Part shown: piece by piece, positions 1 through 64,000 of the stretch
Layout of the letters: every line of letters begins with the position of its first letter
How positions within the stretch are numbered: the first letter of the stretch is position 1
Source: Escherichia coli
Lineage (GTDB): Bacteria; Pseudomonadota; Gammaproteobacteria; Enterobacterales; Enterobacteriaceae
Direction: 5' to 3' (one strand)
DNA: 64,000 bases
Assembly: GCF_030013595.1 (NCBI RefSeq)
Contig: NZ_CP122768.1
Notes under the pieces: model-generated
The model's input: only the letters and a program-made list of their open reading frames with translations
Databases searched by the model: none
What the model was told of the DNA's origin: nothing
Program-made: the position numbers and the translations under genes

Positions 1-12
1 TAAGGAGAACAC

Positions 13-1470
13 ATGAAAACACCCTCACAGCCGCGCGCGATATACTATATCGTGGCGATCCAAATCTGGGAGTACTTCAGTTTTTACGGCATGCGTGCCT
101 TACTCATTCTCTATCTCACCCATCAGCTTGGTTTTGATGATAACCATGCCATCAGCCTGTTCAGCGCATATGCTTCTCTGGTTTACGTTACCCCTATTCT
201 CGGCGGCTGGCTTGCCGACCGCCTGCTCGGCAACCGCACTGCAGTGATTGCCGGCGCGCTGTTAATGACCCTTGGCCATGTGGTGCTGGGCATTGATACA
301 AATTCAACCTTTAGCCTGTATCTGGCGCTGGCAATCATTATTTGTGGCTACGGTTTATTCAAATCAAACATCAGCTGTTTGCTTGGCGAGCTCTACGACG
401 AGAACGATCATCGACGTGATGGCGGTTTTTCGCTGCTGTATGCTGCAGGCAATATCGGTTCTATCGCCGCCCCCATCGCCTGCGGCCTGGCTGCTCAGTG
501 GTATGGATGGCATGTTGGCTTTGCCCTTGCGGGTGGCGGCATGTTTATCGGTTTGTTGATTTTCTTAAGCGGTCATCGTCATTTCCAGTCCACGCGTAGT
601 ATGGATAAGAAAGCGCTCACTAGCGTCAAATTTGCCTTACCAGTATGGAGCTGGTTAGTGGTGATGCTCTGTTTAGCCCCAGTATTTTTTACCCTGCTGC
701 TGGAGAACGACTGGTCCGGATATTTGCTGGCGATCGTTTGCCTCATTGCAGCACAAATCATTGCCCGCATGATGATCAAATTCCCCGAACACCGCCGTGC
801 TCTTTGGCAAATTGTATTGTTGATGTTTGTCGGGACGTTGTTCTGGGTACTGGCACAACAGGGCGGCAGTACCATCAGCTTGTTTATCGATCGCTTTGTG
901 AATCGTCAGGCATTCAATATTGAAGTACCTACAGCACTATTCCAGTCGGTGAATGCCATTGCGGTGATGCTCGCTGGGGTTGTTCTGGCCTGGCTGGCGT
1001 CGCCAGAAAGCCGCGGCAATTCAGCATTGCGCGTCTGGCTGAAGTTTGCCTTTGGCTTACTGCTGATGGCTTGTGGCTTTATGTTGCTGGCATTTGATGC
1101 CCGACATGCAGCGGCTGGCGGTCAAGCGTCAATGGGCGTGATGGTATCCGGGCTGGCGCTAATGGGCTTTGCTGAACTCTTTATTGACCCGGTGGCGATT
1201 GCGCAAATCACGCGTCTGAAAATGTCTGGCGTATTAACCGGTATTTATATGCTGGCAACAGGCGCGGTCGCCAACTGGCTGGCAGGCGTCGTGGCACAGC
1301 AGACGACAGAGTCGCAAATTAGCGGTATGGCAATTGCCGCTTACCAGCGATTCTTTTCTCAGATGGGAGAGTGGACGTTGGCTTGTGTCGCGATCATCGT
1401 GGTATTGGCCTTTGCTACCCGTTTTCTGTTTAGCACGCCGACGAATATGATACAGGAGAGCAACGATTAA
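13..1470 (+). CDS. dtpC: Dipeptide/tripeptide:proton symporter, POT family
   Basis: ORF track 13..1470, 485 aa; polytopic membrane protein matching recalled DtpC/YjdL; AAGGAG RBS at 2..6; lysU immediately downstream as in E. coli. Confidence 0.92.
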
Positions 1471-1706
1471 CTGTCGTAAAAACAATTGGTTATGAATAAA
1501 TTAACTTTCAGTTTATCACACTAGCAAATCGAGATTAATAAGTCATTTAAACCATTTTTATGGTTATTTATTAGTGATATCAACTTGAGGTAAGCGTTAG
1601 TTTCGATAAGATAAACTGAGTTATTAATAGTCGAGGCAGATAATACAGTGTACCGATCTGTCTCTTTATCTACGCTAAATTGAAAGCTGGATTTAGAGGA
1701 ACCAAA

Positions 1707-3224
1707 ATGTCTGAACGAGAAACACGGGGAGCCAATGAGGCTATTGATTTTAACGATGAACTGAGAAATCGCCGCGAAAAACTGGCGGCACTACGTCAGC
1801 AAGGTGTGGCGTTTCCCAATGATTTTCGCCGCGACCATACCTCTGACCAGTTGCACGAAGAGTTTGATGCGAAGGATAACCAGGAACTGGAATCCTTAAA
1901 CATTGAAGTCTCGGTTGCTGGCCGAATGATGACCCGTCGTATCATGGGGAAAGCCTCCTTTGTAACGTTGCAGGATGTCGGTGGCCGTATTCAACTGTAC
2001 GTTGCAAGAGATAGCCTGCCAGAAGGTGTTTATAACGATCAGTTTAAAAAATGGGATCTGGGTGACATTATCGGTGCCCGCGGTACGCTGTTTAAGACGC
2101 AAACGGGTGAGCTTTCCATTCACTGTACTGAGCTGCGCCTGCTGACTAAAGCACTACGTCCTTTACCAGATAAATTCCATGGTCTGCAGGATCAGGAAGT
2201 CCGTTATCGTCAACGTTATCTGGACCTCATCGCTAACGATAAATCCCGTCAAACGTTTGTTGTCCGTTCAAAAATTCTGGCCGCTATCCGTCAGTTCATG
2301 GTCGCGCGCGGCTTTATGGAAGTAGAAACCCCGATGATGCAGGTAATTCCAGGTGGGGCATCTGCTCGCCCGTTTATTACCCATCATAACGCTCTGGATT
2401 TAGATATGTACCTGCGTATCGCGCCAGAGCTGTATCTGAAACGTCTGGTTGTAGGCGGTTTTGAACGGGTATTCGAAATCAACCGTAACTTCCGTAATGA
2501 AGGTATTTCTGTTCGCCATAATCCTGAGTTCACAATGATGGAACTCTACATGGCGTATGCGGATTACCACGATTTGATTGAACTGACAGAGTCACTGTTC
2601 CGCACCCTGGCACAAGAGGTTCTGGGTACCACTAAAGTCACTTATGGCGAGCATGTGTTTGATTTCGGCAAACCGTTTGAAAAACTCACCATGCGCGAAG
2701 CAATCAAAAAATATCGTCCAGAAACCGATATGGCCGACCTGGATAATTTTGATGCCGCTAAAGCATTAGCTGAATCTATTGGTATTACGGTAGAGAAAAG
2801 CTGGGGGCTGGGACGTATTGTCACGGAGATCTTTGATGAAGTGGCAGAAGCACATCTGATTCAGCCAACCTTTATTACGGAATATCCCGCAGAAGTGTCA
2901 CCGCTGGCGCGCCGTAATGATGTTAACCCGGAAATCACCGACCGATTTGAATTCTTCATCGGTGGTCGTGAAATCGGTAATGGTTTTAGCGAATTAAACG
3001 ACGCAGAAGATCAGGCTGAACGTTTCCAGGAACAGGTTAACGCTAAAGCTGCAGGTGACGACGAAGCCATGTTCTATGACGAAGATTACGTGACTGCGCT
3101 GGAATATGGTTTGCCACCAACCGCTGGTCTGGGTATTGGTATCGACCGAATGATTATGCTGTTTACAAACAGTCATACTATTCGCGACGTTATTCTCTTC
3201 CCGGCGATGCGCCCACAGAAATAA
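1707..3224 (+). CDS. lysU: Lysyl-tRNA synthetase, inducible isozyme
   Basis: ORF track 1680..3224 begins at an upstream TTG; the ATG at 1707 gives 505 aa starting [15 protein letters not shown], a class II aaRS. Called lysU rather than lysS from synteny with dtpC and ghoST. Confidence 0.93.
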
Positions 3225-3235
3225 TTTTCACTTTA

Positions 3236-3269
3236 ATGAACGAAGCAGTCAGGCGACTGCTTCGTTCAT
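3236..3269. terminator. 15-bp perfect inverted repeat hairpin between convergent lysU and ghoT
   Basis: atgaacgaagcagtc / loop aggc / gactgcttcgttcat read directly; no strong T-run, so function as a terminator is inferred from position. Confidence 0.4.
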
Positions 3270-3342
3270 CATTCCGCAAATCCAGTTTTGAGGAGAGACG
3301 CTTCGTTTCACGATAACCAGCGGGTCCACTCAACTACAGCTC

Positions 3343-3516
3343 CTAAAAGAGAGAAAAAAGTAATGCCACAGGCAGACTCATTGGCCAGGTTATTCCTACC
3401 AGGAATGCACTAAGTAAACGAATATGTGTTTTCTCATGTGAGATAAACCAGATAATGACAAAGGATATGTTCACACCAATCACATAAAAAATTAATATTT
3501 TAGAGAATAGTGCCAT
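3343..3516 (-). CDS. ghoT: Type V toxin GhoT, small membrane-lytic peptide (57 aa)
   Basis: Not in ORF track (under 60 aa). Hand translation of the minus strand from ATG at 3516 to TAG at 3343..3345 gives MALFSKILIFYVIGVNISFVIIWFISHEKTHIRLLSAFLVGITWPMSLPVALLFSLF; hydrophobic, directly downstream of ghoS. Confidence 0.88.
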   Translation of the reverse strand: MALFSKILIFYVIGVNISFVIIWFISHEKTHIRLLSAFLVGITWPMSLPVALLFSLF

Positions 3517-3543
3517 TTTTTATGTTCTTCTTATCCTTCCTGG

Positions 3544-3840
3544 CTACTTGTAAAACTGACGGAAATAGTCATCAACGGTCATAATGTTGAGGTCAAAGTC
3601 AATATCCGGTAAGTCTAAGCATTTAAGCCTGATTAAATCTTCGATTTCACTTGCGGCTAACGATGTCGTTATTGCGAAGGAGTTTTCATTCAATTGTCGT
3701 GGTATCCCATATTCATCAGCCACGATAGAGGAGAAATTCATATCATACATCAATGATCTTAACCTTAAGAACACTGAGGAATAAGATGATGGATAATCAA
3801 AAGAAACAACATAAGTATTGAACTTGTTTTTACCTTCCAT
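3544..3840 (-). CDS. ghoS: Type V antitoxin GhoS, endoribonuclease specific for ghoT mRNA
   Basis: ORF track 98 aa, ATG start at 3840 preceded by GGAG; sequence matches recalled GhoS/YjdK; ghoT lies 27 bp downstream on the same strand. Confidence 0.9.
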   Translation of the reverse strand: MEGKNKFNTYVVSFDYPSSYSSVFLRLRSLMYDMNFSSIVADEYGIPRQLNENSFAITTSLAASEIEDLIRLKCLDLPDIDFDLNIMTVDDYFRQFYK

Positions 3841-4066
3841 AATATGACTCCTATCAATATTGAACGCTCTGGGGACGCAAAACTTATTAACCCCGATTGA
3901 TGATTCTCATATAGGAGATATTCTTTTTTTTGCTCAGTAAAGGGGATGACTTGGGACAAAAAAACGCGCTCTCTGCCCATTCTTTGTGCATCCCCCTACC
4001 CTTCAGATGCTCACCTGCATCACACCGCGGAGAGCATGAAAAATATTGTGACTCTGTACTCTCCCA

Positions 4067-4339
4067 TCAACTGCGAATATCATCATACTCCCGCGTTTTA
4101 TCAAATTCGTGTTTCGCAAATGGGCATAGTGGGATAATTTTTCGTTTTTCCCGACGCATTTTTTCCACGACTTTCGCAACCAGCTGTTTACCAATCCCCT
4201 GCCCTTTCAGGCTTTCATCGACATCGGTATGTTCGATAATCGCTAAATTCTCTCCGGTCGGCACAAAGACAATTTCAGCGATTTGCTTGCCCTGTTCGTC
4301 ATTAATGTAAAATTTATTGTGGCCTTCGCGTATTTCCAT
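4067..4339 (-). CDS. yjdJ: Small GNAT-family acetyltransferase-like protein
   Basis: ORF track 90 aa, ATG at 4339; motif QGIGKQLV typical of the GNAT acetyl-CoA site; synteny with yjdI. Confidence 0.85.
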
Positions 4340-4350
4340 TTTACCCTCGC

Positions 4351-4581
4351 TTATTTATGACGGTATTTCAGCGCGCCGCTCGGGCACGTATCAATCACTT
4401 TAACCACAGTGGCAACGTCGACTTCATCCGGCATGATCCACGGCTTTCGTTTGAGATTAAATAACTTGCCGTTGCCACGTACGCAATTGCCAGAATGCTG
4501 ACATATCGCAGTATTGAAATAGACATCGATCTTTTCGCCGGTATAACAGCGATAACCCCCGTCCAGTAGCGCCCGATCCAT
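4351..4581 (-). CDS. yjdI: Small cysteine-rich protein of unknown function
   Basis: ORF track 76 aa, ATG at 4581; four Cys (CYTG, CQHSGNC, CPSG) suggest a metal or Fe-S site; 11 bp upstream of yjdJ, likely co-transcribed. Confidence 0.85.
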
Positions 4582-4761
4582 GACCTTCCCTCTCTCATCA
4601 GTATGATTATCGCTATAAGCATAGCCCCGGAATCTTCATACAGCACTGGCAGTTTCCGTTGCCAGAATCTCTTCCCCTATATAGCCAATCATTCTTACTC
4701 CCTTTGAATTACCCGCCTCATCAGAGATAATGCTTAAGAAATTTGTCACACAAGGAAGCTG

Positions 4762-6393
4762 ATGAGACATTCATTGCCCTACCGTATGTTACGCAAACGT
4801 CCGATGAAATTGAGTACCACTGTGATCTTAATGGTCAGCGCGGTACTGTTCTCGGTGCTATTGGTGGTGCATCTGATTTACTTCTCGCAAATCAGTGATA
4901 TGACGCGAGACGGGCTAGCCAACAAGGCGCTGGCAGTGGCGCGTACCCTCGCCGACTCGCCGGAAATCCGTCAGGGCTTGCAGAAAAAACCTCAGGAGAG
5001 CGGCATCCAGGCCATCGCGGAAGCCGTGCGCAAACGCAACGATCTGCTATTTATTGTCGTTACCGATATGCAAAGTCTTCGCTACTCGCATCCTGAAGCC
5101 CAGCGTATTGGTCAGCCATTTAAAGGTGATGACATCCTTAAAGCGCTGAATGGCGAAGAAAATGTCGCTATCAATCGCGGTTTTCTGGCGCAGGCTTTAC
5201 GCGTATTTACCCCCATCTACGATGAAAATCATAAACAAATTGGCGTGGTGGCGATCGGCCTTGAGTTAAGTCGCGTGACCCAACAGATCAATGACAGTCG
5301 CTGGAGCATTATCTGGTCGGTATTATTTGGCATGCTGGTCGGACTGATCGGCACCTGCATTCTGGTTAACGTACTGAAAAAAATCCTTTTTGGCCTGGAA
5401 CCCTACGAAATCTCCACGCTGTTTGAGCAGCGCCAGGCCATGTTGCAGTCTATCAAAGAAGGCGTCGTTGCCGTGGACGATCGCGGTGAAGTCACGCTGA
5501 TCAACGATGCCGCACAAGAATTGCTGAATTACCGTAAGTCGCAGGACGATGAGAAACTGTCGACGCTAAGCCACTCGTGGTCACAGGTGGTAGATGTCTC
5601 GGAAGTGTTACGCGACGGTACCCCGCGGCGCGACGAAGAGATTACGATTAAAGACCGGCTATTACTGATCAACACCGTTCCGGTGCGCAGTAATGGCGTT
5701 ATCATCGGTGCCATTTCAACCTTCAGGGACAAAACTGAAGTACGTAAACTGATGCAGCGACTCGATGGTCTGGTCAACTATGCTGACGCACTTCGTGAAC
5801 GATCCCACGAATTTATGAATAAATTGCACGTGATTCTCGGATTATTGCATCTGAAGAGTTATAAGCAGTTGGAAGATTACATTCTCAAAACAGCCAATAA
5901 CTATCAGGAAGAGATTGGCTCTCTGCTGGGTAAGATCAAATCTCCGGTTATCGCTGGTTTTTTAATCAGCAAGATTAACCGCGCGACCGATTTAGGCCAT
6001 ACGCTGATTTTAAACAGTGAAAGCCAGCTGCCAGACAGCGGCAGTGAAGACCAGGTCGCGACGCTGATTACCACGTTGGGAAATCTGATAGAAAACGCGC
6101 TGGAAGCATTAGGGCCGGAACCCGGAGGCGAAATTAGCGTAACATTGCACTACCGTCACGGCTGGCTGCACTGTGAAGTTAATGATGATGGACCGGGGAT
6201 CGCACCCGATAAAATCGATCACATTTTTGACAAAGGTGTCTCGACAAAAGGAAGCGAGCGAGGCGTCGGTTTAGCACTTGTCAAACAACAGGTAGAAAAT
6301 CTCGGCGGCAGCATCGCCGTGGAATCGGAACCCGGGATTTTCACACAATTTTTTGTCCAGATACCCTGGGACGGGGAGAGGTCGAACAGATGA
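4762..6393 (+). CDS. dcuS: C4-dicarboxylate sensor histidine kinase
   Basis: ORF track 543 aa, ATG start; two transmembrane segments, periplasmic sensing domain, PAS and HATPase motifs (DDGPGI); overlaps dcuR start. Confidence 0.93.
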   Translation: MRHSLPYRMLRKRPMKLSTTVILMVSAVLFSVLLVVHLIYFSQISDMTRDGLANKALAVARTLADSPEIRQGLQKKPQESGIQAIAEAVRKRNDLLFIVVTDMQSLRYSHPEAQRIGQPFKGDDILKALNGEENVAINRGFLAQALRVFTPIYDENHKQIGVVAIGLELSRVTQQINDSRWSIIWSVLFGMLVGLIGTCILVNVLKKILFGLEPYEISTLFEQRQAMLQSIKEGVVAVDDRGEVTLINDAAQELLNYRKSQDDEKLSTLSHSWSQVVDVSEVLRDGTPRRDEEITIKDRLLLINTVPVRSNGVIIGAISTFRDKTEVRKLMQRLDGLVNYADALRERSHEFMNKLHVILGLLHLKSYKQLEDYILKTANNYQEEIGSLLGKIKSPVIAGFLISKINRATDLGHTLILNSESQLPDSGSEDQVATLITTLGNLIENALEALGPEPGGEISVTLHYRHGWLHCEVNDDGPGIAPDKIDHIFDKGVSTKGSERGVGLALVKQQVENLGGSIAVESEPGIFTQFFVQIPWDGERSNR

Positions 6394-7109
6394 TCAATGT
6401 ATTAATTATCGATGACGACGCAATGGTCGCGGAGCTGAATCGCCGATACGTAGCACAAATCCCAAGCTTTCAATGCTGTGGAACAGCCTCGACGCTGGAG
6501 AAAGCCAAAGAGATTATCTTCAATAGCGATACGCCTATCGACCTGATATTGCTCGATATCTATATGCAAAAAGAGAACGGGCTCGATTTACTGCCTGTCC
6601 TGCATAACGCGCGTTGCAAAAGTGATGTGATTGTCATCTCCTCCGCAGCCGATGCGGCAACCATTAAAGATTCGCTGCATTACGGTGTCGTGGATTACCT
6701 GATCAAACCCTTCCAGGCTTCCCGCTTTGAAGAGGCGCTCACCGGCTGGCGGCAAAAGAAAATGGCGCTGGAAAAACATCAGTATTATGACCAGGCCGAG
6801 CTTGATCAGCTAATCCACGGCAGCAGCTCCAACGAGCAGGATCCTCGTCGCTTGCCAAAAGGCTTAACGCCGCAGACGTTACGCACGCTGTGCCAGTGGA
6901 TTGACGCGCATCAGGACTATGAGTTTTCAACCGACGAGCTGGCTAACGAGGTTAACATTTCGCGTGTTTCCTGCCGTAAATACCTCATCTGGCTGGTCAA
7001 CTGCCACATCTTGTTCACCAGTATCCATTATGGCGTCACGGGGCGTCCGGTTTACCGTTACCGTATTCAGGCAGAACACTACTCACTGCTGAAACAATAT
7101 TGCCAATAA
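6390..7109 (+). CDS. dcuR: C4-dicarboxylate response regulator
   Basis: ORF track 239 aa; receiver domain (LIIDDD, LLDIYM) plus C-terminal DNA-binding domain; ATGA overlap with dcuS stop. Confidence 0.93.
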   Translation: MINVLIIDDDAMVAELNRRYVAQIPSFQCCGTASTLEKAKEIIFNSDTPIDLILLDIYMQKENGLDLLPVLHNARCKSDVIVISSAADAATIKDSLHYGVVDYLIKPFQASRFEEALTGWRQKKMALEKHQYYDQAELDQLIHGSSSNEQDPRRLPKGLTPQTLRTLCQWIDAHQDYEFSTDELANEVNISRVSCRKYLIWLVNCHILFTSIHYGVTGRPVYRYRIQAEHYSLLKQYCQ

Positions 7110-7161
7110 CGGATCGCTGGTTATCTGTAAGTAATAATTATTACCGTAATGCAAAATATTC

Positions 7162-7202
7162 CTGGCACAAGTTACATTCTTCATCAGTAAAACTTGTGCC
7201 AG
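7162..7202. repeat. Perfect 12-bp inverted repeat (ctggcacaagtt N17 aacttgtgccag) just downstream of dcuR
   Basis: Read directly; the right arm overlaps a TTGTG-N4-ATCAA motif at 7194..7207 resembling a CRP/FNR-type site. Function not established. Confidence 0.5.
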
Positions 7203-7679
7203 ATCAAATATAATTATCCCTCCATCATCGTTAAAAATTAATATCTCTTCAGATGAACGGTGTTTTTAATTTCAAAACGCTAACAAAAGTTAATTAACTA
7301 TTATGTCACCCGCATTATGTGTATTTTTACCCACAAATGGGTAGATCAGATTAATCTATAAACCTAATGATATCTGCCCTGAGAACAAAAAATAGACCGA
7401 TAAATATCAATAAGATAACAGCAAACAAAACATTAACATCTGCGCAGTACAAACTATAAACCCATCGCCAGAGAGTCATTCTCTCTGAAAAAGCCGCTTA
7501 TCACAGTGCATAAATTTGCCGCTGCTTTAATCAGCCAATATTCACTGTGAGGTATTTGCTAAAGCCGGTAACGACCAAACGGATATTTAGTCAGGCTCTG
7601 AAAACAGTTCATACAAAACAGAACGTGACTGTGATCTATTCAGCAAAAATTTAAATAGGATTATCGCGAGGGTTCACAC

Positions 7680-9020
7680 ATGTTATTTACTATCCAACTT
7701 ATCATAATACTGATATGTCTGTTTTATGGTGCCAGAAAGGGTGGTATCGCGCTGGGTTTATTAGGCGGTATCGGTCTGGTCATTCTGGTCTTCGTCTTCC
7801 ACCTTCAGCCAGGTAAACCACCGGTTGATGTCATGCTGGTTATCATTGCGGTGGTGGCGGCATCGGCGACCTTGCAAGCTTCGGGCGGTCTTGATGTCAT
7901 GCTGCAAATTGCCGAGAAGCTGCTGCGCCGCAACCCGAAATATGTCTCAATTGTCGCGCCGTTTGTGACCTGTACGCTGACCATTCTTTGCGGTACGGGT
8001 CATGTGGTTTACACCATTCTGCCGATCATCTACGACGTCGCTATTAAGAACAACATCCGTCCGGAACGCCCGATGGCGGCAAGTTCTATCGGTGCACAGA
8101 TGGGGATTATCGCCAGTCCGGTGTCGGTTGCAGTCGTGTCTCTGGTTGCGATGCTGGGTAATGTCACCTTTGATGGTCGCCATCTTGAGTTCCTCGACCT
8201 GCTAGCAATCACCATTCCATCGACGTTAATCGGTATCCTGGCGATCGGTATCTTCAGCTGGTTCCGCGGTAAAGATCTGGATAAAGACGAAGAGTTCCAG
8301 AAATTCATCTCCGTACCGGAAAACCGTGAGTATGTTTACGGTGATACCGCGACGCTGCTGGATAAAAAACTGCCGAAAAGCAACTGGCTTGCAATGTGGA
8401 TCTTCCTCGGGGCAATCGCTGTAGTCGCCCTTCTTGGTGCTGATTCGGACCTGCGTCCATCCTTCGGCGGCAAACCGCTGTCGATGGTACTGGTTATTCA
8501 GATGTTTATGCTGCTGACCGGGGCGCTGATTATTATCCTGACCAAAACCAATCCCGCGTCTATCTCAAAAAACGAAGTCTTCCGTTCCGGTATGATCGCC
8601 ATCGTGGCGGTGTACGGTATCGCATGGATGGCAGAAACCATGTTCGGTGCGCATATGTCTGAAATTCAGGGCGTACTGGGTGAAATGGTGAAAGAGTATC
8701 CGTGGGCCTATGCCATTGTTCTGCTGCTGGTTTCCAAGTTTGTAAACTCTCAGGCTGCGGCGCTGGCGGCGATTGTTCCGGTCGCGCTGGCGATCGGCGT
8801 TGATCCGGCATACATCGTGGCTTCAGCACCGGCTTGCTACGGTTATTACATCCTGCCGACTTATCCGAGCGATCTGGCAGCGATTCAGTTTGACCGTTCC
8901 GGCACCACCCACATCGGTCGCTTCGTCATCAACCACAGCTTTATTCTGCCGGGGTTGATTGGTGTGAGCGTATCGTGCGTCTTCGGCTGGATCTTCGCCG
9001 CGATGTACGGGTTCTTATAA
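7680..9020 (+). CDS. dcuB: Anaerobic C4-dicarboxylate:succinate antiporter
   Basis: ORF track 446 aa, ATG start; highly hydrophobic DcuA/DcuB family; preceded by a 570-bp AT-rich control region; fumB downstream. Confidence 0.93.
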
Positions 9021-9097
9021 ATGCACTTTGCGTGCCGCCCGTGACTACGCGGCACGCCATTTTCGAATAACAAATACAGAGTTACAGGCTGGAAGCT

Positions 9098-10744
9098 ATG
9101 TCAAACAAACCCTTTATCTACCAGGCACCTTTCCCGATGGGGAAAGACAATACCGAATACTATCTACTCACTTCCGATTACGTTAGCGTTGCCGACTTCG
9201 ACGGCGAAACCATTCTGAAAGTGGAACCAGAAGCCCTGACCCTGCTGGCGCAGCAAGCCTTTCACGACGCTTCTTTCATGCTCCGTCCGGCACACCAGAA
9301 ACAGGTTGCGGCTATTCTTCACGATCCAGAAGCCAGCGAAAACGACAAGTACGTGGCGCTGCAATTCTTAAGAAACTCCGAAATCGCCGCCAAAGGCGTG
9401 CTGCCGACCTGCCAGGATACCGGCACCGCAATCATCGTCGGTAAAAAAGGTCAGCGCGTGTGGACCGGCGGCGGTGATGAAGAAGCACTGTCGAAAGGCG
9501 TGTACAACACCTATATCGAAGATAACCTGCGCTACTCGCAAAACGCGGCGCTGGACATGTACAAAGAGGTCAACACCGGCACTAACCTGCCTGCGCAAAT
9601 CGACCTGTACGCGGTAGATGGCGATGAGTACAAATTCCTCTGTGTCGCTAAAGGCGGCGGCTCTGCCAACAAAACCTATCTCTACCAGGAAACCAAAGCC
9701 CTGCTGACTCCCGGCAAACTGAAAAACTTCCTCGTTGAGAAAATGCGTACCCTCGGTACTGCAGCCTGCCCGCCGTACCATATCGCGTTTGTGATTGGCG
9801 GTACGTCTGCGGAAACCAACCTGAAAACCGTCAAGTTAGCAAGCGCTCACTATTATGATGAACTGCCGACGGAAGGGAACGAACATGGTCAGGCGTTCCG
9901 CGATGTCCAACTGGAACAGGAACTGCTGGAAGAGGCCCAGAAACTCGGTCTTGGCGCGCAGTTTGGCGGTAAATACTTCGCGCACGACATTCGCGTTATC
10001 CGTCTGCCACGTCACGGCGCATCCTTCCCGGTAGGCATGGGAGTCTCCTGCTCCGCTGACCGTAACATTAAAGCGAAAATCAACCGCGAAGGTATCTGGA
10101 TCGAAAAACTGGAACACAATCCAGGCCAGTACATTCCACAAGAACTGCGTCAGGCCGGTGAAGGCGAAGCGGTGAAAGTCGACCTTAACCGCCCGATGAA
10201 AGAGATCCTCGCCCAGCTTTCGCAATATCCGGTTTCCACTCGTTTGTCGCTCACCGGCACCATTATTGTGGGTCGAGATATTGCACACGCCAAGCTGAAA
10301 GAGCTGATTGACTCCGGTAAAGAACTTCCGCAGTACATCAAAGATCACCCGATCTACTACGCGGGTCCGGCGAAAACGCCTGCCGGTTATCCATCAGGTT
10401 CACTTGGCCCAACCACCGCAGGTCGTATGGACTCCTACGTGGATCTGCTGCAATCCCACGGCGGCAGCATGATCATGCTGGCGAAAGGTAACCGCAGTCA
10501 GCAGGTTACCGACGCGTGTCATAAACATGGCGGCTTCTACCTCGGTAGTATCGGCGGTCCGGCGGCGGTACTGGCGCAGCAGAGCATCAAGCATCTGGAA
10601 TGCGTCGCTTATCCGGAGCTGGGTATGGAAGCTATCTGGAAAATCGAAGTAGAAGATTTCCCGGCGTTTATCCTGGTCGATGACAAAGGCAACGACTTCT
10701 TCCAGCAAATCGTCAACAAACAGTGCGCGAACTGCACTAAGTAA
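9098..10744 (+). CDS. fumB: Class I fumarate hydratase, anaerobic isozyme
   Basis: ORF track 548 aa; [13 protein letters not shown] start; Fe-S hydro-lyase family; called fumB over fumA from dcuB synteny. Confidence 0.93.
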
Positions 10745-10760
10745 CCTCTTCGGCCCAGCG

Positions 10761-10780
10761 CCTGGCAGCATGCTGCCAGG
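10761..10780 (+). terminator. GC-rich palindrome after fumB (cctggcagca/tgctgccagg)
   Basis: Perfect 20-bp palindrome 17 bp after the fumB stop; short T tract a few bases downstream. Confidence 0.4.
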
Positions 10781-10866
10781 TGATCCCCCTGGGCCACCTC
10801 TTTTGCGATTGTAATTTCACGCTTGCTGGTGAATAGTCAGTATTTTCCCTGACTTGCGAACTCACC

Positions 10867-11496
10867 ATGACCCGCACACTCAAGCCGTTAATTCTTAACA
10901 CCGGCGCACTGGCGCTAACGTTAATCCTGATTTATACCGGCATTTCGGCCAATGACAAACTCACCTGGCTGATGGAAGTGACACCGGTGATTATTGTCGT
11001 GCCGCTACTGCTTGCCACCGCTAAACGTTATCCGTTAACGCCGCTGCTCTATACGCTCATTTTCTTTCACGCCATCATCCTGATGGTCGGCGGACAATAC
11101 ACCTACGCGAAAGTCCCCGTTGGTTTTGAGGTGCAGGAATGGCTGGGGTTGAGTCGTAATCCGTATGACAAACTGGGGCATTTTTTCCAAGGGCTGGTGC
11201 CTGCACTGGTGGCACGAGAGATCCTTGTGCGCGGGATGTACGTTCGCGGACATAAGATGGTGGCGTTTCTGGTCTGCTGCGTGGCGCTGGCGATAAGCGC
11301 GATGTATGAATTAATCGAGTGGTGGGCGGCGCTGGCAATGGGTCAGGGAGCGGATGATTTTCTCGGCACCCAGGGCGACCAGTGGGACACGCAATCCGAT
11401 ATGTTCTGCGCGCTGCTTGGCGCATTAACGACGGTGATATTCCTCGCTCGCTTTCATTGCCGCCAGCTACGGCGCTTTGGCTTGATAACCGGATAA
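10867..11496 (+). CDS. yjdF: Inner membrane protein of unknown function
   Basis: ORF track 209 aa, ATG start; multiple hydrophobic helices; position between fumB and melB matches E. coli. Confidence 0.88.
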   Translation: MTRTLKPLILNTGALALTLILIYTGISANDKLTWLMEVTPVIIVVPLLLATAKRYPLTPLLYTLIFFHAIILMVGGQYTYAKVPVGFEVQEWLGLSRNPYDKLGHFFQGLVPALVAREILVRGMYVRGHKMVAFLVCCVALAISAMYELIEWWAALAMGQGADDFLGTQGDQWDTQSDMFCALLGALTTVIFLARFHCRQLRRFGLITG

Positions 11497-11515
11497 CAAC
11501 GTGCGCTTTGTTGAC

Positions 11516-11611
11516 GCCGGATGCGGCGTGAATTCCTTATCCGGTCTACAAAATTTGCAAATCCAAAGCATTACATTAAGACATGGCCTGATAAACATAT
11601 CGCATCAGGCC
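11516..11611. repeat. REP elements (two palindromic units)
   Basis: gccggatgcggcgtgaattccttatccggtctaca (11516..11550) and ggcctgataaacatatcgcatcaggcc (11585..11611) resemble E. coli REP consensus units. Confidence 0.7.
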
Positions 11612-11634
11612 ATTTTCGTTAGCTATTGTCCACG

Positions 11635-12092
11635 TCAGGCTTTCACATCACTCACTGCACCGACCGGAATATCAGCATGAACAGGCTCGGGCGGTACTTT
11701 GCGATATTTATCCAGCAGATGGATCTGGATCCTGCGCAGCGTGCACCATTGAGGCGATAGAAACGGAAGTAGAGAATCAGCGTTACCATGAAAAACAGAG
11801 TCGGTAGAGCAATCATAATAAACTGCATACCTAATAGGGCTTGCGTAGACTGTTCAACATTCGGTACATAGCCAATCATCCCTAACACAACCGCAATGAA
11901 AAAAGCCGCAAAGGCTGAACCGCCCTTCACCACCATAGTCTGCACGGAGTAAGCGATGCTTTCACAGCGTACGTGCAGTTTATATTCACCGTAATCAACG
12001 GTATCTGCCACCATGATGACCTGTAATACCCAGAAAAGCGCCGTTCCCACATTCAGCAAGATACCCGCAATCACAATGAGGACGACGTTGTG
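11635..12092 (-). pseudogene. melB: melB 3' fragment (melibiose:Na+ symporter), separated from its 5' part by IS1 and carrying a 1-bp frameshift
   Basis: Minus-strand translation continues the melB N-terminal fragment across the IS1 target duplication (HNV then [13 protein letters not shown]...). At about 11741..11747 the frame shifts; the alternate frame gives [35 protein letters not shown] and stops at 11635..11637, matching the recalled MelB C-terminus. Confidence 0.8.
12084..12092. repeat. IS1 target site duplication, copy 1 (gacgttgtg)
   Basis: Identical 9-mer directly flanks both IS1 ends (12084..12092 and 12861..12869). Confidence 0.9.
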
Positions 12093-12107
12093 GGTAATGA
12101 CTCCAAC

Positions 12108-12611
12108 TTACTGATAGTGTTTTATGTTCAGATAATGCCCGATGACCTTGTCATGCAGCTCCACCGATTTTGAGAACGACAGTGACTTCCGTCCCAGCCT
12201 TGCCAGATGTTGTCTCAGATTCAGGTTATGCCGCTCAATGCGCTGAGTATAACGCTTGCTGATAACGTGCAGCTTTCCCTTCAGGCGTGATTCATACAGC
12301 GGCCAGCCATCCGTCATCCATACCACGACCTCAAAGGCCGACAGCAGGCTCAGAAGACGCTCCAGTGTGGCCAGAGTGCGTTCACCGAAGACGTGCGCCA
12401 CAACCGTCCTCCGCATCCTGTCATACGCGTAAAACAGCCAGCGCTGACGTGATTTAGCACCGACGTAGCCCCACTGTTCGTCCATTTCAGCGCAGACAAT
12501 CACATCACTGCCCGGTTGTATGCGCGAGGTTACCGACTGCGGCCTGAGTTTTTTAAGTGGCGGAAAATCGTGTTGAGGCCAACGCCAATAATGCGTGCAC
12601 TGGCGCGACAT
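12108..12611 (-). CDS. insB: IS1 transposase ORF InsB (expressed as InsAB' fusion by -1 frameshift)
   Basis: ORF track 167 aa ending ...[18 protein letters not shown], the recalled InsB C-terminus; the frameshift motif ttaaaaaactc lies on the minus strand at about 12546..12557. Confidence 0.9.
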
Positions 12612-12805
12612 CCGACGCCATTCATGGCCATATCAATGATTTTCTGGTGCGTACCGGGCTGAGAGGCGGCGTAAGTGAACTGTAGTTGCCATGTTTTACG
12701 GCAGTGAGAGCAGAGATAGCGCTGATGTCCGGCGGTGCTTTTGCCGTTACGCACCACCCCGTCAGTAGCTGAACAGGAGGGACAGCTGATAGAAACAGAA
12801 GCCAC
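12530..12805 (-). CDS. insA: IS1 InsA, transposition repressor / N-terminal part of transposase
   Basis: ORF track 91 aa [43 protein letters not shown]..., zinc-finger-like CxxC pairs; matches recalled InsA. Confidence 0.92.
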
Positions 12806-12860
12806 TGGAGCACCTCAAAAACACCATCATACACTAAATCAGTAAGTTGGCAGCATCACC

Positions 12861-12869
12861 GACGTTGTG
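12861..12869. repeat. IS1 target site duplication, copy 2 (gacgttgtg)
   Basis: See copy 1; these 9 bp encode H-N-V of melB on the minus strand. Confidence 0.9.
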
Positions 12870-13832
12870 ATAGCTCATTAATGCCATTAACAGGAGAACA
12901 CCACAGCTTAACACCGGAAGAATAGATGCTCCGGCCCATAAAATGCGTCGGGATAATGATTTAACTAAGCGTGGGAAGAATACTAACGTCACCAGATTAG
13001 CAGCTCCCGCATACGACAGATAATAGGGGAACAAATCCGCATCACCGATAACATATGAGAAATAATAGATAGCAAAGCCGGTAATAATATTGCTGGCTAC
13101 ATTATAAGCAAGAGCCATACCCAAGAGGCATGAAAGCTGATCGTTTTTATAAATTAGCGCAACGATGGCTTTAAGTGTCAGATGGCTTCCTTCAGCAGAC
13201 GGTTGATTGTCTGACGAAAAGACTTCATGCACATTGCGCAGAGTGATGATGGTTGAAACAATAAAAAAGGCGATCAGTACCAGAGTGAACATCTGAAAGC
13301 CAAATCCCCGATCGCCACCGCCGACATAATTAACAAATGGTAGCGTCACACCTGCCGTAACAAAGCCTGCCAGACTGGCAAAAAAACGCGGATAAGGAAC
13401 CAGTTGTTCGCGCTCACGTTTATCGAGCGTTATGGTTGGAACCAGCGACCAGAAGGGAATATCCATAATGGTGTAAGTCATGCCCCAGAGGATGTAGGTC
13501 ACGCAAACAAAGACAATCTGAGTAGTACCTTCAAACAGATGCGCACTAAAGAGGAGAAATAAGATTACAGAGTTTGCCAACGTACCGATCAGGATCCAGG
13601 GTTTGAACTTACCCCATCGCGATCGCGTAGCATTTACAATCCATCCCATAATCGGATCGTTAATAGCATCCCAGATCCTCGCCACCAGAAACAAAGTACC
13701 GACCAAACCCACAGACAGCCCGACGACATCGGTGTAGTAATACATGAGGTACATATACACAATGCCGATCGCAAAATCCTTCCCGAACGCTCCAAATCCA
13801 TAACTGAGTTTTGTAGTCATTGAAATGCTCAT
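12861..13832 (-). pseudogene. melB: melB 5' fragment (melibiose:Na+ symporter), truncated by IS1
   Basis: ORF track 12834..13856 (340 aa) runs from the melB start region ([16 protein letters not shown]..., ATG at 13832) to ...LMSYHNV, then reads 8 codons into the IS1 IRL before stopping. Confidence 0.88.
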
Positions 13833-13934
13833 AGGGTATCGGGTCGTTGTTACCAACGCCCGCCTTCTGTTATTGGTATCGTCAGAGGTGTGCGCCGGAA
13901 TAAATCCCCCGGCGCAGTAGCGTTTAGTCGCGTT

Positions 13935-15290
13935 TTAACGGTGCAACCAGCCTGGCAGCCAGTCGCCGTGGGCGGCAATCAGGTCGTCAACAAGAGCATA
14001 TATTTCGTCAATGCCCAGCACGGCGGCAGTATGCGGGTCCATCATCGCGGCGTGGTAAACACGGTCGCGGTTTTCCGTAAGAATGGCTTCGGTCAGCAGC
14101 GTCTGTACGTTGATGTTGGTTTGCATCAGAGCGGCCAGATGCGAAGGTAGCGTACCGACTTTGGTCGGCTGAATGCCATTAGCATCAACCAGACAGGCTA
14201 CTTCCACGCAACATCCTTGTGGCAGGTTATCAATCAAATCATCGTTACGGACGTTGCCGTAAATCACACTCGGCTCGCCAGTCCAGATAGCGTTCATGAT
14301 TGTGCTGGCATATTCCCGTGACGGTTTAATATCAATCCGGGAGGCGTTTTTATACTCCTCCAGCTCTTTATGCCAGTTCGCCAGCTGCTCGACGCAGCGT
14401 TTCGGGTACTCATCCAGCGGTACTTTATAACGCTCAATCAAATCCTCACGACCTGGCTTAATAAACCACGGTGTGTACTCAGCAAAATGTTCTGACGATT
14501 CCGTGACGAAGTAGCCCAGCTTTTTGAACATTTCGTAGCGCACAATATTCTGGCAGCGAGTATTGCCATGAATATTCGGCTTCGGTGCCTGCCCTGCTTC
14601 ATAAGCCGCCAGCAGTTCCGGGTAGAGATTCACGTAACTGCCGTCGGCGGTTTTGCGCTCCAGTTCCAGGTAAAACGCCATATGGTTGATACCTGCACAA
14701 CGGTAACGCAGCGTAGACGGGTCGATATTGAGGTCACGCGCCAGCTCTTCCGCCGTTCCCTGCACCGAATGGCACAGCCCTACCTGTTTGATATGCGGAT
14801 AGCGGGCATACATCGCCCAGGTATTCATCGCCATTGGGTTAACATAGTTGAGCATGGTGGCATCGGGGCAGACTTCCGTCATGTCCTCGCAAATTTGCCA
14901 CAGATGCGGAATGGTACGTAGCGCGCGCATAATACCGCCCGGCCCCAACGTATCGGCAATGGTTTGTTCCAGACCATGCCGCTTACAGACCTCGAAATCA
15001 GTCACCGTGCAAGGTTCATAACCGCCAATCTGAAATGCCACCACGACAAAATCAGCATCCTGTAAGGCTTCTTTCTGTTGGGTGTGGCAGGTGATTTTGC
15101 CGCTGGCCCCTGCTGAATCCATCAGCTTACGCACCACAATGTGCGACTCTTCCAGGCGGGTGGGATCAATGTCCATCAGGGCAATATGCGCCGTTTTCAG
15201 CGCCTCGCGATGGAACACATCACCAAGAATATTTTTAACGAAAATCGTCGAACCAGCGCCGATAAATGTAATTTTGGGTGCAGACATCAT
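13935..15290 (-). CDS. melA: Alpha-galactosidase (melibiase), NAD/Mn-dependent GH4 family
   Basis: ORF track 451 aa, ATG-ATG start at 15290; N-terminal Rossmann motif ITFIGAGS; divergent from melR. Confidence 0.93.
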   Translation of the reverse strand: MMSAPKITFIGAGSTIFVKNILGDVFHREALKTAHIALMDIDPTRLEESHIVVRKLMDSAGASGKITCHTQQKEALQDADFVVVAFQIGGYEPCTVTDFEVCKRHGLEQTIADTLGPGGIMRALRTIPHLWQICEDMTEVCPDATMLNYVNPMAMNTWAMYARYPHIKQVGLCHSVQGTAEELARDLNIDPSTLRYRCAGINHMAFYLELERKTADGSYVNLYPELLAAYEAGQAPKPNIHGNTRCQNIVRYEMFKKLGYFVTESSEHFAEYTPWFIKPGREDLIERYKVPLDEYPKRCVEQLANWHKELEEYKNASRIDIKPSREYASTIMNAIWTGEPSVIYGNVRNDDLIDNLPQGCCVEVACLVDANGIQPTKVGTLPSHLAALMQTNINVQTLLTEAILTENRDRVYHAAMMDPHTAAVLGIDEIYALVDDLIAAHGDWLPGWLHR

Positions 15291-15572
15291 GCAGATCTCC
15301 TAGCTTGCTTGAATAACTTCATCATGGCAGGCGAATCTGCAGAAAACCTCCGGCTTCCAGGTTGAGCATTCCCATAAACTCAGATCCTACGTGAAGCAGC
15401 AGTAAATCTGAGTTTATGGGAATAAATTACCTGAAAAGCAGAGTTTTCGGCCTCAGAATGCTCGGACGGTCCCCTCGCCTCTCTGGGAAGAGAGTGAAAA
15501 CCGTGCTCCCACTCGCAGTCATCCTCCCTCACTCCTGCCATAATTCTGATATTCCAGGAAAGAGAGCCATCC
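15291..15572. promoter_or_regulatory. Divergent melR / melAB control region
   Basis: Intergenic region between divergent melA (minus) and melR (plus); known in E. coli to hold MelR and CRP sites. Individual sites not resolved by eye. Confidence 0.5.
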
Positions 15573-16481
15573 ATGAATAAAGATACGTTTATGTGCAGTA
15601 GCGACGAAAAACAGACCCGCAGCCCGCTATCGCTGTATTCGGAATACCAGCGGATGGAGATTGAGTTTCGCGCACCGCATATCATGCCCACCAGCCACTG
15701 GCATGGTCAGGTCGAAGTGAATGTGCCTTTCGATGGCGATGTGGAATACCTGATCAACAATGAAAAAGTGAATATCAATCAGGGTCATATCACGCTGTTC
15801 TGGGCCTGTACACCGCACCAACTAACAGATACCGGAACCTGTCAGAGCATGGCGATTTTTAATCTGCCGATGCATCTGTTTCTCTCCTGGCCGCTGGATA
15901 AAGACCTGATTAACCACGTCACTCACGGTATGGTGATCAAATCACTGGCGACACAGCAACTTAGCCCGTTTGAAGTGCGCCGCTGGCAGCAGGAATTGAA
16001 CAGTCCGAACGAGCAAATTCGCCAGCTCGCCATTGATGAAATTGGCCTGATGCTCAAGCGATTTAGCCTCTCTGGCTGGGAACCGATTCTGGTCAATAAA
16101 ACCTCGCGCACACACAAAAACAGCGTCTCGCGCCATGCGCAATTTTATGTCAGCCAGATGCTGGGCTTTATTGCCGAAAACTATGATCAGGCGCTGACCA
16201 TCAACGATGTGGCTGAGCACGTCAAACTTAACGCCAACTATGCAATGGGGATATTCCAGCGGGTCATGCAATTGACGATGAAACAGTACATTACCGCGAT
16301 GCGCATCAACCACGTTCGCGCGTTACTGAGCGATACCGATAAAAGTATTCTCGATATTGCCCTGACGGCAGGCTTTCGTTCAAGTAGTCGTTTTTACAGC
16401 ACGTTCGGCAAATATGTCGGCATGTCGCCGCAACAATACCGCAAACTTAGCCAACAGCGCCGCCAGACGTTTCCCGGCTAA
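15573..16481 (+). CDS. melR: AraC-family melibiose operon activator
   Basis: ORF track 302 aa, ATG start; C-terminal AraC-type HTH region. Confidence 0.93.
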   Translation: MNKDTFMCSSDEKQTRSPLSLYSEYQRMEIEFRAPHIMPTSHWHGQVEVNVPFDGDVEYLINNEKVNINQGHITLFWACTPHQLTDTGTCQSMAIFNLPMHLFLSWPLDKDLINHVTHGMVIKSLATQQLSPFEVRRWQQELNSPNEQIRQLAIDEIGLMLKRFSLSGWEPILVNKTSRTHKNSVSRHAQFYVSQMLGFIAENYDQALTINDVAEHVKLNANYAMGIFQRVMQLTMKQYITAMRINHVRALLSDTDKSILDIALTAGFRSSSRFYSTFGKYVGMSPQQYRKLSQQRRQTFPG

Positions 16482-16679
16482 AGACGATATCAGTATCAGC
16501 CAAAAAAATAGTTTAGCCGTCGATAATAAGCAGTGAAAATAATTTAAAATAATCACATAACATATTGTTTATAAAAACAAATATTTCAAAAATGTTTGTT
16601 TTTCACGCGCTTTACAGCCCGAAAAGGCCGGAAGATACTTGCCCGCACCGAAGATTCCTTCATAACCGGGTAAGCAATG

Positions 16680-18947
16680 ATGAAAGTATTAATTGTTGAA
16701 AGCGAGTTTCTCCATCAAGACACCTGGGTCGGTAACGCCGTTGAGCGTCTGGCAGATGCTTTAAGCCAGCAAAATGTTACCGTGATTAAATCCACCTCCT
16801 TTGATGATGGTTTTGCCATTCTCTCTTCAAACGAAGCCATTGACTGCCTGATGTTCAGCTATCAAATGGAACATCCGGACGAACATCAAAACGTCAGACA
16901 ATTGATCGGTAAGCTTCATGAGCGCCAACAAAACGTGCCGGTCTTCCTGTTGGGCGATCGGGAAAAAGCCCTCGCCGCAATGGATCGCGACCTGCTGGAG
17001 CTTGTCGATGAATTCGCCTGGATTCTGGAAGATACCGCCGACTTTATCGCCGGACGCGCCGTTGCCGCGATGACCCGCTACCGCCAGCAACTGTTGCCGC
17101 CACTGTTCAGCGCGCTGATGAAATATAGCGACATCCATGAATATTCCTGGGCAGCACCAGGCCACCAGGGTGGCGTTGGTTTTACCAAAACACCCGCCGG
17201 ACGTTTCTACCATGACTACTATGGTGAAAACCTGTTCCGCACCGACATGGGCATCGAACGAACTTCCCTCGGTTCTTTGCTTGACCATACTGGCGCATTT
17301 GGCGAAAGCGAAAAATATGCTGCACGCGTATTTGGTGCCGATCGCTCCTGGTCGGTAGTCGTCGGTACTTCCGGCTCTAACCGCACCATCATGCAGGCTT
17401 GCATGACCGATAACGATGTCGTGGTCGTTGACCGTAACTGCCATAAATCCATCGAACAAGGCTTGATGCTGACAGGCGCGAAACCGGTCTACATGGTGCC
17501 AAGCCGCAACCGCTACGGCATTATCGGGCCAATCTATCCGCAGGAAATGCAACCTGAAACCTTGCAGAAGAAAATCAGTGAAAGCCCGCTGAATAAAGAC
17601 AAAGCCGGGCAAAAACCGTCTTACTGCGTGGTGACCAACTGCACCTATGACGGCGTGTGTTATAACGCTAAAGAAGCGCAGGATCTGCTGGAAAAAACCT
17701 CCGATCGTCTGCACTTTGACGAAGCCTGGTACGGCTATGCACGTTTCAACCCGATCTATGCCGATCACTATGCCATGCGCGGCGAACCTGGCGATCACAA
17801 CGGTCCTACCGTTTTCGCCACCCACTCCACCCACAAACTGCTGAATGCGCTGTCACAGGCCTCTTATATTCATGTACGTGAAGGTCGTGGGGCGATTAAC
17901 TTCTCCCGCTTCAACCAGGCCTACATGATGCATGCCACCACCTCCCCGCTGTATGCCATCTGCGCATCCAACGACGTGGCGGTGTCGATGATGGACGGCA
18001 ACAGCGGCCTGTCACTGACCCAGGAAGTGATCGACGAAGCGGTTGATTTCCGTCAGGCGATGGCGCGGCTGTATAAAGAGTTCACCGCTGACGGTAGCTG
18101 GTTCTTCAAACCGTGGAACAAAGAAGTCGTCACCGACCCACAAACCGGCAAAACCTATGACTTTGCTGACGCACCAACCAAACTGCTGACCACCGTTCAG
18201 GACTGCTGGGTCATGCATCCGGGCGAAAGCTGGCACGGCTTCAAAGATATTCCGGATAACTGGAGTATGCTCGACCCGATTAAAGTCAGCATCCTTGCTC
18301 CGGGAATGGGTGAAGATGGTGAACTGGAAGAAACCGGTGTTCCGGCGGCGCTGGTCACTGCCTGGCTTGGTCGCCACGGCATTGTGCCTACCCGCACCAC
18401 TGACTTCCAAATTATGTTCCTGTTCTCTATGGGCGTAACCCGTGGGAAATGGGGGACTCTGGTTAACACCCTTTGCTCCTTCAAACGCCACTATGACGCC
18501 AACACACCGCTGGCGCAGGTGATGCCGGAACTTGTTGAACAATATCCTGACACTTACGCGAACATGGGGATTCACGATCTGGGTGACACCATGTTTGCCT
18601 GGCTGAAAGAAAACAACCCTGGCGCACGGTTGAACGAAGCCTATTCCGGCCTGCCGGTGGCGGAAATCACCCCGCGTGAAGCGTACAACGCGATTGTCGA
18701 CAACAATGTCGAACTGGTATCCATTGAAAATCTGCCAGGACGCATCGCGGCAAACTCAGTTATCCCGTATCCGCCAGGAATCCCGATGCTGCTGTCTGGT
18801 GAAAACTTCGGCGATAAAAACAGTCCGCAAGTAAGTTATTTACGCTCGCTGCAATCCTGGGACCATCATTTCCCTGGATTTGAACACGAAACAGAAGGGA
18901 CAGAAATTATTGACGGTATTTACCACGTTATGTGTGTGAAAGCGTAA
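16680..18947 (+). CDS. adiA: Biodegradative (acid-inducible) arginine decarboxylase
   Basis: ORF track 16677..18947 has tandem ATG codons; the second ATG (MKVLIVESEF) gives 755 aa; PLP-dependent fold (STHKLL lysine motif). Confidence 0.92.
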   Translation: MKVLIVESEFLHQDTWVGNAVERLADALSQQNVTVIKSTSFDDGFAILSSNEAIDCLMFSYQMEHPDEHQNVRQLIGKLHERQQNVPVFLLGDREKALAAMDRDLLELVDEFAWILEDTADFIAGRAVAAMTRYRQQLLPPLFSALMKYSDIHEYSWAAPGHQGGVGFTKTPAGRFYHDYYGENLFRTDMGIERTSLGSLLDHTGAFGESEKYAARVFGADRSWSVVVGTSGSNRTIMQACMTDNDVVVVDRNCHKSIEQGLMLTGAKPVYMVPSRNRYGIIGPIYPQEMQPETLQKKISESPLNKDKAGQKPSYCVVTNCTYDGVCYNAKEAQDLLEKTSDRLHFDEAWYGYARFNPIYADHYAMRGEPGDHNGPTVFATHSTHKLLNALSQASYIHVREGRGAINFSRFNQAYMMHATTSPLYAICASNDVAVSMMDGNSGLSLTQEVIDEAVDFRQAMARLYKEFTADGSWFFKPWNKEVVTDPQTGKTYDFADAPTKLLTTVQDCWVMHPGESWHGFKDIPDNWSMLDPIKVSILAPGMGEDGELEETGVPAALVTAWLGRHGIVPTRTTDFQIMFLFSMGVTRGKWGTLVNTLCSFKRHYDANTPLAQVMPELVEQYPDTYANMGIHDLGDTMFAWLKENNPGARLNEAYSGLPVAEITPREAYNAIVDNNVELVSIENLPGRIAANSVIPYPPGIPMLLSGENFGDKNSPQVSYLRSLQSWDHHFPGFEHETEGTEIIDGIYHVMCVKA

Positions 18948-19064
18948 CCACTATTCCGCTGAAGGCGTAATTGTTAAATAACATTACGCCGCCTGGCTTG
19001 AGGCCTTTTAAGTATGGCAACGTTTTCATAAAAATTGCTGCAAACAAAAAATGTCATGCTTTTT

Positions 19065-19091
19065 GCGCGGTCCCACCCCGCGCTTTTTTTT
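19065..19091 (+). terminator. Rho-independent terminator downstream of adiA
   Basis: gcgcgg / loop tcccacc / ccgcgc followed by an 8-T run, read directly. Confidence 0.7.
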
Positions 19092-19282
19092 GCCTGTTAT
19101 TTATCCTTTTTTTAGCCTGTAAAAAAATATGTACATGAGAAATTACTATAAAAATTTGTAATATTAGTAAAACTCGTTATTTTTATGCATGTTTATATTC
19201 ATCATACAATTATATAACCATTTCCCGGTATCGCTTTGCTTTAGCGAGAACTGGTCTTTTATTCGCACTCAGGAGTACATGT

Positions 19283-20044
19283 ATGAGGATTTGCAGCGAC
19301 CAACCTTGTATTGTTTTATTGACTGAAAAAGATGTCTGGATAAGGGTGAATGGGAAAGAACCTATTAGCCTTAAAGCTAACCATATGGCGTTATTAAATT
19401 GTGAAAATAATATTATCGACGTCTCCTCTCTTAATAACACTTTGGTTGCTCATATTAGTCACGACATCATCAAAGATTACCTCCGGTTTCTGAATAAAGA
19501 TCTCTCGCAAATACCAGTATGGCAACGTAGCGCTACGCCCATCCTCACTCTGCCATGCCTGACGCCAGACGTCTTTCGCGTTGCCGCGCAACACAGCATG
19601 ATGCCCGCTGAAACTGAGTCAGAAAAGGAACGAACACGTGCATTATTATTCACTGTGCTATCCCGTTTTCTCGACAGTAAAAAATTCCTTTCACTAATGA
19701 TGTATATGTTACGTAATTGTGTAAGTGACAGCGTTTATCAAATTATTGAAAGCGATATCCACAAAGACTGGAATCTTAGTATGGTAGCCAGTTGTTTATG
19801 TCTTAGCCCGAGTCTGTTAAAGAAAAAGCTGAAAAGCGAAAACACCAGTTATAGCCAAATAATCACCACCTGCCGCATGCGTTATGCCGTAAATGAATTA
19901 ATGATGGACGGTAAAAATATCTCTCAGGTATCACAGTCCTGCGGCTACAACAGTACGTCGTACTTTATTTCTGTCTTTAAAGACTTCTACGGTATGACGC
20001 CTCTGCATTATGTTAGTCAGCACAGAGAACGCACTGTCGCCTGA
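19283..20044 (+). CDS. adiY: AraC-family regulator of the arginine-dependent acid resistance genes
   Basis: ORF track 253 aa, ATG with AGGAG 8 bp upstream; low-GC gene; AraC-type HTH at the C-terminus; between adiA and adiC. Confidence 0.92.
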   Translation: MRICSDQPCIVLLTEKDVWIRVNGKEPISLKANHMALLNCENNIIDVSSLNNTLVAHISHDIIKDYLRFLNKDLSQIPVWQRSATPILTLPCLTPDVFRVAAQHSMMPAETESEKERTRALLFTVLSRFLDSKKFLSLMMYMLRNCVSDSVYQIIESDIHKDWNLSMVASCLCLSPSLLKKKLKSENTSYSQIITTCRMRYAVNELMMDGKNISQVSQSCGYNSTSYFISVFKDFYGMTPLHYVSQHRERTVA

Positions 20045-20180
20045 TTTTTAACCTTAACGAAGAGCTATATTAATAACGGCATCAGCGATAACCTGGTCGA
20101 TAATAATTCAACTATCGAATGCAGGCGTATGATATGACGTAATTTATTGTCACGAAGCTCGCCTTCGCAGGAGTTTAATT

Positions 20181-21518
20181 ATGTCTTCGGATGCTGATGC
20201 TCACAAAGTGGGCTTAATCCCCGTCACCCTGATGGTGTCGGGGAATATTATGGGGTCAGGTGTTTTTCTGTTACCTGCAAACCTGGCCTCCACTGGCGGG
20301 ATTGCCATTTATGGATGGTTGGTGACGATTATCGGTGCGCTGGGGCTCTCGATGGTATACGCCAAAATGTCGTTCCTCGACCCAAGTCCTGGTGGTTCTT
20401 ACGCTTACGCCCGCCGCTGCTTTGGCCCGTTTCTCGGTTATCAAACCAACGTCCTCTATTGGCTGGCCTGCTGGATCGGCAATATCGCCATGGTGGTCAT
20501 TGGCGTAGGTTATTTAAGTTACTTCTTCCCGATTCTGAAAGATCCATTGGTATTAACCATCACCTGCGTCGTGGTGCTGTGGATCTTCGTCCTGCTGAAT
20601 ATTGTCGGTCCGAAAATGATCACCCGCGTGCAGGCCGTTGCCACCGTGCTGGCGCTGATCCCCATCGTCGGGATTGCCGTATTTGGCTGGTTCTGGTTCC
20701 GTGGTGAAACCTATATGGCGGCATGGAACGTCAGCGGCCTGGGCACCTTCGGCGCGATTCAAAGTACCCTTAACGTTACGCTGTGGTCGTTCATCGGTGT
20801 GGAAAGTGCCTCCGTTGCCGCAGGTGTGGTGAAAAACCCGAAACGCAACGTCCCTATCGCCACCATTGGTGGGGTATTGATTGCCGCCGTTTGCTATGTG
20901 CTCTCCACCACCGCGATTATGGGGATGATCCCTAATGCCGCACTGCGCGTTTCTGCCTCGCCATTCGGTGATGCCGCACGGATGGCGTTGGGTGACACCG
21001 CCGGGGCCATTGTTTCCTTCTGCGCAGCTGCGGGCTGCTTAGGTTCACTGGGCGGCTGGACATTGCTGGCGGGTCAAACGGCGAAAGCCGCTGCCGATGA
21101 CGGACTGTTCCCACCAATTTTTGCCCGTGTTAATAAAGCGGGTACACCAGTGGCGGGGCTGATTATCGTCGGTATTTTGATGACCATCTTCCAGCTCAGC
21201 AGCATTTCACCAAACGCGACCAAAGAGTTCGGTCTGGTTTCTTCCGTCTCGGTCATCTTTACACTGGTGCCATATCTTTACACCTGTGCGGCGTTACTGC
21301 TGCTCGGCCACGGTCACTTTGGTAAAGCACGCCCGGCATATCTGGCAGTTACTACCATTGCCTTCCTCTACTGCATCTGGGCCGTGGTGGGGTCCGGGGC
21401 GAAAGAGGTTATGTGGTCATTTGTCACCCTGATGGTCATCACCGCCATGTATGCGCTGAATTACAACCGGCTGCATAAAAACCCGTATCCCTTAGATGCA
21501 CCAATAAGCAAAGATTAA
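20181..21518 (+). CDS. adiC: Arginine:agmatine antiporter (APC family)
   Basis: ORF track 445 aa, ATG start; 12-TM APC transporter; synteny with adiA and adiY. Confidence 0.93.
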
Positions 21519-21544
21519 TTCCCCTTAATCCAGCAAACATAAAA

Positions 21545-21578
21545 GCCAACCTTAAGAACTTAAGGTTGGCTTAATTTT
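21545..21578 (+). terminator. Rho-independent terminator after adiC
   Basis: gccaaccttaag / cttaaggttggc 12-bp inverted repeat followed by ttaattttg. Confidence 0.7.
21559..21575 (+). promoter_or_regulatory. Putative PmrA (BasR) box upstream of eptA (CTTAAG-N5-CTTAAT)
   Basis: Direct repeat of hexamers with 5-bp spacer (cttaag gttgg cttaat) 47 bp upstream of the eptA ATG; fits the recalled PmrA-box consensus YTTAAK-N5-YTTAAK. Confidence 0.6.
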
Positions 21579-21621
21579 GCTTTGCGAGCATATGCGCACT
21601 TTGTTCGATGGAAACACCGTG

Positions 21622-23265
21622 ATGTTGAAGCGCCTACTAAAAAGACCCTCTTTGAATTTACTCGCCTGGCTATTGTTGGCCGCTTTTTATATCTCTATCT
21701 GCCTGAATATTGCCTTTTTTAAACAGGTGTTACAGGCGCTGCCGCTGGACTCGCTGCATAACGTACTGGTTTTCTTGTCGATGCCGGTCGTCGCTTTCAG
21801 CGTGATTAATATTGTCCTGACACTAAGCTCTTTCTTATGGCTTAATCGACCGCTGGCCTGCCTGTTTATTCTGGTCGGCGCGGCTGCACAATATTTCATA
21901 ATGACTTACGGCATCGTCATCGACCGCTCGATGATTGCCAATATTATTGATACCACTCCGGCAGAAAGTTATGCGTTGATGACGCCACAAATGTTATTAA
22001 CGCTGGGATTCAGCGGCGTGCTTGCTGCGCTGATTGCCTGCTGGATTAAAATCAAACCTGCCGCCTCGCGCCTGCGCAGTGTTCTTTTCCGTGGAGCCAA
22101 TATTCTGGTTTCTGTACTGCTGATTTTGCTGGTCGCCGCACTGTTTTATAAAGACTACGCCTCATTGTTCCGCAACAACAAAGAGCTGGTGAAGTCCTTA
22201 AGCCCCTCTAATAGCATTGTTGCCAGCTGGTCATGGTACTCCCATCAGCGACTGGCAAATCTGCCGCTGGTGCGAATTGGAGAAGACGCGCACCGCAACC
22301 CATTAATGCAGAACGAGACACGTAAAAATTTGACCATCCTGATTGTCGGCGAAACCTCGCGGGCGGAGAACTTCTCCCTCAACGGCTACCCGCGTGAAAC
22401 TAACCCGCGGTTGGCGAAAGATAACGTGGTCTATTTCCCTAATACCGCATCTTGCGGCACGGCAACGGCAGTTTCAGTACCGTGCATGTTCTCGGATATG
22501 CCGCGTGAGCACTACAAAGAAGAGCTGGCACAGCACCAGGAAGGCGTGCTGGATATCATTCAGCGAGCGGGCATCAACGTGCTGTGGAATGACAACGATG
22601 GCGGCTGTAAAGGTGCCTGCGACCGCGTGCCTCACCAGAACGTCACCGCGCTGAATCTGCCTGGTCAGTGCATCAACGGCGAATGCTATGACGAAGTGCT
22701 GTTTCACGGGCTGGAAGAGTACATCAATAACCTGCAGGGTGATGGCGTGATTGTCTTACACACCATCGGCAGCCACGGTCCGACCTATTACAACCGCTAT
22801 CCGCCGCAGTTCAGGAAATTTACCCCTACCTGCGACACTAACGAGATCCAGACCTGTACCAAAGAGCAACTGGTGAACACTTACGACAACACGTTGGTTT
22901 ACGTCGACTATATTGTTGATAAAGCGATTAATCTGCTGAAAGAACATCAGGATAAATTCACCACCAGCCTGGTTTATCTTTCTGACCACGGTGAGTCGTT
23001 AGGTGAAAATGGCATCTATCTGCACGGTCTGCCTTATGCCATCGCCCCGGATAGCCAAAAACAGGTACCAATGCTGCTGTGGCTGTCGGAGGATTATCAA
23101 AAACGGTATCAGGTTGACCAGAACTGCCTGCAAAAACAGGCGCAAACGCAACACTATTCACAAGATAATTTATTCTCCACGCTATTGGGATTAACTGGCG
23201 TTGAGACGAAGTATTACCAGGCTGCGGATGATATTCTGCAAACTTGCAGGAGAGTGAGTGAATGA
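21622..23265 (+). CDS. eptA: Lipid A phosphoethanolamine transferase
   Basis: ORF track 21577..23265 begins at an upstream TTG; the ATG at 21622 ([14 protein letters not shown]) gives 547 aa; N-terminal TM helices plus sulfatase-like periplasmic domain; overlaps basR start. Confidence 0.9.
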
Positions 23266-23930
23266 AAATTCTGATTGTTGAAGACGATACGCTGTTATTG
23301 CAGGGATTGATTCTGGCGGCGCAAACCGAAGGCTACGCGTGCGATGGCGTGACAACCGCGCGGATGGCGGAACAAAGCCTTGAGGCCGGTCATTACAGCC
23401 TGGTGGTACTGGATTTAGGGTTACCCGACGAAGATGGACTGCATTTTCTCGCCCGTATCCGGCAGAAAAAATACACCCTGCCGGTACTGATCCTCACCGC
23501 TCGCGATACGCTGACCGACAAAATCGCCGGGCTGGATGTCGGTGCCGATGACTATCTGGTGAAGCCTTTTGCGCTGGAAGAGTTACACGCCCGTATCCGC
23601 GCCCTGCTACGACGCCATAATAATCAGGGCGAAAGTGAGCTGATTGTTGGCAATCTGACGCTGAATATGGGTCGCCGTCAGGTATGGATGGGCGGTGAAG
23701 AGTTGATTCTGACGCCCAAAGAATATGCTCTGCTGTCACGGTTAATGCTCAAAGCAGGCAGTCCGGTGCATCGGGAAATTCTCTACAACGACATCTATAA
23801 CTGGGACAATGAACCCTCGACTAACACCCTGGAAGTGCATATCCACAATCTGCGCGACAAAGTGGGCAAAGCCCGTATCCGCACCGTGCGCGGATTTGGC
23901 TATATGCTGGTCGCGAATGAGGAAAACTAA
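23262..23930 (+). CDS. basR: Two-component response regulator BasR (PmrA), OmpR family
   Basis: ORF track 222 aa; receiver domain ([14 protein letters not shown]) plus winged-helix C-terminus; ATGA overlap with eptA. Confidence 0.93.
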
Positions 23931-23939
23931 TTGAATCTG

Positions 23940-25031
23940 ATGCGTTTTCTGCGCCGACCAATATCGCTGCGCCAACGGCTGATATTGACCATTGGGGCCA
24001 TTTTGTTGGTGTTTGAGCTGATCAGCGTCTTCTGGCTATGGCATGAAAGTACCGAGCAGATTCAGCTGTTTGAGCAGGCGCTACGCGACAATCGCAACAA
24101 CGATCGCCACATCATGCGTGAGATCCGCGAGGCGGTCGCCAGCCTGATCGTCCCCGGCGTCTTTATGGTCAGCCTGACGCTATTTATCTGCTATCAGGCG
24201 GTACGCCGCATCACCCGCCCGCTGGCGGAGCTGCAAAAAGAGCTGGAAGCGCGCACCGCCGACAACTTAACGCCCATTGCCATTCACAGCGCCACCCTCG
24301 AAATCGAAGCGGTGGTTTCGGCGTTAAACGATCTGGTCAGTCGCCTGACCAACACGCTGGATAACGAAAGGTTGTTTACCGCTGACGTCGCGCACGAACT
24401 GCGAACGCCACTGGCGGGGGGGCGTTTGCATCTGGAACTGCTGGCGAAAACGCATCACATTGATGTAGCACCGTTAGTGGCACGGCTTGATCAGATGATG
24501 GAGAGCGTCTCCCAGCTGCTGCAACTGGCGCGTGCCGGACAGTCATTTTCTTCCGGTAATTATCAACATGTAAAACTGCTGGAAGATGTCATTCTCCCCT
24601 CGTATGACGAACTCAGTACCATGCTCGACCAGCGACAGCAAACCCTGCTATTGCCAGAGAGCGCCGCCGACATCACCGTTCAGGGTGATGCAACCCTGCT
24701 GCGGATGTTATTGCGAAACCTGGTAGAAAACGCCCATCGTTACAGCCCGCAAGGCAGCAACATTATGATTAAGCTGCAAGAAGATGGCGGAGCGGTCATG
24801 GCTGTTGAAGATGAAGGACCGGGTATTGATGAGAGTAAATGCGGGGAGTTGAGTAAAGCATTTGTACGTATGGACAGCCGTTATGGCGGGATTGGTCTGG
24901 GGTTAAGTATTGTCAGCCGCATTACACAGTTGCATCACGGGCAGTTTTTCCTGCAAAACCAGCAAGAGACTTCCGGCACGCGGGCCTGGGTACGGCTGAA
25001 GAAAGATCAGTACGTGGCAAACCAGATATAA
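23940..25031 (+). CDS. basS: Sensor histidine kinase BasS (PmrB)
   Basis: ORF track 23931..25031 begins at TTG; the ATG at 23940 (MRFLRRPISL) gives 363 aa; two TM segments, H-box (ADVAHELRTP), HATPase motifs. Confidence 0.9.
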   Translation: MRFLRRPISLRQRLILTIGAILLVFELISVFWLWHESTEQIQLFEQALRDNRNNDRHIMREIREAVASLIVPGVFMVSLTLFICYQAVRRITRPLAELQKELEARTADNLTPIAIHSATLEIEAVVSALNDLVSRLTNTLDNERLFTADVAHELRTPLAGGRLHLELLAKTHHIDVAPLVARLDQMMESVSQLLQLARAGQSFSSGNYQHVKLLEDVILPSYDELSTMLDQRQQTLLLPESAADITVQGDATLLRMLLRNLVENAHRYSPQGSNIMIKLQEDGGAVMAVEDEGPGIDESKCGELSKAFVRMDSRYGGIGLGLSIVSRITQLHHGQFFLQNQQETSGTRAWVRLKKDQYVANQI

Positions 25032-25096
25032 AGAAAGCTGCTGACCACCAGCACGCTGAACACGGTAGTTAAACTTTCATAAACACGGTTTTTCAT
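25007..25096 (-). CDS. pmrR: Small membrane protein PmrR (29 aa), PmrA-regulated
   Basis: Not in ORF track. Hand translation of the minus strand from ATG at 25096 to TGA at 25007 gives MKNRVYESLTTVFSVLVVSSFLYIWFATY; its 3' end overlaps the basS 3' end by 25 bp in antisense. Confidence 0.8.
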   Translation of the reverse strand: MKNRVYESLTTVFSVLVVSSFLYIWFATY

Positions 25097-25140
25097 TGCA
25101 CTCTCCTCCGTTAACCTGGAGGAGAGTATGCGCGTCAGAG

Positions 25141-25157
25141 ATTAAGTGAACCTTAAG
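25141..25157 (-). promoter_or_regulatory. Putative PmrA (BasR) box upstream of pmrR
   Basis: Minus strand reads cttaag gttca cttaat, same half-site architecture as the eptA box, about 45-60 bp upstream of the pmrR ATG. Confidence 0.6.
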
Positions 25158-25166
25158 ACTTCAATT

Positions 25167-25195
25167 GGCCTGATAAGACAGCGTCACATCAGGCC
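25167..25195. repeat. REP-like palindromic unit between proP and pmrR
   Basis: ggcctgataagacagcgtcacatcaggcc read directly. Confidence 0.6.
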
Positions 25196-25207
25196 ATCCG
25201 TTTCAGC

Positions 25208-26710
25208 TTATTCATCAATTCGCGGATGTTGCTGCACCAGGCGGGTACGTTTCGCCTGCAAATCGGCAATCTCGTGGTCAATATCATCGATTTTCTGCTC
25301 GATATTATCGTAATGCTCGACGAGAATTTCCTTCGCTTCCTGTATATCTGACGCCGCCGGTGTCGCACCTTTCAACGGACGATTTGCCGTCTCTTTCATG
25401 GTTACGCCGGTGATTAAACCAACCACCGCCACTACCATCAGGTAATAGGCAGGCATCATCAGATTCTGCGAGCTTTCGACCAGCCAGGCCGCCAGTGTTG
25501 GCGTCAGACCGGCAACCAGCACCGAAATATTAAATGCCGCCGCCAGCGCGCTGTATCGGATATGCGTCGGGAACATCGCTGGCAAGGTAGAAGCCATAAC
25601 GCCCGTAAAGCAGTTAAGGATCACCGCCAGCATCAGTAACCCGGCAAAAATCAGGCCGATGACGTTACTGTTAATCAGAATAAACGCCGGGATCGCCAAC
25701 ACAAACAGTGCAACACTACCAAGAAGCACAAACGGACGACGGCCAAAACGGTCACTCAGCAAGCCCATCACCGGTTGAACAAACAGCATACCGATCATAA
25801 TAGCGATAATAATCAGCACCCCGTGGTCTTCGGAGTAATGCAGGTTATGCGACAAATAACTCGGCATATAGGTCAGCAACATGTAGTAAGTCACGTTGGT
25901 AGCAATTACCAGACCAATACATGTCAACAGGCTGCGCCAGTGTTTGGTGGCAATCTCTTTAAACGAGACTTTCGGGCCATCCTGCAAACCTTCGCGGTCG
26001 CCCTGTTCCAGTTTATCAACATGCTGCTGGAACGCCGGAGTCTCTTCCAGCGCATGGCGCAGGTAAAGCCCGATAATCCCTAACGGCAGAGCAATAAAGA
26101 ACGGAATACGCCAGCCCCAGTCGAGGAAGTTCGCTTCGCCGACAATGGTCGAAATTAACACCACCACGCCCGCACCCAGCACAAACCCGGCAATAGAACC
26201 GAAGTCCAGCCAGCTGCCCATAAATCCACGTTTACGGTCAGGGGAGTATTCCGCAACAAATATCGACGCCCCGGTATATTCACCGCCGACCGAGAAACCT
26301 TGTGCCATCTTACAGATCAACAGCAGAATCGGTGCCCAAATACCAATCGTGTCGTAGGACGGTATTAAGCCAATACAGAAGGTACTGATCGACATAATCA
26401 CAATAGTGATAGCGAGGATCTTCTGGCGACCATATTTATCGCCCAACATACCAAAGAAGAGTCCACCAAGCGGTCGAATCAGAAAGGGAACGGAGAAAGT
26501 GGCAAGTGCAGCAACCATCTGCACGCTGGGGTCAGCCCCCGGGAAAAAAACTTTACCTAATGCGTAAGCAACAAAACCATAAACACCAAAATCAAACCAT
26601 TCCATTGCATTACCCAGTGATGCTGCGGTAATGGCTTTACGCAGTTTACCGTCATCAATAATGGTGACATCACGAAGGGTAATTGGTTTTACTTTTTTCC
26701 TTTTCAGCAT
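25208..26710 (-). CDS. proP: Proline/glycine betaine:H+ symporter, osmosensing MFS transporter
   Basis: ORF track 25208..26743; the ATG at 26710 (MLKRKKVKPITLRD) gives 500 aa; MFS signature and C-terminal coiled-coil tail (DIDHEIADLQAKRTRLVQQH). Confidence 0.92.
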   Translation of the reverse strand: MLKRKKVKPITLRDVTIIDDGKLRKAITAASLGNAMEWFDFGVYGFVAYALGKVFFPGADPSVQMVAALATFSVPFLIRPLGGLFFGMLGDKYGRQKILAITIVIMSISTFCIGLIPSYDTIGIWAPILLLICKMAQGFSVGGEYTGASIFVAEYSPDRKRGFMGSWLDFGSIAGFVLGAGVVVLISTIVGEANFLDWGWRIPFFIALPLGIIGLYLRHALEETPAFQQHVDKLEQGDREGLQDGPKVSFKEIATKHWRSLLTCIGLVIATNVTYYMLLTYMPSYLSHNLHYSEDHGVLIIIAIMIGMLFVQPVMGLLSDRFGRRPFVLLGSVALFVLAIPAFILINSNVIGLIFAGLLMLAVILNCFTGVMASTLPAMFPTHIRYSALAAAFNISVLVAGLTPTLAAWLVESSQNLMMPAYYLMVVAVVGLITGVTMKETANRPLKGATPAASDIQEAKEILVEHYDNIEQKIDDIDHEIADLQAKRTRLVQQHPRIDE

Positions 26711-26973
26711 AGCTTTCCTCGCAGAGTTGGCCCATTTCCGCAAACGCCAGAAAAATCAGCGCGACGGCCGCAAAAGGGGAGCGGGAATTGCAGGATGCAA
26801 TCTCTGTAACAAGCGTAGCGGGTTTGCTTACACCCTCCGGTTAAGGAATGTACAATCAAACCAGTTGACGCCTGAATTGGGCAGTTAATGACCTTTTTAC
26901 CCTACCAGTGTTTAAATTTGTGATCAACTTCACACATGTATTTCGTTTAGGACTCATTGGTGTAACTGATTAT

Positions 26974-27852
26974 TTACACCAGATTTACAGAGAAGATTTC
27001 CTCGACCATTGCCCCCGCCAGACGCTGCGCTGAACAGAGTCGTGGCATCCCCAGTGCGACAGTTCGCCAGCGTTGGGTCACTGACCAGCAAACGGGTTGT
27101 TTATCTGCCGTGGTCCACTTTCCCAGCCAACTTAAAAAATCAGCATGATCCCCGCCCGTCGGAATGGTCGAAGAGGCAAACCACTGATGGTAATAGTGAC
27201 GCGTGGTCGGTGCCGCATTGATACTCTCTGCCAGATGTTGTGTCGCTTTCTCGCGCAAATCACCCAGCAACAACGCCACCGCTTGCGGGCTTCCCAGACG
27301 GCAGGCATCGCCAAATGCCCCCCAGCGCAACTCCTCCAGAACGATAAAACAGCGCCCAGGCAACGACCAGGCGTTATACGCCCCAGCACGCCAGCGGGTA
27401 AAAATTTGCTCGCTCTGTTCACCCGCCTGCACCAGTAGGCCTCGTTGCGTTAACGCCTTTTCCTTCCAGCGACAACGGGCTGAAAACCACTCATACAAGG
27501 CGGCAATTTGCTGGGGGAGCTCAGGGAAAGCAGAGTGCTGGCGGTGATCCATTTTTTGCAGCAGCGCCAGATGCTGCGCGATCTGCGTCAGCGCCAGATG
27601 ACCGGGATCCAGCATCGACGCCAGTTTTTCCACCAATGTCAGACGCAGGCTAAGCGGCGCATTTAACATCCCGCCGTTCGTCCATGCCTGAAGCTGCACA
27701 CGCGCAAGAAGTTCCTGCATCAGTCGTTCACGAAACTGCTGCTGATGGGCTTGTGGATGGCGGGCATCATCGCCCTGCGCCAGATCCACTAAAAAGCGCG
27801 GATGAACCGACTCCAGCACGCGACCGGGGCCGTCCAGTAACGTCTTGGTCAA
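26974..27852 (-). CDS. yjcZ: Uncharacterised protein, co-oriented and start-overlapping with crfC
   Basis: ORF track 292 aa; start is a TTG overlapping the crfC stop (TTGA), suggesting translational coupling. Confidence 0.8.
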   Translation of the reverse strand: MTKTLLDGPGRVLESVHPRFLVDLAQGDDARHPQAHQQQFRERLMQELLARVQLQAWTNGGMLNAPLSLRLTLVEKLASMLDPGHLALTQIAQHLALLQKMDHRQHSAFPELPQQIAALYEWFSARCRWKEKALTQRGLLVQAGEQSEQIFTRWRAGAYNAWSLPGRCFIVLEELRWGAFGDACRLGSPQAVALLLGDLREKATQHLAESINAAPTTRHYYHQWFASSTIPTGGDHADFLSWLGKWTTADKQPVCWSVTQRWRTVALGMPRLCSAQRLAGAMVEEIFSVNLV

Positions 27853-30077
27853 TATCGTTCTGCCGTGAAAAGTGTTTGAATATCATCGCGTAACAGCTGA
27901 GCGTCGGTGTAAATCCAGCTGTGAGTCATCACAGCCTGCTGCAATTGCTGCTGCATCAGCCTGACCACCGATTCATTTTGTTGACGCAGAGCCAGGCTTT
28001 CGCGTAAACGCGTCTGTAATTCCGTCAAACATGAAGCGAACTCAGCGAAAAAAGTATTCATGCCTGCCGTAACAGATTCATCGACCTGCTCTGCCAGAAC
28101 TTTAGCCATTTGTTGGCAATAAAGATCGACTTCTGCGCTTAATGCTCGTTGCAACACACTGTAATCAACCGTCTCTGTCGGGGATTTCTCATTTCCCCGT
28201 CCCCAGTCGGGCTGATTCAACCAGCGCGAAAAAGTCTCACGCACAACGCCTAAACGCGTGCTCTGCTCGTCCGTTGCTTCCTGGCGCGAAATGACTTCAC
28301 TGAACAGCTGGCGAGTGTTGAAGTGGGGAACTACGCCGTGAAAAACAGGAAAATGAAACCCAGGACGAAACCCTGACTCGCTCAATTCCATTTTGATTTG
28401 TTGCTCAATGGGGCGAATAACATCGGTTAACACCCGGCAAAGGGTGGATTCCAGCTCGGCAAAACGCAGCGTAAAGTCGCGACTGATGGTGTTCTGCGCC
28501 GTCTGTAACAGTGTCTCACAGCGGGTACGAATCTCGCTTAACGGCTCCGAATCATCCTGAAACAAGGCGGCAAACTGCGCATTCAGCGCATCTTGCTGTT
28601 GACGCAGAAAGTGGTTGGCGGAGGTCAGGGCCAGCTCGATTTCATGTTTAATCTCGCCGCTCACCTGCGCCTGATTGAGTTGCAATAGCTGCAAACTTTC
28701 TTCGACCTGATGGATATTTTGCCGCAATTGTTCACAAGCGACGTTTAACCCGTGCGCACGAAAATCCAGGTATTCCCGCGCCTGCTGCGCGTAATTCAAC
28801 AGTTTATGCGCGGCAGATCGCAGAGCATACAACGAGGCGTTAGCGTAAGCGGCATGAAGCAACGCCTGAATTGGCTGGGCGAACAGCGAATCTTCCCACA
28901 ACTGATCGGCAGCATGACGAATATGTTCGAGGTCCGCCAGATCGGCATGACGCCAGCGCCTGCCGAGCGCGGCATGGGCAAAATCTTCCACCCAGCGTTG
29001 TTGCTCTGGCGGTGGTAACTTACCGTTGTTGGCTAACTCATGGCGCGCCCGATTCGCCAGGTAGCCCCACATCGACGACACCGGAAATATCTGCTGTGGC
29101 GTAATACAGCCTTTCATCAGCGTCCCGGAAATCAGTGCCCGCACCTGGTCGGCGTCGTCACTGTTACGATCCTGTTGATCGAACTTATTGACCAGCACAT
29201 ACAGCGGCACCGATTGCCCCACCGCCAAAATCGCCTCACGGACCTCTTCATCGGAGATCGATTTCAGTTGCGTATAATCCAGCACCGCCAGTACCGCCGA
29301 GGCGCGAGCCAGCTGCTGGTTAAGCATTTTTTGCAGATGCGGTTGCCCGGCTTCATTTGGCCCGGGGGTATCCAGTAACGTCAACTGACCGGGATAACTC
29401 TCCAGCCCCGCCAGATGGACAAACTCCACTTCAATCACGGGAATATGCTCAATGGCGGCGTAAGCAGAAAAAGGAAAATCGACGTCCAGCGCCTTCGCCA
29501 GTCGCACCAAATCATTCAAACTTTTCAGACAATGAAAAATAGGCTGGGCACCCAGATAATATTTTTCGAAAGCGACGCCATTTTCGATCCGCTGCATAAG
29601 CGCACGCATATCTTTATCTATTTCCAGCACATCGGTCAGATGCTTAATATCGCAATCACGCAGGCGCTGTTGTAATTTTTGAATTAAACAATCGATTGGC
29701 GCGACATGTGAAAAATGCAGTACCGGTTCCTTTTGCCCGGGCGTATGGCGAATAAGCGTCGGCAGCGCAGTCATTGGGCGATTACGATTAGGCAGAACCT
29801 CCGTACCAACAATGGCATTAATGGTGGTTGATTTCCCTGCTTTCATGGTACCGACAATCGCCAGCACCATTTCCAGTCGGGAAATTTTACGCAACTCATT
29901 ATTCAGCATCGCGTGACGTTCGGCGATATTAGGCTGACTCCAGGGTAAAGCCAGTTGTGGCGCATCGTCTCCGGGGACAGAGAGAGGCATTTTTTCCAGT
30001 AACTGCAACTGTTGGCGAGAAAGCTGTAACAGGCGTTCAGCCTCCTGACTTAACTCATACAGGGTCTGTGTGTACAT
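27849..30077 (-). CDS. crfC: Bacterial dynamin-like GTPase (clamp-binding sister replication fork colocalisation protein)
   Basis: ORF track 742 aa, ATG at 30077 (MYTQTLYELSQ); P-loop GTMKAGKST; long predicted coiled-coil regions; recalled as YjdA/CrfC. Confidence 0.88.
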   Translation of the reverse strand: MYTQTLYELSQEAERLLQLSRQQLQLLEKMPLSVPGDDAPQLALPWSQPNIAERHAMLNNELRKISRLEMVLAIVGTMKAGKSTTINAIVGTEVLPNRNRPMTALPTLIRHTPGQKEPVLHFSHVAPIDCLIQKLQQRLRDCDIKHLTDVLEIDKDMRALMQRIENGVAFEKYYLGAQPIFHCLKSLNDLVRLAKALDVDFPFSAYAAIEHIPVIEVEFVHLAGLESYPGQLTLLDTPGPNEAGQPHLQKMLNQQLARASAVLAVLDYTQLKSISDEEVREAILAVGQSVPLYVLVNKFDQQDRNSDDADQVRALISGTLMKGCITPQQIFPVSSMWGYLANRARHELANNGKLPPPEQQRWVEDFAHAALGRRWRHADLADLEHIRHAADQLWEDSLFAQPIQALLHAAYANASLYALRSAAHKLLNYAQQAREYLDFRAHGLNVACEQLRQNIHQVEESLQLLQLNQAQVSGEIKHEIELALTSANHFLRQQQDALNAQFAALFQDDSEPLSEIRTRCETLLQTAQNTISRDFTLRFAELESTLCRVLTDVIRPIEQQIKMELSESGFRPGFHFPVFHGVVPHFNTRQLFSEVISRQEATDEQSTRLGVVRETFSRWLNQPDWGRGNEKSPTETVDYSVLQRALSAEVDLYCQQMAKVLAEQVDESVTAGMNTFFAEFASCLTELQTRLRESLALRQQNESVVRLMQQQLQQAVMTHSWIYTDAQLLRDDIQTLFTAERY

Positions 30078-30478
30078 AGAAAATTCTTCCTTAAAGCAAA
30101 TTTTGTTACTTTTATTTAGCCAGATTGTTTTTGAGTTCTGTTTTCGGCTTTTATAATTACTGCAAGAAATAATTTTATATTTAGAGTGTTGTTTTTTATT
30201 AGAATAAATAACGTCTTCCGATACGTTTAAAACGTCAGAAAGATAAAAATATCATTTGAATTAAAAAAAGAACAAGTAGAGCATTAACCTTATCTTAAAT
30301 AATAAATGGAGGCAAAAAGATTATTTTCTTTTTGCGTTTCCTTTCAAATGAAAACGATCGTCGTCTAAAATCAGCAGTACCCCCGACAAACTCAGGGATT
30401 TTGTGTATAATTGCGGCCTTTTTCGGCAATCTGCCGTTTTTTGGCGCTTTTGCCCTGCTGACTTTTGAGGAAATCCAC

Positions 30479-30814
30479 ATGTCATTACCACACTGCCCAA
30501 AATGCAACTCCGAATACACCTACGAAGATAACGGCATGTACATCTGCCCGGAATGTGCCTACGAATGGAACGACGCAGAACCTGCACAGGAAAGCGACGA
30601 GCTGATCGTTAAAGATGCTAACGGCAATCTGCTGGCTGACGGCGACAGCGTTACCATCATTAAAGATCTGAAGGTGAAAGGTAGCTCTTCGATGCTGAAA
30701 ATTGGCACCAAAGTGAAAAACATCCGCCTGGTTGAAGGCGACCATAACATCGATTGCAAAATCGACGGTTTTGGTCCGATGAAACTGAAATCTGAGTTTG
30801 TGAAAAAGAACTGA
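30479..30814 (+). CDS. yjdM: Zinc-ribbon protein PhnA/YjdM (alkylphosphonate utilisation-associated)
   Basis: ORF track 30332..30814 starts at an upstream alternative codon; the ATG at 30479 ([26 protein letters not shown]) gives 111 aa with a CxxC...CxxC zinc ribbon. Confidence 0.9.
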
Positions 30815-30832
30815 TTGTATTGTGATCGGTAA

Positions 30833-30908
30833 GCCGGATAAGGCGCTCGCGCCGCATCCGGCAACGATGCCGACAGCCTGATGCGACGCTGACCGCGTCT
30901 TATCAGGC
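30833..30908. repeat. REP elements (two units) between yjdM and yjdN
   Basis: gccggataaggcgctcgcgccgcatccggc and gcctgatgcgacgctgaccgcgtcttatcaggc read directly. Confidence 0.7.
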
Positions 30909-30973
30909 TTCCCTCTCATCTGTATAAATTTCGAACTACACTTAACTGGCTTCTCTTAACTGAGGTCACCATC

Positions 30974-31417
30974 ATGCCGTTAAGTCCCTACCTCTCTTTT
31001 GCCGGTAACTGTGCCGACGCAATTGCTTATTATCAACGTACGTTGGGCGCTGAACTGCTCTATAAAATCAGCTTCGGCGAAATGCCAAAATCAGCGCAGG
31101 ACAGCGCCGAGAACTGCCCTTCCGGAATGCAATTTCCCGATACCGCCATCGCCCACGCCAATGTGCGCATTGCCGGAAGCGATATCATGATGAGCGATGC
31201 TATACCGTCAGGAAAAGCCAGCTACTCCGGCTTTACGCTGGTGCTCGATTCGCAACAGGTCGAAGAAGGAAAACGCTGGTTTGACAACCTTGCCGCTAAC
31301 GGAAAAATCGAAATGGCCTGGCAGGAAACTTTCTGGGCGCATGGCTTCGGCAAAGTCACCGATAAATTTGGCGTACCGTGGATGATTAATGTCGTCAAAC
31401 AACAACCAACGCACTAA
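30974..31417 (+). CDS. yjdN: VOC/glyoxalase-fold protein PhnB/YjdN
   Basis: ORF track 147 aa, ATG start; position between yjdM and phnC. Confidence 0.88.
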   Translation: MPLSPYLSFAGNCADAIAYYQRTLGAELLYKISFGEMPKSAQDSAENCPSGMQFPDTAIAHANVRIAGSDIMMSDAIPSGKASYSGFTLVLDSQQVEEGKRWFDNLAANGKIEMAWQETFWAHGFGKVTDKFGVPWMINVVKQQPTH

Positions 31418-31443
31418 CCCGCCGGGAGGGCCGCCCTCCCGCA

Positions 31444-31505
31444 CTGTCATCGAAATCTCGTTAACTCTTCATCCGTTAGTCACTTTTAGTTAACAAAATC
31501 GTCAC
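31444..31505 (+). promoter_or_regulatory. Putative Pho box array of the phnC promoter
   Basis: 11-bp-phased 7-mers resembling CTGTCAT (ctgtcat cgaa atctcgt ...; tagtcac tttt agttaac aaaa tcgtcac) 45-105 bp upstream of the phnC ATG. Exact boxes not verified. Confidence 0.5.
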
Positions 31506-31549
31506 AATAATCCGCCACGATGGAGCCACTTTTTTAGGGAGGCTGCATC

Positions 31550-32338
31550 ATGCAAACGATTATCCGTGTCGAGAAGCTCGCCAAAACCTTCAATCAGCAT
31601 CAGGCGCTGCACGCGGTTGATCTGAACATTCATCACGGTGAAATGGTGGCTCTGCTTGGGCCGTCGGGTTCCGGCAAATCCACCCTTTTACGTCACTTAA
31701 GCGGTTTGATTACCGGCGATAAATCTGCCGGTAGCCATATCGAGCTGCTGGGTCGCACAGTCCAGCGCGAAGGCCGCCTGGCCCGCGATATCCGCAAAAG
31801 CCGCGCCAACACCGGCTACATCTTCCAACAATTCAACCTGGTGAATCGCCTGAGCGTACTGGAGAACGTGCTGATTGGCGCGCTCGGCAGCACGCCATTC
31901 TGGCGCACCTGTTTTAGCTACTTCACCCGCGAGCAGAAACAGCGCGCGTTACAGGCGCTGACCCGCGTTGGCATGGTGCACTTTGCCCATCAGCGCGTTT
32001 CCACCCTCTCCGGCGGACAGCAGCAGCGTGTGGCGATTGCCCGTGCGCTGATGCAGCAGGCGAAGGTGATTCTGGCCGATGAACCCATCGCCTCGCTGGA
32101 CCCGGAATCGGCGCGCATCGTGATGGACACCCTGCGCGACATTAACCAGAACGACGGCATTACCGTGGTCGTCACGCTGCATCAGGTGGATTACGCCCTG
32201 CGCTACTGCGAACGCATCGTCGCCCTGCGCCAGGGGCACGTCTTCTACGACGGCAGCAGCCAACAGTTTGATAACGAACGTTTTGACCATCTCTACCGCA
32301 GCATCAACCGCGTCGAAGAAAACGCGAAAGCTGCCTGA
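31550..32338 (+). CDS. phnC: Phosphonate ABC transporter, ATP-binding subunit
   Basis: ORF track 262 aa; Walker [13 protein letters not shown] signature LSGGQQQR; GGGAGG RBS. Confidence 0.93.
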
Positions 32339-32362
32339 CATCCCCATCATTGAGGAAAACGA

Positions 32363-33379
32363 ATGAACGCTAAGATAATTGCCTCGCTGGCCTTCACCAG
32401 CATGTTCAGCCTCAGCACCCTGTTAAGCCCGGCGCACGCCGAAGAGCAGGAAAAGGCGCTGAATTTCGGCATTATTTCAACGGAATCACAGCAAAACCTG
32501 AAACCGCAATGGACGCCGTTCTTACAGGATATGGAGAAGAAGCTGGGCGTGAAGGTCAACGCCTTCTTTGCCCCGGACTACGCGGGCATTATCCAGGGAA
32601 TGCGCTTCAACAAAGTGGATATCGCCTGGTACGGCAATCTGTCAGCGATGGAAGCGGTGGATCGCGCCAATGGCCAGGTCTTCGCCCAGACGGTCGCGGC
32701 GGATGGATCGCCGGGTTACTGGAGCGTGTTGATCGTCAACAAAGATAGTCCGATCAACAACCTGAACGATCTGCTGGCGAAGCGGAAAGATCTCACCTTC
32801 GGCAATGGCGATCCTAACTCTACCTCCGGCTTCCTCGTCCCTGGTTACTACGTCTTCGCCAAAAACAATATCTCCGCCAGCGACTTCAAGCGCACCGTCA
32901 ACGCCGGGCATGAAACCAACGCGCTGGCCGTCGCCAACAAGCAGGTGGATGTGGCGACCAACAACACCGAAAACCTCGACAAGCTGAAAACCTCCGCGCC
33001 AGAGAAGCTGAAAGAACTGAAGGTGATCTGGAAGTCGCCGCTGATCCCAGGCGATCCGATCGTCTGGCGCAAGAATCTTTCCGAAACCACCAAAGACAAG
33101 ATCTACGACTTCTTTATGAATTACGGCAAAACGCCGGAAGAGAAAGCGGTGCTGGAACGCCTAGGCTGGGCCCCGTTCCGCGCCTCCAGCGACCTGCAAC
33201 TGGTGCCGATTCGCCAGCTCGCACTGTTTAAAGAGATGCAGGGCGTGAAAAGCAATAAAGGGCTGAATGAGCAGGACAAGCTGGCAAAAACCACCGAGAT
33301 TCAGGCGCAGCTGGATGACCTGGACCGCCTGAACAACGCGTTAAGCGCGATGAGTTCGGTGAGTAAAGCGGTGCAGTAA
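32363..33379 (+). CDS. phnD: Phosphonate ABC transporter, periplasmic binding protein
   Basis: ORF track 338 aa with signal peptide (MNAKIIASLAFTSMFSLSTLLSPAHA). Confidence 0.93.
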   Translation: MNAKIIASLAFTSMFSLSTLLSPAHAEEQEKALNFGIISTESQQNLKPQWTPFLQDMEKKLGVKVNAFFAPDYAGIIQGMRFNKVDIAWYGNLSAMEAVDRANGQVFAQTVAADGSPGYWSVLIVNKDSPINNLNDLLAKRKDLTFGNGDPNSTSGFLVPGYYVFAKNNISASDFKRTVNAGHETNALAVANKQVDVATNNTENLDKLKTSAPEKLKELKVIWKSPLIPGDPIVWRKNLSETTKDKIYDFFMNYGKTPEEKAVLERLGWAPFRASSDLQLVPIRQLALFKEMQGVKSNKGLNEQDKLAKTTEIQAQLDDLDRLNNALSAMSSVSKAVQ

Positions 33380-33439
33380 TGTGCTCGATCGGTCCCCTCT
33401 CCCACAGGGAGAGGGAGAAAACATTAAACGGAGCAATAT

Positions 33440-34219
33440 ATGCAAACCATCACCATCGCCCCACCCAAGCGCAGCTGGTTCTCGCTTCTGAGCTGGGCCA
33501 TTGTTCTCGCCGTGCTGGTCGTCTCGTGGCAGGGCGCGGAAATGGCCCCGCTCACGCTGATTAAAGACGGCGGCAACATGGCAACCTTCGCCGCCGACTT
33601 CTTCCCGCCCGATTTCAGCCAGTGGCAGGATTACCTCACCGAAATGGCCGTCACGCTGCAAATCGCCGTCTGGGGCACCGCGCTGGCGGTGGTTCTCTCC
33701 ATCCCCTTCGGTCTGATGAGCGCCGAAAACCTAGTGCCGTGGTGGGTTTACCAGCCCGTACGCCGCCTGATGGACGCCTGCCGCGCCATTAACGAAATGG
33801 TCTTCGCCATGCTGTTCGTGGTCGCCGTCGGCCTTGGCCCGTTCGCTGGCGTGCTGGCGCTGTTTATCCACACCACCGGCGTGCTCTCCAAACTGCTTTC
33901 CGAAGCGGTAGAAGCAATTGAACCCGGCCCGGTGGAAGGTATTCGCGCCACCGGTGCCAACAAGCTCGAAGAGATCCTCTACGGCGTGCTGCCGCAGGTG
34001 ATGCCGCTGCTGATCTCCTACTCCCTCTATCGCTTCGAATCCAACGTCCGTTCGGCCACCGTTGTTGGCATGGTCGGCGCTGGCGGGATCGGCGTCACCC
34101 TGTGGGAAGCGATTCGCGGTTTCCAGTTCCAGCAAACCTGCGCCCTGATGGTGCTGATTATCGTCACGGTCAGCCTGCTGGATTTCCTCTCTCAACGGTT
34201 GCGTAAGCACTTTATCTGA
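33440..34219 (+). CDS. phnE: Phosphonate ABC transporter permease, apparently intact
   Basis: ORF track 259 aa uninterrupted; ABC permease EAA-like region; two tandem near-identical octamers gctggcgt/gctggcgc at 33845..33860 with the reading frame open. Confidence 0.9.
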
Positions 34220-34239
34220 TAAGCGAGGCATTGATATCT

Positions 34240-34965
34240 ATGCACTTGTCTACACATCCGACCAGCTACCCAACACGCTATCAGGAGATAGCCGCAAAAC
34301 TTGAGCAGGAGCTTCGTCAACACTACCGCTGCGGCGACTATCTTCCCGCCGAGCAGCAACTGGCGGCGCGCTTTGAGGTGAACCGCCACACCCTGCGCCG
34401 CGCCATCGACCAACTGGTGGAAAAAGGCTGGGTACAGCGCCGTCAGGGCGTCGGCGTGCTGGTGCTGATGCGCCCGTTCGATTACCCGCTCAACGCCCAG
34501 GCGCGTTTTAGCCAGAACCTGCTGGATCAGGGCAGCCATCCCACCAGCGAAAAACTGCTGTCTGTGCTGCGCCCGGCCTCCGGTCACGTCGCTGACGCGC
34601 TGGGGATAACCGAGGGCGAGAACGTTATCCACCTGCGCACCCTGCGCCGGGTCAACGGCGTCGCGCTCTGTTTAATCGACCACTACTTTGCGGACCTCAC
34701 CCTCTGGCCGACGCTGCAACGCTTCGACAGCGGCTCGCTGCACGATTTTCTGCGCGAGCAAACGGGGATTGCGCTGCGCCGCAGCCAGACGCGGATCAGC
34801 GCCCGCCGCGCCCAGGCCAAAGAGTGCCAGCATCTTGAAATCCCGAATATGTCGCCGCTGCTGTGCGTGCGCACCCTTAACCACCGTGACGGTGAAAGCA
34901 GCCCGGCGGAGTACTCCGTCAGCCTGACGCGCGCCGACATGATTGAATTCACTATGGAGCACTGA
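34240..34965 (+). CDS. phnF: GntR-family repressor of the phn operon
   Basis: ORF track 34231..34965 begins at TTG; the ATG at 34240 (MHLSTHPTSYPTRYQ) gives 241 aa; N-terminal winged HTH, C-terminal UTRA-like domain. Confidence 0.9.
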   Translation: MHLSTHPTSYPTRYQEIAAKLEQELRQHYRCGDYLPAEQQLAARFEVNRHTLRRAIDQLVEKGWVQRRQGVGVLVLMRPFDYPLNAQARFSQNLLDQGSHPTSEKLLSVLRPASGHVADALGITEGENVIHLRTLRRVNGVALCLIDHYFADLTLWPTLQRFDSGSLHDFLREQTGIALRRSQTRISARRAQAKECQHLEIPNMSPLLCVRTLNHRDGESSPAEYSVSLTRADMIEFTMEH

Positions 34966-35418
34966 ATGCACGCAGATACCGCGACCCGCCAGCACTGGAT
35001 GTCCATACTGGCACACAGCCAACCGGCTGAACTGGCAGCCCGCCTGAAGGCGCTGAACATCACCGCCGACTATGAGGTGATCCGCGCCGCTGAAACCGGC
35101 CTGGTGCAGATTCAGGCGCGGATGGGTGGCACCGGCGAACGCTTTTTTGCTGGCGACGCCACGCTCACCCGCGCCGCCGTACGCCTGACTGACGGCACGC
35201 TCGGCTACAGCTGGGTGCTGGGGCGCGACAAACAGCACGCCGAACGCTGCGCGCTGATCGACGCGCTGATGCAGCAAACCCGCCATTTTCAAAACTTATC
35301 AGAAACTCTTATTGCCCCGCTGAACGCTGACCGTATGGCACGCATTGCCGCACGCCAGGCCGAAGTAAACGCCAGCCGGGTCGACTTCTTTACGATGGTT
35401 CGCGGAGATAACGCATGA
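34966..35418 (+). CDS. phnG: C-P lyase core complex subunit PhnG
   Basis: ORF track 150 aa; TGAATG coupling with phnF. Confidence 0.92.
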
Positions 35419-35999
35419 CCCTGGAAACCGCTTTTATGCTTCCCGTGCAGGATGCCCAGCACAGTTTTCGTCGCCTGTTAAAGGCCATGAGCGAGCCGGG
35501 CGTGATTGTCGCCCTGCATCAGCTCAAGCGCGGCTGGCAGCCGCTGAATATCGCCACCACCAGCGTGCTGCTGACGCTGGCCGATAACGACACGCCGGTG
35601 TGGCTTTCTGCGCCATTAAGTAACGATATCGTCAGCCAGAGCCTGCGTTTTCATACCAACGCGCCGCTGGTCAATCAGCCGGAACAGGCGACCTTCGCGG
35701 TAACGGATGAGGCGATTTCCAGCGAACAGCTCAACGCTCTTTCCAGCGGCACCGCTGTTGCGCCGGAAGCGGGCGCGACGCTGATTTTACAGGTCGTCAG
35801 CCTGAGCGGCGGGCGCATGCTGCGCCTTACTGGCGCGGGTATTGCCGAAGAACGAATGATCGCTCCGCAGCTGCCGGAGTGCATTCTGCACGAACTCACC
35901 GAGCGCCCGCACCCGTTCCCGCTCGGCATCGACCTGATCCTGACCTGCGGCGAGCGCCTGCTGGCTATCCCGCGAACCACTCATGTGGAGGTGTGCTGA
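35415..35999 (+). CDS. phnH: C-P lyase core complex subunit PhnH
   Basis: ORF track 194 aa; ATGA overlap with phnG. Confidence 0.92.
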
Positions 36000-37063
36000 T
36001 GTACGTTGCCGTGAAAGGGGGCGAGAAGGCGATCGACGCCGCCCACGCCCTGCAAGAGAGCCAACGCCGGGGCGATACCGATTTGCCCGAACTGAGCGTC
36101 GCCCAGATTGAACAACAGCTTAACCTCGCGGTAGATCGCGTGATGACTGAAGGCGGCATTGCCGACCGCGAACTGGCGGCGCTGGCGCTGAAACAGGCCA
36201 GCGGCGATAACGTCGAAGCAATTTTCCTGCTGCGCGCCTACCGTACCACGCTGGCTAAGCTTGCGGTAAGCGAGCCGCTCGACACCACGGAGATGCGTCT
36301 CGAACGGCGTATTTCAGCGGTTTATAAAGATATTCCCGGCGGCCAGCTGCTTGGCCCAACCTACGACTACACCCATCGCCTGCTCGATTTCACCCTGCTG
36401 GCAAACGGCGAAGCGCCGACGCTGACCACCGCCGACAGCGCACAACAGCCGTCGCCGCACGTTTTCAGCCTGCTGGCGCGTCAGGGGCTGGCGAAGTTTG
36501 AGGAGGATAGCGGCGCACAGCCGGATGACATCACCCGCACGCCGCCGGTTTACCCCTGCTCACGCTCCTCCCGCCTGCAACAATTAATGCGCGGGGACGA
36601 AGGCTATTTGCTGGCGCTGGCCTACTCCACCCAGCGTGGTTACGGACGCAATCACCCGTTCGCGGGCGAGATCCGCAGCGGATATATCGACGTGTCGATT
36701 GTGCCGGAAGAGCTGGGATTTGCGGTGAACGTCGGCGAACTGCTGATGACCGAATGTGAAATGGTCAACGGTTTTATCGACCCGCCGGATGAGCCGCCGC
36801 ACTTCACGCGCGGCTACGGGCTGGTGTTCGGCATGAGCGAGCGCAAAGCGATGGCGATGGCGCTGGTTGACCGTGCGTTGCAGGCTCCGGAGTACGGCGA
36901 GCACGCGACAGGCCCGGCGCAGGATGAAGAGTTCGTGCTGGCGCATGCCGACAACGTCGAAGCCGCAGGCTTTGTCTCGCACCTTAAACTCCCGCACTAC
37001 GTCGATTTCCAGGCCGAACTGGAGCTACTCAAACGTCTGCAACAGGAGCTGAACCATGGCTAA
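35999..37063 (+). CDS. phnI: C-P lyase subunit PhnI (ribosyl-triphosphate phosphonate-forming nucleosidase)
   Basis: ORF track 35879..37063 extends upstream out of context; the ATG at 35999 ([19 protein letters not shown]) overlaps the phnH stop (TGATG) and gives 354 aa. Confidence 0.9.
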   Translation: MYVAVKGGEKAIDAAHALQESQRRGDTDLPELSVAQIEQQLNLAVDRVMTEGGIADRELAALALKQASGDNVEAIFLLRAYRTTLAKLAVSEPLDTTEMRLERRISAVYKDIPGGQLLGPTYDYTHRLLDFTLLANGEAPTLTTADSAQQPSPHVFSLLARQGLAKFEEDSGAQPDDITRTPPVYPCSRSSRLQQLMRGDEGYLLALAYSTQRGYGRNHPFAGEIRSGYIDVSIVPEELGFAVNVGELLMTECEMVNGFIDPPDEPPHFTRGYGLVFGMSERKAMAMALVDRALQAPEYGEHATGPAQDEEFVLAHADNVEAAGFVSHLKLPHYVDFQAELELLKRLQQELNHG

Positions 37064-37901
37064 TCTGAGCGGCTACAACTTTGCCTACCTCGACGAGCAG
37101 ACCAAACGCATGATCCGCCGCGCCATCTTAAAAGCGGTGGCGATCCCCGGTTATCAGGTGCCGTTTGGCGGGCGCGAGATGCCGATGCCGTACGGCTGGG
37201 GAACTGGTGGTATCCAGCTTACCGCCAGCGTGATTGGCGAAAGCGACGTGTTGAAGGTGATTGACCAGGGTGCGGATGACACCACCAACGCCGTGTCGAT
37301 TCGCAACTTCTTTAAGCGCGTGACCGGGGTAAACACCACTGAACGTACGGACGATGCGACGCTTATCCAGACGCGTCACCGCATCCCCGAAACGCCGCTG
37401 ACCGAAGATCAGATCATTATCTTCCAGGTGCCAATCCCGGAACCGCTGCGCTTTATCGAGCCACGCGAAACGGAGACCCGCACTATGCACGCGCTGGAGG
37501 AGTACGGCGTGATGCAGGTGAAACTGTATGAAGATATCGCCCGCTTCGGTCATATCGCCACCACCTATGCTTATCCGGTGAAGGTGAACGGGCGCTACGT
37601 GATGGACCCGTCGCCGATCCCGAAATTCGATAACCCGAAAATGGACATGATGCCCGCCCTGCAGCTGTTCGGCGCAGGGCGCGAGAAGCGCATCTATGCG
37701 GTGCCGCCGTTTACCCGCGTGGAAAGCCTCGATTTCGACGATCACCCGTTCACCGTTCAGCAGTGGAATGAGCCATGCGCCATCTGCGGATCGACCCACA
37801 GCTATCTTGATGAAGTGGTGCTGGATGACGCCGGAAACCGCATGTTTGTCTGCTCCGATACCGATTATTGCCGCCAACAGAGCGAGGCGAAAAGCCAATG
37901 A
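37056..37901 (+). CDS. phnJ: C-P lyase catalytic subunit PhnJ (Fe-S / radical SAM-dependent)
   Basis: ORF track 281 aa; C-terminal Cys cluster CAICGSTHSYLDE...CSDTDYC. Confidence 0.93.
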   Translation: MANLSGYNFAYLDEQTKRMIRRAILKAVAIPGYQVPFGGREMPMPYGWGTGGIQLTASVIGESDVLKVIDQGADDTTNAVSIRNFFKRVTGVNTTERTDDATLIQTRHRIPETPLTEDQIIIFQVPIPEPLRFIEPRETETRTMHALEEYGVMQVKLYEDIARFGHIATTYAYPVKVNGRYVMDPSPIPKFDNPKMDMMPALQLFGAGREKRIYAVPPFTRVESLDFDDHPFTVQQWNEPCAICGSTHSYLDEVVLDDAGNRMFVCSDTDYCRQQSEAKSQ

Positions 37902-38656
37902 ATCAACCGTTACTTTCGGTCAACAACCTGACCCACCTTTACGCGCCGGGCAAAGGCTTTAGCGATGTCTCTTTTGATTTATGGCCGGGGGAAGTGCTAG
38001 GCATCGTCGGGGAATCCGGCTCCGGGAAGACCACGCTGCTGAAATCAATCTCCGCGCGCCTGACGCCGCAGCAGGGGGAAATTCACTATGAAAACCGTTC
38101 CCTCTATGGCATGAGCGAGGCCGACCGCCGTCGCCTGCTGCGCACCGAATGGGGCGTGGTGCATCAGCATCCGCTCGACGGCCTGCGCCGCCAGGTGTCG
38201 GCAGGCGGCAATATCGGCGAGCGGCTGATGGCGACCGGGGCGCGTCATTACGGCGACATCCGCGCCACCGCGCAGAAGTGGCTGGAAGAGGTGGAGATTC
38301 CCGCCAACCGGATCGACGACCTGCCGACCACCTTTTCCGGCGGCATGCAGCAACGTTTGCAGATTGCCCGCAACCTGGTGACGCATCCGAAGCTGGTGTT
38401 TATGGACGAGCCAACCGGCGGGCTGGATGTATCGGTACAGGCGCGCCTGCTCGATCTGCTGCGCGGTCTGGTGGTGGAGCTGAATCTGGCGGTGGTGATT
38501 GTCACCCACGATCTGGGCGTCGCCCGCCTGCTGGCGGACCGTTTGCTGGTGATGAAACAGGGGCAAGTGGTGGAGAGTGGGTTAACCGACCGCGTGCTCG
38601 ACGACCCTCACCATCCATATACCCAGCTGCTGGTGTCATCGGTTTTGCAGAATTGA
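37898..38656 (+). CDS. phnK: C-P lyase-associated ABC-type ATPase PhnK
   Basis: ORF track 37868..38656; the ATG at 37898 ([11 protein letters not shown]) gives 252 aa; Walker [10 protein letters not shown]. Confidence 0.92.
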
Positions 38657-38662
38657 GCCAGT

Positions 38663-38745
38663 GCCGGATACGGCGTAAACGCCTTATCCGGCCGACAAAT
38701 GCGCTCCCCGTAGGTCGGATAAGACGCGTCAGCGTCGCATCCGAC
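38663..38745. repeat. REP elements (two units) inside the phn operon between phnK and phnL
   Basis: gccggatacggcgtaaacgccttatccggcc and taggtcggataagacgcgtcagcgtcgcatccgac read directly. Confidence 0.7.
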
Positions 38746-38766
38746 ACCCGAACCACGAGGCGAAAA

Positions 38767-39447
38767 ATGATTAACGTACAAAACGTCAGTAAAACCTTCA
38801 TCCTGCACCAGCAAAACGGCGTGCGCCTGCACGTCTTACAACGTGCCTCGCTCACCGTCAACGCAGGCGAATGCGTGGTGCTCCACGGCCACTCCGGCAG
38901 CGGCAAATCAACTCTGCTGCGCTCGCTGTACGCCAACTATCTGCCCGATGAAGGGCAAATCCAGATCAAACATGGTGACGAGTGGGTAGACCTGGTCACT
39001 GCACCAGCGCGCAAAGTGGTGGAGATCCGCAAAACCACCATCGGCTGGGTGAGCCAGTTTCTGCGCGTCATCCCGCGTATTTCGGCACTGGAAGTGGTGA
39101 TGCAGCCTCTGCTCGATACCGGCGTACCGCGTGAAGCCTGCGCCGCTAAAGCCGCCCGATTACTGACGCGCCTGAACGTGCCTGAACGCCTGTGGCACCT
39201 GGCACCATCGACCTTCTCCGGTGGCGAACAGCAGCGTGTCAACATCGCCCGTGGCTTTATCGTCGACTACCCCATTCTGCTGCTCGACGAACCTACCGCC
39301 TCGCTGGACGCTAAAAACAGCGCCGCCGTAGTGGAACTGATCCGCGAAGCCAAAGCCCGCGGCGCGGCCATCGTCGGTATCTTCCATGACGAAACCGTGC
39401 GCGAGCAAGTCGCCGACCGCCTGCACCCAATGGGAGTCTCTTCATGA
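38767..39447 (+). CDS. phnL: C-P lyase-associated ABC-type ATPase PhnL
   Basis: The same frame is open from 38149 (ORF track), but the ATG at 38767 ([11 protein letters not shown]) follows the REP-containing intergenic region and gives 226 aa with Walker [10 protein letters not shown]. Confidence 0.9.
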
Positions 39448-40580
39448 TTATCAATAACGTCAAACTGGTGCTGGAAAACGAGGTGGTACACGGTTCTCTG
39501 GAGATGCAGGACGGCGAAATCCGCGCCTTTGCCGAAAGCCAGAGTCACCTGTCAGAAGCAATGGACGGCGAAGGCGGCTGGCTGCTACCGGGGCTGATTG
39601 AGCTGCATACCGATAATCTGGATAAATTCTTCACCCCGCGTCCAAAAGTGGACTGGCCCGCCCACTCGGCAATGAGTAGCCACGACGCGCTGATGGTGGC
39701 GAGCGGCATCACCACCGTGCTGGACGCGGTGGCGATTGGCGACGTGCGCGACGGCGGCGATCGGCTGGAGAATCTGGAGAAGATGATCAACGCCATCGAA
39801 GAGACGCAGAAACGCGGCGTCAACCGCGCCGAGCACCGTCTGCATCTGCGCTGCGAACTGCCGCATCACACCACGCTGCCGCTGTTTGAAAAACTGGTGC
39901 AGCGCGAACCGGTGACGCTGGTGTCGCTGATGGATCACTCGCCGGGCCAGCGCCAGTTCGCCAATCGCGAGAAGTATCGCGAATATTATCAGGGCAAATA
40001 CTCGCTCACCGATGTGCAGATGCAGCAGTACGAAGAGGAACAGCTGGCGCTTGCCGCACGCTGGTCACAGCCTAATCGCGAAACTATCGCCGCAATGTGC
40101 CGCGCGCGACACATTGCGCTCGCCAGCCACGATGACGCCACGCACGCGCACGTTGCCGAATCTCACCAGCTTGGCAGCGTGATCGCCGAATTTCCCACCA
40201 CGTTCGAAGCGGCAGAAGCCTCGCGCAAGCATGGCATGAACGTGCTGATGGGCGCGCCGAATATCGTGCGCGGCGGTTCGCACTCCGGCAACGTGGCGGC
40301 CAGTGAACTGGCGCAGCTTGGCCTGCTGGATATCCTCTCTTCCGACTACTACCCCGCCAGCCTGCTCGATGCGGCATTTCGCGTCGCCGATGACGAGAGC
40401 AACCGCTTTACGCTGCCGCAGGCGGTGAAGCTGGTGACTAAAAATCCGGCGCAGGCGCTTAATCTTCAGGATCGCGGAGTGATTGGCGAGGGCAAACGCG
40501 CCGACCTGGTGCTGGCGCATCGCAAGGGCAACCACATTCATATCGACCACGTCTGGCGTCAGGGTAAAAGGGTGTTCTGA
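39444..40580 (+). CDS. phnM: PhnM, amidohydrolase-family ribosyl-triphosphate phosphonate diphosphohydrolase
   Basis: ORF track 378 aa; ATGA overlap with phnL. Confidence 0.92.
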
Positions 40581-41137
40581 TGACGGGAAAACTGATTTGG
40601 TTAATGGGTCCGTCCGGCTCCGGGAAAGACAGCCTGCTGGCGGAACTCCGCCAGCGGGAACAAACCCAGCTACTGGTAGCGCATCGCTACATCACGCGTG
40701 ATGCCAGCGCCGGAAGTGAAAATCATATCGCCTTAAGCGAGCGGGAGTTTTTTACCCGCGCGGGGCAAAATCTGTTGGCCTTGAGCTGGCATGCTAATGG
40801 TTTGTATTACGGTGTCGGCATTGAGATCGACCTCTGGCTGCACGCCGGATTCGACGTCGTGGTTAACGGCTCACGCGCCCACCTGCCGCAGGCGCGGGCG
40901 CGCTATCAATCGGCGCTGCTGCCCATTTGCTTACAGGTTTCGCCGGAGATCCTGCGCCAGCGCCTGGAAAACCGTGGCCGTGAAAACGCCAGTGAAATTA
41001 ACGCCCGGCTGGCGCGCGCCGCCCGCTATACTCCTCAGGATTGCCATACGCTCAATAATGACGGCAGCCTGCGCCAGTCGGTCGACACGCTGCTGACGCT
41101 GATTCATCAGAAGGAGAAACACCATGCCTGCTTGTGA
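40580..41137 (+). CDS. phnN: Ribose 1,5-bisphosphate phosphokinase PhnN
   Basis: ORF track 185 aa; P-loop GPSGSGKDS; 1-nt overlap with phnM stop. Confidence 0.92.
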
Positions 41138-41558
41138 GCTTCGCCCGGCCACGCAGTACGATACCGACGCAGTTTACGCGCTGATTTGTGAGCTAAAACA
41201 GGCGGAGTTTGACCACCATGCGTTTCGCGTGGGGTTTAACGCCAATCTGCGCGATCCGAACATGCGCTACCATCTGGCGCTGCTGGATGGCGAAGTTGTC
41301 GGCATGATCGGCCTGCATTTGCAGTTTCATCTGCATCATGTCAACTGGATCGGCGAAATTCAGGAACTGGTGGTGATGCCGCAGGCGCGCGGTCTGAACG
41401 TCGGCAGCAAATTACTGGCATGGGCAGAAGAAGAAGCCCGCCAGGCCGGGGCCGAAATGACCGAGCTTTCCACCAACGTGAAGCGCCACGACGCGCACCG
41501 TTTTTACCTGCGTGAAGGCTACGAGCAGAGCCACTTCCGCTTCACCAAGGCGCTGTAA
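41124..41558 (+). CDS. phnO: Aminoalkylphosphonate N-acetyltransferase PhnO (GNAT)
   Basis: ORF track 144 aa; overlaps the phnN 3' end. Confidence 0.92.
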
Positions 41559-41559
41559 C

Positions 41560-42318
41560 ATGAGCCTGACCCTCACACTTACTGGCACTGGCGGCGCACA
41601 GGGCGTTCCCGCATGGGGCTGTGAGTGCGTGGCCTGCGTCAGAGCGCGGCGCTCACCGCAGTATCGCCGCCAGCCATGCAGCGGCGTCGTGAAGTTTAAC
41701 GACGCGATCACCCTGATCGACGCCGGGCTGCACGATCTCGCCGATCGCTGGTCGCCCGGATCGTTCCAGCAGTTTTTGCTGACGCACTACCATATGGATC
41801 ACGTGCAGGGGCTGTTTCCGCTGCGCTGGGGCGTGGGCGATTCGATCCCGATCTACGGCCCGCCGGATGAACAGGGCTGCGACGATCTGTTTAAACATCC
41901 GGGCCAGCTTGATTTCAGCCACACGATGGAACCGTTTGTGGTGTTTGATTTACAGGGGTTACAGGTCACGCCCCTGCCGCTCAACCACTCAAAACTGACC
42001 TTCGGTTATCTGCTGGAAACGGCACATAGCCGGGTGGCGTGGCTGTCTGACACCGCAGGCCTACCGGAAAAAACGCTGAAATTTTTACGCAATAATCAAC
42101 CGCAGGTGATGGTGATTGATTGCAGCCACCCACCGCGCGAGGATGCACCGCGTAATCACTGTGATTTAAATACCGTGCTTGCGCTGAATGAAGTTATCCG
42201 CTCGCCGCGCGTGGTTCTGACCCATATCAGCCATCAGTTTGATGCGTGGCTGATGGAGAACTTACTGCCGTCAGGGTTTGAGGCGGGGTTTGATGGGATG
42301 GAGATTGGGGTGGCGTGA
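41560..42318 (+). CDS. phnP: PhnP, metallo-beta-lactamase-fold cyclic phosphodiesterase
   Basis: ORF track 41512..42318; the ATG at 41560 ([20 protein letters not shown]) gives 252 aa; HxHxDH motif (THYHMDH). Confidence 0.92.
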
Positions 42319-42345
42319 GGGAAAATACCCGCGCCGGCCCCTATA

Positions 42346-42675
42346 TCAACGCCCATACTCATCTTCCATTCTCCGCTCTTCATCCTCCAGTTGCCGACGC
42401 TCCTGATCAAGCTGGCGCTGGCGATCGTCCAGCTGCCTGCGGCGATCTTCAAACTGACGGCGGCGGTCGTCATATTGTCTGCGCCGATCGTCGCTCACTT
42501 CACGCTGCCAGCCGTCGTCGTGCGAATCTTCATAGTCTCGCCCACGGTCAGGGTTATAAGCATCGTTAATCGCCTGCTGAATATTGCCAATGGTGTCGTC
42601 GATAATATCGGCCTGGGCCGGAACGGTAGACAGCGTGAGCAGGGTGAATAAAAGAAATAGCGGAAAGCGTTTCAT
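42346..42675 (-). CDS. yjdP: Small secreted protein with tandem charged DDRRRQ-type repeats
   Basis: ORF track 109 aa, ATG start; signal peptide MKRFPLFLLFTLLTLSTVPAQA, then about six 8-residue acidic/basic repeats (DDRRRQYD, DRRRQFED, ...). Confidence 0.85.
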   Translation of the reverse strand: MKRFPLFLLFTLLTLSTVPAQADIIDDTIGNIQQAINDAYNPDRGRDYEDSHDDGWQREVSDDRRRQYDDRRRQFEDRRRQLDDRQRQLDQERRQLEDEERRMEDEYGR

Positions 42676-42743
42676 TAGCCAACCTCAAAAAGAAACTCTA
42701 TCCACATTAGTCATTACTCATCCATGCAAGTAGTGGACGAATC

Positions 42744-43061
42744 TCAATTTCTCCGCTGCTCTATTGCCGTAATCGCCTCCACGCGTTGTTGATGACGACC
42801 GCCTTCGTACTGCGCGCCCAGCCACGCATCCACAATCATTTTTGCCAGTTCGAGGCCAACCACTCGTGAACCAAAAGCCAGTGCAACTTCACTGGCGTAA
42901 TGCGGATAATCAGTGCGCTCTGACGGCCTGGTTTCTTTATCAATCCCCTCACTCATTGACCATGAATAAAAGGCTGGCACAGCAACGCGGAATCCTGCGG
43001 TGCCAGCGACATGACCGCCCATTGCTCCGGTACGTTTTTTAATAAAAAACACCGGTTGCAT
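42744..43061 (-). pseudogene. rpiB: rpiB-like remnant (ribose-5-phosphate isomerase B family), shortened and rearranged
   Basis: ORF track 105 aa; segments SERTDYPHYAS-VALA and FGSRVVGLELAKMIVDAWLGAQYEGGRHQQRVEAITAIEQRRN match recalled E. coli RpiB (149 aa) but are joined with about 50 residues missing, and the N-terminal 38 residues do not align. Only about 250 bp separate it from the yjcS start. Confidence 0.5.
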
Positions 43062-43313
43062 TGATTAATTGTGCTCAGTATTTGCCGAAGTACAATATAT
43101 ATAATAAATATATAAAACACCTCATATTATTTACAGAAATAATGAATTCGCGTAATTTTCCCTCTTCAGCACAAATGCCTAATAAAATGGCGCGTTCAGC
43201 TCACACTTCTACTTATTAAAGTCGCAATTTCCCAATTATGATAACGCCAGCTTCAAATGACGTATTTTGCATGGGTTACATATTTACGACATAAATGATA
43301 AATGGAGATTTAT

Positions 43314-45299
43314 ATGAATAACTCTCGGTTATTCCGTTTGAGCAGGATTGTTATTGCGTTAACTGCCGCCAGCAGCATGATGGTAAATACCGCTAATGCG
43401 AAAGAGGAAGCGAAAGCCGCCACTCAATATACCCAACAGGTTAATCAGAATTACGCCAAATCATTACCGTTTAGCGATCGTCAGGATTTTGACGATGCCC
43501 AGCGTGGATTTATCGCCCCGCTGCTGGATGAAGGTATTCTGCGTGATGCTAACGGCAAAGTTTACTACCGCGCAGACGATTACAAATTTGATATTAATGC
43601 CGCTGCGCCGGAAACCGTAAACCCCAGCCTGTGGCGTCAGTCGCAAATCAACGGTATTTCTGGCCTGTTCAAAGTCACCGATAAAATGTATCAGGTGCGC
43701 GGCCAGGATATCTCTAACATTACGTTCGTTGAGGGCGAGAAAGGCATTATTGTTATCGACCCGCTGGTGACGCCGCCTGCCGCAAAAGCCGCACTTGATC
43801 TTTACTTCCAGCATCGTCCGCAAAAACCGATTGTTGCTGTTATTTACACCCACAGCCACGCCGACCATTATGGCGGTGTGAAAGGCATTATCTCTGAAGC
43901 GGATGTTAAATCCGGCAAAGTGCAGGTGATCGCTCCGGCAGGCTTTATGGACGAAGCCATCAGCGAAAACGTGCTGGCGGGTAACATCATGAGCCGCCGT
44001 GCGCTCTACTCTTACGGTCTGTTACTGCCGCACAACGCGCAAGGCAACGTGGGCAACGGCCTGGGCGTGACGCTGGCAACCGGCGACCCGAGCATTATTG
44101 CACCGACTAAAACTATCGTCAGAACTGGCGAGAAGATGATTATCGACGGCCTGGAATTTGACTTCCTGATGACTCCGGGTAGCGAAGCGCCAGCCGAAAT
44201 GCACTTCTATATTCCGGCCCTGAAAGCCCTGTGTACCGCCGAGAACGCCACGCATACCCTGCACAACTTCTACACTCTGCGCGGCGCGAAAACCCGCGAT
44301 ACCAGCAAGTGGACCGAGTACCTGAACGAAACGCTGGATATGTGGGGTAACGACGCGGAAGTACTGTTTATGCCGCACACCTGGCCGGTCTGGGGCAATA
44401 AGCATATCAATGATTATATTGGTAAATATCGCGATACCATCAAGTACATTCACGACCAGACCCTGCACCTGGCGAACCAGGGCTACACCATGAATGAAAT
44501 CGGCGACATGATTAAGCTGCCGCCTGCGCTTGCCAATAACTGGGCCAGCCGCGGCTATTACGGTTCTGTCAGCCACAACGCCCGCGCGGTGTATAACTTC
44601 TATCTTGGCTATTACGACGGTAACCCGGCTAACCTGCATCCGTATGGTCAGGTGGAGATGGGTAAACGTTACGTGCAGGCGCTGGGCGGTTCTGCCCGTG
44701 TCATCAACCTGGCGCAAGAAGCGAACAAGCAAGGTGATTACCGCTGGTCGGCAGAACTGCTGAAACAGGTGATTGCCGCCAACCCTGGTGACCAGGTCGC
44801 GAAGAATCTGCAAGCGAATAACTTTGAACAGCTGGGCTATCAGGCCGAGTCCGCCACCTGGCGCGGTTTCTACCTGACCGGCGCGAAAGAGCTGCGCGAA
44901 GGGGTACATAAGTTCAGCCACAGCTCCACCGGTTCCCCGGACACCCTTCGCGGGATGTCGGTCGAAATGCTATTCGACTTTATGGCCGTTCGCCTCGATA
45001 GCGCGAAAGCCGCAGGTAAGAATATCAGCCTGAACTTCAATATGAGCAACGGCGATAACCTCAACCTGACGCTGAACGATAGCGTGCTTAACTACCGTAA
45101 AACGCTGCAACCTGAAGCCAACGCCTCTTTCTACATCAGCCGTGAAGATCTTCACGCCGTGCTGACCGGACAAGCCAAAATGGCGGATCTGGTAAAAGCG
45201 AAGAAAGCCAAAATTATTGGCAATGGCGCGAAACTGGAAGAAATTATTGCCTGTCTGGATAATTTCGATTTGTGGGTGAATATCGTAACCCCAAATTAA
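43314..45299 (+). CDS. yjcS: Secreted metallo-beta-lactamase-fold alkyl/aryl sulfatase-like protein
   Basis: ORF track 43302..45299; the ATG at 43314 (MNNSRLFRL) has GGAG 6 bp upstream; signal peptide; HxHxDH motif ([10 protein letters not shown]); about 661 aa. Confidence 0.9.
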
Positions 45300-45308
45300 T
45301 GCCACTCA

Positions 45309-45345
45309 CTTTTGGGGGCGCTTAAGCCCCCAAAAGTATTTATTT
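45309..45345 (+). terminator. Rho-independent terminator after yjcS
   Basis: cttttgggggc / loop gcttaa / gcccccaaaag 11-bp perfect stem followed by tatttatttt. Confidence 0.75.
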
Positions 45346-45507
45346 TAAAAATACATACAACAAATTAATACATAAAATATATAAGTTATGAATGCGGTGG
45401 CTGAATAAAGCTATTTTTATTCATCGAGAAAATAGCCATACTGACGCCTTCAATGGATATTGATATTCACTACAGATATTGTTCGCAGCAGACAGGATGT
45501 ATTTAAT

Positions 45508-45783
45508 ATGCCAACAGTTCTCTCTCGCATGGCGATGCAACTCAAAAAAACAGCCTGGATAATTCCCGTCTTCATGGTTTCGGGATGCTCATTATCTCCG
45601 GCAATCCCGGTGATCGGCGCTTATTATCCCAGCTGGTTTTTCTGCGCCATTGCCAGCCTTATTTTGACGCTCATCACGAGGCGAATTATTCAGCGGGCAC
45701 ATATCAATCTGGCATTTGTCGGAATTATTTATACCGCCCTTTTTGCTCTCTACGCCATGCTGTTCTGGCTGGCATTTTTCTAA
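45508..45783 (+). CDS. ytcA: Small predicted lipoprotein upstream of mdtNOP
   Basis: ORF track 45460..45783; the ATG at 45508 (MPTVLSRMAMQLKKTAWIIPVFMVSGCSL...) gives 91 aa with a lipobox-like VSGC. Confidence 0.8.
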   Translation: MPTVLSRMAMQLKKTAWIIPVFMVSGCSLSPAIPVIGAYYPSWFFCAIASLILTLITRRIIQRAHINLAFVGIIYTALFALYAMLFWLAFF

Positions 45784-45801
45784 TCTATTTGAGACGCGCT
45801 C

Positions 45802-46833
45802 ATGGAAAGTACGCCGAAAAAAGCTCCTCGCAGTAAATTCCCTGCTCTGTTAGTGGTTGCGTTGGCGCTGGTTGCCCTTGTTTTCGTTATCTGGCGCGTA
45901 GACAGTGCGCCATCAACTAATGACGCTTACGCGTCAGCAGATACCATTGATGTGGTGCCGGAAGTCAGCGGTCGCATTGTAGAACTGGCGGTCACCGACA
46001 ACCAGGCGGTGAAACAGGGCGATTTGCTGTTCCGCATCGACCCGCGCCCGTACGAAGCCAATCTGGCGAAAGCCGAAGCCTCCCTCGCGGCGCTGGATAA
46101 GCAAATTATGCTCACCCAGCGTAGCGTTGACGCACAACAGTTTGGTGCCGACTCGGTTAATGCCACGGTAGAAAAAGCCCGTGCCGCTGCAAAACAGGCC
46201 AGCGATACATTACGCCGCACCGAGCCATTACTGAAAGAAGGTTTTGTCTCAGCGGAAGACGTTGACCGTGCAAGAACGGCGCAGCGCGCCGCAGAAGCCG
46301 ATCTTAACGCCGTTTTATTACAGGCGCAGTCAGCCGCCAGCGCCGTCAGCGGCGTGGATGCATTAGTTGCCCAGCGTGCGGCAGTGGAAGCGGATATTGC
46401 GTTGACCAAACTGCATCTGGAAATGGCGACCGTTCGCGCGCCGTTTGATGGCCGGGTCATTTCCCTCAAAACCTCCGTCGGGCAATTTGCTTCTGCCATG
46501 CGCCCTATTTTTACCCTAATCGACACTCGTCACTGGTACGTGATCGCCAACTTCCGCGAAACCGATCTGAAAAATATTCGCTCAGGTACACCCGCAACGA
46601 TTCGCCTGATGAGCGACAGCGGCAAAACCTTCGAGGGTAAAGTGGATTCGATTGGCTACGGCGTGCTACCGGATGACGGCGGCCTGGTGCTGGGCGGCCT
46701 GCCGAAAGTGTCTCGTTCTATTAACTGGGTCCGCGTTGCCCAGCGTTTTCCGGTCAAAATCATGGTCGATAAACCTGACCCGGAAATGTTCCGCATCGGC
46801 GCTTCGGCAGTCGCTAATCTTGAGCCGCAATAA
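45802..46833 (+). CDS. mdtN: Multidrug efflux membrane fusion protein (HlyD/EmrA-like)
   Basis: ORF track 343 aa; single N-terminal TM then coiled-coil periplasmic domain; 1-nt overlap with mdtO. Confidence 0.9.
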   Translation: MESTPKKAPRSKFPALLVVALALVALVFVIWRVDSAPSTNDAYASADTIDVVPEVSGRIVELAVTDNQAVKQGDLLFRIDPRPYEANLAKAEASLAALDKQIMLTQRSVDAQQFGADSVNATVEKARAAAKQASDTLRRTEPLLKEGFVSAEDVDRARTAQRAAEADLNAVLLQAQSAASAVSGVDALVAQRAAVEADIALTKLHLEMATVRAPFDGRVISLKTSVGQFASAMRPIFTLIDTRHWYVIANFRETDLKNIRSGTPATIRLMSDSGKTFEGKVDSIGYGVLPDDGGLVLGGLPKVSRSINWVRVAQRFPVKIMVDKPDPEMFRIGASAVANLEPQ

Positions 46834-48884
46834 TGAGCGCGCTCAACTCCCTGCCATTACCGGTGGTCAGGCTGCTGGCGTTCTTTCATGAAGAGTTAAG
46901 CGAGCGGCGACCAGGCCGCGTGCCGCAGACCGTGCAACTCTGGGTAGGCTGCCTGCTGGTGATTCTGATCTCGATGACTTTTGAGATCCCTTTTGTGGCG
47001 TTATCACTGGCAGTGCTGTTTTACGGTATTCAGTCGAACGCGTTTTACACCAAATTTGTCGCGATCTTGTTTGTGGTCGCCACGATGCTGGAGATCGGCA
47101 GCCTGTTTTTGATCTACAAATGGTCATACGGCGAACCGTTGATCCGATTGATCATCGCCGGGCCGATCCTGATGGGCTGCATGTTTTTGATGCGCACCCA
47201 TCGGCTGGGACTGGTCTTTTTCGCTGTCGCCATTGTCGCCATTTACGGGCAAACCTTCCCCGCCATGCTCGACTATCCGGAAGTGGTCGTGCGCTTAACC
47301 CTGTGGTGTATCGTTGTCGGCCTCTACCCGACGTTATTGATGACGTTAATCGGCGTGCTGTGGTTTCCCAGCCGCGCTATCACGCAGATGCATCAGGCGC
47401 TTAATGATCGGCTTGATGATGCCATTAGCCACCTGACGAACAGCCTCACACCGCTACCCGAAACGTGGATTGAAAGAGAGGCGCTGGCGCTGCAAAAACT
47501 CAATGTCTTTTGCCTCGCGGACGATGCCAACTGGCGAACTCAGAGCGCATGGTGGCAAAGCTGCGTGGCAACGGTAACCTACATTTACTCGACGCTGAAT
47601 CGCTACGCTCCCACCTCTTTTGCTGATTCTCAGGCAATTATTGAATTTCGGCAAAAATTAGCCTCAGAAATCAACAAACTGCAGCATGCCATTGCCGAAG
47701 GTCAGTGCTGGCAAAGCGACTGGCGGATCAGTGAAAGTGAAGCGATGGCGGCACGGGAATGTAACCTGGAGAATATCTGCCAGACGTTATTGCAACTGGG
47801 TCAGATGGACCCGAATACGCCGCCAACGCCCGCCACCAAACCGCCATCAATGGTCGCCGACGCTTTTACCAATCCAGACTATATGCGCTACGCGGTAAAA
47901 ACGCTGCTCGCCTGTTTGATCTGTTACACCTTCTACAGCGGCGTGGACTGGGAAGGCATTCACACCTGTATGCTGACCTGCGTGATCGTCGCTAACCCAA
48001 ATGTTGGTTCGTCGTATCAGAAAATGGCGCTGCGTTTTGGCGGTGCCTTCTGCGGTGCAATTCTGGCGCTGTTATTCACGTTACTGGTCATGCCCTGGCT
48101 GGACAATATTGTCGAATTGCTATTTGTGCTGGCACCGATTTTCCTGTTGGGCGCATGGATTGCCACCAGCTCTGAACGCTCTTCTTATATCGGCACACAG
48201 ATGGTGGTCACCTTCGCGCTCGCCACGCTCGAAAACGTTTTTGGCCCGGTGTACGACCTGGTGGAAATTCGCGATCGCGCCCTGGGTATCATCATTGGTA
48301 CCGTGGTGTCCGCGGTGATTTACACCTTTGTCTGGCCTGAAAGTGAAGCGCGCACACTGCCCCAAAAACTGGCTGGCGCGCTGGGTATGTTGAGTAAAGT
48401 AATGCGGATCCCACGCCAGCAGGAAGTCACAGCTCTGCGCACTTATTTGCAAATTCGTATAGGTCTGCATGCGGCGTTTAATGCCTGTGAAGAGATGTGC
48501 CAACGCGTGGCGTTGGAGCGTCAACTGGACAGCGAAGAACGCGCTTTACTGATTGAACGTTCGCAAACGGTTATTCGTCAGGGCCGCGATATTCTTCACG
48601 CCTGGGATGCAACCTGGAACTCGGCGCAGGCGCTGGATAACGCACTACAGCCGGACAGAGCAGGTCAGTTTGCCGACGCACTGGAGAAATACGCCGCCGG
48701 TCTGGCAACCGCACTCAGCCGTTCTCCTCAAATAACGCTTGAAGAAACACCCGCCTCGCAGGCCATCCTGCCCACCTTATTAAAACAGGAGCAACACGTC
48801 TGCCAGCTTTTCGCCCGCTTGCCAGACTGGACAGCCCCGGCATTAACGCCCGCCACGGAACAGGTACAAGGAGCCACGCAATGA
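46833..48884 (+). CDS. mdtO: Multidrug efflux inner-membrane component (FUSC/aromatic acid exporter-like)
   Basis: ORF track 683 aa; two hydrophobic blocks separated by a soluble region; ATGA overlap with mdtP. Confidence 0.9.
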   Translation: MSALNSLPLPVVRLLAFFHEELSERRPGRVPQTVQLWVGCLLVILISMTFEIPFVALSLAVLFYGIQSNAFYTKFVAILFVVATMLEIGSLFLIYKWSYGEPLIRLIIAGPILMGCMFLMRTHRLGLVFFAVAIVAIYGQTFPAMLDYPEVVVRLTLWCIVVGLYPTLLMTLIGVLWFPSRAITQMHQALNDRLDDAISHLTNSLTPLPETWIEREALALQKLNVFCLADDANWRTQSAWWQSCVATVTYIYSTLNRYAPTSFADSQAIIEFRQKLASEINKLQHAIAEGQCWQSDWRISESEAMAARECNLENICQTLLQLGQMDPNTPPTPATKPPSMVADAFTNPDYMRYAVKTLLACLICYTFYSGVDWEGIHTCMLTCVIVANPNVGSSYQKMALRFGGAFCGAILALLFTLLVMPWLDNIVELLFVLAPIFLLGAWIATSSERSSYIGTQMVVTFALATLENVFGPVYDLVEIRDRALGIIIGTVVSAVIYTFVWPESEARTLPQKLAGALGMLSKVMRIPRQQEVTALRTYLQIRIGLHAAFNACEEMCQRVALERQLDSEERALLIERSQTVIRQGRDILHAWDATWNSAQALDNALQPDRAGQFADALEKYAAGLATALSRSPQITLEETPASQAILPTLLKQEQHVCQLFARLPDWTAPALTPATEQVQGATQ

Positions 48885-50347
48885 TCAATCGTCAACTTTC
48901 ACGCCTGCTGTTGTGCAGCATTCTCGGCAGCACGACGCTGATTTCCGGCTGTGCCCTGGTACGTAAGGATTCTGCGCCTCATCAACAGCTCAAACCGGAA
49001 CAAATCAAACTGGCCGATGATATTCATCTTGCCAGCTCCGGTTGGCCGCAGGCGCAGTGGTGGAAACAACTCAATGACCCGCAGTTGGATGCACTGGTCC
49101 AACAGACGCTAAGTGGTTCACACACCCTCGCCGAAGCGAAACTGCGGGAAGAAAAAGCGCAGTCGCAGGCCGATTTGTTAGATACCGGTTCACAGTTGCA
49201 GGTGGCAGCGTTAGGGATGCTTAACCGCCAACGCGTCTCGGCGAACGGCTTTTTAAGCCCTTATGCGATGGATGCGCCCGCACTGGGGATGGACGGGCCG
49301 TACTATACGGAAGCCACAGTCGGTTTGTTTGCCGGACTGGATCTTGATTTGTGGGGTGTGCATCGCTCAGCGGTTGCCGCCGCCATTGGCGCGCATAATG
49401 CCGCGCTGGCAGAAACCGCAGCAGTAGAGCTATCGCTGACCACGGGCGTAGCGCAGCTTTATTACAGTATGCAGGCCAGCTATCAGATGCTCGATCTGTT
49501 AGAACAAACTCGCGATGTGATTGATTACGCGGTAAAAGCGCACCAGAGTAAAGTGGCGCACGGTCTGGAAGCGCAAGTGCCTTTCCACGGCGCGCGGGCA
49601 CAGATTCTGGCGGTCGATAAACAAATTGCTGCCGTTAAAGGGCAAATCACCGAAACGCGAGAATCTCTGCGCGCATTGATTGGCGCGGGAGCCAGCGATA
49701 TGCCGGAGATCAAACCGGTGGCATTACCGCAAGTCCAGACCGGTATTCCGGCGACACTCTCTTATGAGTTGCTCGCCAGACGCCCGGATCTGCAAGCGAT
49801 GCGCTGGTATGTTCAGGCGTCATTAGATCAGGTGGATTCCGCGCGGGCGCTGTTCTATCCGAGCTTTGATATCAAAGCGTTTTTCGGCCTGGATTCTATC
49901 CACCTGGATACCTTATTCAAAAAAACCAGTCGCCAGTTTAACTTTATCCCGGGTCTGAAATTGCCGCTGTTTGACGGTGGACGGTTGAATGCCAATCTCG
50001 AAGGCACTCGCGCCGCCAGCAACATGATGATTGAACGTTACAACCAGTCAGTGCTGAATGCGGTGCGCGACGTTGCCGTCAACGGCACGCGTCTGCAAAC
50101 GCTCAACGACGAGCGAGAGATGCAGGCTGAACGCGTGGAAGCAACGCGCTTCACCCAGCGCGCTGCCGAGGCCGCCTATCAACGCGGCTTAACCAGCCGC
50201 TTACAGGCCACTGAAGCCCGGTTGCCAGTACTTGCCGAAGAGATGTCATTACTGATGCTGGACAGCCGCCGGGTGATCCAAAGCATTCAGTTGATGAAAT
50301 CGCTGGGCGGCGGGTATCAGGCGGCTCCCGTCGTCGAGAAAAAATAA
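48881..50347 (+). CDS. mdtP: Outer membrane efflux channel (OMF/TolC-like lipoprotein)
   Basis: ORF track 488 aa; signal peptide plus lipobox (LISGCAL). Confidence 0.9.
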   Translation: MINRQLSRLLLCSILGSTTLISGCALVRKDSAPHQQLKPEQIKLADDIHLASSGWPQAQWWKQLNDPQLDALVQQTLSGSHTLAEAKLREEKAQSQADLLDTGSQLQVAALGMLNRQRVSANGFLSPYAMDAPALGMDGPYYTEATVGLFAGLDLDLWGVHRSAVAAAIGAHNAALAETAAVELSLTTGVAQLYYSMQASYQMLDLLEQTRDVIDYAVKAHQSKVAHGLEAQVPFHGARAQILAVDKQIAAVKGQITETRESLRALIGAGASDMPEIKPVALPQVQTGIPATLSYELLARRPDLQAMRWYVQASLDQVDSARALFYPSFDIKAFFGLDSIHLDTLFKKTSRQFNFIPGLKLPLFDGGRLNANLEGTRAASNMMIERYNQSVLNAVRDVAVNGTRLQTLNDEREMQAERVEATRFTQRAAEAAYQRGLTSRLQATEARLPVLAEEMSLLMLDSRRVIQSIQLMKSLGGGYQAAPVVEKK

Positions 50348-50355
50348 AATGTCTG

Positions 50356-50377
50356 CCGCGTGATGGCTGTCACGCGG
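50356..50377 (+). terminator. Hairpin after mdtP (ccgcgtga / tcacgcgg)
   Basis: 8-bp stem, 6-nt loop, followed by a T-rich stretch; also lies within the expected fdhF upstream activating region. Confidence 0.5.
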
Positions 50378-50476
50378 TATTTCGTTTCGTCACGTCAAAA
50401 CTGACGACAGCCTGTTTTTCGTCAGAGTTTTGAATAAATAGTGCCCGTAATATCAGGGAATGACCCCAAATAAAAT

Positions 50477-50493
50477 GTGGCATAAAAGATGCA
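50477..50493 (+). promoter_or_regulatory. Sigma-54 (-24/-12) promoter of fdhF
   Basis: tGGcataaaagatGCa: GG and GC elements with correct spacing, about 50 bp upstream of the fdhF ATG; fdhF is a known RpoN/FhlA-dependent gene. Confidence 0.75.
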
Positions 50494-50544
50494 TACTGTA
50501 GTCGAGAGCGCGTATGCGTGATTTGATTAACTGGAGCGAGACCG

Positions 50545-52692
50545 ATGAAAAAAGTCGTCACGGTTTGCCCCTATTGCGCATCAGGTTGCAAAATCAACCT
50601 GGTCGTCGATAACGGCAAAATCGTCCGGGCGGAGGCAGCGCAGGGGAAAACCAACCAGGGTACCCTGTGTCTGAAGGGTTATTATGGCTGGGACTTCATT
50701 AACGATACCCAGATCCTGACCCCGCGCCTGAAAACCCCCATGATCCGTCGCCAGCGTGGCGGCAAACTCGAACCTGTTTCCTGGGATGAGGCACTGAATT
50801 ACGTTGCCGAGCGCCTGAGCGCCATCAAAGAGAAGTACGGTCCGGATGCCATCCAGACGACCGGCTCCTCGCGTGGTACGGGTAACGAAACCAACTATGT
50901 AATGCAAAAATTTGCGCGCGCCGTTATTGGTACCAATAACGTTGACTGCTGCGCTCGTGTCTGACACGGCCCATCGGTTGCAGGTCTGCACCAATCGGTC
51001 GGTAATGGCGCAATGAGCAATGCTATTAACGAAATTGATAATACCGATTTAGTGTTCGTTTTCGGGTACAACCCGGCGGATTCCCACCCAATCGTGGCGA
51101 ATCACGTAATTAACGCTAAACGTAACGGGGCGAAAATTATCGTCTGCGATCCGCGCAAAATTGAAACCGCGCGCATTGCGGACATGCACATTGCACTGAA
51201 AAACGGCTCAAACATCGCGCTGTTGAATGCGATGGGTCATGTCATTATTGAAGAAAACCTGTACGACAAAGCGTTCGTCGCTTCCCGTACAGAAGGCTTT
51301 GAAGAGTATCGTAAAATCGTTGAAGGCTACACGCCGGAGTCGGTTGAAGATATCACCGGCGTCAGCGCCAGTGAGATTCGTCAGGCGGCACGGATGTATG
51401 CCCAGGCGAAAAGCGCCGCCATCCTGTGGGGCATGGGTGTAACCCAGTTCTACCAGGGTGTGGAAACCGTGCGTTCTCTGACCAGCCTCGCGATGCTGAC
51501 TGGTAACCTCGGTAAGCCGCATGCGGGTGTAAACCCGGTTCGTGGTCAGAACAACGTGCAGGGTGCCTGCGATATGGGCGCGCTGCCGGATACGTATCCG
51601 GGCTATCAGTACGTGAAAGATCCGGCTAACCGCGAGAAATTCGCCAAAGCCTGGGGCGTGGAAAGCCTGCCAGCGCATACCGGCTATCGCATCAGCGAGC
51701 TGCCGCACCGCGCAGCGCATGGCGAAGTGCGTGCCGCGTACATTATGGGCGAAGATCCGCTGCAAACTGACGCGGAGCTGTCGGCAGTACGTAAAGCCTT
51801 CGAAGATCTGGAACTGGTCATCGTTCAGGACATCTTTATGACCAAAACCGCGTCGGCGGCGGATGTTATTTTACCGTCAACGTCGTGGGGCGAGCATGAA
51901 GGCGTGTTTACTGCGGCTGACCGTGGCTTCCAGCGTTTCTTCAAAGCGGTTGAACCGAAGTGGGATCTGAAAACGGACTGGCAAATCATCAGTGAAATCG
52001 CCACCCGTATGGGTTATCCGATGCACTACAACAACACCCAGGAGATCTGGGATGAGTTGCGTCATCTGTGCCCGGATTTCTACGGTGCGACTTACGAGAA
52101 AATGGGCGAACTGGGCTTCATTCAGTGGCCTTGCCGCGATACTTCAGATGCCGATCAGGGGACTTCTTATCTGTTTAAAGAGAAGTTTGATACCCCGAAC
52201 GGTCTGGCGCAGTTCTTCACCTGCGACTGGGTAGCGCCAATCGACAAACTCACCGACGAGTATCCGATGGTACTGTCAACGGTGCGTGAAGTTGGTCACT
52301 ACTCTTGCCGTTCGATGACCGGTAACTGTGCGGCACTGGCAGCGCTGGCTGATGAACCTGGCTACGCACAAATCAATACCGAAGACGCCAAACGTCTGGG
52401 TATTGAAGATGAGGCATTGGTTTGGGTGCACTCGCGTAAAGGCAAAATTATCACCCGTGCGCAGGTCAGCGATCGTCCGAACAAAGGGGCGATTTATATG
52501 ACCTACCAGTGGTGGATTGGTGCCTGTAACGAGCTGGTTACCGAAAACTTAAGCCCGATTACGAAAACGCCGGAATACAAATACTGCGCCGTGCGCGTCG
52601 AGCCGATCGCCGATCAGCGCGCCGCCGAGCAGTACGTGATTGACGAGTACAACAAGTTGAAAACTCGCCTGCGCGAAGCGGCACTGGCGTAA
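50545..52692 (+). CDS. fdhF: Formate dehydrogenase H, selenocysteine-containing molybdoenzyme (in-frame UGA at 50962..50964 read as Sec)
   Basis: ORF track splits this into 50545..50964 and 51013..52692 in the same frame; the only interruption is TGA at 50962..50964 (...NNVDCCARV-U-HGPSVAGLHQSVGNG...); N-terminal Fe-S Cys motif CPYCASGC; total 715 codons. Confidence 0.93.
50962..51005 (+). other. Selenocysteine UGA codon plus downstream SECIS stem-loop
   Basis: tga cacggcccatcggttgcaggtctgcaccaatcggtcggtaatggc: a hairpin-forming segment immediately 3' of the in-frame UGA, matching the recalled fdhF SECIS. Confidence 0.85.
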
Positions 52693-52706
52693 TACAGTCC
52701 TTTCTA

Positions 52707-52733
52707 CAGCCTCCTTCCGGAGGCTGTTTTTTT
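52707..52733 (+). terminator. Rho-independent terminator of fdhF
   Basis: cagcctcc / ttcc / ggaggctg followed by ttttttt. Confidence 0.85.
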
Positions 52734-52785
52734 ATCCATTCGAACTCTTTATACTGGTTACTCCCTACCCAATCGTATTATCAAA

Positions 52786-53475
52786 ATGAAAAAAATTATC
52801 GCATTGATGTTGTTTTTGACATTCTTTGCCCACGCGAACGACTCCGAGCCTGGCAGCCAGTATTTAAAGGCAGCAGAAGCCGGGGACCGACGCGCACAAT
52901 ATTTTCTTGCCGACAGCTGGTTTAGCTCCGGCGATTTGAGCAAAGCCGAATATTGGGCACAGAAAGCCGCCGACAGCGGTGATGCTGATGCCTGCGCGCT
53001 GTTGGCGCAGATCAAAATCACCAATCCGGTCAGTCTGGACTATCCACAAGCAAAAGTTCTTGCAGAGAAAGCGGCGCAAGCGGGCAGTAAAGAAGGTGAA
53101 GTAACGCTGGCGCATATTCTGGTAAATACTCAAGCGGGTAAACCGGATTATCCAAAGGCAATTTCGCTGTTAGAAAACGCCTCGGAAGATCTGGAGAACG
53201 ACTCTGCCGTCGATGCCCAAATGCTGCTTGGTTTGATTTACGCCAACGGCGTGGGCATTAAGGCCGACGATGACAAGGCAACCTGGTATTTCAAACGCAG
53301 CTCTGCGATTTCACGAACCGGTTATTCCGAGTACTGGGCGGGAATGATGTTCTTAAACGGTGAAGAAGGTTTTATCGAGAAGAACAAACAAAAGGCGCTG
53401 CACTGGCTGAACCTGAGCTGTATGGAAGGGTTTGATACCGGGTGTGAAGAGTTTGAAAAATTAACTAACGGTTAA
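52786..53475 (+). CDS. yjcO: Periplasmic Sel1/TPR-like repeat protein
   Basis: ORF track 229 aa; signal peptide; repeated 36-residue Sel1-like units (AQYxLAxxWFSSGD, AxxLLGLIYANGVG, ...). Confidence 0.88.
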   Translation: MKKIIALMLFLTFFAHANDSEPGSQYLKAAEAGDRRAQYFLADSWFSSGDLSKAEYWAQKAADSGDADACALLAQIKITNPVSLDYPQAKVLAEKAAQAGSKEGEVTLAHILVNTQAGKPDYPKAISLLENASEDLENDSAVDAQMLLGLIYANGVGIKADDDKATWYFKRSSAISRTGYSEYWAGMMFLNGEEGFIEKNKQKALHWLNLSCMEGFDTGCEEFEKLTNG

Positions 53476-53478
53476 GGT

Positions 53479-53513
53479 AGGCCTGATAAGACGCGTTAAG
53501 CGTCGCATCAGGC
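53479..53513. repeat. REP element between convergent yjcO and gltP
   Basis: aggcctgataagacgcgttaagcgtcgcatcaggc read directly. Confidence 0.7.
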
Positions 53514-53521
53514 ATCCACAC

Positions 53522-53547
53522 ATTGCCGGGTGGATATCCCCGGCAAT
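53522..53547. terminator. Hairpin between convergent yjcO and gltP (attgccggg / cccggcaat)
   Basis: 9-bp stem with 8-nt loop immediately 3' of the gltP stop; possible bidirectional terminator. Confidence 0.5.
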
Positions 53548-53553
53548 CTTCAA

Positions 53554-54867
53554 TTATTGATCCGCAGTTTTATCAAATTTGCCCAGCACTTCGCGCTCAT
53601 AAGCCAGCGCTTTCTTACGGTCAAATTTGTGTTCCCACTTGGCAATCACCAGCACCGCCAGCGCATTACCCACCACGTTCAGCGCAGTACGCGCCATGTC
53701 GAGGATACGGTCAACACCGGCAATAAACGCCAGACCTTCCAGCGGGATCCCTACGCTGCCCAGCGTTGCCAGCAGCACCACAAACGACACGCCCGGCACG
53801 CCAGCAATCCCTTTCGAGGTCACCATCAGCGTCAGCACCAGAATGATTTCCTGCCAGATGGACAGGTCAATGCCATACAACTGCGCGATGAAGATAGCGG
53901 CAATACTTTGATACAGCGTCGAACCATCAAGGTTAAAAGAGTAACCGGTCGGCACCACGAAACTGGTGATCGACGCCGGTGCACCGTAGGCTTCCATCTT
54001 CTCAATAATTCGCGGCAACACGCTTTCAGAGCTGGCAGTGGAGTACGCCAGAATCAGCTCATCTTTCAGAATACGAATCAGGATCCAGACGCTTAACCCG
54101 CACAGGCGCGCCACAATTCCCAGCACTACCAGCGCGAAGAACAGAATGGCGAAATGCACCAGCAGCACCAGTTTCGCCAGTGGCCACAGAGAAGAGAAAC
54201 CAAAGTTAGCCACCGTCACCGCAATCAGCGCAAACACACCCACCGGCGCATAACGCATCACCATGTGAGTCACTTTAAACATGGTTTCAGAGATGGAGCG
54301 GAACACGGTCACCAGCGGTTCACGATGCGTCGCGGGCAGGGAGGAAAGCCCCAGACCAAACAGCACCGAGAAGAAGATGATCGGCAGCATTTCGCCTTTC
54401 GCCATCGACGCCACAATGTTCGTCGGCACCAGCGACAAAATCGTGCCCATAATGCCGTGAGAACTGCTTTGTACCGCTTCCGTAGTGCTCTGATATTTCG
54501 AGATATCGACGGTCGCCAGCTGCGACATATCCACCCCGGCACCGGGCTGGAAGACGTTCGCCAGAGTGATCCCCAAAATGATGGCGACGGTGGTGATCAC
54601 CTCGAAGTAAATAATGGTTTTCGCACCAATACGCCCGAGCTGTTTGGCATCACCAACACCCGCGATACCCACCACCAGCGTGGAGATCACAATCGGCACA
54701 ACAATCATTTTGATCAGATGGATGAAGATATCACCCGCCGGAGAGAGCAAATTGACGACCAGCCAGTCGCGGCTGTCGCTATGGTAGTGCAGGTAGCTTC
54801 CCAGGAGAATGCCCAGCACCATAGCAAACAGAATCTGCCAGGCCAGGCTGAATTTTATATTTTTCAT
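53554..54867 (-). CDS. gltP: Glutamate/aspartate:proton symporter (DAACS family)
   Basis: ORF track 437 aa, ATG start; typical dicarboxylate/amino acid:cation symporter hydrophobic profile. Confidence 0.93.
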   Translation of the reverse strand: MKNIKFSLAWQILFAMVLGILLGSYLHYHSDSRDWLVVNLLSPAGDIFIHLIKMIVVPIVISTLVVGIAGVGDAKQLGRIGAKTIIYFEVITTVAIILGITLANVFQPGAGVDMSQLATVDISKYQSTTEAVQSSSHGIMGTILSLVPTNIVASMAKGEMLPIIFFSVLFGLGLSSLPATHREPLVTVFRSISETMFKVTHMVMRYAPVGVFALIAVTVANFGFSSLWPLAKLVLLVHFAILFFALVVLGIVARLCGLSVWILIRILKDELILAYSTASSESVLPRIIEKMEAYGAPASITSFVVPTGYSFNLDGSTLYQSIAAIFIAQLYGIDLSIWQEIILVLTLMVTSKGIAGVPGVSFVVLLATLGSVGIPLEGLAFIAGVDRILDMARTALNVVGNALAVLVIAKWEHKFDRKKALAYEREVLGKFDKTADQ

Positions 54868-55208
54868 CAGAATAACTTCCTCAATGGAGCGCCGTTCCCC
54901 GTTCAGAAACGCGAGAACGTGACATACTGCCAGGGCATGAATTGTGTTGCGTTGGTTTGTAGATTTTTTTAACGCTTATGATCAGTATCATTTGCGCGGT
55001 ATGTTGCGCAACCCTTTAACAACAGAGCTTTTCGCTGCATTAATGCATAATAACGCGAGTTTATGGCAGGATTAATGAATAACCATTTGTTATAGAAAGA
55101 TTTTTATTTGTTTAATCTGCAATAATACTGATTAGTGATTATTTTGGGCATATGTTCATTCGATTATTTTTTATGCAACTCAATAACATAATCTCCATCA
55201 CCAGATGA

Positions 55209-55805
55209 TTAATCTGATCTCCGCTGCAACAATTTCGCCATATTAATCGACTCGACCAGCTGTGTCCTGTTGATCCGGGGTGAGTTGAGATCCATCACTT
55301 TTTGCCATAGTTCGATGGCTTGCGCGTAATTCGCCTGCATAAACGCATCGGAAGCCAGCAGCATCAGAGCGGTGATTTCGTTAGAGTCCAGCGCGAGGGC
55401 TTTGTCGATCATTGCGCGAGTCTGGGCGGTCATATGCTGGCTGGCCTGGTAATAAAGCACCGTCGCCAGCGCCGCATACAGTTCAGCGTTCTCACCACGT
55501 AGTTGCAACGCCTGACGGTACGCCAGCAGCGAATTGCTGTAATCGTTTTGCCACAGATAATACTCGCCCAGTAACGCCCATTGTTCGCTGTTTTGTGGAT
55601 TAGTGCGGATTTTATCCTGCAATGCCTGAAGCTGCGCTTTCGGGGTTTGCTGGCTGGCAAACTGATGTAGCGGATCGCGCTGACGCTGATACTCCGCACG
55701 TACCGCCTGCCATTTTGGACTTAACAGATAACTGCCGACACAGAGAAATACCATCAAAATCGTGAGTGTTGTCAGCATTTTCACCGGTATTTGAGGCTGT
55801 TTCAT
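55209..55805 (-). CDS. nrfG: Formate-dependent nitrite reductase complex, TPR-containing heme lyase accessory protein
   Basis: ORF track 55209..55871; the ATG at 55805 ([11 protein letters not shown]) overlaps the nrfF stop and gives 198 aa; TPR repeats. Confidence 0.9.
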
Positions 55806-56185
55806 CGCTTCGCCCTCACTCGCCAGAGGATCAGTATCATCAGCAGTAACAACACCACTGGCAGCGCCCACAACACCAGCGTCTGACCCGTTAACGGTGG
55901 GTTATAGCGAACAAAATCTCCGTAGCGTTCGGTCATCCAGCCAATGATTTCGACTTCACTTTTCCCCTCTTCCACCATGCTGTAAACCTGATGGCGCATA
56001 CTGACTGCCACCGGCGCATTGGATTCCAGTAAGTTCTGATTTTGGCACTGCGGACAACGTAACTGGCTGGCAATATTTAACGCCTGTTGCTGTTGTTGCG
56101 GATTGGCGAATTGCCAGGTGTCTACAACCTGAGCGCGCGCAAAACAGGTAAATAACAGCAGTAGCGTGAGAAGTCCTTTATTCAT
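55802..56185 (-). CDS. nrfF: NrfF, CcmH-like heme lyase subunit (CxxC thiol-disulfide motif)
   Basis: ORF track 127 aa; signal peptide plus LRCPQC motif; overlaps nrfE 3' end. Confidence 0.9.
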
Positions 56186-57836
56186 CGCGCTTCCTCCCCC
56201 GCCATCCGCTTAACAATGCGCCCGCAATCATCAACAATCCTCCCCCCCAGATCCAGCGCACACCGCTTTGTACATACAAACGAAAAGCGTAACGATCCGG
56301 CCCAGTTTTCTCCCCCATGACCGCATACCAGTCATGGATGCCGTTCCAGCGAATTGACGGTTCCATCATTTGCTGACGGCGTGCTTCATAAAAACGCCGC
56401 TCCGGCGTCAGTTCACCAATGCGTTGCTGATGGTCAAACAGTGCCACTATCGCTTTTTCGCTGGTGTAATTGCCTCTGGCTTGCAGATCGAGACGCTCAA
56501 AACGGAAGGTGTATCCTGCCAGCGTCACCTGCTGACCCGGCTGTAAATTCAGGCTGATCTCCTGACGGCTGACGCTGGAGACCACGATCCCCGCGGCAAA
56601 TAACAGCACGCCCGCATGCGCCAGCAGCGCCGGAAGCTGCACGCGTTTGCCAGAGACAAACGTCGCCAGCACAATCACCACCAGCATCAACAGACCAAAC
56701 GGTAACGTCGCGCGGTTAAAATACGGCGCGCCAACGGAGAGGCGTCCCCAGCCCAGCAGGCCGTAAATCATCGGATAAAGCGTTCCCACCAGCACGATCA
56801 GGAGCACTGCGCAAAACAGCAACAGCGTAGCGAGGATTAACATTTCCCGCGATAACCCCGAAAAATGCACCGCCGGGCCACCGTCCCGCGCTCGCCAGCC
56901 ATACAGAGCCAGAGACGCAAGGCTAATCAGTGCAAACAGGCTGAACAACGGCACGGCGCGGACGTTATCCAGCGCGAACGCATGAACCGAAACCAGAATG
57001 CCAGAACGGACAATTAAGGTACCCAGCAGCGACAGCATCAGAGTAACTATCGCCAGTAACAGCGACCAGTGGCGGAAAATCCCCCGCTGGCGTGTCAGGG
57101 ACAAACTGTGCAGCAGCGCAGTGGCAGAAAGCCAGGGTAATAAAGAGGCGTTTTCCACCGGATCCCAGAACCACCAGCCGCCCCAGCCCAGTTCGCAATA
57201 GGCCCACCAGGAACCGAGGATGATCCCCGCCGTTAATGCCCCCCAGCCTGGTAGTGCCCAGCGCCAGCAAATTCGGGCGCAGGCACCATCAAACTCGCTG
57301 CGCAGTAAACTCGCCAGCGCCACGCTCGCCGCCACCATCAAACCGCCATACCCGAGATAAAGCAGCGGCGGATGGAAGATAAGACCGGGATGTTGCAGCA
57401 TCGGATTGAGATCGCGGCCTTCGATTGCTGGTGGAAATATCCGCACGAAGGGATCGGACCACAGCACTACAAACAGTAGCAGTGCGGCGAGCATGAGAGA
57501 TAAAACGGCTAGCGTCAGCGGAAATAGCGGATCGGTTTGCTGCCGATAATGCCAGGCAAACAGCGCGCTCCAGGCGGAAAGCAACAGCACCCAAAGCAGC
57601 AGCGAACCTTCATGACCGCCCCACACCGCCGCCAGTTTGAGTTCCCACGACAGCAGGCTGTAGCTATGTTGGGCGACATAAATGACCGAGAAATCGCTGA
57701 TGAGAAAACAATACGTCAGTACGCCAAAGGCGAGCAGCAGGAGCGCGAACTGCGCCAGAATGCCGATGCAAGTGAGTCGCATCATGGCAGGCCAGCGCAA
57801 CCGCACTCCCGCGAAGGCCGTCAACGGGGTCAACAC
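56178..57836 (-). CDS. nrfE: NrfE, CcmF-like heme lyase for the NrfA CWSCK heme site
   Basis: ORF track 56178..57860 (560 aa from TTG); a GTG at 57836 gives 552 aa, the length I recall for NrfE. Start is uncertain by a few codons. Polytopic, with the CcmF-type WGGxWFWD motif. Confidence 0.85.
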   Translation of the reverse strand: MLTPLTAFAGVRLRWPAMMRLTCIGILAQFALLLLAFGVLTYCFLISDFSVIYVAQHSYSLLSWELKLAAVWGGHEGSLLLWVLLLSAWSALFAWHYRQQTDPLFPLTLAVLSLMLAALLLFVVLWSDPFVRIFPPAIEGRDLNPMLQHPGLIFHPPLLYLGYGGLMVAASVALASLLRSEFDGACARICWRWALPGWGALTAGIILGSWWAYCELGWGGWWFWDPVENASLLPWLSATALLHSLSLTRQRGIFRHWSLLLAIVTLMLSLLGTLIVRSGILVSVHAFALDNVRAVPLFSLFALISLASLALYGWRARDGGPAVHFSGLSREMLILATLLLFCAVLLIVLVGTLYPMIYGLLGWGRLSVGAPYFNRATLPFGLLMLVVIVLATFVSGKRVQLPALLAHAGVLLFAAGIVVSSVSRQEISLNLQPGQQVTLAGYTFRFERLDLQARGNYTSEKAIVALFDHQQRIGELTPERRFYEARRQQMMEPSIRWNGIHDWYAVMGEKTGPDRYAFRLYVQSGVRWIWGGGLLMIAGALLSGWRGRKRDE

Positions 57837-57915
57837 GTTGACCCCGAGACTTAACAACAACGCCAGAAAACCGACTTCAGGAAGGAATACGTCCAGAAAC
57901 CACCTCTGTTCTGGC

Positions 57916-58872
57916 TTACGCCACCGTTAACTGCCCGGCGTAGAGAATGAAAAAACGCAGCATCAACACGCCGACCAGGCTGGCCCCACACGCCGCCAGC
58001 ACAGCAGGAATGCCGGAACTGCGATTGACCCACGGTTTGAGCAACATTGGCACAATCAGCCCCAGCCCGGCGACACCAAGCCAGAACCACCACGTCCAGA
58101 AACCGCCGCCCAATGCCGCCACCAGCGCACGCACTTTACCGTCATCGCCCAGGGCCAGTCCGACAAAAAACGCCACCAGCAGGAAGATTTCGCCCCATAC
58201 CACAGGGATCTCCATACGGTGTACAAAGTGCGCTTCCATGGAATGCGGGTTACTGCGTTGGCGTATCGCCATGGCGATCAGCGCCACCGCCGCACCGGAC
58301 GAGATGCCGGAGAAGAGGAACAACACCGGCAGGATCGGGTTATTGAGGAACGGATACGATTTCAGCGCCGATAGCAGAAAGCCGGTATAAGCCCCCAGCA
58401 GCACCGCCAGCACCAGCATCAATGTTTCCAGTCCGCGATGAACGGGCGTCAGCAGGCTCAGAACCTTTTGCACGATCCCCAGCTTCGGCAACCAGCGTTG
58501 TTGCAGGGCAAGCAAATCATGTTCAAAGATTTTCGCCAGCCACAGTACCAGCACCACCATGTAAAGCTGAAACAGCATCACCCCCATCGACATCACCGAG
58601 GTAAAACTGTAGTGGAACATCAGCTTCCAGAAGGTCCACGGTCTTGTCAGGTGGAAGACGAGGATCAACAGACCGAGGATCACCGCGCCCGGCCCGACAA
58701 TCAGCGTGGTGCGCAGCAACGTGCTGTCTGCACCGCCCGCCTGCGGGTAGACGCGACGTAACATCACGGCCAGCGTCACCAGACCAGCAGAAATACCAAT
58801 CAAAAACAGGTAGATGGCAATCGGCCAGTCCCACACCAGCGATTCAAAATGAAATGCGGAAGTCTGCGTCAT
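57916..58872 (-). CDS. nrfD: NrfD, integral membrane quinol-oxidising subunit
   Basis: ORF track 318 aa, ATG at 58872 overlapping the nrfC stop; 8 hydrophobic helices. Confidence 0.9.
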   Translation of the reverse strand: MTQTSAFHFESLVWDWPIAIYLFLIGISAGLVTLAVMLRRVYPQAGGADSTLLRTTLIVGPGAVILGLLILVFHLTRPWTFWKLMFHYSFTSVMSMGVMLFQLYMVVLVLWLAKIFEHDLLALQQRWLPKLGIVQKVLSLLTPVHRGLETLMLVLAVLLGAYTGFLLSALKSYPFLNNPILPVLFLFSGISSGAAVALIAMAIRQRSNPHSMEAHFVHRMEIPVVWGEIFLLVAFFVGLALGDDGKVRALVAALGGGFWTWWFWLGVAGLGLIVPMLLKPWVNRSSGIPAVLAACGASLVGVLMLRFFILYAGQLTVA

Positions 58873-59540
58873 TGGCTCACCTCCCCGTATTTAAACGGTA
58901 CGCGGTACAGCTTCGGTTTGGTTCCCAGCGCCAGCTTGTAGCGGTAAGTGGGCTTCTGGCGCAGCAGTTGCGAAATCTCACTGTTGGGATCGTCCAGATT
59001 GCCAAACGTCAGCGCCTTCGTCGGGCAAGCCTCAACGCACGCGGGCAGCTTACCGGCCTGCAAATTGGTCTTACGGCAGAAATCGCATTTGTCCGCTGTC
59101 TTCGTGACCGGATGGATAAAGCGCACGCGGTACGGACAGGCGGCGATGCAGTACTGACAACCGACGCAGAGATCCGGATTAACATCGACAATCCCGCTGG
59201 CAGCGTCGCGAAAAGACGCACCGGTCGGGCAGACGTCAACGCACGGCGCATGATCGCAGTGCTGGCAAGACTTACGGAAAAAGCGATATTTCACATCAGG
59301 AAATTCGCCCTGCGGCTCGCTACGAATAATCGTCAGGCGCGAGACGCCTTCCGGCACCTTGTTCACTTCCCGACAAGCATCCATACAGGCGGTACAGCCG
59401 ATGCATAACGACTCGTCATGCACCATGCCGTAACGCACCCCATTGATATTCAACGTTTTCGCCACCACGCGTCCTGCGGTGCCGCTGACGGCTGCCAGCA
59501 CGCCGACGCCGGTGAGAAACTGGCGACGAGACCAGGTCAT
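58869..59540 (-). CDS. nrfC: NrfC, 4Fe-4S ferredoxin-type subunit with Tat signal
   Basis: ORF track 223 aa; twin-arginine motif SRRQFL; four CxxCxxCxxxCP clusters. Confidence 0.92.
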
Positions 59541-60103
59541 GGCTGCTCCTTAAGCAACGGAACAGACGCTGGGTTAAAGTTCGGATTGGTACGCTGATCG
59601 CTGTGGCAATCGACGCAAATCTTAATCCGTCCTTTGTCACTTAACGTCTGCATCGTATCTTGCTGTGGATGCAGGGAATGGCAGCTGGCGCACGCCACTT
59701 TGGTTACGTGGACATCGTGTGGCCAGAACGCTTTTTGCAACTGTTCCGGCAGATGGCAGGACATACAGACGCTGTTCTGCTCTCCAACCTTGTACATCGG
59801 CTCGTTAAAGCGCATCACATCTTTCACCCCTTCGCGGTGTTGCGGTGATGGCTGGCCGTGACAGTTGGTGCAGGTGACCGGCAGTTTGTTATTCGGGTTG
59901 ATAACGGAAGCATGTTTGCCATGCATACCTTCGGTATCTGGTTTATGGCAGTCCAGACAGGCGGCATCCGGGTTACGCTGCTGGGTAACTTCGTAGCGAT
60001 CACCAGATGCCTGCGCCGCAGGGGTAGCGGTAATTCCGTTCAGGCTCCACAACAGGCCCGACGCCAGCACCCCGGCAGTTAATAACGAACGTAATACGCT
60101 CAT
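59537..60103 (-). CDS. nrfB: NrfB, pentaheme c-type cytochrome
   Basis: ORF track 59537..60109; the ATG at 60103 (MSVLRSLL) gives 188 aa; five CxxCH motifs. Confidence 0.92.
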
Positions 60104-60147
60104 ATTCACTCCATTGTGTTTTCCGCCCCTTGCGAGGCGGAACGGGG

Positions 60148-61626
<1,479 letters not shown>

Positions 61627-61711
61627 TTATTGTTTTTCACGACAGTAACCGCACCTACACTGTCATGACATTGCTCGCCCCTATGTGTAACAAATAACCA
61701 CACTGTGAATG

Positions 61712-61725
61712 TTGTCTTTAATCAA
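61712..61725 (-). promoter_or_regulatory. Putative FNR site of the nrfA promoter (TTGAT-N4-GACAA on the nrfA strand)
   Basis: Minus strand reads ttgattaaagacaa, an FNR-type inverted repeat with one imperfect half-site, about 130 bp upstream of the nrfA ATG. Confidence 0.6.
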
Positions 61726-61743
61726 TTGTAAGTGCATGTAAAA

Positions 61744-61759
61744 TACCACTTTAGAGTTA
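61744..61759 (-). promoter_or_regulatory. Putative NarL/NarP 7-2-7 heptamer pair upstream of the nrfA FNR site
   Basis: taccact tt agagtta: inverted TACYYMT-like heptamers with a 2-bp spacer, centred about 33 bp upstream of the FNR site centre. Confidence 0.55.
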
Positions 61760-61976
61760 GTCAGTATCTTCCTCTTTTTCAACAGCATGCATAACTGCAT
61801 GTTCCTCAAAGAATTAATCAACTTTTGTTGCTGACCTTCAAAAATTACCCTGCCGTTTATTTGCACAATTCTACTTTTGCGTGATCTGTCGCCCAAATAC
61901 TAAACAAAACTGCCAATACCCCTACATTTAACGCTTATGCCACATATTATTAACATCCTACAAGGAGAACAAAAGC

Positions 61977-63935
<1,959 letters not shown>

Positions 63936-63944
63936 CCCACAATT

Positions 63945-63980
63945 GCCGGATGCGGCGTATAACGCCTTATCCGGTCTACA
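63945..63980. repeat. REP element downstream of acs
   Basis: gccggatgcggcgtataacgccttatccggtctaca read directly. Confidence 0.7.
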
Positions 63981-64000
63981 CGCCCCTTTCTTTATAGTGG

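Follow-up and report, generated by a model that had tools for sequence, protein, structure and literature searches.

The fdhF promoter of Escherichia coli K-12 belongs to the formate regulon (Birkmann, Schlensog, Rossmann, Bock and colleagues). It is a textbook promoter for enhancer-dependent transcription by sigma-54 and acts as the switch that controls formate hydrogenlyase and the production of hydrogen. The activator FhlA binds formate; on DNA it contacts a single face, and it binds upstream of both fdhF and hyc (PMC11291172). Control of fdhF by FhlA is exerted via sigma-54 (bioRxiv 10.1101/2021.01.06.425572), and the activity of a Proteus fdhF reporter drops in fhlA and rpoN mutants (PMC7658346). 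The general mechanism of enhancer-dependent sigma-54 promoters has been summarised (PMC3844500).

Here we describe the mdtP-fdhF intergenic region within a stretch of 64,000 nucleotides of E. coli DNA (RefSeq assembly GCF_030013595.1, contig NZ_CP122768.1), referred to as the window. Coordinates are those of the window, and features lie on the plus strand unless stated otherwise. With a probability of roughly 93%, this is the region already known to control fdhF in response to formate. The fdhF control region is real, well conserved and already known; comparison across species adds detail to its upstream part.

Results

The genes flanking the region had been named from the raw sequence as mdtP and fdhF, and both identities are borne out by RefSeq annotation and by an Rfam SECIS_2 match. 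mdtP (48881..50347; open reading frame list and RefSeq annotation) encodes the outer-membrane channel of the MdtNOP efflux pump and ends in a TAA codon at 50345-50347. After a gap of 197 bp follows fdhF (50545..52692), which encodes formate dehydrogenase H. It appears in the open reading frame list as two frames (50545..50964 and 51013..52692) broken by a TGA alone, the in-frame selenocysteine codon at 50962-50964, and its SECIS element (50957-51011, 87.1 bits) was the sole Rfam match in a scan of 50200-51200, with nothing in the intergenic region. By RefSeq annotation, 5,419 of 5,426 E. coli genomes have mdtP on the upstream side and fdhF on the downstream side. K-12 MG1655 has this gene order too, and positions 50330-50560 differ from it by one base only, 50469, in the stretch that separates the upstream site from the promoter described below. 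The conserved 5′ leader and ribosome-binding region, GATTAACTGGAGCGAGACCG (50524..50544), contains GGAG at 50533-36; over 50528-50538 its identity is 90% or more in a comparison of 80 Enterobacteriaceae species. A minus-strand open reading frame of 63 amino acids (50370..50561), which covers the promoter and the upstream site, was rejected as a gene because conservation across it is block-wise and not codon-like.

The sigma-54 promoter, TGGCATAAAAGATGCA (tGGcataaaagatGCa in our check), occupies 50478..50493 and is identified by sequence, matrix score, published occupancy and conservation. Its GG (50479-80) and GC (50491-92) doublets have the canonical spacing (TGGCAC-N5-TTGCW). The original prediction had put a -24/-12 element about 50 bp upstream of the fdhF ATG, and the distance from the 3′ end of the element to the ATG (50545) is indeed 51 bp; the start of the element had been given as 50477 and is in fact 50478. 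That this element is a sigma-54 promoter is confirmed by published occupancy data. It is the motif beneath sigma-54 ChIP-seq peak OS41, listed as FAT 41 and tabulated as an experimentally confirmed EcoCyc promoter (PMC4591121). The site was also picked up in vitro by gSELEX (PMC8743547), and in Salmonella the homologous site is bound by sigma-54 in ChIP-chip, with fdhF up 29-fold in a sigma-54-dependent manner (PMC3844500). When the start is placed 19 bp downstream of the motif centre, a rule that gives a "distance 41" for fdhF (PMC4591121), the predicted +1 falls at 50504, 41 bp before the ATG. Of 80 Enterobacteriaceae species, 77 retain the pattern TGG-N9-TGC, placed between -51 and -84 relative to the ATG.

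Across the same 80 species, the strongest non-coding conservation footprint is 50386-50425, whichever gene lies upstream; relative to the predicted start at 50504 this strongly conserved block spans -118 to -79. It begins with a core, TTCGTCACGTCAAAACTGACGA (50386..50407, -118 to -97), in which identity is at least 90% at nearly all positions of the MAFFT profile and from which CG[AT]C[AG]CGTCA is present in 74 of 81 sequences. Two inverted-repeat motifs had been noticed between 50360 and 50430. The first, a perfect 8 bp repeat, belongs to the hairpin discussed below. The second, gtcacgtcaaaactgacgac (50389..50408), does not hold as a whole and is an inverted repeat in part only; the true dyad is CGTCA-AAAC-TGACG (CGTCA-N4-TGACG), which is perfect, lies at 50393-50406 within the core and is accompanied by outer arms TCGTCA/TGACGA at 50387-92 and 50402-07. 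In an E. coli strain of 93% identity the upstream site is invariant and its flanking mdtP sequence is much changed.

The upstream site also includes a third conserved element beyond these two motifs, the promoter-proximal TTTCGTCAG (50417-50425, -87 to -79), which GTTTTG at 50427-50432 extends to 50417..50432. It is a direct repeat of TTTCGTCA (50385-92) at a distance of 32 bp and the inverted partner of CTGACGA at 50401-07. Its identity across species is at least 75%, and in 70 of 74 sequences its CGTCA stands at a fixed offset of +31 relative to the core.

The distance from core to promoter is tightly held: 89 bp in 63 of 74 sequences, 89-90 bp in 66 and 80-81 bp in 8, and the 89 and 80 bp classes are one helical turn apart. 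The distance from promoter to ATG is free to vary, from 51 to 84 bp. This supports the view that the position and phasing of the upstream site are those of a sigma-54 enhancer, for which a place about 70-150 bp ahead of the promoter is expected. Between site and promoter lies a conserved spacer block, CCGTAATATCAGG (50445..50457, strand not assigned), with mostly 50-90% identity across species at 50445-50455, which is missing from the 80-81 bp spacing class. A candidate IHF site was considered at 50448-50463, where by eye a single mismatch separates the sequence from WATCARNNNNTTR; in this form it is not conserved.

It could be argued that these motifs are chance matches in an ordinary spacer and that fdhF is driven by another promoter. 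Taken by itself, the single sequence does not set the promoter or the dyad apart from the background. The promoter element scores 13.4 of 21.4 bits with a matrix of 186 sigma-54 promoters, which ranks it fifth in the 64-kb window on both strands, and none of the four better-scoring matrix matches in the window is among the ChIP-seq peaks of PMC4591121; the FhlA match, described below, is at background level; and a dyad of 5+5 bp is to be expected by chance about twice per 200 bp by our estimate. Against this, the promoter is conserved in 77 of 80 species and occupied by sigma-54 in ChIP-seq (PMC4591121) and gSELEX (PMC8743547). The internal and core-promoter spacings are fixed, and a search of 50200-50700 found no sigma-70-like promoter. 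Promoter and dyad are beyond chance because they are conserved across the 80 species and because sigma-54 occupancy has been published. The explanation by chance, which we consider exceedingly improbable, has already been contradicted by both conservation and occupancy.

The activating region had been predicted to lie where an enhancer-binding protein such as FhlA would be expected. This is upheld by its coincidence with the best-conserved non-coding block in 80 species, by its helical phasing and by elements in common with hyc/hyp, hyf and hydN; these features support the block at -118 to -79 as the place where the candidate FhlA enhancer is expected. The interval proposed, 50360..50430, stands as well. 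Its description as 90-130 bp further upstream was imprecise, for its distance to the -24 element downstream is 48-118 bp, and it spans -144 to -74.

By sequence, the core only weakly resembles the FhlA consensus. The best FhlA-matrix match of the intergenic region, CGTCAAAACTGACG, falls in the core and scores 8.1 of 17.1 bits with this low-information matrix, whose background matches in the window exceed 10.2 bits at over 25 sites; the matrix, made from 13 published sites (PMC7658346 Table 2), is too weak to part the site from background. The placing of FhlA at the fdhF upstream site comes from the literature. Comparison of the four FhlA-controlled regions of E. coli (fdhF, hyc/hyp, hyf and hydN) revealed no exact 6-mer common to all. 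Three 5-mers are common to the four regions, CGACA being present in each, against an expectation of 0.35; this number is reached by 1% of shuffles. G[AT]CACG, a hexamer picked post hoc, occurs twice in fdhF, twice in hyc and once in hyf, compared with about 0.07 expected per 90 bp; hydN has CGACA in common with fdhF and lacks G[AT]CACG.

The poor fit to the published matrix, and the presence of a separate conserved block at 50445-50457 to which no factor is assigned, would suit a model in which FhlA acts elsewhere or indirectly and the main protein on the upstream block is another regulator, for example its paralogue HyfR or a factor that responds to nitrate or molybdate. We consider this very unlikely, since the literature places FhlA upstream of fdhF and makes fdhF dependent on it (PMC11291172, PMC7658346, bioRxiv 10.1101/2021.01.06.425572), the block has elements in common with hyc/hyp, hydN and hyf, and its position and phasing fit a sigma-54 enhancer.

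The first of the predicted inverted repeats lies directly behind mdtP, in an intrinsic-terminator-like element at 50354..50389 that consists of a stem (50354-50379) followed by a T tract. The perfect repeat, ccgcgtgatggctgtcacgcgg (50356..50377), has 8 bp arms and a 6-nt spacer; at its full extent of 50354..50379 the hairpin has 11 pairs, 6 of them G-C, and a 4-nt loop. The stem begins 7 nt past the mdtP TAA and folds as RNA at -19.6 kcal/mol (z = -4.1 versus shuffles). The T tract, TTTCGTTTCG (50380-50389), is interrupted, with 6 T in 10, and was accepted by the scanner at its threshold of 5 in 8; no other terminator-like site was found in 50200-50700. Pseudocitrobacter has a poorer T-rich tail. 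All 12 sequences in which mdtP lies directly upstream have a hairpin, with folding energies between -15.7 and -20.3 kcal/mol, compared with a median of -8.3 kcal/mol for the 62 folded sequences without mdtP there. Within the stem, 94.7% of cells pair and two pairs show compensatory change from G-C to A-U, in a small sample (n=9). As the hairpin is restricted to mdtP-linked loci and carries compensatory changes, it behaves as the mdtP terminator. Judged by these features, the hairpin and its T-rich tail most likely terminate or stabilise the mdtNOP transcript.

Within the 3′ arm of this hairpin lies GTCACG (50369..50374, -135 to -130), a candidate for the outermost FhlA contact. The same hexamer recurs in direct orientation within the core, 20 bp or two helical turns away. 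Of 74 sequences, 65 have GTCA[CT] at 17-21 bp ahead of the core and 62 have it at 18-22 bp, the latter including 50 of the 62 species without mdtP upstream. Retention of the distal GTCAC (50369-50373) in most species, even where mdtP or the hairpin is absent, suggests that the mdtP terminator and the fdhF enhancer probably share bases. The proposal that the first hairpin doubles as the mdtP terminator thus fared well: the hairpin tracks mdtP, and the GTCAC of its 3′ arm is kept without mdtP.

How far this sharing extends to function can be read in two ways. The distal GTCAC(G) may be a true third FhlA contact, two helical turns from the core and conserved across Enterobacteriaceae irrespective of the upstream gene, around which the mdtP hairpin was built in Escherichia, Salmonella, Kluyvera and Pseudocitrobacter. 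The same bases would then act at the RNA level as a terminator arm for mdtP and at the DNA level as part of the enhancer of fdhF, and the distance between enhancer and promoter would be restricted to the 89 and 80 bp classes. We advance this tentatively, at somewhat short of even odds. Alternatively, the hairpin at 50354-50379 would be the mdtP terminator only, with no role in fdhF activation; GTCAC would be due to chance, shared ancestry or the site of another factor, and FhlA would function through 50386-50425 only. Core and promoter are kept in 9 of 74 sequences that lack GTCA[CT] at 17-21 bp, and in the MAFFT profile the distal element reaches 50-90% conservation, the core at least 90%. 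Published mutational work reportedly places the fdhF upstream site about 100-120 bp ahead of the start; this presumably covers the core only and would also favour a terminator without enhancer function. What a terminator alone does not account for is the constraint of GTCA[CT] to an offset of 17-21 bp in 65 of 74 sequences amid surrounding bases that are not conserved, its presence at 18-22 bp in 50 of 62 species without mdtP or hairpin, and the repetition of the core hexamer at exactly two helical turns. We consider the terminator-only alternative somewhat less likely than not.

Discussion

Taken together, the data fit the following scheme. Sigma-54 RNA polymerase sits on 50478-50493, a promoter known from the literature, as a closed complex that is unable to open alone. 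Formate-activated FhlA would bind an upstream activating sequence whose centre lies about 105 bp before the start, as we infer here and as the literature has shown; the parts of its site would be the core (50386-50407), the flanking element (50417-50425) and probably the distal GTCACG (50369-50374). By looping out the DNA between, FhlA would contact the polymerase, and its ATP hydrolysis would then drive promoter opening, with transcription from near 50504. The mdtP hairpin, whose 3′ arm and tail would overlap the distal part of the enhancer, may in addition shield fdhF from read-through.

The agreement of the original prediction with the known locus shows that a real regulatory region is recognisable from raw sequence. 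Three points are added by comparison: the distal element that is probably common to the enhancer and the mdtP terminator, the strict 89 or 80 bp phasing, and the conserved spacer block. They refine the known picture and change none of it, and the overlap of distal GTCAC with the terminator and the 89 versus 80 bp classes may already be contained in the primary papers. They could help to define the poorly defined FhlA motif and to design formate biosensors.

From the K-12 fdhF promoter and its FhlA-dependent upstream activating sequence the present region shows no difference of substance: locus, OS41 motif and gene order are the same. Like NtrC at glnAp2 and other enhancer-dependent sigma-54 promoters, it would combine an activator site about 100 bp upstream with DNA looping and dependence on the face of the helix; unlike NtrC, FhlA is activated by formate binding and not by phosphorylation, and the DNA motif differs. 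Within the formate regulon, fdhF resembles hyc/hyp, hydN-hypF and hyf: each pairs a -24/-12 element for sigma-54 with a GWC-rich site that precedes it by about 60-110 bp, and CGACA/TGTCG is common to all of them. The half-sites are arranged differently: fdhF combines CGTCA-N4-TGACG with direct repeats on its flanks, in hyc/hyp a TGTCGA tandem is joined by two copies of GACACG, and hydN and hyf have 14-bp palindromes. The AATAACA-N-TAAATTAAAA tract that stands ahead of the promoter in hyc and hydN is absent from fdhF, and among the FhlA-controlled regions compared, a terminator overlapping the activator site is found at fdhF only.

Locus and compared sequences

The window is E. coli DNA: a 501-bp query around the finding matched 5,419 of 5,426 complete E. 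coli genomes, and the annotated gene order under those matches was mdtP followed by fdhF. Within 50330-50560 the window differs from K-12 MG1655 at a single base, 50469. mdtP runs from 48881 to 50347 and fdhF begins at 50545, its reading frame interrupted solely by a TGA at 50962. A SECIS element (Rfam SECIS_2, 87.1 bits, 50957-51011) spans this in-frame TGA (50962-50964), which encodes the selenocysteine of formate dehydrogenase H. Given these identifications and the one-base separation from K-12, the K-12 fdhF literature is valid for the window sequence.

One genome per species was scanned with the first 139 FdhF residues, which yielded 80 Enterobacteriaceae loci. mdtP ends within ~215 bp upstream of the ATG in only 11 of them; 3 more carry an mdtP-like match that is farther away or partial, and the remaining 66 have no upstream mdtP match. 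Because the upstream gene varies in this way, features owned by fdhF can be separated from those owned by mdtP.

The sigma-54 promoter

The -24/-12 element TGGCATAAAAGATGCA carries GG and GC at canonical spacing and ends 51 bp from the fdhF ATG. The element proposed originally is thus real, although it starts at 50478 rather than 50477 (50478-50493). Its assignment as the fdhF sigma-54 promoter is borne out by several lines of evidence. ChIP-seq in MG1655 placed a sigma-54 peak (OS41, Fold-Above-Threshold 41) upstream of fdhF, with motif GTGGCATAAAAGATGCA and a predicted start 41 bp 5′ of the gene, at window position 50504; in the accompanying table the promoter carries a flag for experimental confirmation in EcoCyc (PMC4591121). 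The mdtP-fdhF spacer was recovered by genomic SELEX with reconstituted holoenzyme (PMC8743547). In Salmonella, the homologous TGGCATAAAACATGCA was bound, and fdhF showed a 29-fold, sigma-54-dependent rise when a promiscuous activator was supplied (PMC3844500). TGG-N9-TGC was kept in 77/80 loci, 51 to 84 bp upstream of the ATG, with identity of at least 90% at TGGCAT and TGCAT (50478-50493) in the 80-species alignment. No sigma-70-like promoter was found in 50200-50700.

With a published sigma-54 matrix (PMC7658346), the promoter scored 13.4 of 21.4 bits and ranked fifth in the window. Four sites outscored it, at 31793(-), 48790(-), 58957(+) and 8204(-), one of them TGGCAGACGTGTTGCT, antisense within mdtO; none is among the published ChIP-seq peaks.

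Downstream, the ribosome-binding region (50528-50538) is at least 90% identical, and the leader around the Shine-Dalgarno sequence (TTAACTGGAGCGA, 50524-50544) is at least 90% conserved across the 80 species, exceeding the rest of the leader.

The upstream activating site and its spacing

A second inverted repeat had been proposed at 50389-50408. A dyad is present there, CGTCA-AAAC-TGACG (50393-50406), flanked by outer arms TCGTCA/TGACGA, but the region is only partly symmetric. Further repeats include an element absent from the original prediction, TTTCGTCA at 50385 and 50417 (32 bp apart), as well as GTCACG at 50369 and 50389 (20 bp apart) and the inverted pair CTGACGA (50401) and TCGTCAG (50419). 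Against a published 13-site FhlA matrix, also from PMC7658346, the dyad gave the top match of the intergenic region, scoring 8.1 of 17.1 bits; over 25 background sites elsewhere in the 64-kb stretch exceeded 10.2. Judged from the single sequence alone, the promoter, repeats and dyad are not statistically striking.

Across species, identity is at least 90% over the 5′ part of the core, TTCG[T/A]CACGTCAA (50386-50399), and over TGACGA (50402-50407), and mostly 75-90% over CTGTTTTTCGTCAG and GTTTTG (50412-50432). The core pattern CG[AT]C[AG]CGTCA was present in 74/81 sequences, 70 of which (70/74) had a downstream CGTCA at a fixed +31. With +1 at 50504, the core (50386-50407) spans -118 to -97 and the proximal element (50417-50425) -87 to -79. 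The mutationally defined fdhF upstream site of Birkmann and Bock (1989) reportedly lies ~100-120 bp upstream of the start. More distant loci from Atlantibacter (L078, L079, L083) and Arsenophonus (L082) carry a variant core, (A/C)ATG(A/T)CA-N4-TGTCGA, which points to half-sites in which A and T are interchangeable (GWCA/TGWC).

Of the 74 sequences (compared loci L005-L084 vs. window 50389-50478), 63 placed the core 89 bp from the -24 TGG, 3 placed it at 90 bp and 8 at 80-81 bp; the distance from promoter to ATG varied freely from 51 to 84 bp. The two classes are one helical turn apart, as a looping enhancer dependent on the face of the helix predicts. Position, conservation and phasing together support the candidate activating region upstream of the promoter.

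The spacer separating the upstream site from the promoter holds a further block, CCGTAATATCAGG (50445-50457), kept in most 89-bp species and lost in the 80-81 bp class. Identity over CCGTAATATC (50445-50455) is mostly 50-90%, and by eye TATCAGGGAATGA departs from the IHF consensus WATCARNNNNTTR at a single position. The hairpin and upstream site are flanked by AAATAAAATGT, an exact 11-nt direct repeat whose first copy (50342-50352) overlaps the mdtP stop codon and whose second (50468-50478) adjoins the -24 element; the repeat is probably a chance feature of A/T-rich sequence, since it is inexact in E. albertii.

The mdtP hairpin and a probably shared distal element

The first inverted repeat described originally (50356-50377) is indeed a perfect 8-bp stem; when extended, it forms 11 pairs around a 4-nt loop (50354-50379), and TTTCGTTTCG, an interrupted T tract, comes next. 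The predicted RNA fold, at -19.6 kcal/mol, was more stable than all 200 shuffles. A strong hairpin lies just past the stop codon in 12/12 mdtP-linked sequences (-15.7 to -20.3 kcal/mol) and in none of 62 folded sequences without upstream mdtP (median -8.3 kcal/mol). In a small sample of 9 distinct mdtP-linked sequences, pairing was kept in 94.7% of cells, with compensatory changes at two pairs; for instance, A-U replaces G-C in Kluyvera cryocrescens and Salmonella arizonae. As it is tied to mdtP and its pairing is kept by compensatory changes, the hairpin is a feature of mdtP, most likely its intrinsic terminator. A 93%-identical E. coli strain has an altered loop, closing pair and tail, with 50386-50438 unchanged.

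GTCAC in the 3′ arm (50369-50373) is conserved unlike the rest of the hairpin. In 65/74 sequences GTCA[CT] precedes the core by 17-21 bp, and 50/62 species lacking both mdtP and the hairpin have it at 18-22 bp, among surrounding bases that are not conserved; this distal GTCAC(G) (50369-50374) is a second copy of the core hexamer at a distance of two helical turns. The pentamer could instead be dispensable, a plausible though less likely reading. A distal enhancer part re-used by the terminator arm is the likely explanation, so the proposed overlap of terminator and activating region is supported, for a more specific reason than originally given.

Many species without upstream mdtP have a GTGAC-N15-GTCAC inverted repeat ~20-45 bp upstream of the core (L013, L050, L059, L065-L070, L072, L073 and other loci; Enterobacter, Lelliottia); at this position E. 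coli has GTGAT-N4-GTCAC, 11 bp closer. The hairpin may have arisen from an older dyad.

FhlA and comparison with known systems

FhlA binds formate, contacts one DNA face and binds upstream of fdhF and hyc (PMC11291172), both of which are controlled by the formate-activated protein via sigma-54 (bioRxiv 10.1101/2021.01.06.425572). Activity of a Proteus fdhF reporter was lowered in fhlA and rpoN mutants (PMC7658346). The original observation is confirmed and its interpretation as the fdhF control region supported, with FhlA binding as given in the literature. As the literature has shown, sigma-54 holoenzyme occupies 50478-50493 in a closed complex. In agreement with published statements, position, conservation and phasing suggest that formate-activated FhlA would bind a site centred near -105, loop the DNA and open the promoter by ATP hydrolysis, with transcription predicted to start near 50504. 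The mdtP hairpin would keep upstream transcription out of fdhF, which would preserve strict formate control.

When the fdhF region was set beside those of hyc/hyp, hydN and hyf in E. coli, CGACA/TGTCG proved common to all four, which share 3 5-mers vs. 0.35 expected and no exact 6-mer. G[AT]CACG, a hexamer chosen post hoc, has two copies each in fdhF and hyc and one in hyf (background ~0.07 per 90 bp). Half-site arrangement differs among these targets, and several binding registers are therefore possible for FhlA. The feature is already known as a textbook system, to which a distal element that the terminator probably shares, two classes of spacing (89 and 80 bp) and the conserved block at 50445-50457 would be modest additions.

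Follow-up and report, generated by a model that had tools for sequence, protein, structure and literature searches.

The analyzed stretch of DNA (64 kb, hereafter the window) carries what is almost certainly the textbook E. coli fdhF gene, in which the in-frame UGA codon 140 is read as selenocysteine by means of a SECIS element. On the + strand, the reading frame extends from the ATG at 50545 to the TAA at 52690..52692 and contains a single internal stop, the TGA at 50962..50964; it comprises 716 codons and gives 715 residues when codon 140 is read through. A mechanical ORF list splits the same region into 50545..50964 (139 aa) and 51013..52692 (559 aa, with an internal ATG as its start). Both this list and the translation agree with the initial annotation, which had described fdhF as two ORFs broken only by this TGA and had proposed that selenocysteine read-through yields a single 715-residue formate dehydrogenase H.

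Protein comparisons were run with a placeholder Cys at residue 140. The read-through protein shares 715 of 715 residues with the E. coli formate dehydrogenase H represented by PDB entries 1aa6, 1fdi, 1fdo, 2iv2 and 7z0t, and the non-standard residue X (selenocysteine) at position 140 of chain 1aa6_A aligns exactly to the TGA. The alignment to known fdhF, which had been suggested as a check, bears out the single chain. The protein also matches the NCBIfam model TIGR01591 (formate dehydrogenase subunit alpha) over profile positions 1-672 of 672 with a score of 1095.7 bits (cutoff 666.25). At the DNA level, many E. coli chromosomes match the region 50400-52800 with 100% identity. This DNA was found in 5419 of the 5426 complete E. 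coli genomes, and fdhF is missing from the other seven. In RefSeq/PGAP, the identical DNA is annotated as one 2148-nt fdhF CDS, which is named 'selenocysteine-containing' in some records, and the neighboring genes are mdtNOP upstream and yjcO, gltP and nrf downstream. The initial annotation had warned that an annotator relying on stop codons would mis-split the gene; this holds for a naive ORF caller and not for RefSeq/PGAP, which already has the single CDS. The coordinates of fdhF and associated features are collected in Table 1. Records labelled as plasmids account for four of the fdhF matches among complete E. coli genomes and for a few of those to selC or selD.

Table 1. Location of fdhF, its recoding signals and other features in the 64-kb window.
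Feature	Position	Strand	Basis
fdhF CDS (formate dehydrogenase H), 715 codons plus TAA, codon 140 UGA = selenocysteine (almost certain)	50545..52692	+	Translation, PDB identity, TIGR01591, RefSeq
UGA codon 140, selenocysteine codon, next base C	50962..50964	+	Sequence; aligns with X140 of the crystallized protein
Full SECIS element (Rfam SECIS_2), with the UGA within its lower stem	50957..51011	+	Covariance model, MFE fold
17-nt upper stem-loop GGUUGCAGGUCUGCACC, minimal SelB-binding part	50976..50992	+	Sequence, fold, literature
Sigma-54-type (-24/-12) promoter-like motif TGGCATAAAAGATGCA	50478..50493	+	Read from sequence; 67 nt upstream of the fdhF ATG
Intrinsic-terminator-like hairpin with T-run	about 52706-52737	+	14 nt after the fdhF stop codon
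Terminator-like hairpin of mdtP	50354-50379		
IS1 element, 768 bp, inserted in melB (melibiose:sodium transporter)	12093-12860	-	

An Rfam scan of the 64-kb window revealed only one SECIS match, which aligns to model positions 1-55 of 55 of SECIS_2 (RF01988) with 87.1 bits (gathering threshold 70, E = 1.8e-17). The minimum free energy structure of this element (-19.7 kcal/mol) is identical to the SECIS_2 consensus structure, in line with the stem-loop-forming sequence that had been noticed after the TGA. The Rfam model adds an outer helix of five base pairs (50957-50961 with 51007-51011), and the classical 40-nt element falls inside the range 50962..51005 proposed in the initial annotation. 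According to published work, the UGA at position 140 of fdhF is followed by a SECIS over codons 141-153 and is recoded in vivo with an efficiency of 30-40% (PMC4513850); the 40-nt element has a 17-nt upper stem-loop positioned 11 nt from the UGA, with U17, G23 and U24 as the critical bases (PMC8659212). The SECIS in the window has the same spacing, bulged U and loop bases: 11 nt (50965-50975) lie between the UGA and the upper stem-loop, the apical loop GGUC occupies 50983-50986 with G23 and U24 at 50984 and 50985, and the bulged U is 50978 or 50979, of which 50978 corresponds to U17 of the literature. In addition, the experimentally used minimal SECIS ATCGGTTGCAGGTCTGCACC (20 nt, PMC10945757) is present verbatim at 50973..50992. 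SelB binding and read-through dependent on SelB, selC and selenium have been established experimentally for this exact sequence (PMC4513850, PMC10945757).

Folding energy was unexceptional in comparison with dinucleotide shuffles for all segments analyzed, with z values of -0.45 (50955..51010), -0.91 (50962..51003) and -1.23 (50957..51011), and of -0.67 for the 17-mer upper stem-loop. RNA folding of 50955..51010, as suggested in the initial annotation, gave the expected hairpin, but did not discriminate it from shuffled sequences. Failure of the hairpin to fold, named there as a refuting outcome, is a weak test because the fold is not thermodynamically unusual. Base-pair covariation was also not significant in the 81 sequences (27 distinct), with 77 of 500 shuffles reaching the observed score, since the element shows almost no variation. 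In the 27 distinct homologous sequences, 95.9% of the cells form standard pairs on the Rfam structure. Changes in the stems are almost all C/U exchanges opposite G, which keep the pairing, and a single double change was seen. Two predicted pairs of the lower stem (columns 8-47 and 17-39) are often broken among the homologues. This fits published evidence in which the upper stem-loop, at its correct distance, is the only essential part (PMC8659212, PMC10945757). The case that the element is more than a chance hairpin rests on its covariance-model score, its identity to the characterized element and the frozen synonymous sites described below.

For comparative analysis, we used 80 Enterobacterales fdhF loci from one contig scan, which together with the window make 81 sequences. 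The homologues share 80-100% amino-acid and 74-97% nucleotide identity with the window, confirming that the frame downstream of the TGA is conserved as FdhF. Codon 140 is TGA in 79 of the 80 homologues and TGT (Cys) in the remaining one. In the codon alignment of the 81 sequences, only 11 of the 543 degenerate codons whose amino acid is conserved show no variation, and six of them are consecutive (codons 144-149, TCG GTT GCA GGT CTG CAC) and cover the 17-nt upper stem-loop. Every other invariant run is at most one codon long, and a run of six was obtained in none of 20000 permutations. The upper stem-loop, including the bases contacted by SelB, is invariant in 81/81 sequences, and synonymous entropy averages 0.27 bits over codons 138-152, compared with a median of 1.03 for the whole gene. 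This synonymous-site test was used in place of the covariation test, and we regard its outcome as decisive: selection acts on the SECIS RNA beyond the encoded amino acids. Within the species, 5411 of 5420 E. coli records carry the 55-nt element without a single difference. Relative to the other species and to a representative E. coli genome from the comparative set (L002), the window has two synonymous differences, CGT instead of CGC at codon 138, which places a G-U instead of a G-C pair in the outer helix, and AAT instead of AAC at codon 154, in an unpaired stretch.

Several Enterobacteriaceae carry two fdhF paralogues per genome with 85-95% identity to the query and with TGA140 in all six copies analyzed: L015/L069 in Klebsiella michiganensis, L040/L045 in Raoultella ornithinolytica and L072/L073 in MGYG-HGUT-00110. 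Both K. michiganensis copies match SECIS_2 in the Rfam scan. In E. coli, the median is one fdhF copy per genome.

These data bear directly on the other ways in which the interrupted frame could be read. If the TGA were a real stop, as the two ORFs of the mechanical list would have it, fdhF would be either a pseudogene broken by a nonsense mutation or two genes of 139 aa and 559 aa, and a large share of ribosomes do terminate at UGA140, given the 30-40% recoding (PMC4513850). However, the full-length protein exists in the PDB as one chain, and the ATG at 51013 that would start the second gene is the internal Met157 of this crystallized 715-residue protein. Moreover, a nonsense pseudogene would preserve neither the downstream frame nor frozen synonymous sites, whereas TGA occupies the same codon in nearly all homologues with strongly conserved amino acids on both sides, and the 55-nt element is practically uniform across E. 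coli records. The probability of a genuine stop is therefore negligible. It is also very improbable, if slightly less so, that the UGA is read without the selenocysteine machinery, for example by a near-cognate tRNA-Trp or tRNA-Cys, with the hairpin merely slowing the ribosome. In E. coli, termination is weak at a UGA with C as the next base, and the homologue with Cys at this position indicates that at least one lineage tolerates a sulfur residue there, both of which count for such read-through. They are outweighed by the non-standard residue at position 140 of the crystallized protein, by the match to a SECIS model for SelB binding with invariant SelB-contact bases, and by the sel genes, which essentially all E. 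coli genomes retain.

The frozen synonymous sites could in principle have a cause other than RNA structure, since the window contains an antisense ORF (50581..50994, - strand, 137 aa), whose TTG start, the complement of CAA at codon 150, abuts the invariant block. This antisense frame is open in only 27 of the 79 full-length homologues, with CTG as the start triplet in 52, and the freeze covers no more than approximately 15 codons near the SECIS, leaving the rest of the antisense ORF unaffected. On these grounds the antisense ORF was rejected as the source of the constraint, a role for which we see next to no chance, and selenocysteine insertion directed by the SECIS RNA is the reading followed here.

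One homologous locus, L066 (positions 1413-1467, MAG contig CALYPF010000061.1), is the sole one among the 80 with TGT in place of TGA. It retains the invariant upper stem-loop and scores 71.9 bits against SECIS_2 (gathering threshold 70), and its A-to-T change at the third base of the codon is accompanied by a T-to-A change in column 47, the base with which it pairs. The same MAG carries a second fdhF copy (L077) with TGA. L066 could represent a recent switch from selenocysteine to cysteine or an assembly artefact. Low synonymous variation extends across codons 138-155, including the outer helix, and this possible constraint beyond the minimal stem-loop, taken together with L066, raises the idea of a second, selenium-independent role of the hairpin, which we consider unlikely. 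If true, such a role might be, for example, in ribosome pausing or in the control of translation or mRNA stability. Alternatively, the lower stem may just tune the recoding efficiency, and the switch in L066 may be very recent or an assembly error.

The 64-kb window contains no tRNA genes and no match to SelA, SelB, SelD or selC. Searches of complete E. coli genomes with the MG1655 genes as queries found selAB in 5425, selC in 5424 and selD in 5425 of 5426 genomes. The initial annotation had pointed to selABCD elsewhere in the genome as a further check; the genes are near-universal in the species (at least 5424 of 5426) and none is located within the window. From this near-universality, the source strain very likely has the sel genes as well.

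FDH-H contains selenium and molybdenum and is the catalytic subunit of the formate hydrogenlyase complex. In the proposed mechanism, a ribosome arriving at UGA140 would melt the lower part of the hairpin, while the 17-nt upper stem-loop would be positioned at the mRNA entrance, 11 nt downstream of the codon. There, the upper stem-loop would be bound by the C-terminal domain of SelB, as described in the literature. SelB would carry GTP and selenocysteyl-tRNA(Sec), the selC product with the anticodon UCA, charged via SerRS, SelA and SelD, and would deliver selenocysteine to the UGA in the A site in competition with termination by RF2. The expected product is a single 715-residue protein in which Sec140 would ligate the molybdenum center of FDH-H. 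Of this scheme, the present analysis shows the UGA and its frame, the identity of the protein, the match to SECIS_2, the constraint acting on the RNA and the occurrence of sel genes throughout the species. The literature is the source for the binding of SelB, the mechanism of delivery and the efficiency of recoding.

Upstream of fdhF, the promoter-like motif TGGCATAAAAGATGCA has a GG-N10-GC spacing that fits the sigma-54 consensus, TGGCAC-N5-TTGCW. Of 79 homologous upstream regions, 66 contain the pattern TGGCA-N7-TGCA, and a sigma-70 scan found no promoter-like site on the + strand at this region. We infer from these sequence features that TGGCATAAAAGATGCA is the probable fdhF promoter. The terminator-like hairpin downstream of the gene has a 9-bp stem with six G-C pairs and is followed by TTTTTTTATCC.

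The window was also compared with NZ_AP022298.1, which carries a 100% identical fdhF. The two are not collinear across the 64 kb and differ by the IS1 insertion, by a deletion in the rpiB-als region and by indels in REP regions. The IS1 element is flanked by a 9-bp direct repeat, GACGTTGTG, which forms the target-site duplications at 12084-12092 and 12861-12869, and its InsA-like (91 aa) and InsB-like (167 aa) ORFs match the NCBIfam IS1 transposase. A flanking ORF of 340 aa corresponds to MelB residues 1-324 of 473 and then runs into the IS end, so melB is disrupted in this strain. At the insA/insB overlap, the sequence contains the A6C slippery motif AAAAAAC (12548-12554, - strand), presumably the site of the programmed -1 frameshift by which the InsAB' transposase is made; in that case, the window would contain a second site of translational recoding. 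At about 42881-43090, approximately 6.8 kb of NZ_AP022298.1 is replaced by approximately 210 bp of unrelated sequence adjoining yjcS. The allose operon alsRBACEK is missing in its entirety, as is the greater part of rpiB, and this looks like a strain-level deletion or replacement. In the yjcO-gltP intergenic region (53477-53515), approximately 190 bp of NZ_AP022298.1 is absent and the BLAST pieces overlap by approximately 38 bp, which suggests a repeat-mediated indel.

Two further Rfam families were found in the window. The STnc630 sRNA model matches in full length at 25000-25165 on the - strand (181.4 bits). Judged by collinearity with an annotated genome, this position coincides with the small gene pmrR, whose 29-aa product modulates LpxT activity and which lies at the end of pmrB. 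The matched RNA contains a small ORF beginning with ATG AAA AAC CGT, and the STnc630 'sRNA' family appears to be the pmrR mRNA. The naRNA4 model (nucleoid-associated RNA 4, REP-type) matches at 30826-30909 (+ strand) in the yjdM-yjdN intergenic region. In the reference genome, the same sequence of approximately 83 bp has two matching locations, indicating a repeated REP/BIME element whose copy number differs between strains.

The fdhF gene of the window has the same 715-residue protein, minimal SECIS, spacing, loop and bulge as E. coli K-12 fdhF (b4079) and the same neighborhood (mdtNOP, fdhF, yjcO, gltP, nrf), and nothing functional differs between the two. The formate dehydrogenases N and O (fdnG and fdoG) use the same mechanism, with an in-frame UGA and a SelB-binding hairpin directly 3' of it inside the coding sequence. 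Their SECIS elements have different hairpin sequences and are located at other chromosomal sites, outside the window with its single SECIS match. Eukaryotic and archaeal SECIS elements likewise recode UGA as selenocysteine through an RNA structure and a dedicated elongation factor, but there the structure has a kink-turn core and works from the 3' (or 5') untranslated region, far from the UGA, via SBP2/eEFSec. In contrast, the fdhF SECIS lies inside the ORF and has to be placed at a fixed distance of 11 nt from the UGA (PMC8659212). The recoding of fdhF is already known, and standard annotation already handles the gene correctly. This gene is the founding example of bacterial selenocysteine insertion and has been characterized genetically, biochemically and structurally. 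Published experiments on this exact sequence include 75Se labelling of the 80-kDa polypeptide and its dependence on selA-D, mutagenesis of the SECIS, crystal structures containing Sec140 and cryo-EM of SelB on the ribosome. The value of the present result is thus that of a quality check, in which a recoding site is recognizable from the raw sequence where a caller guided by stop codons only would split fdhF into proteins of 139 and 559 aa.
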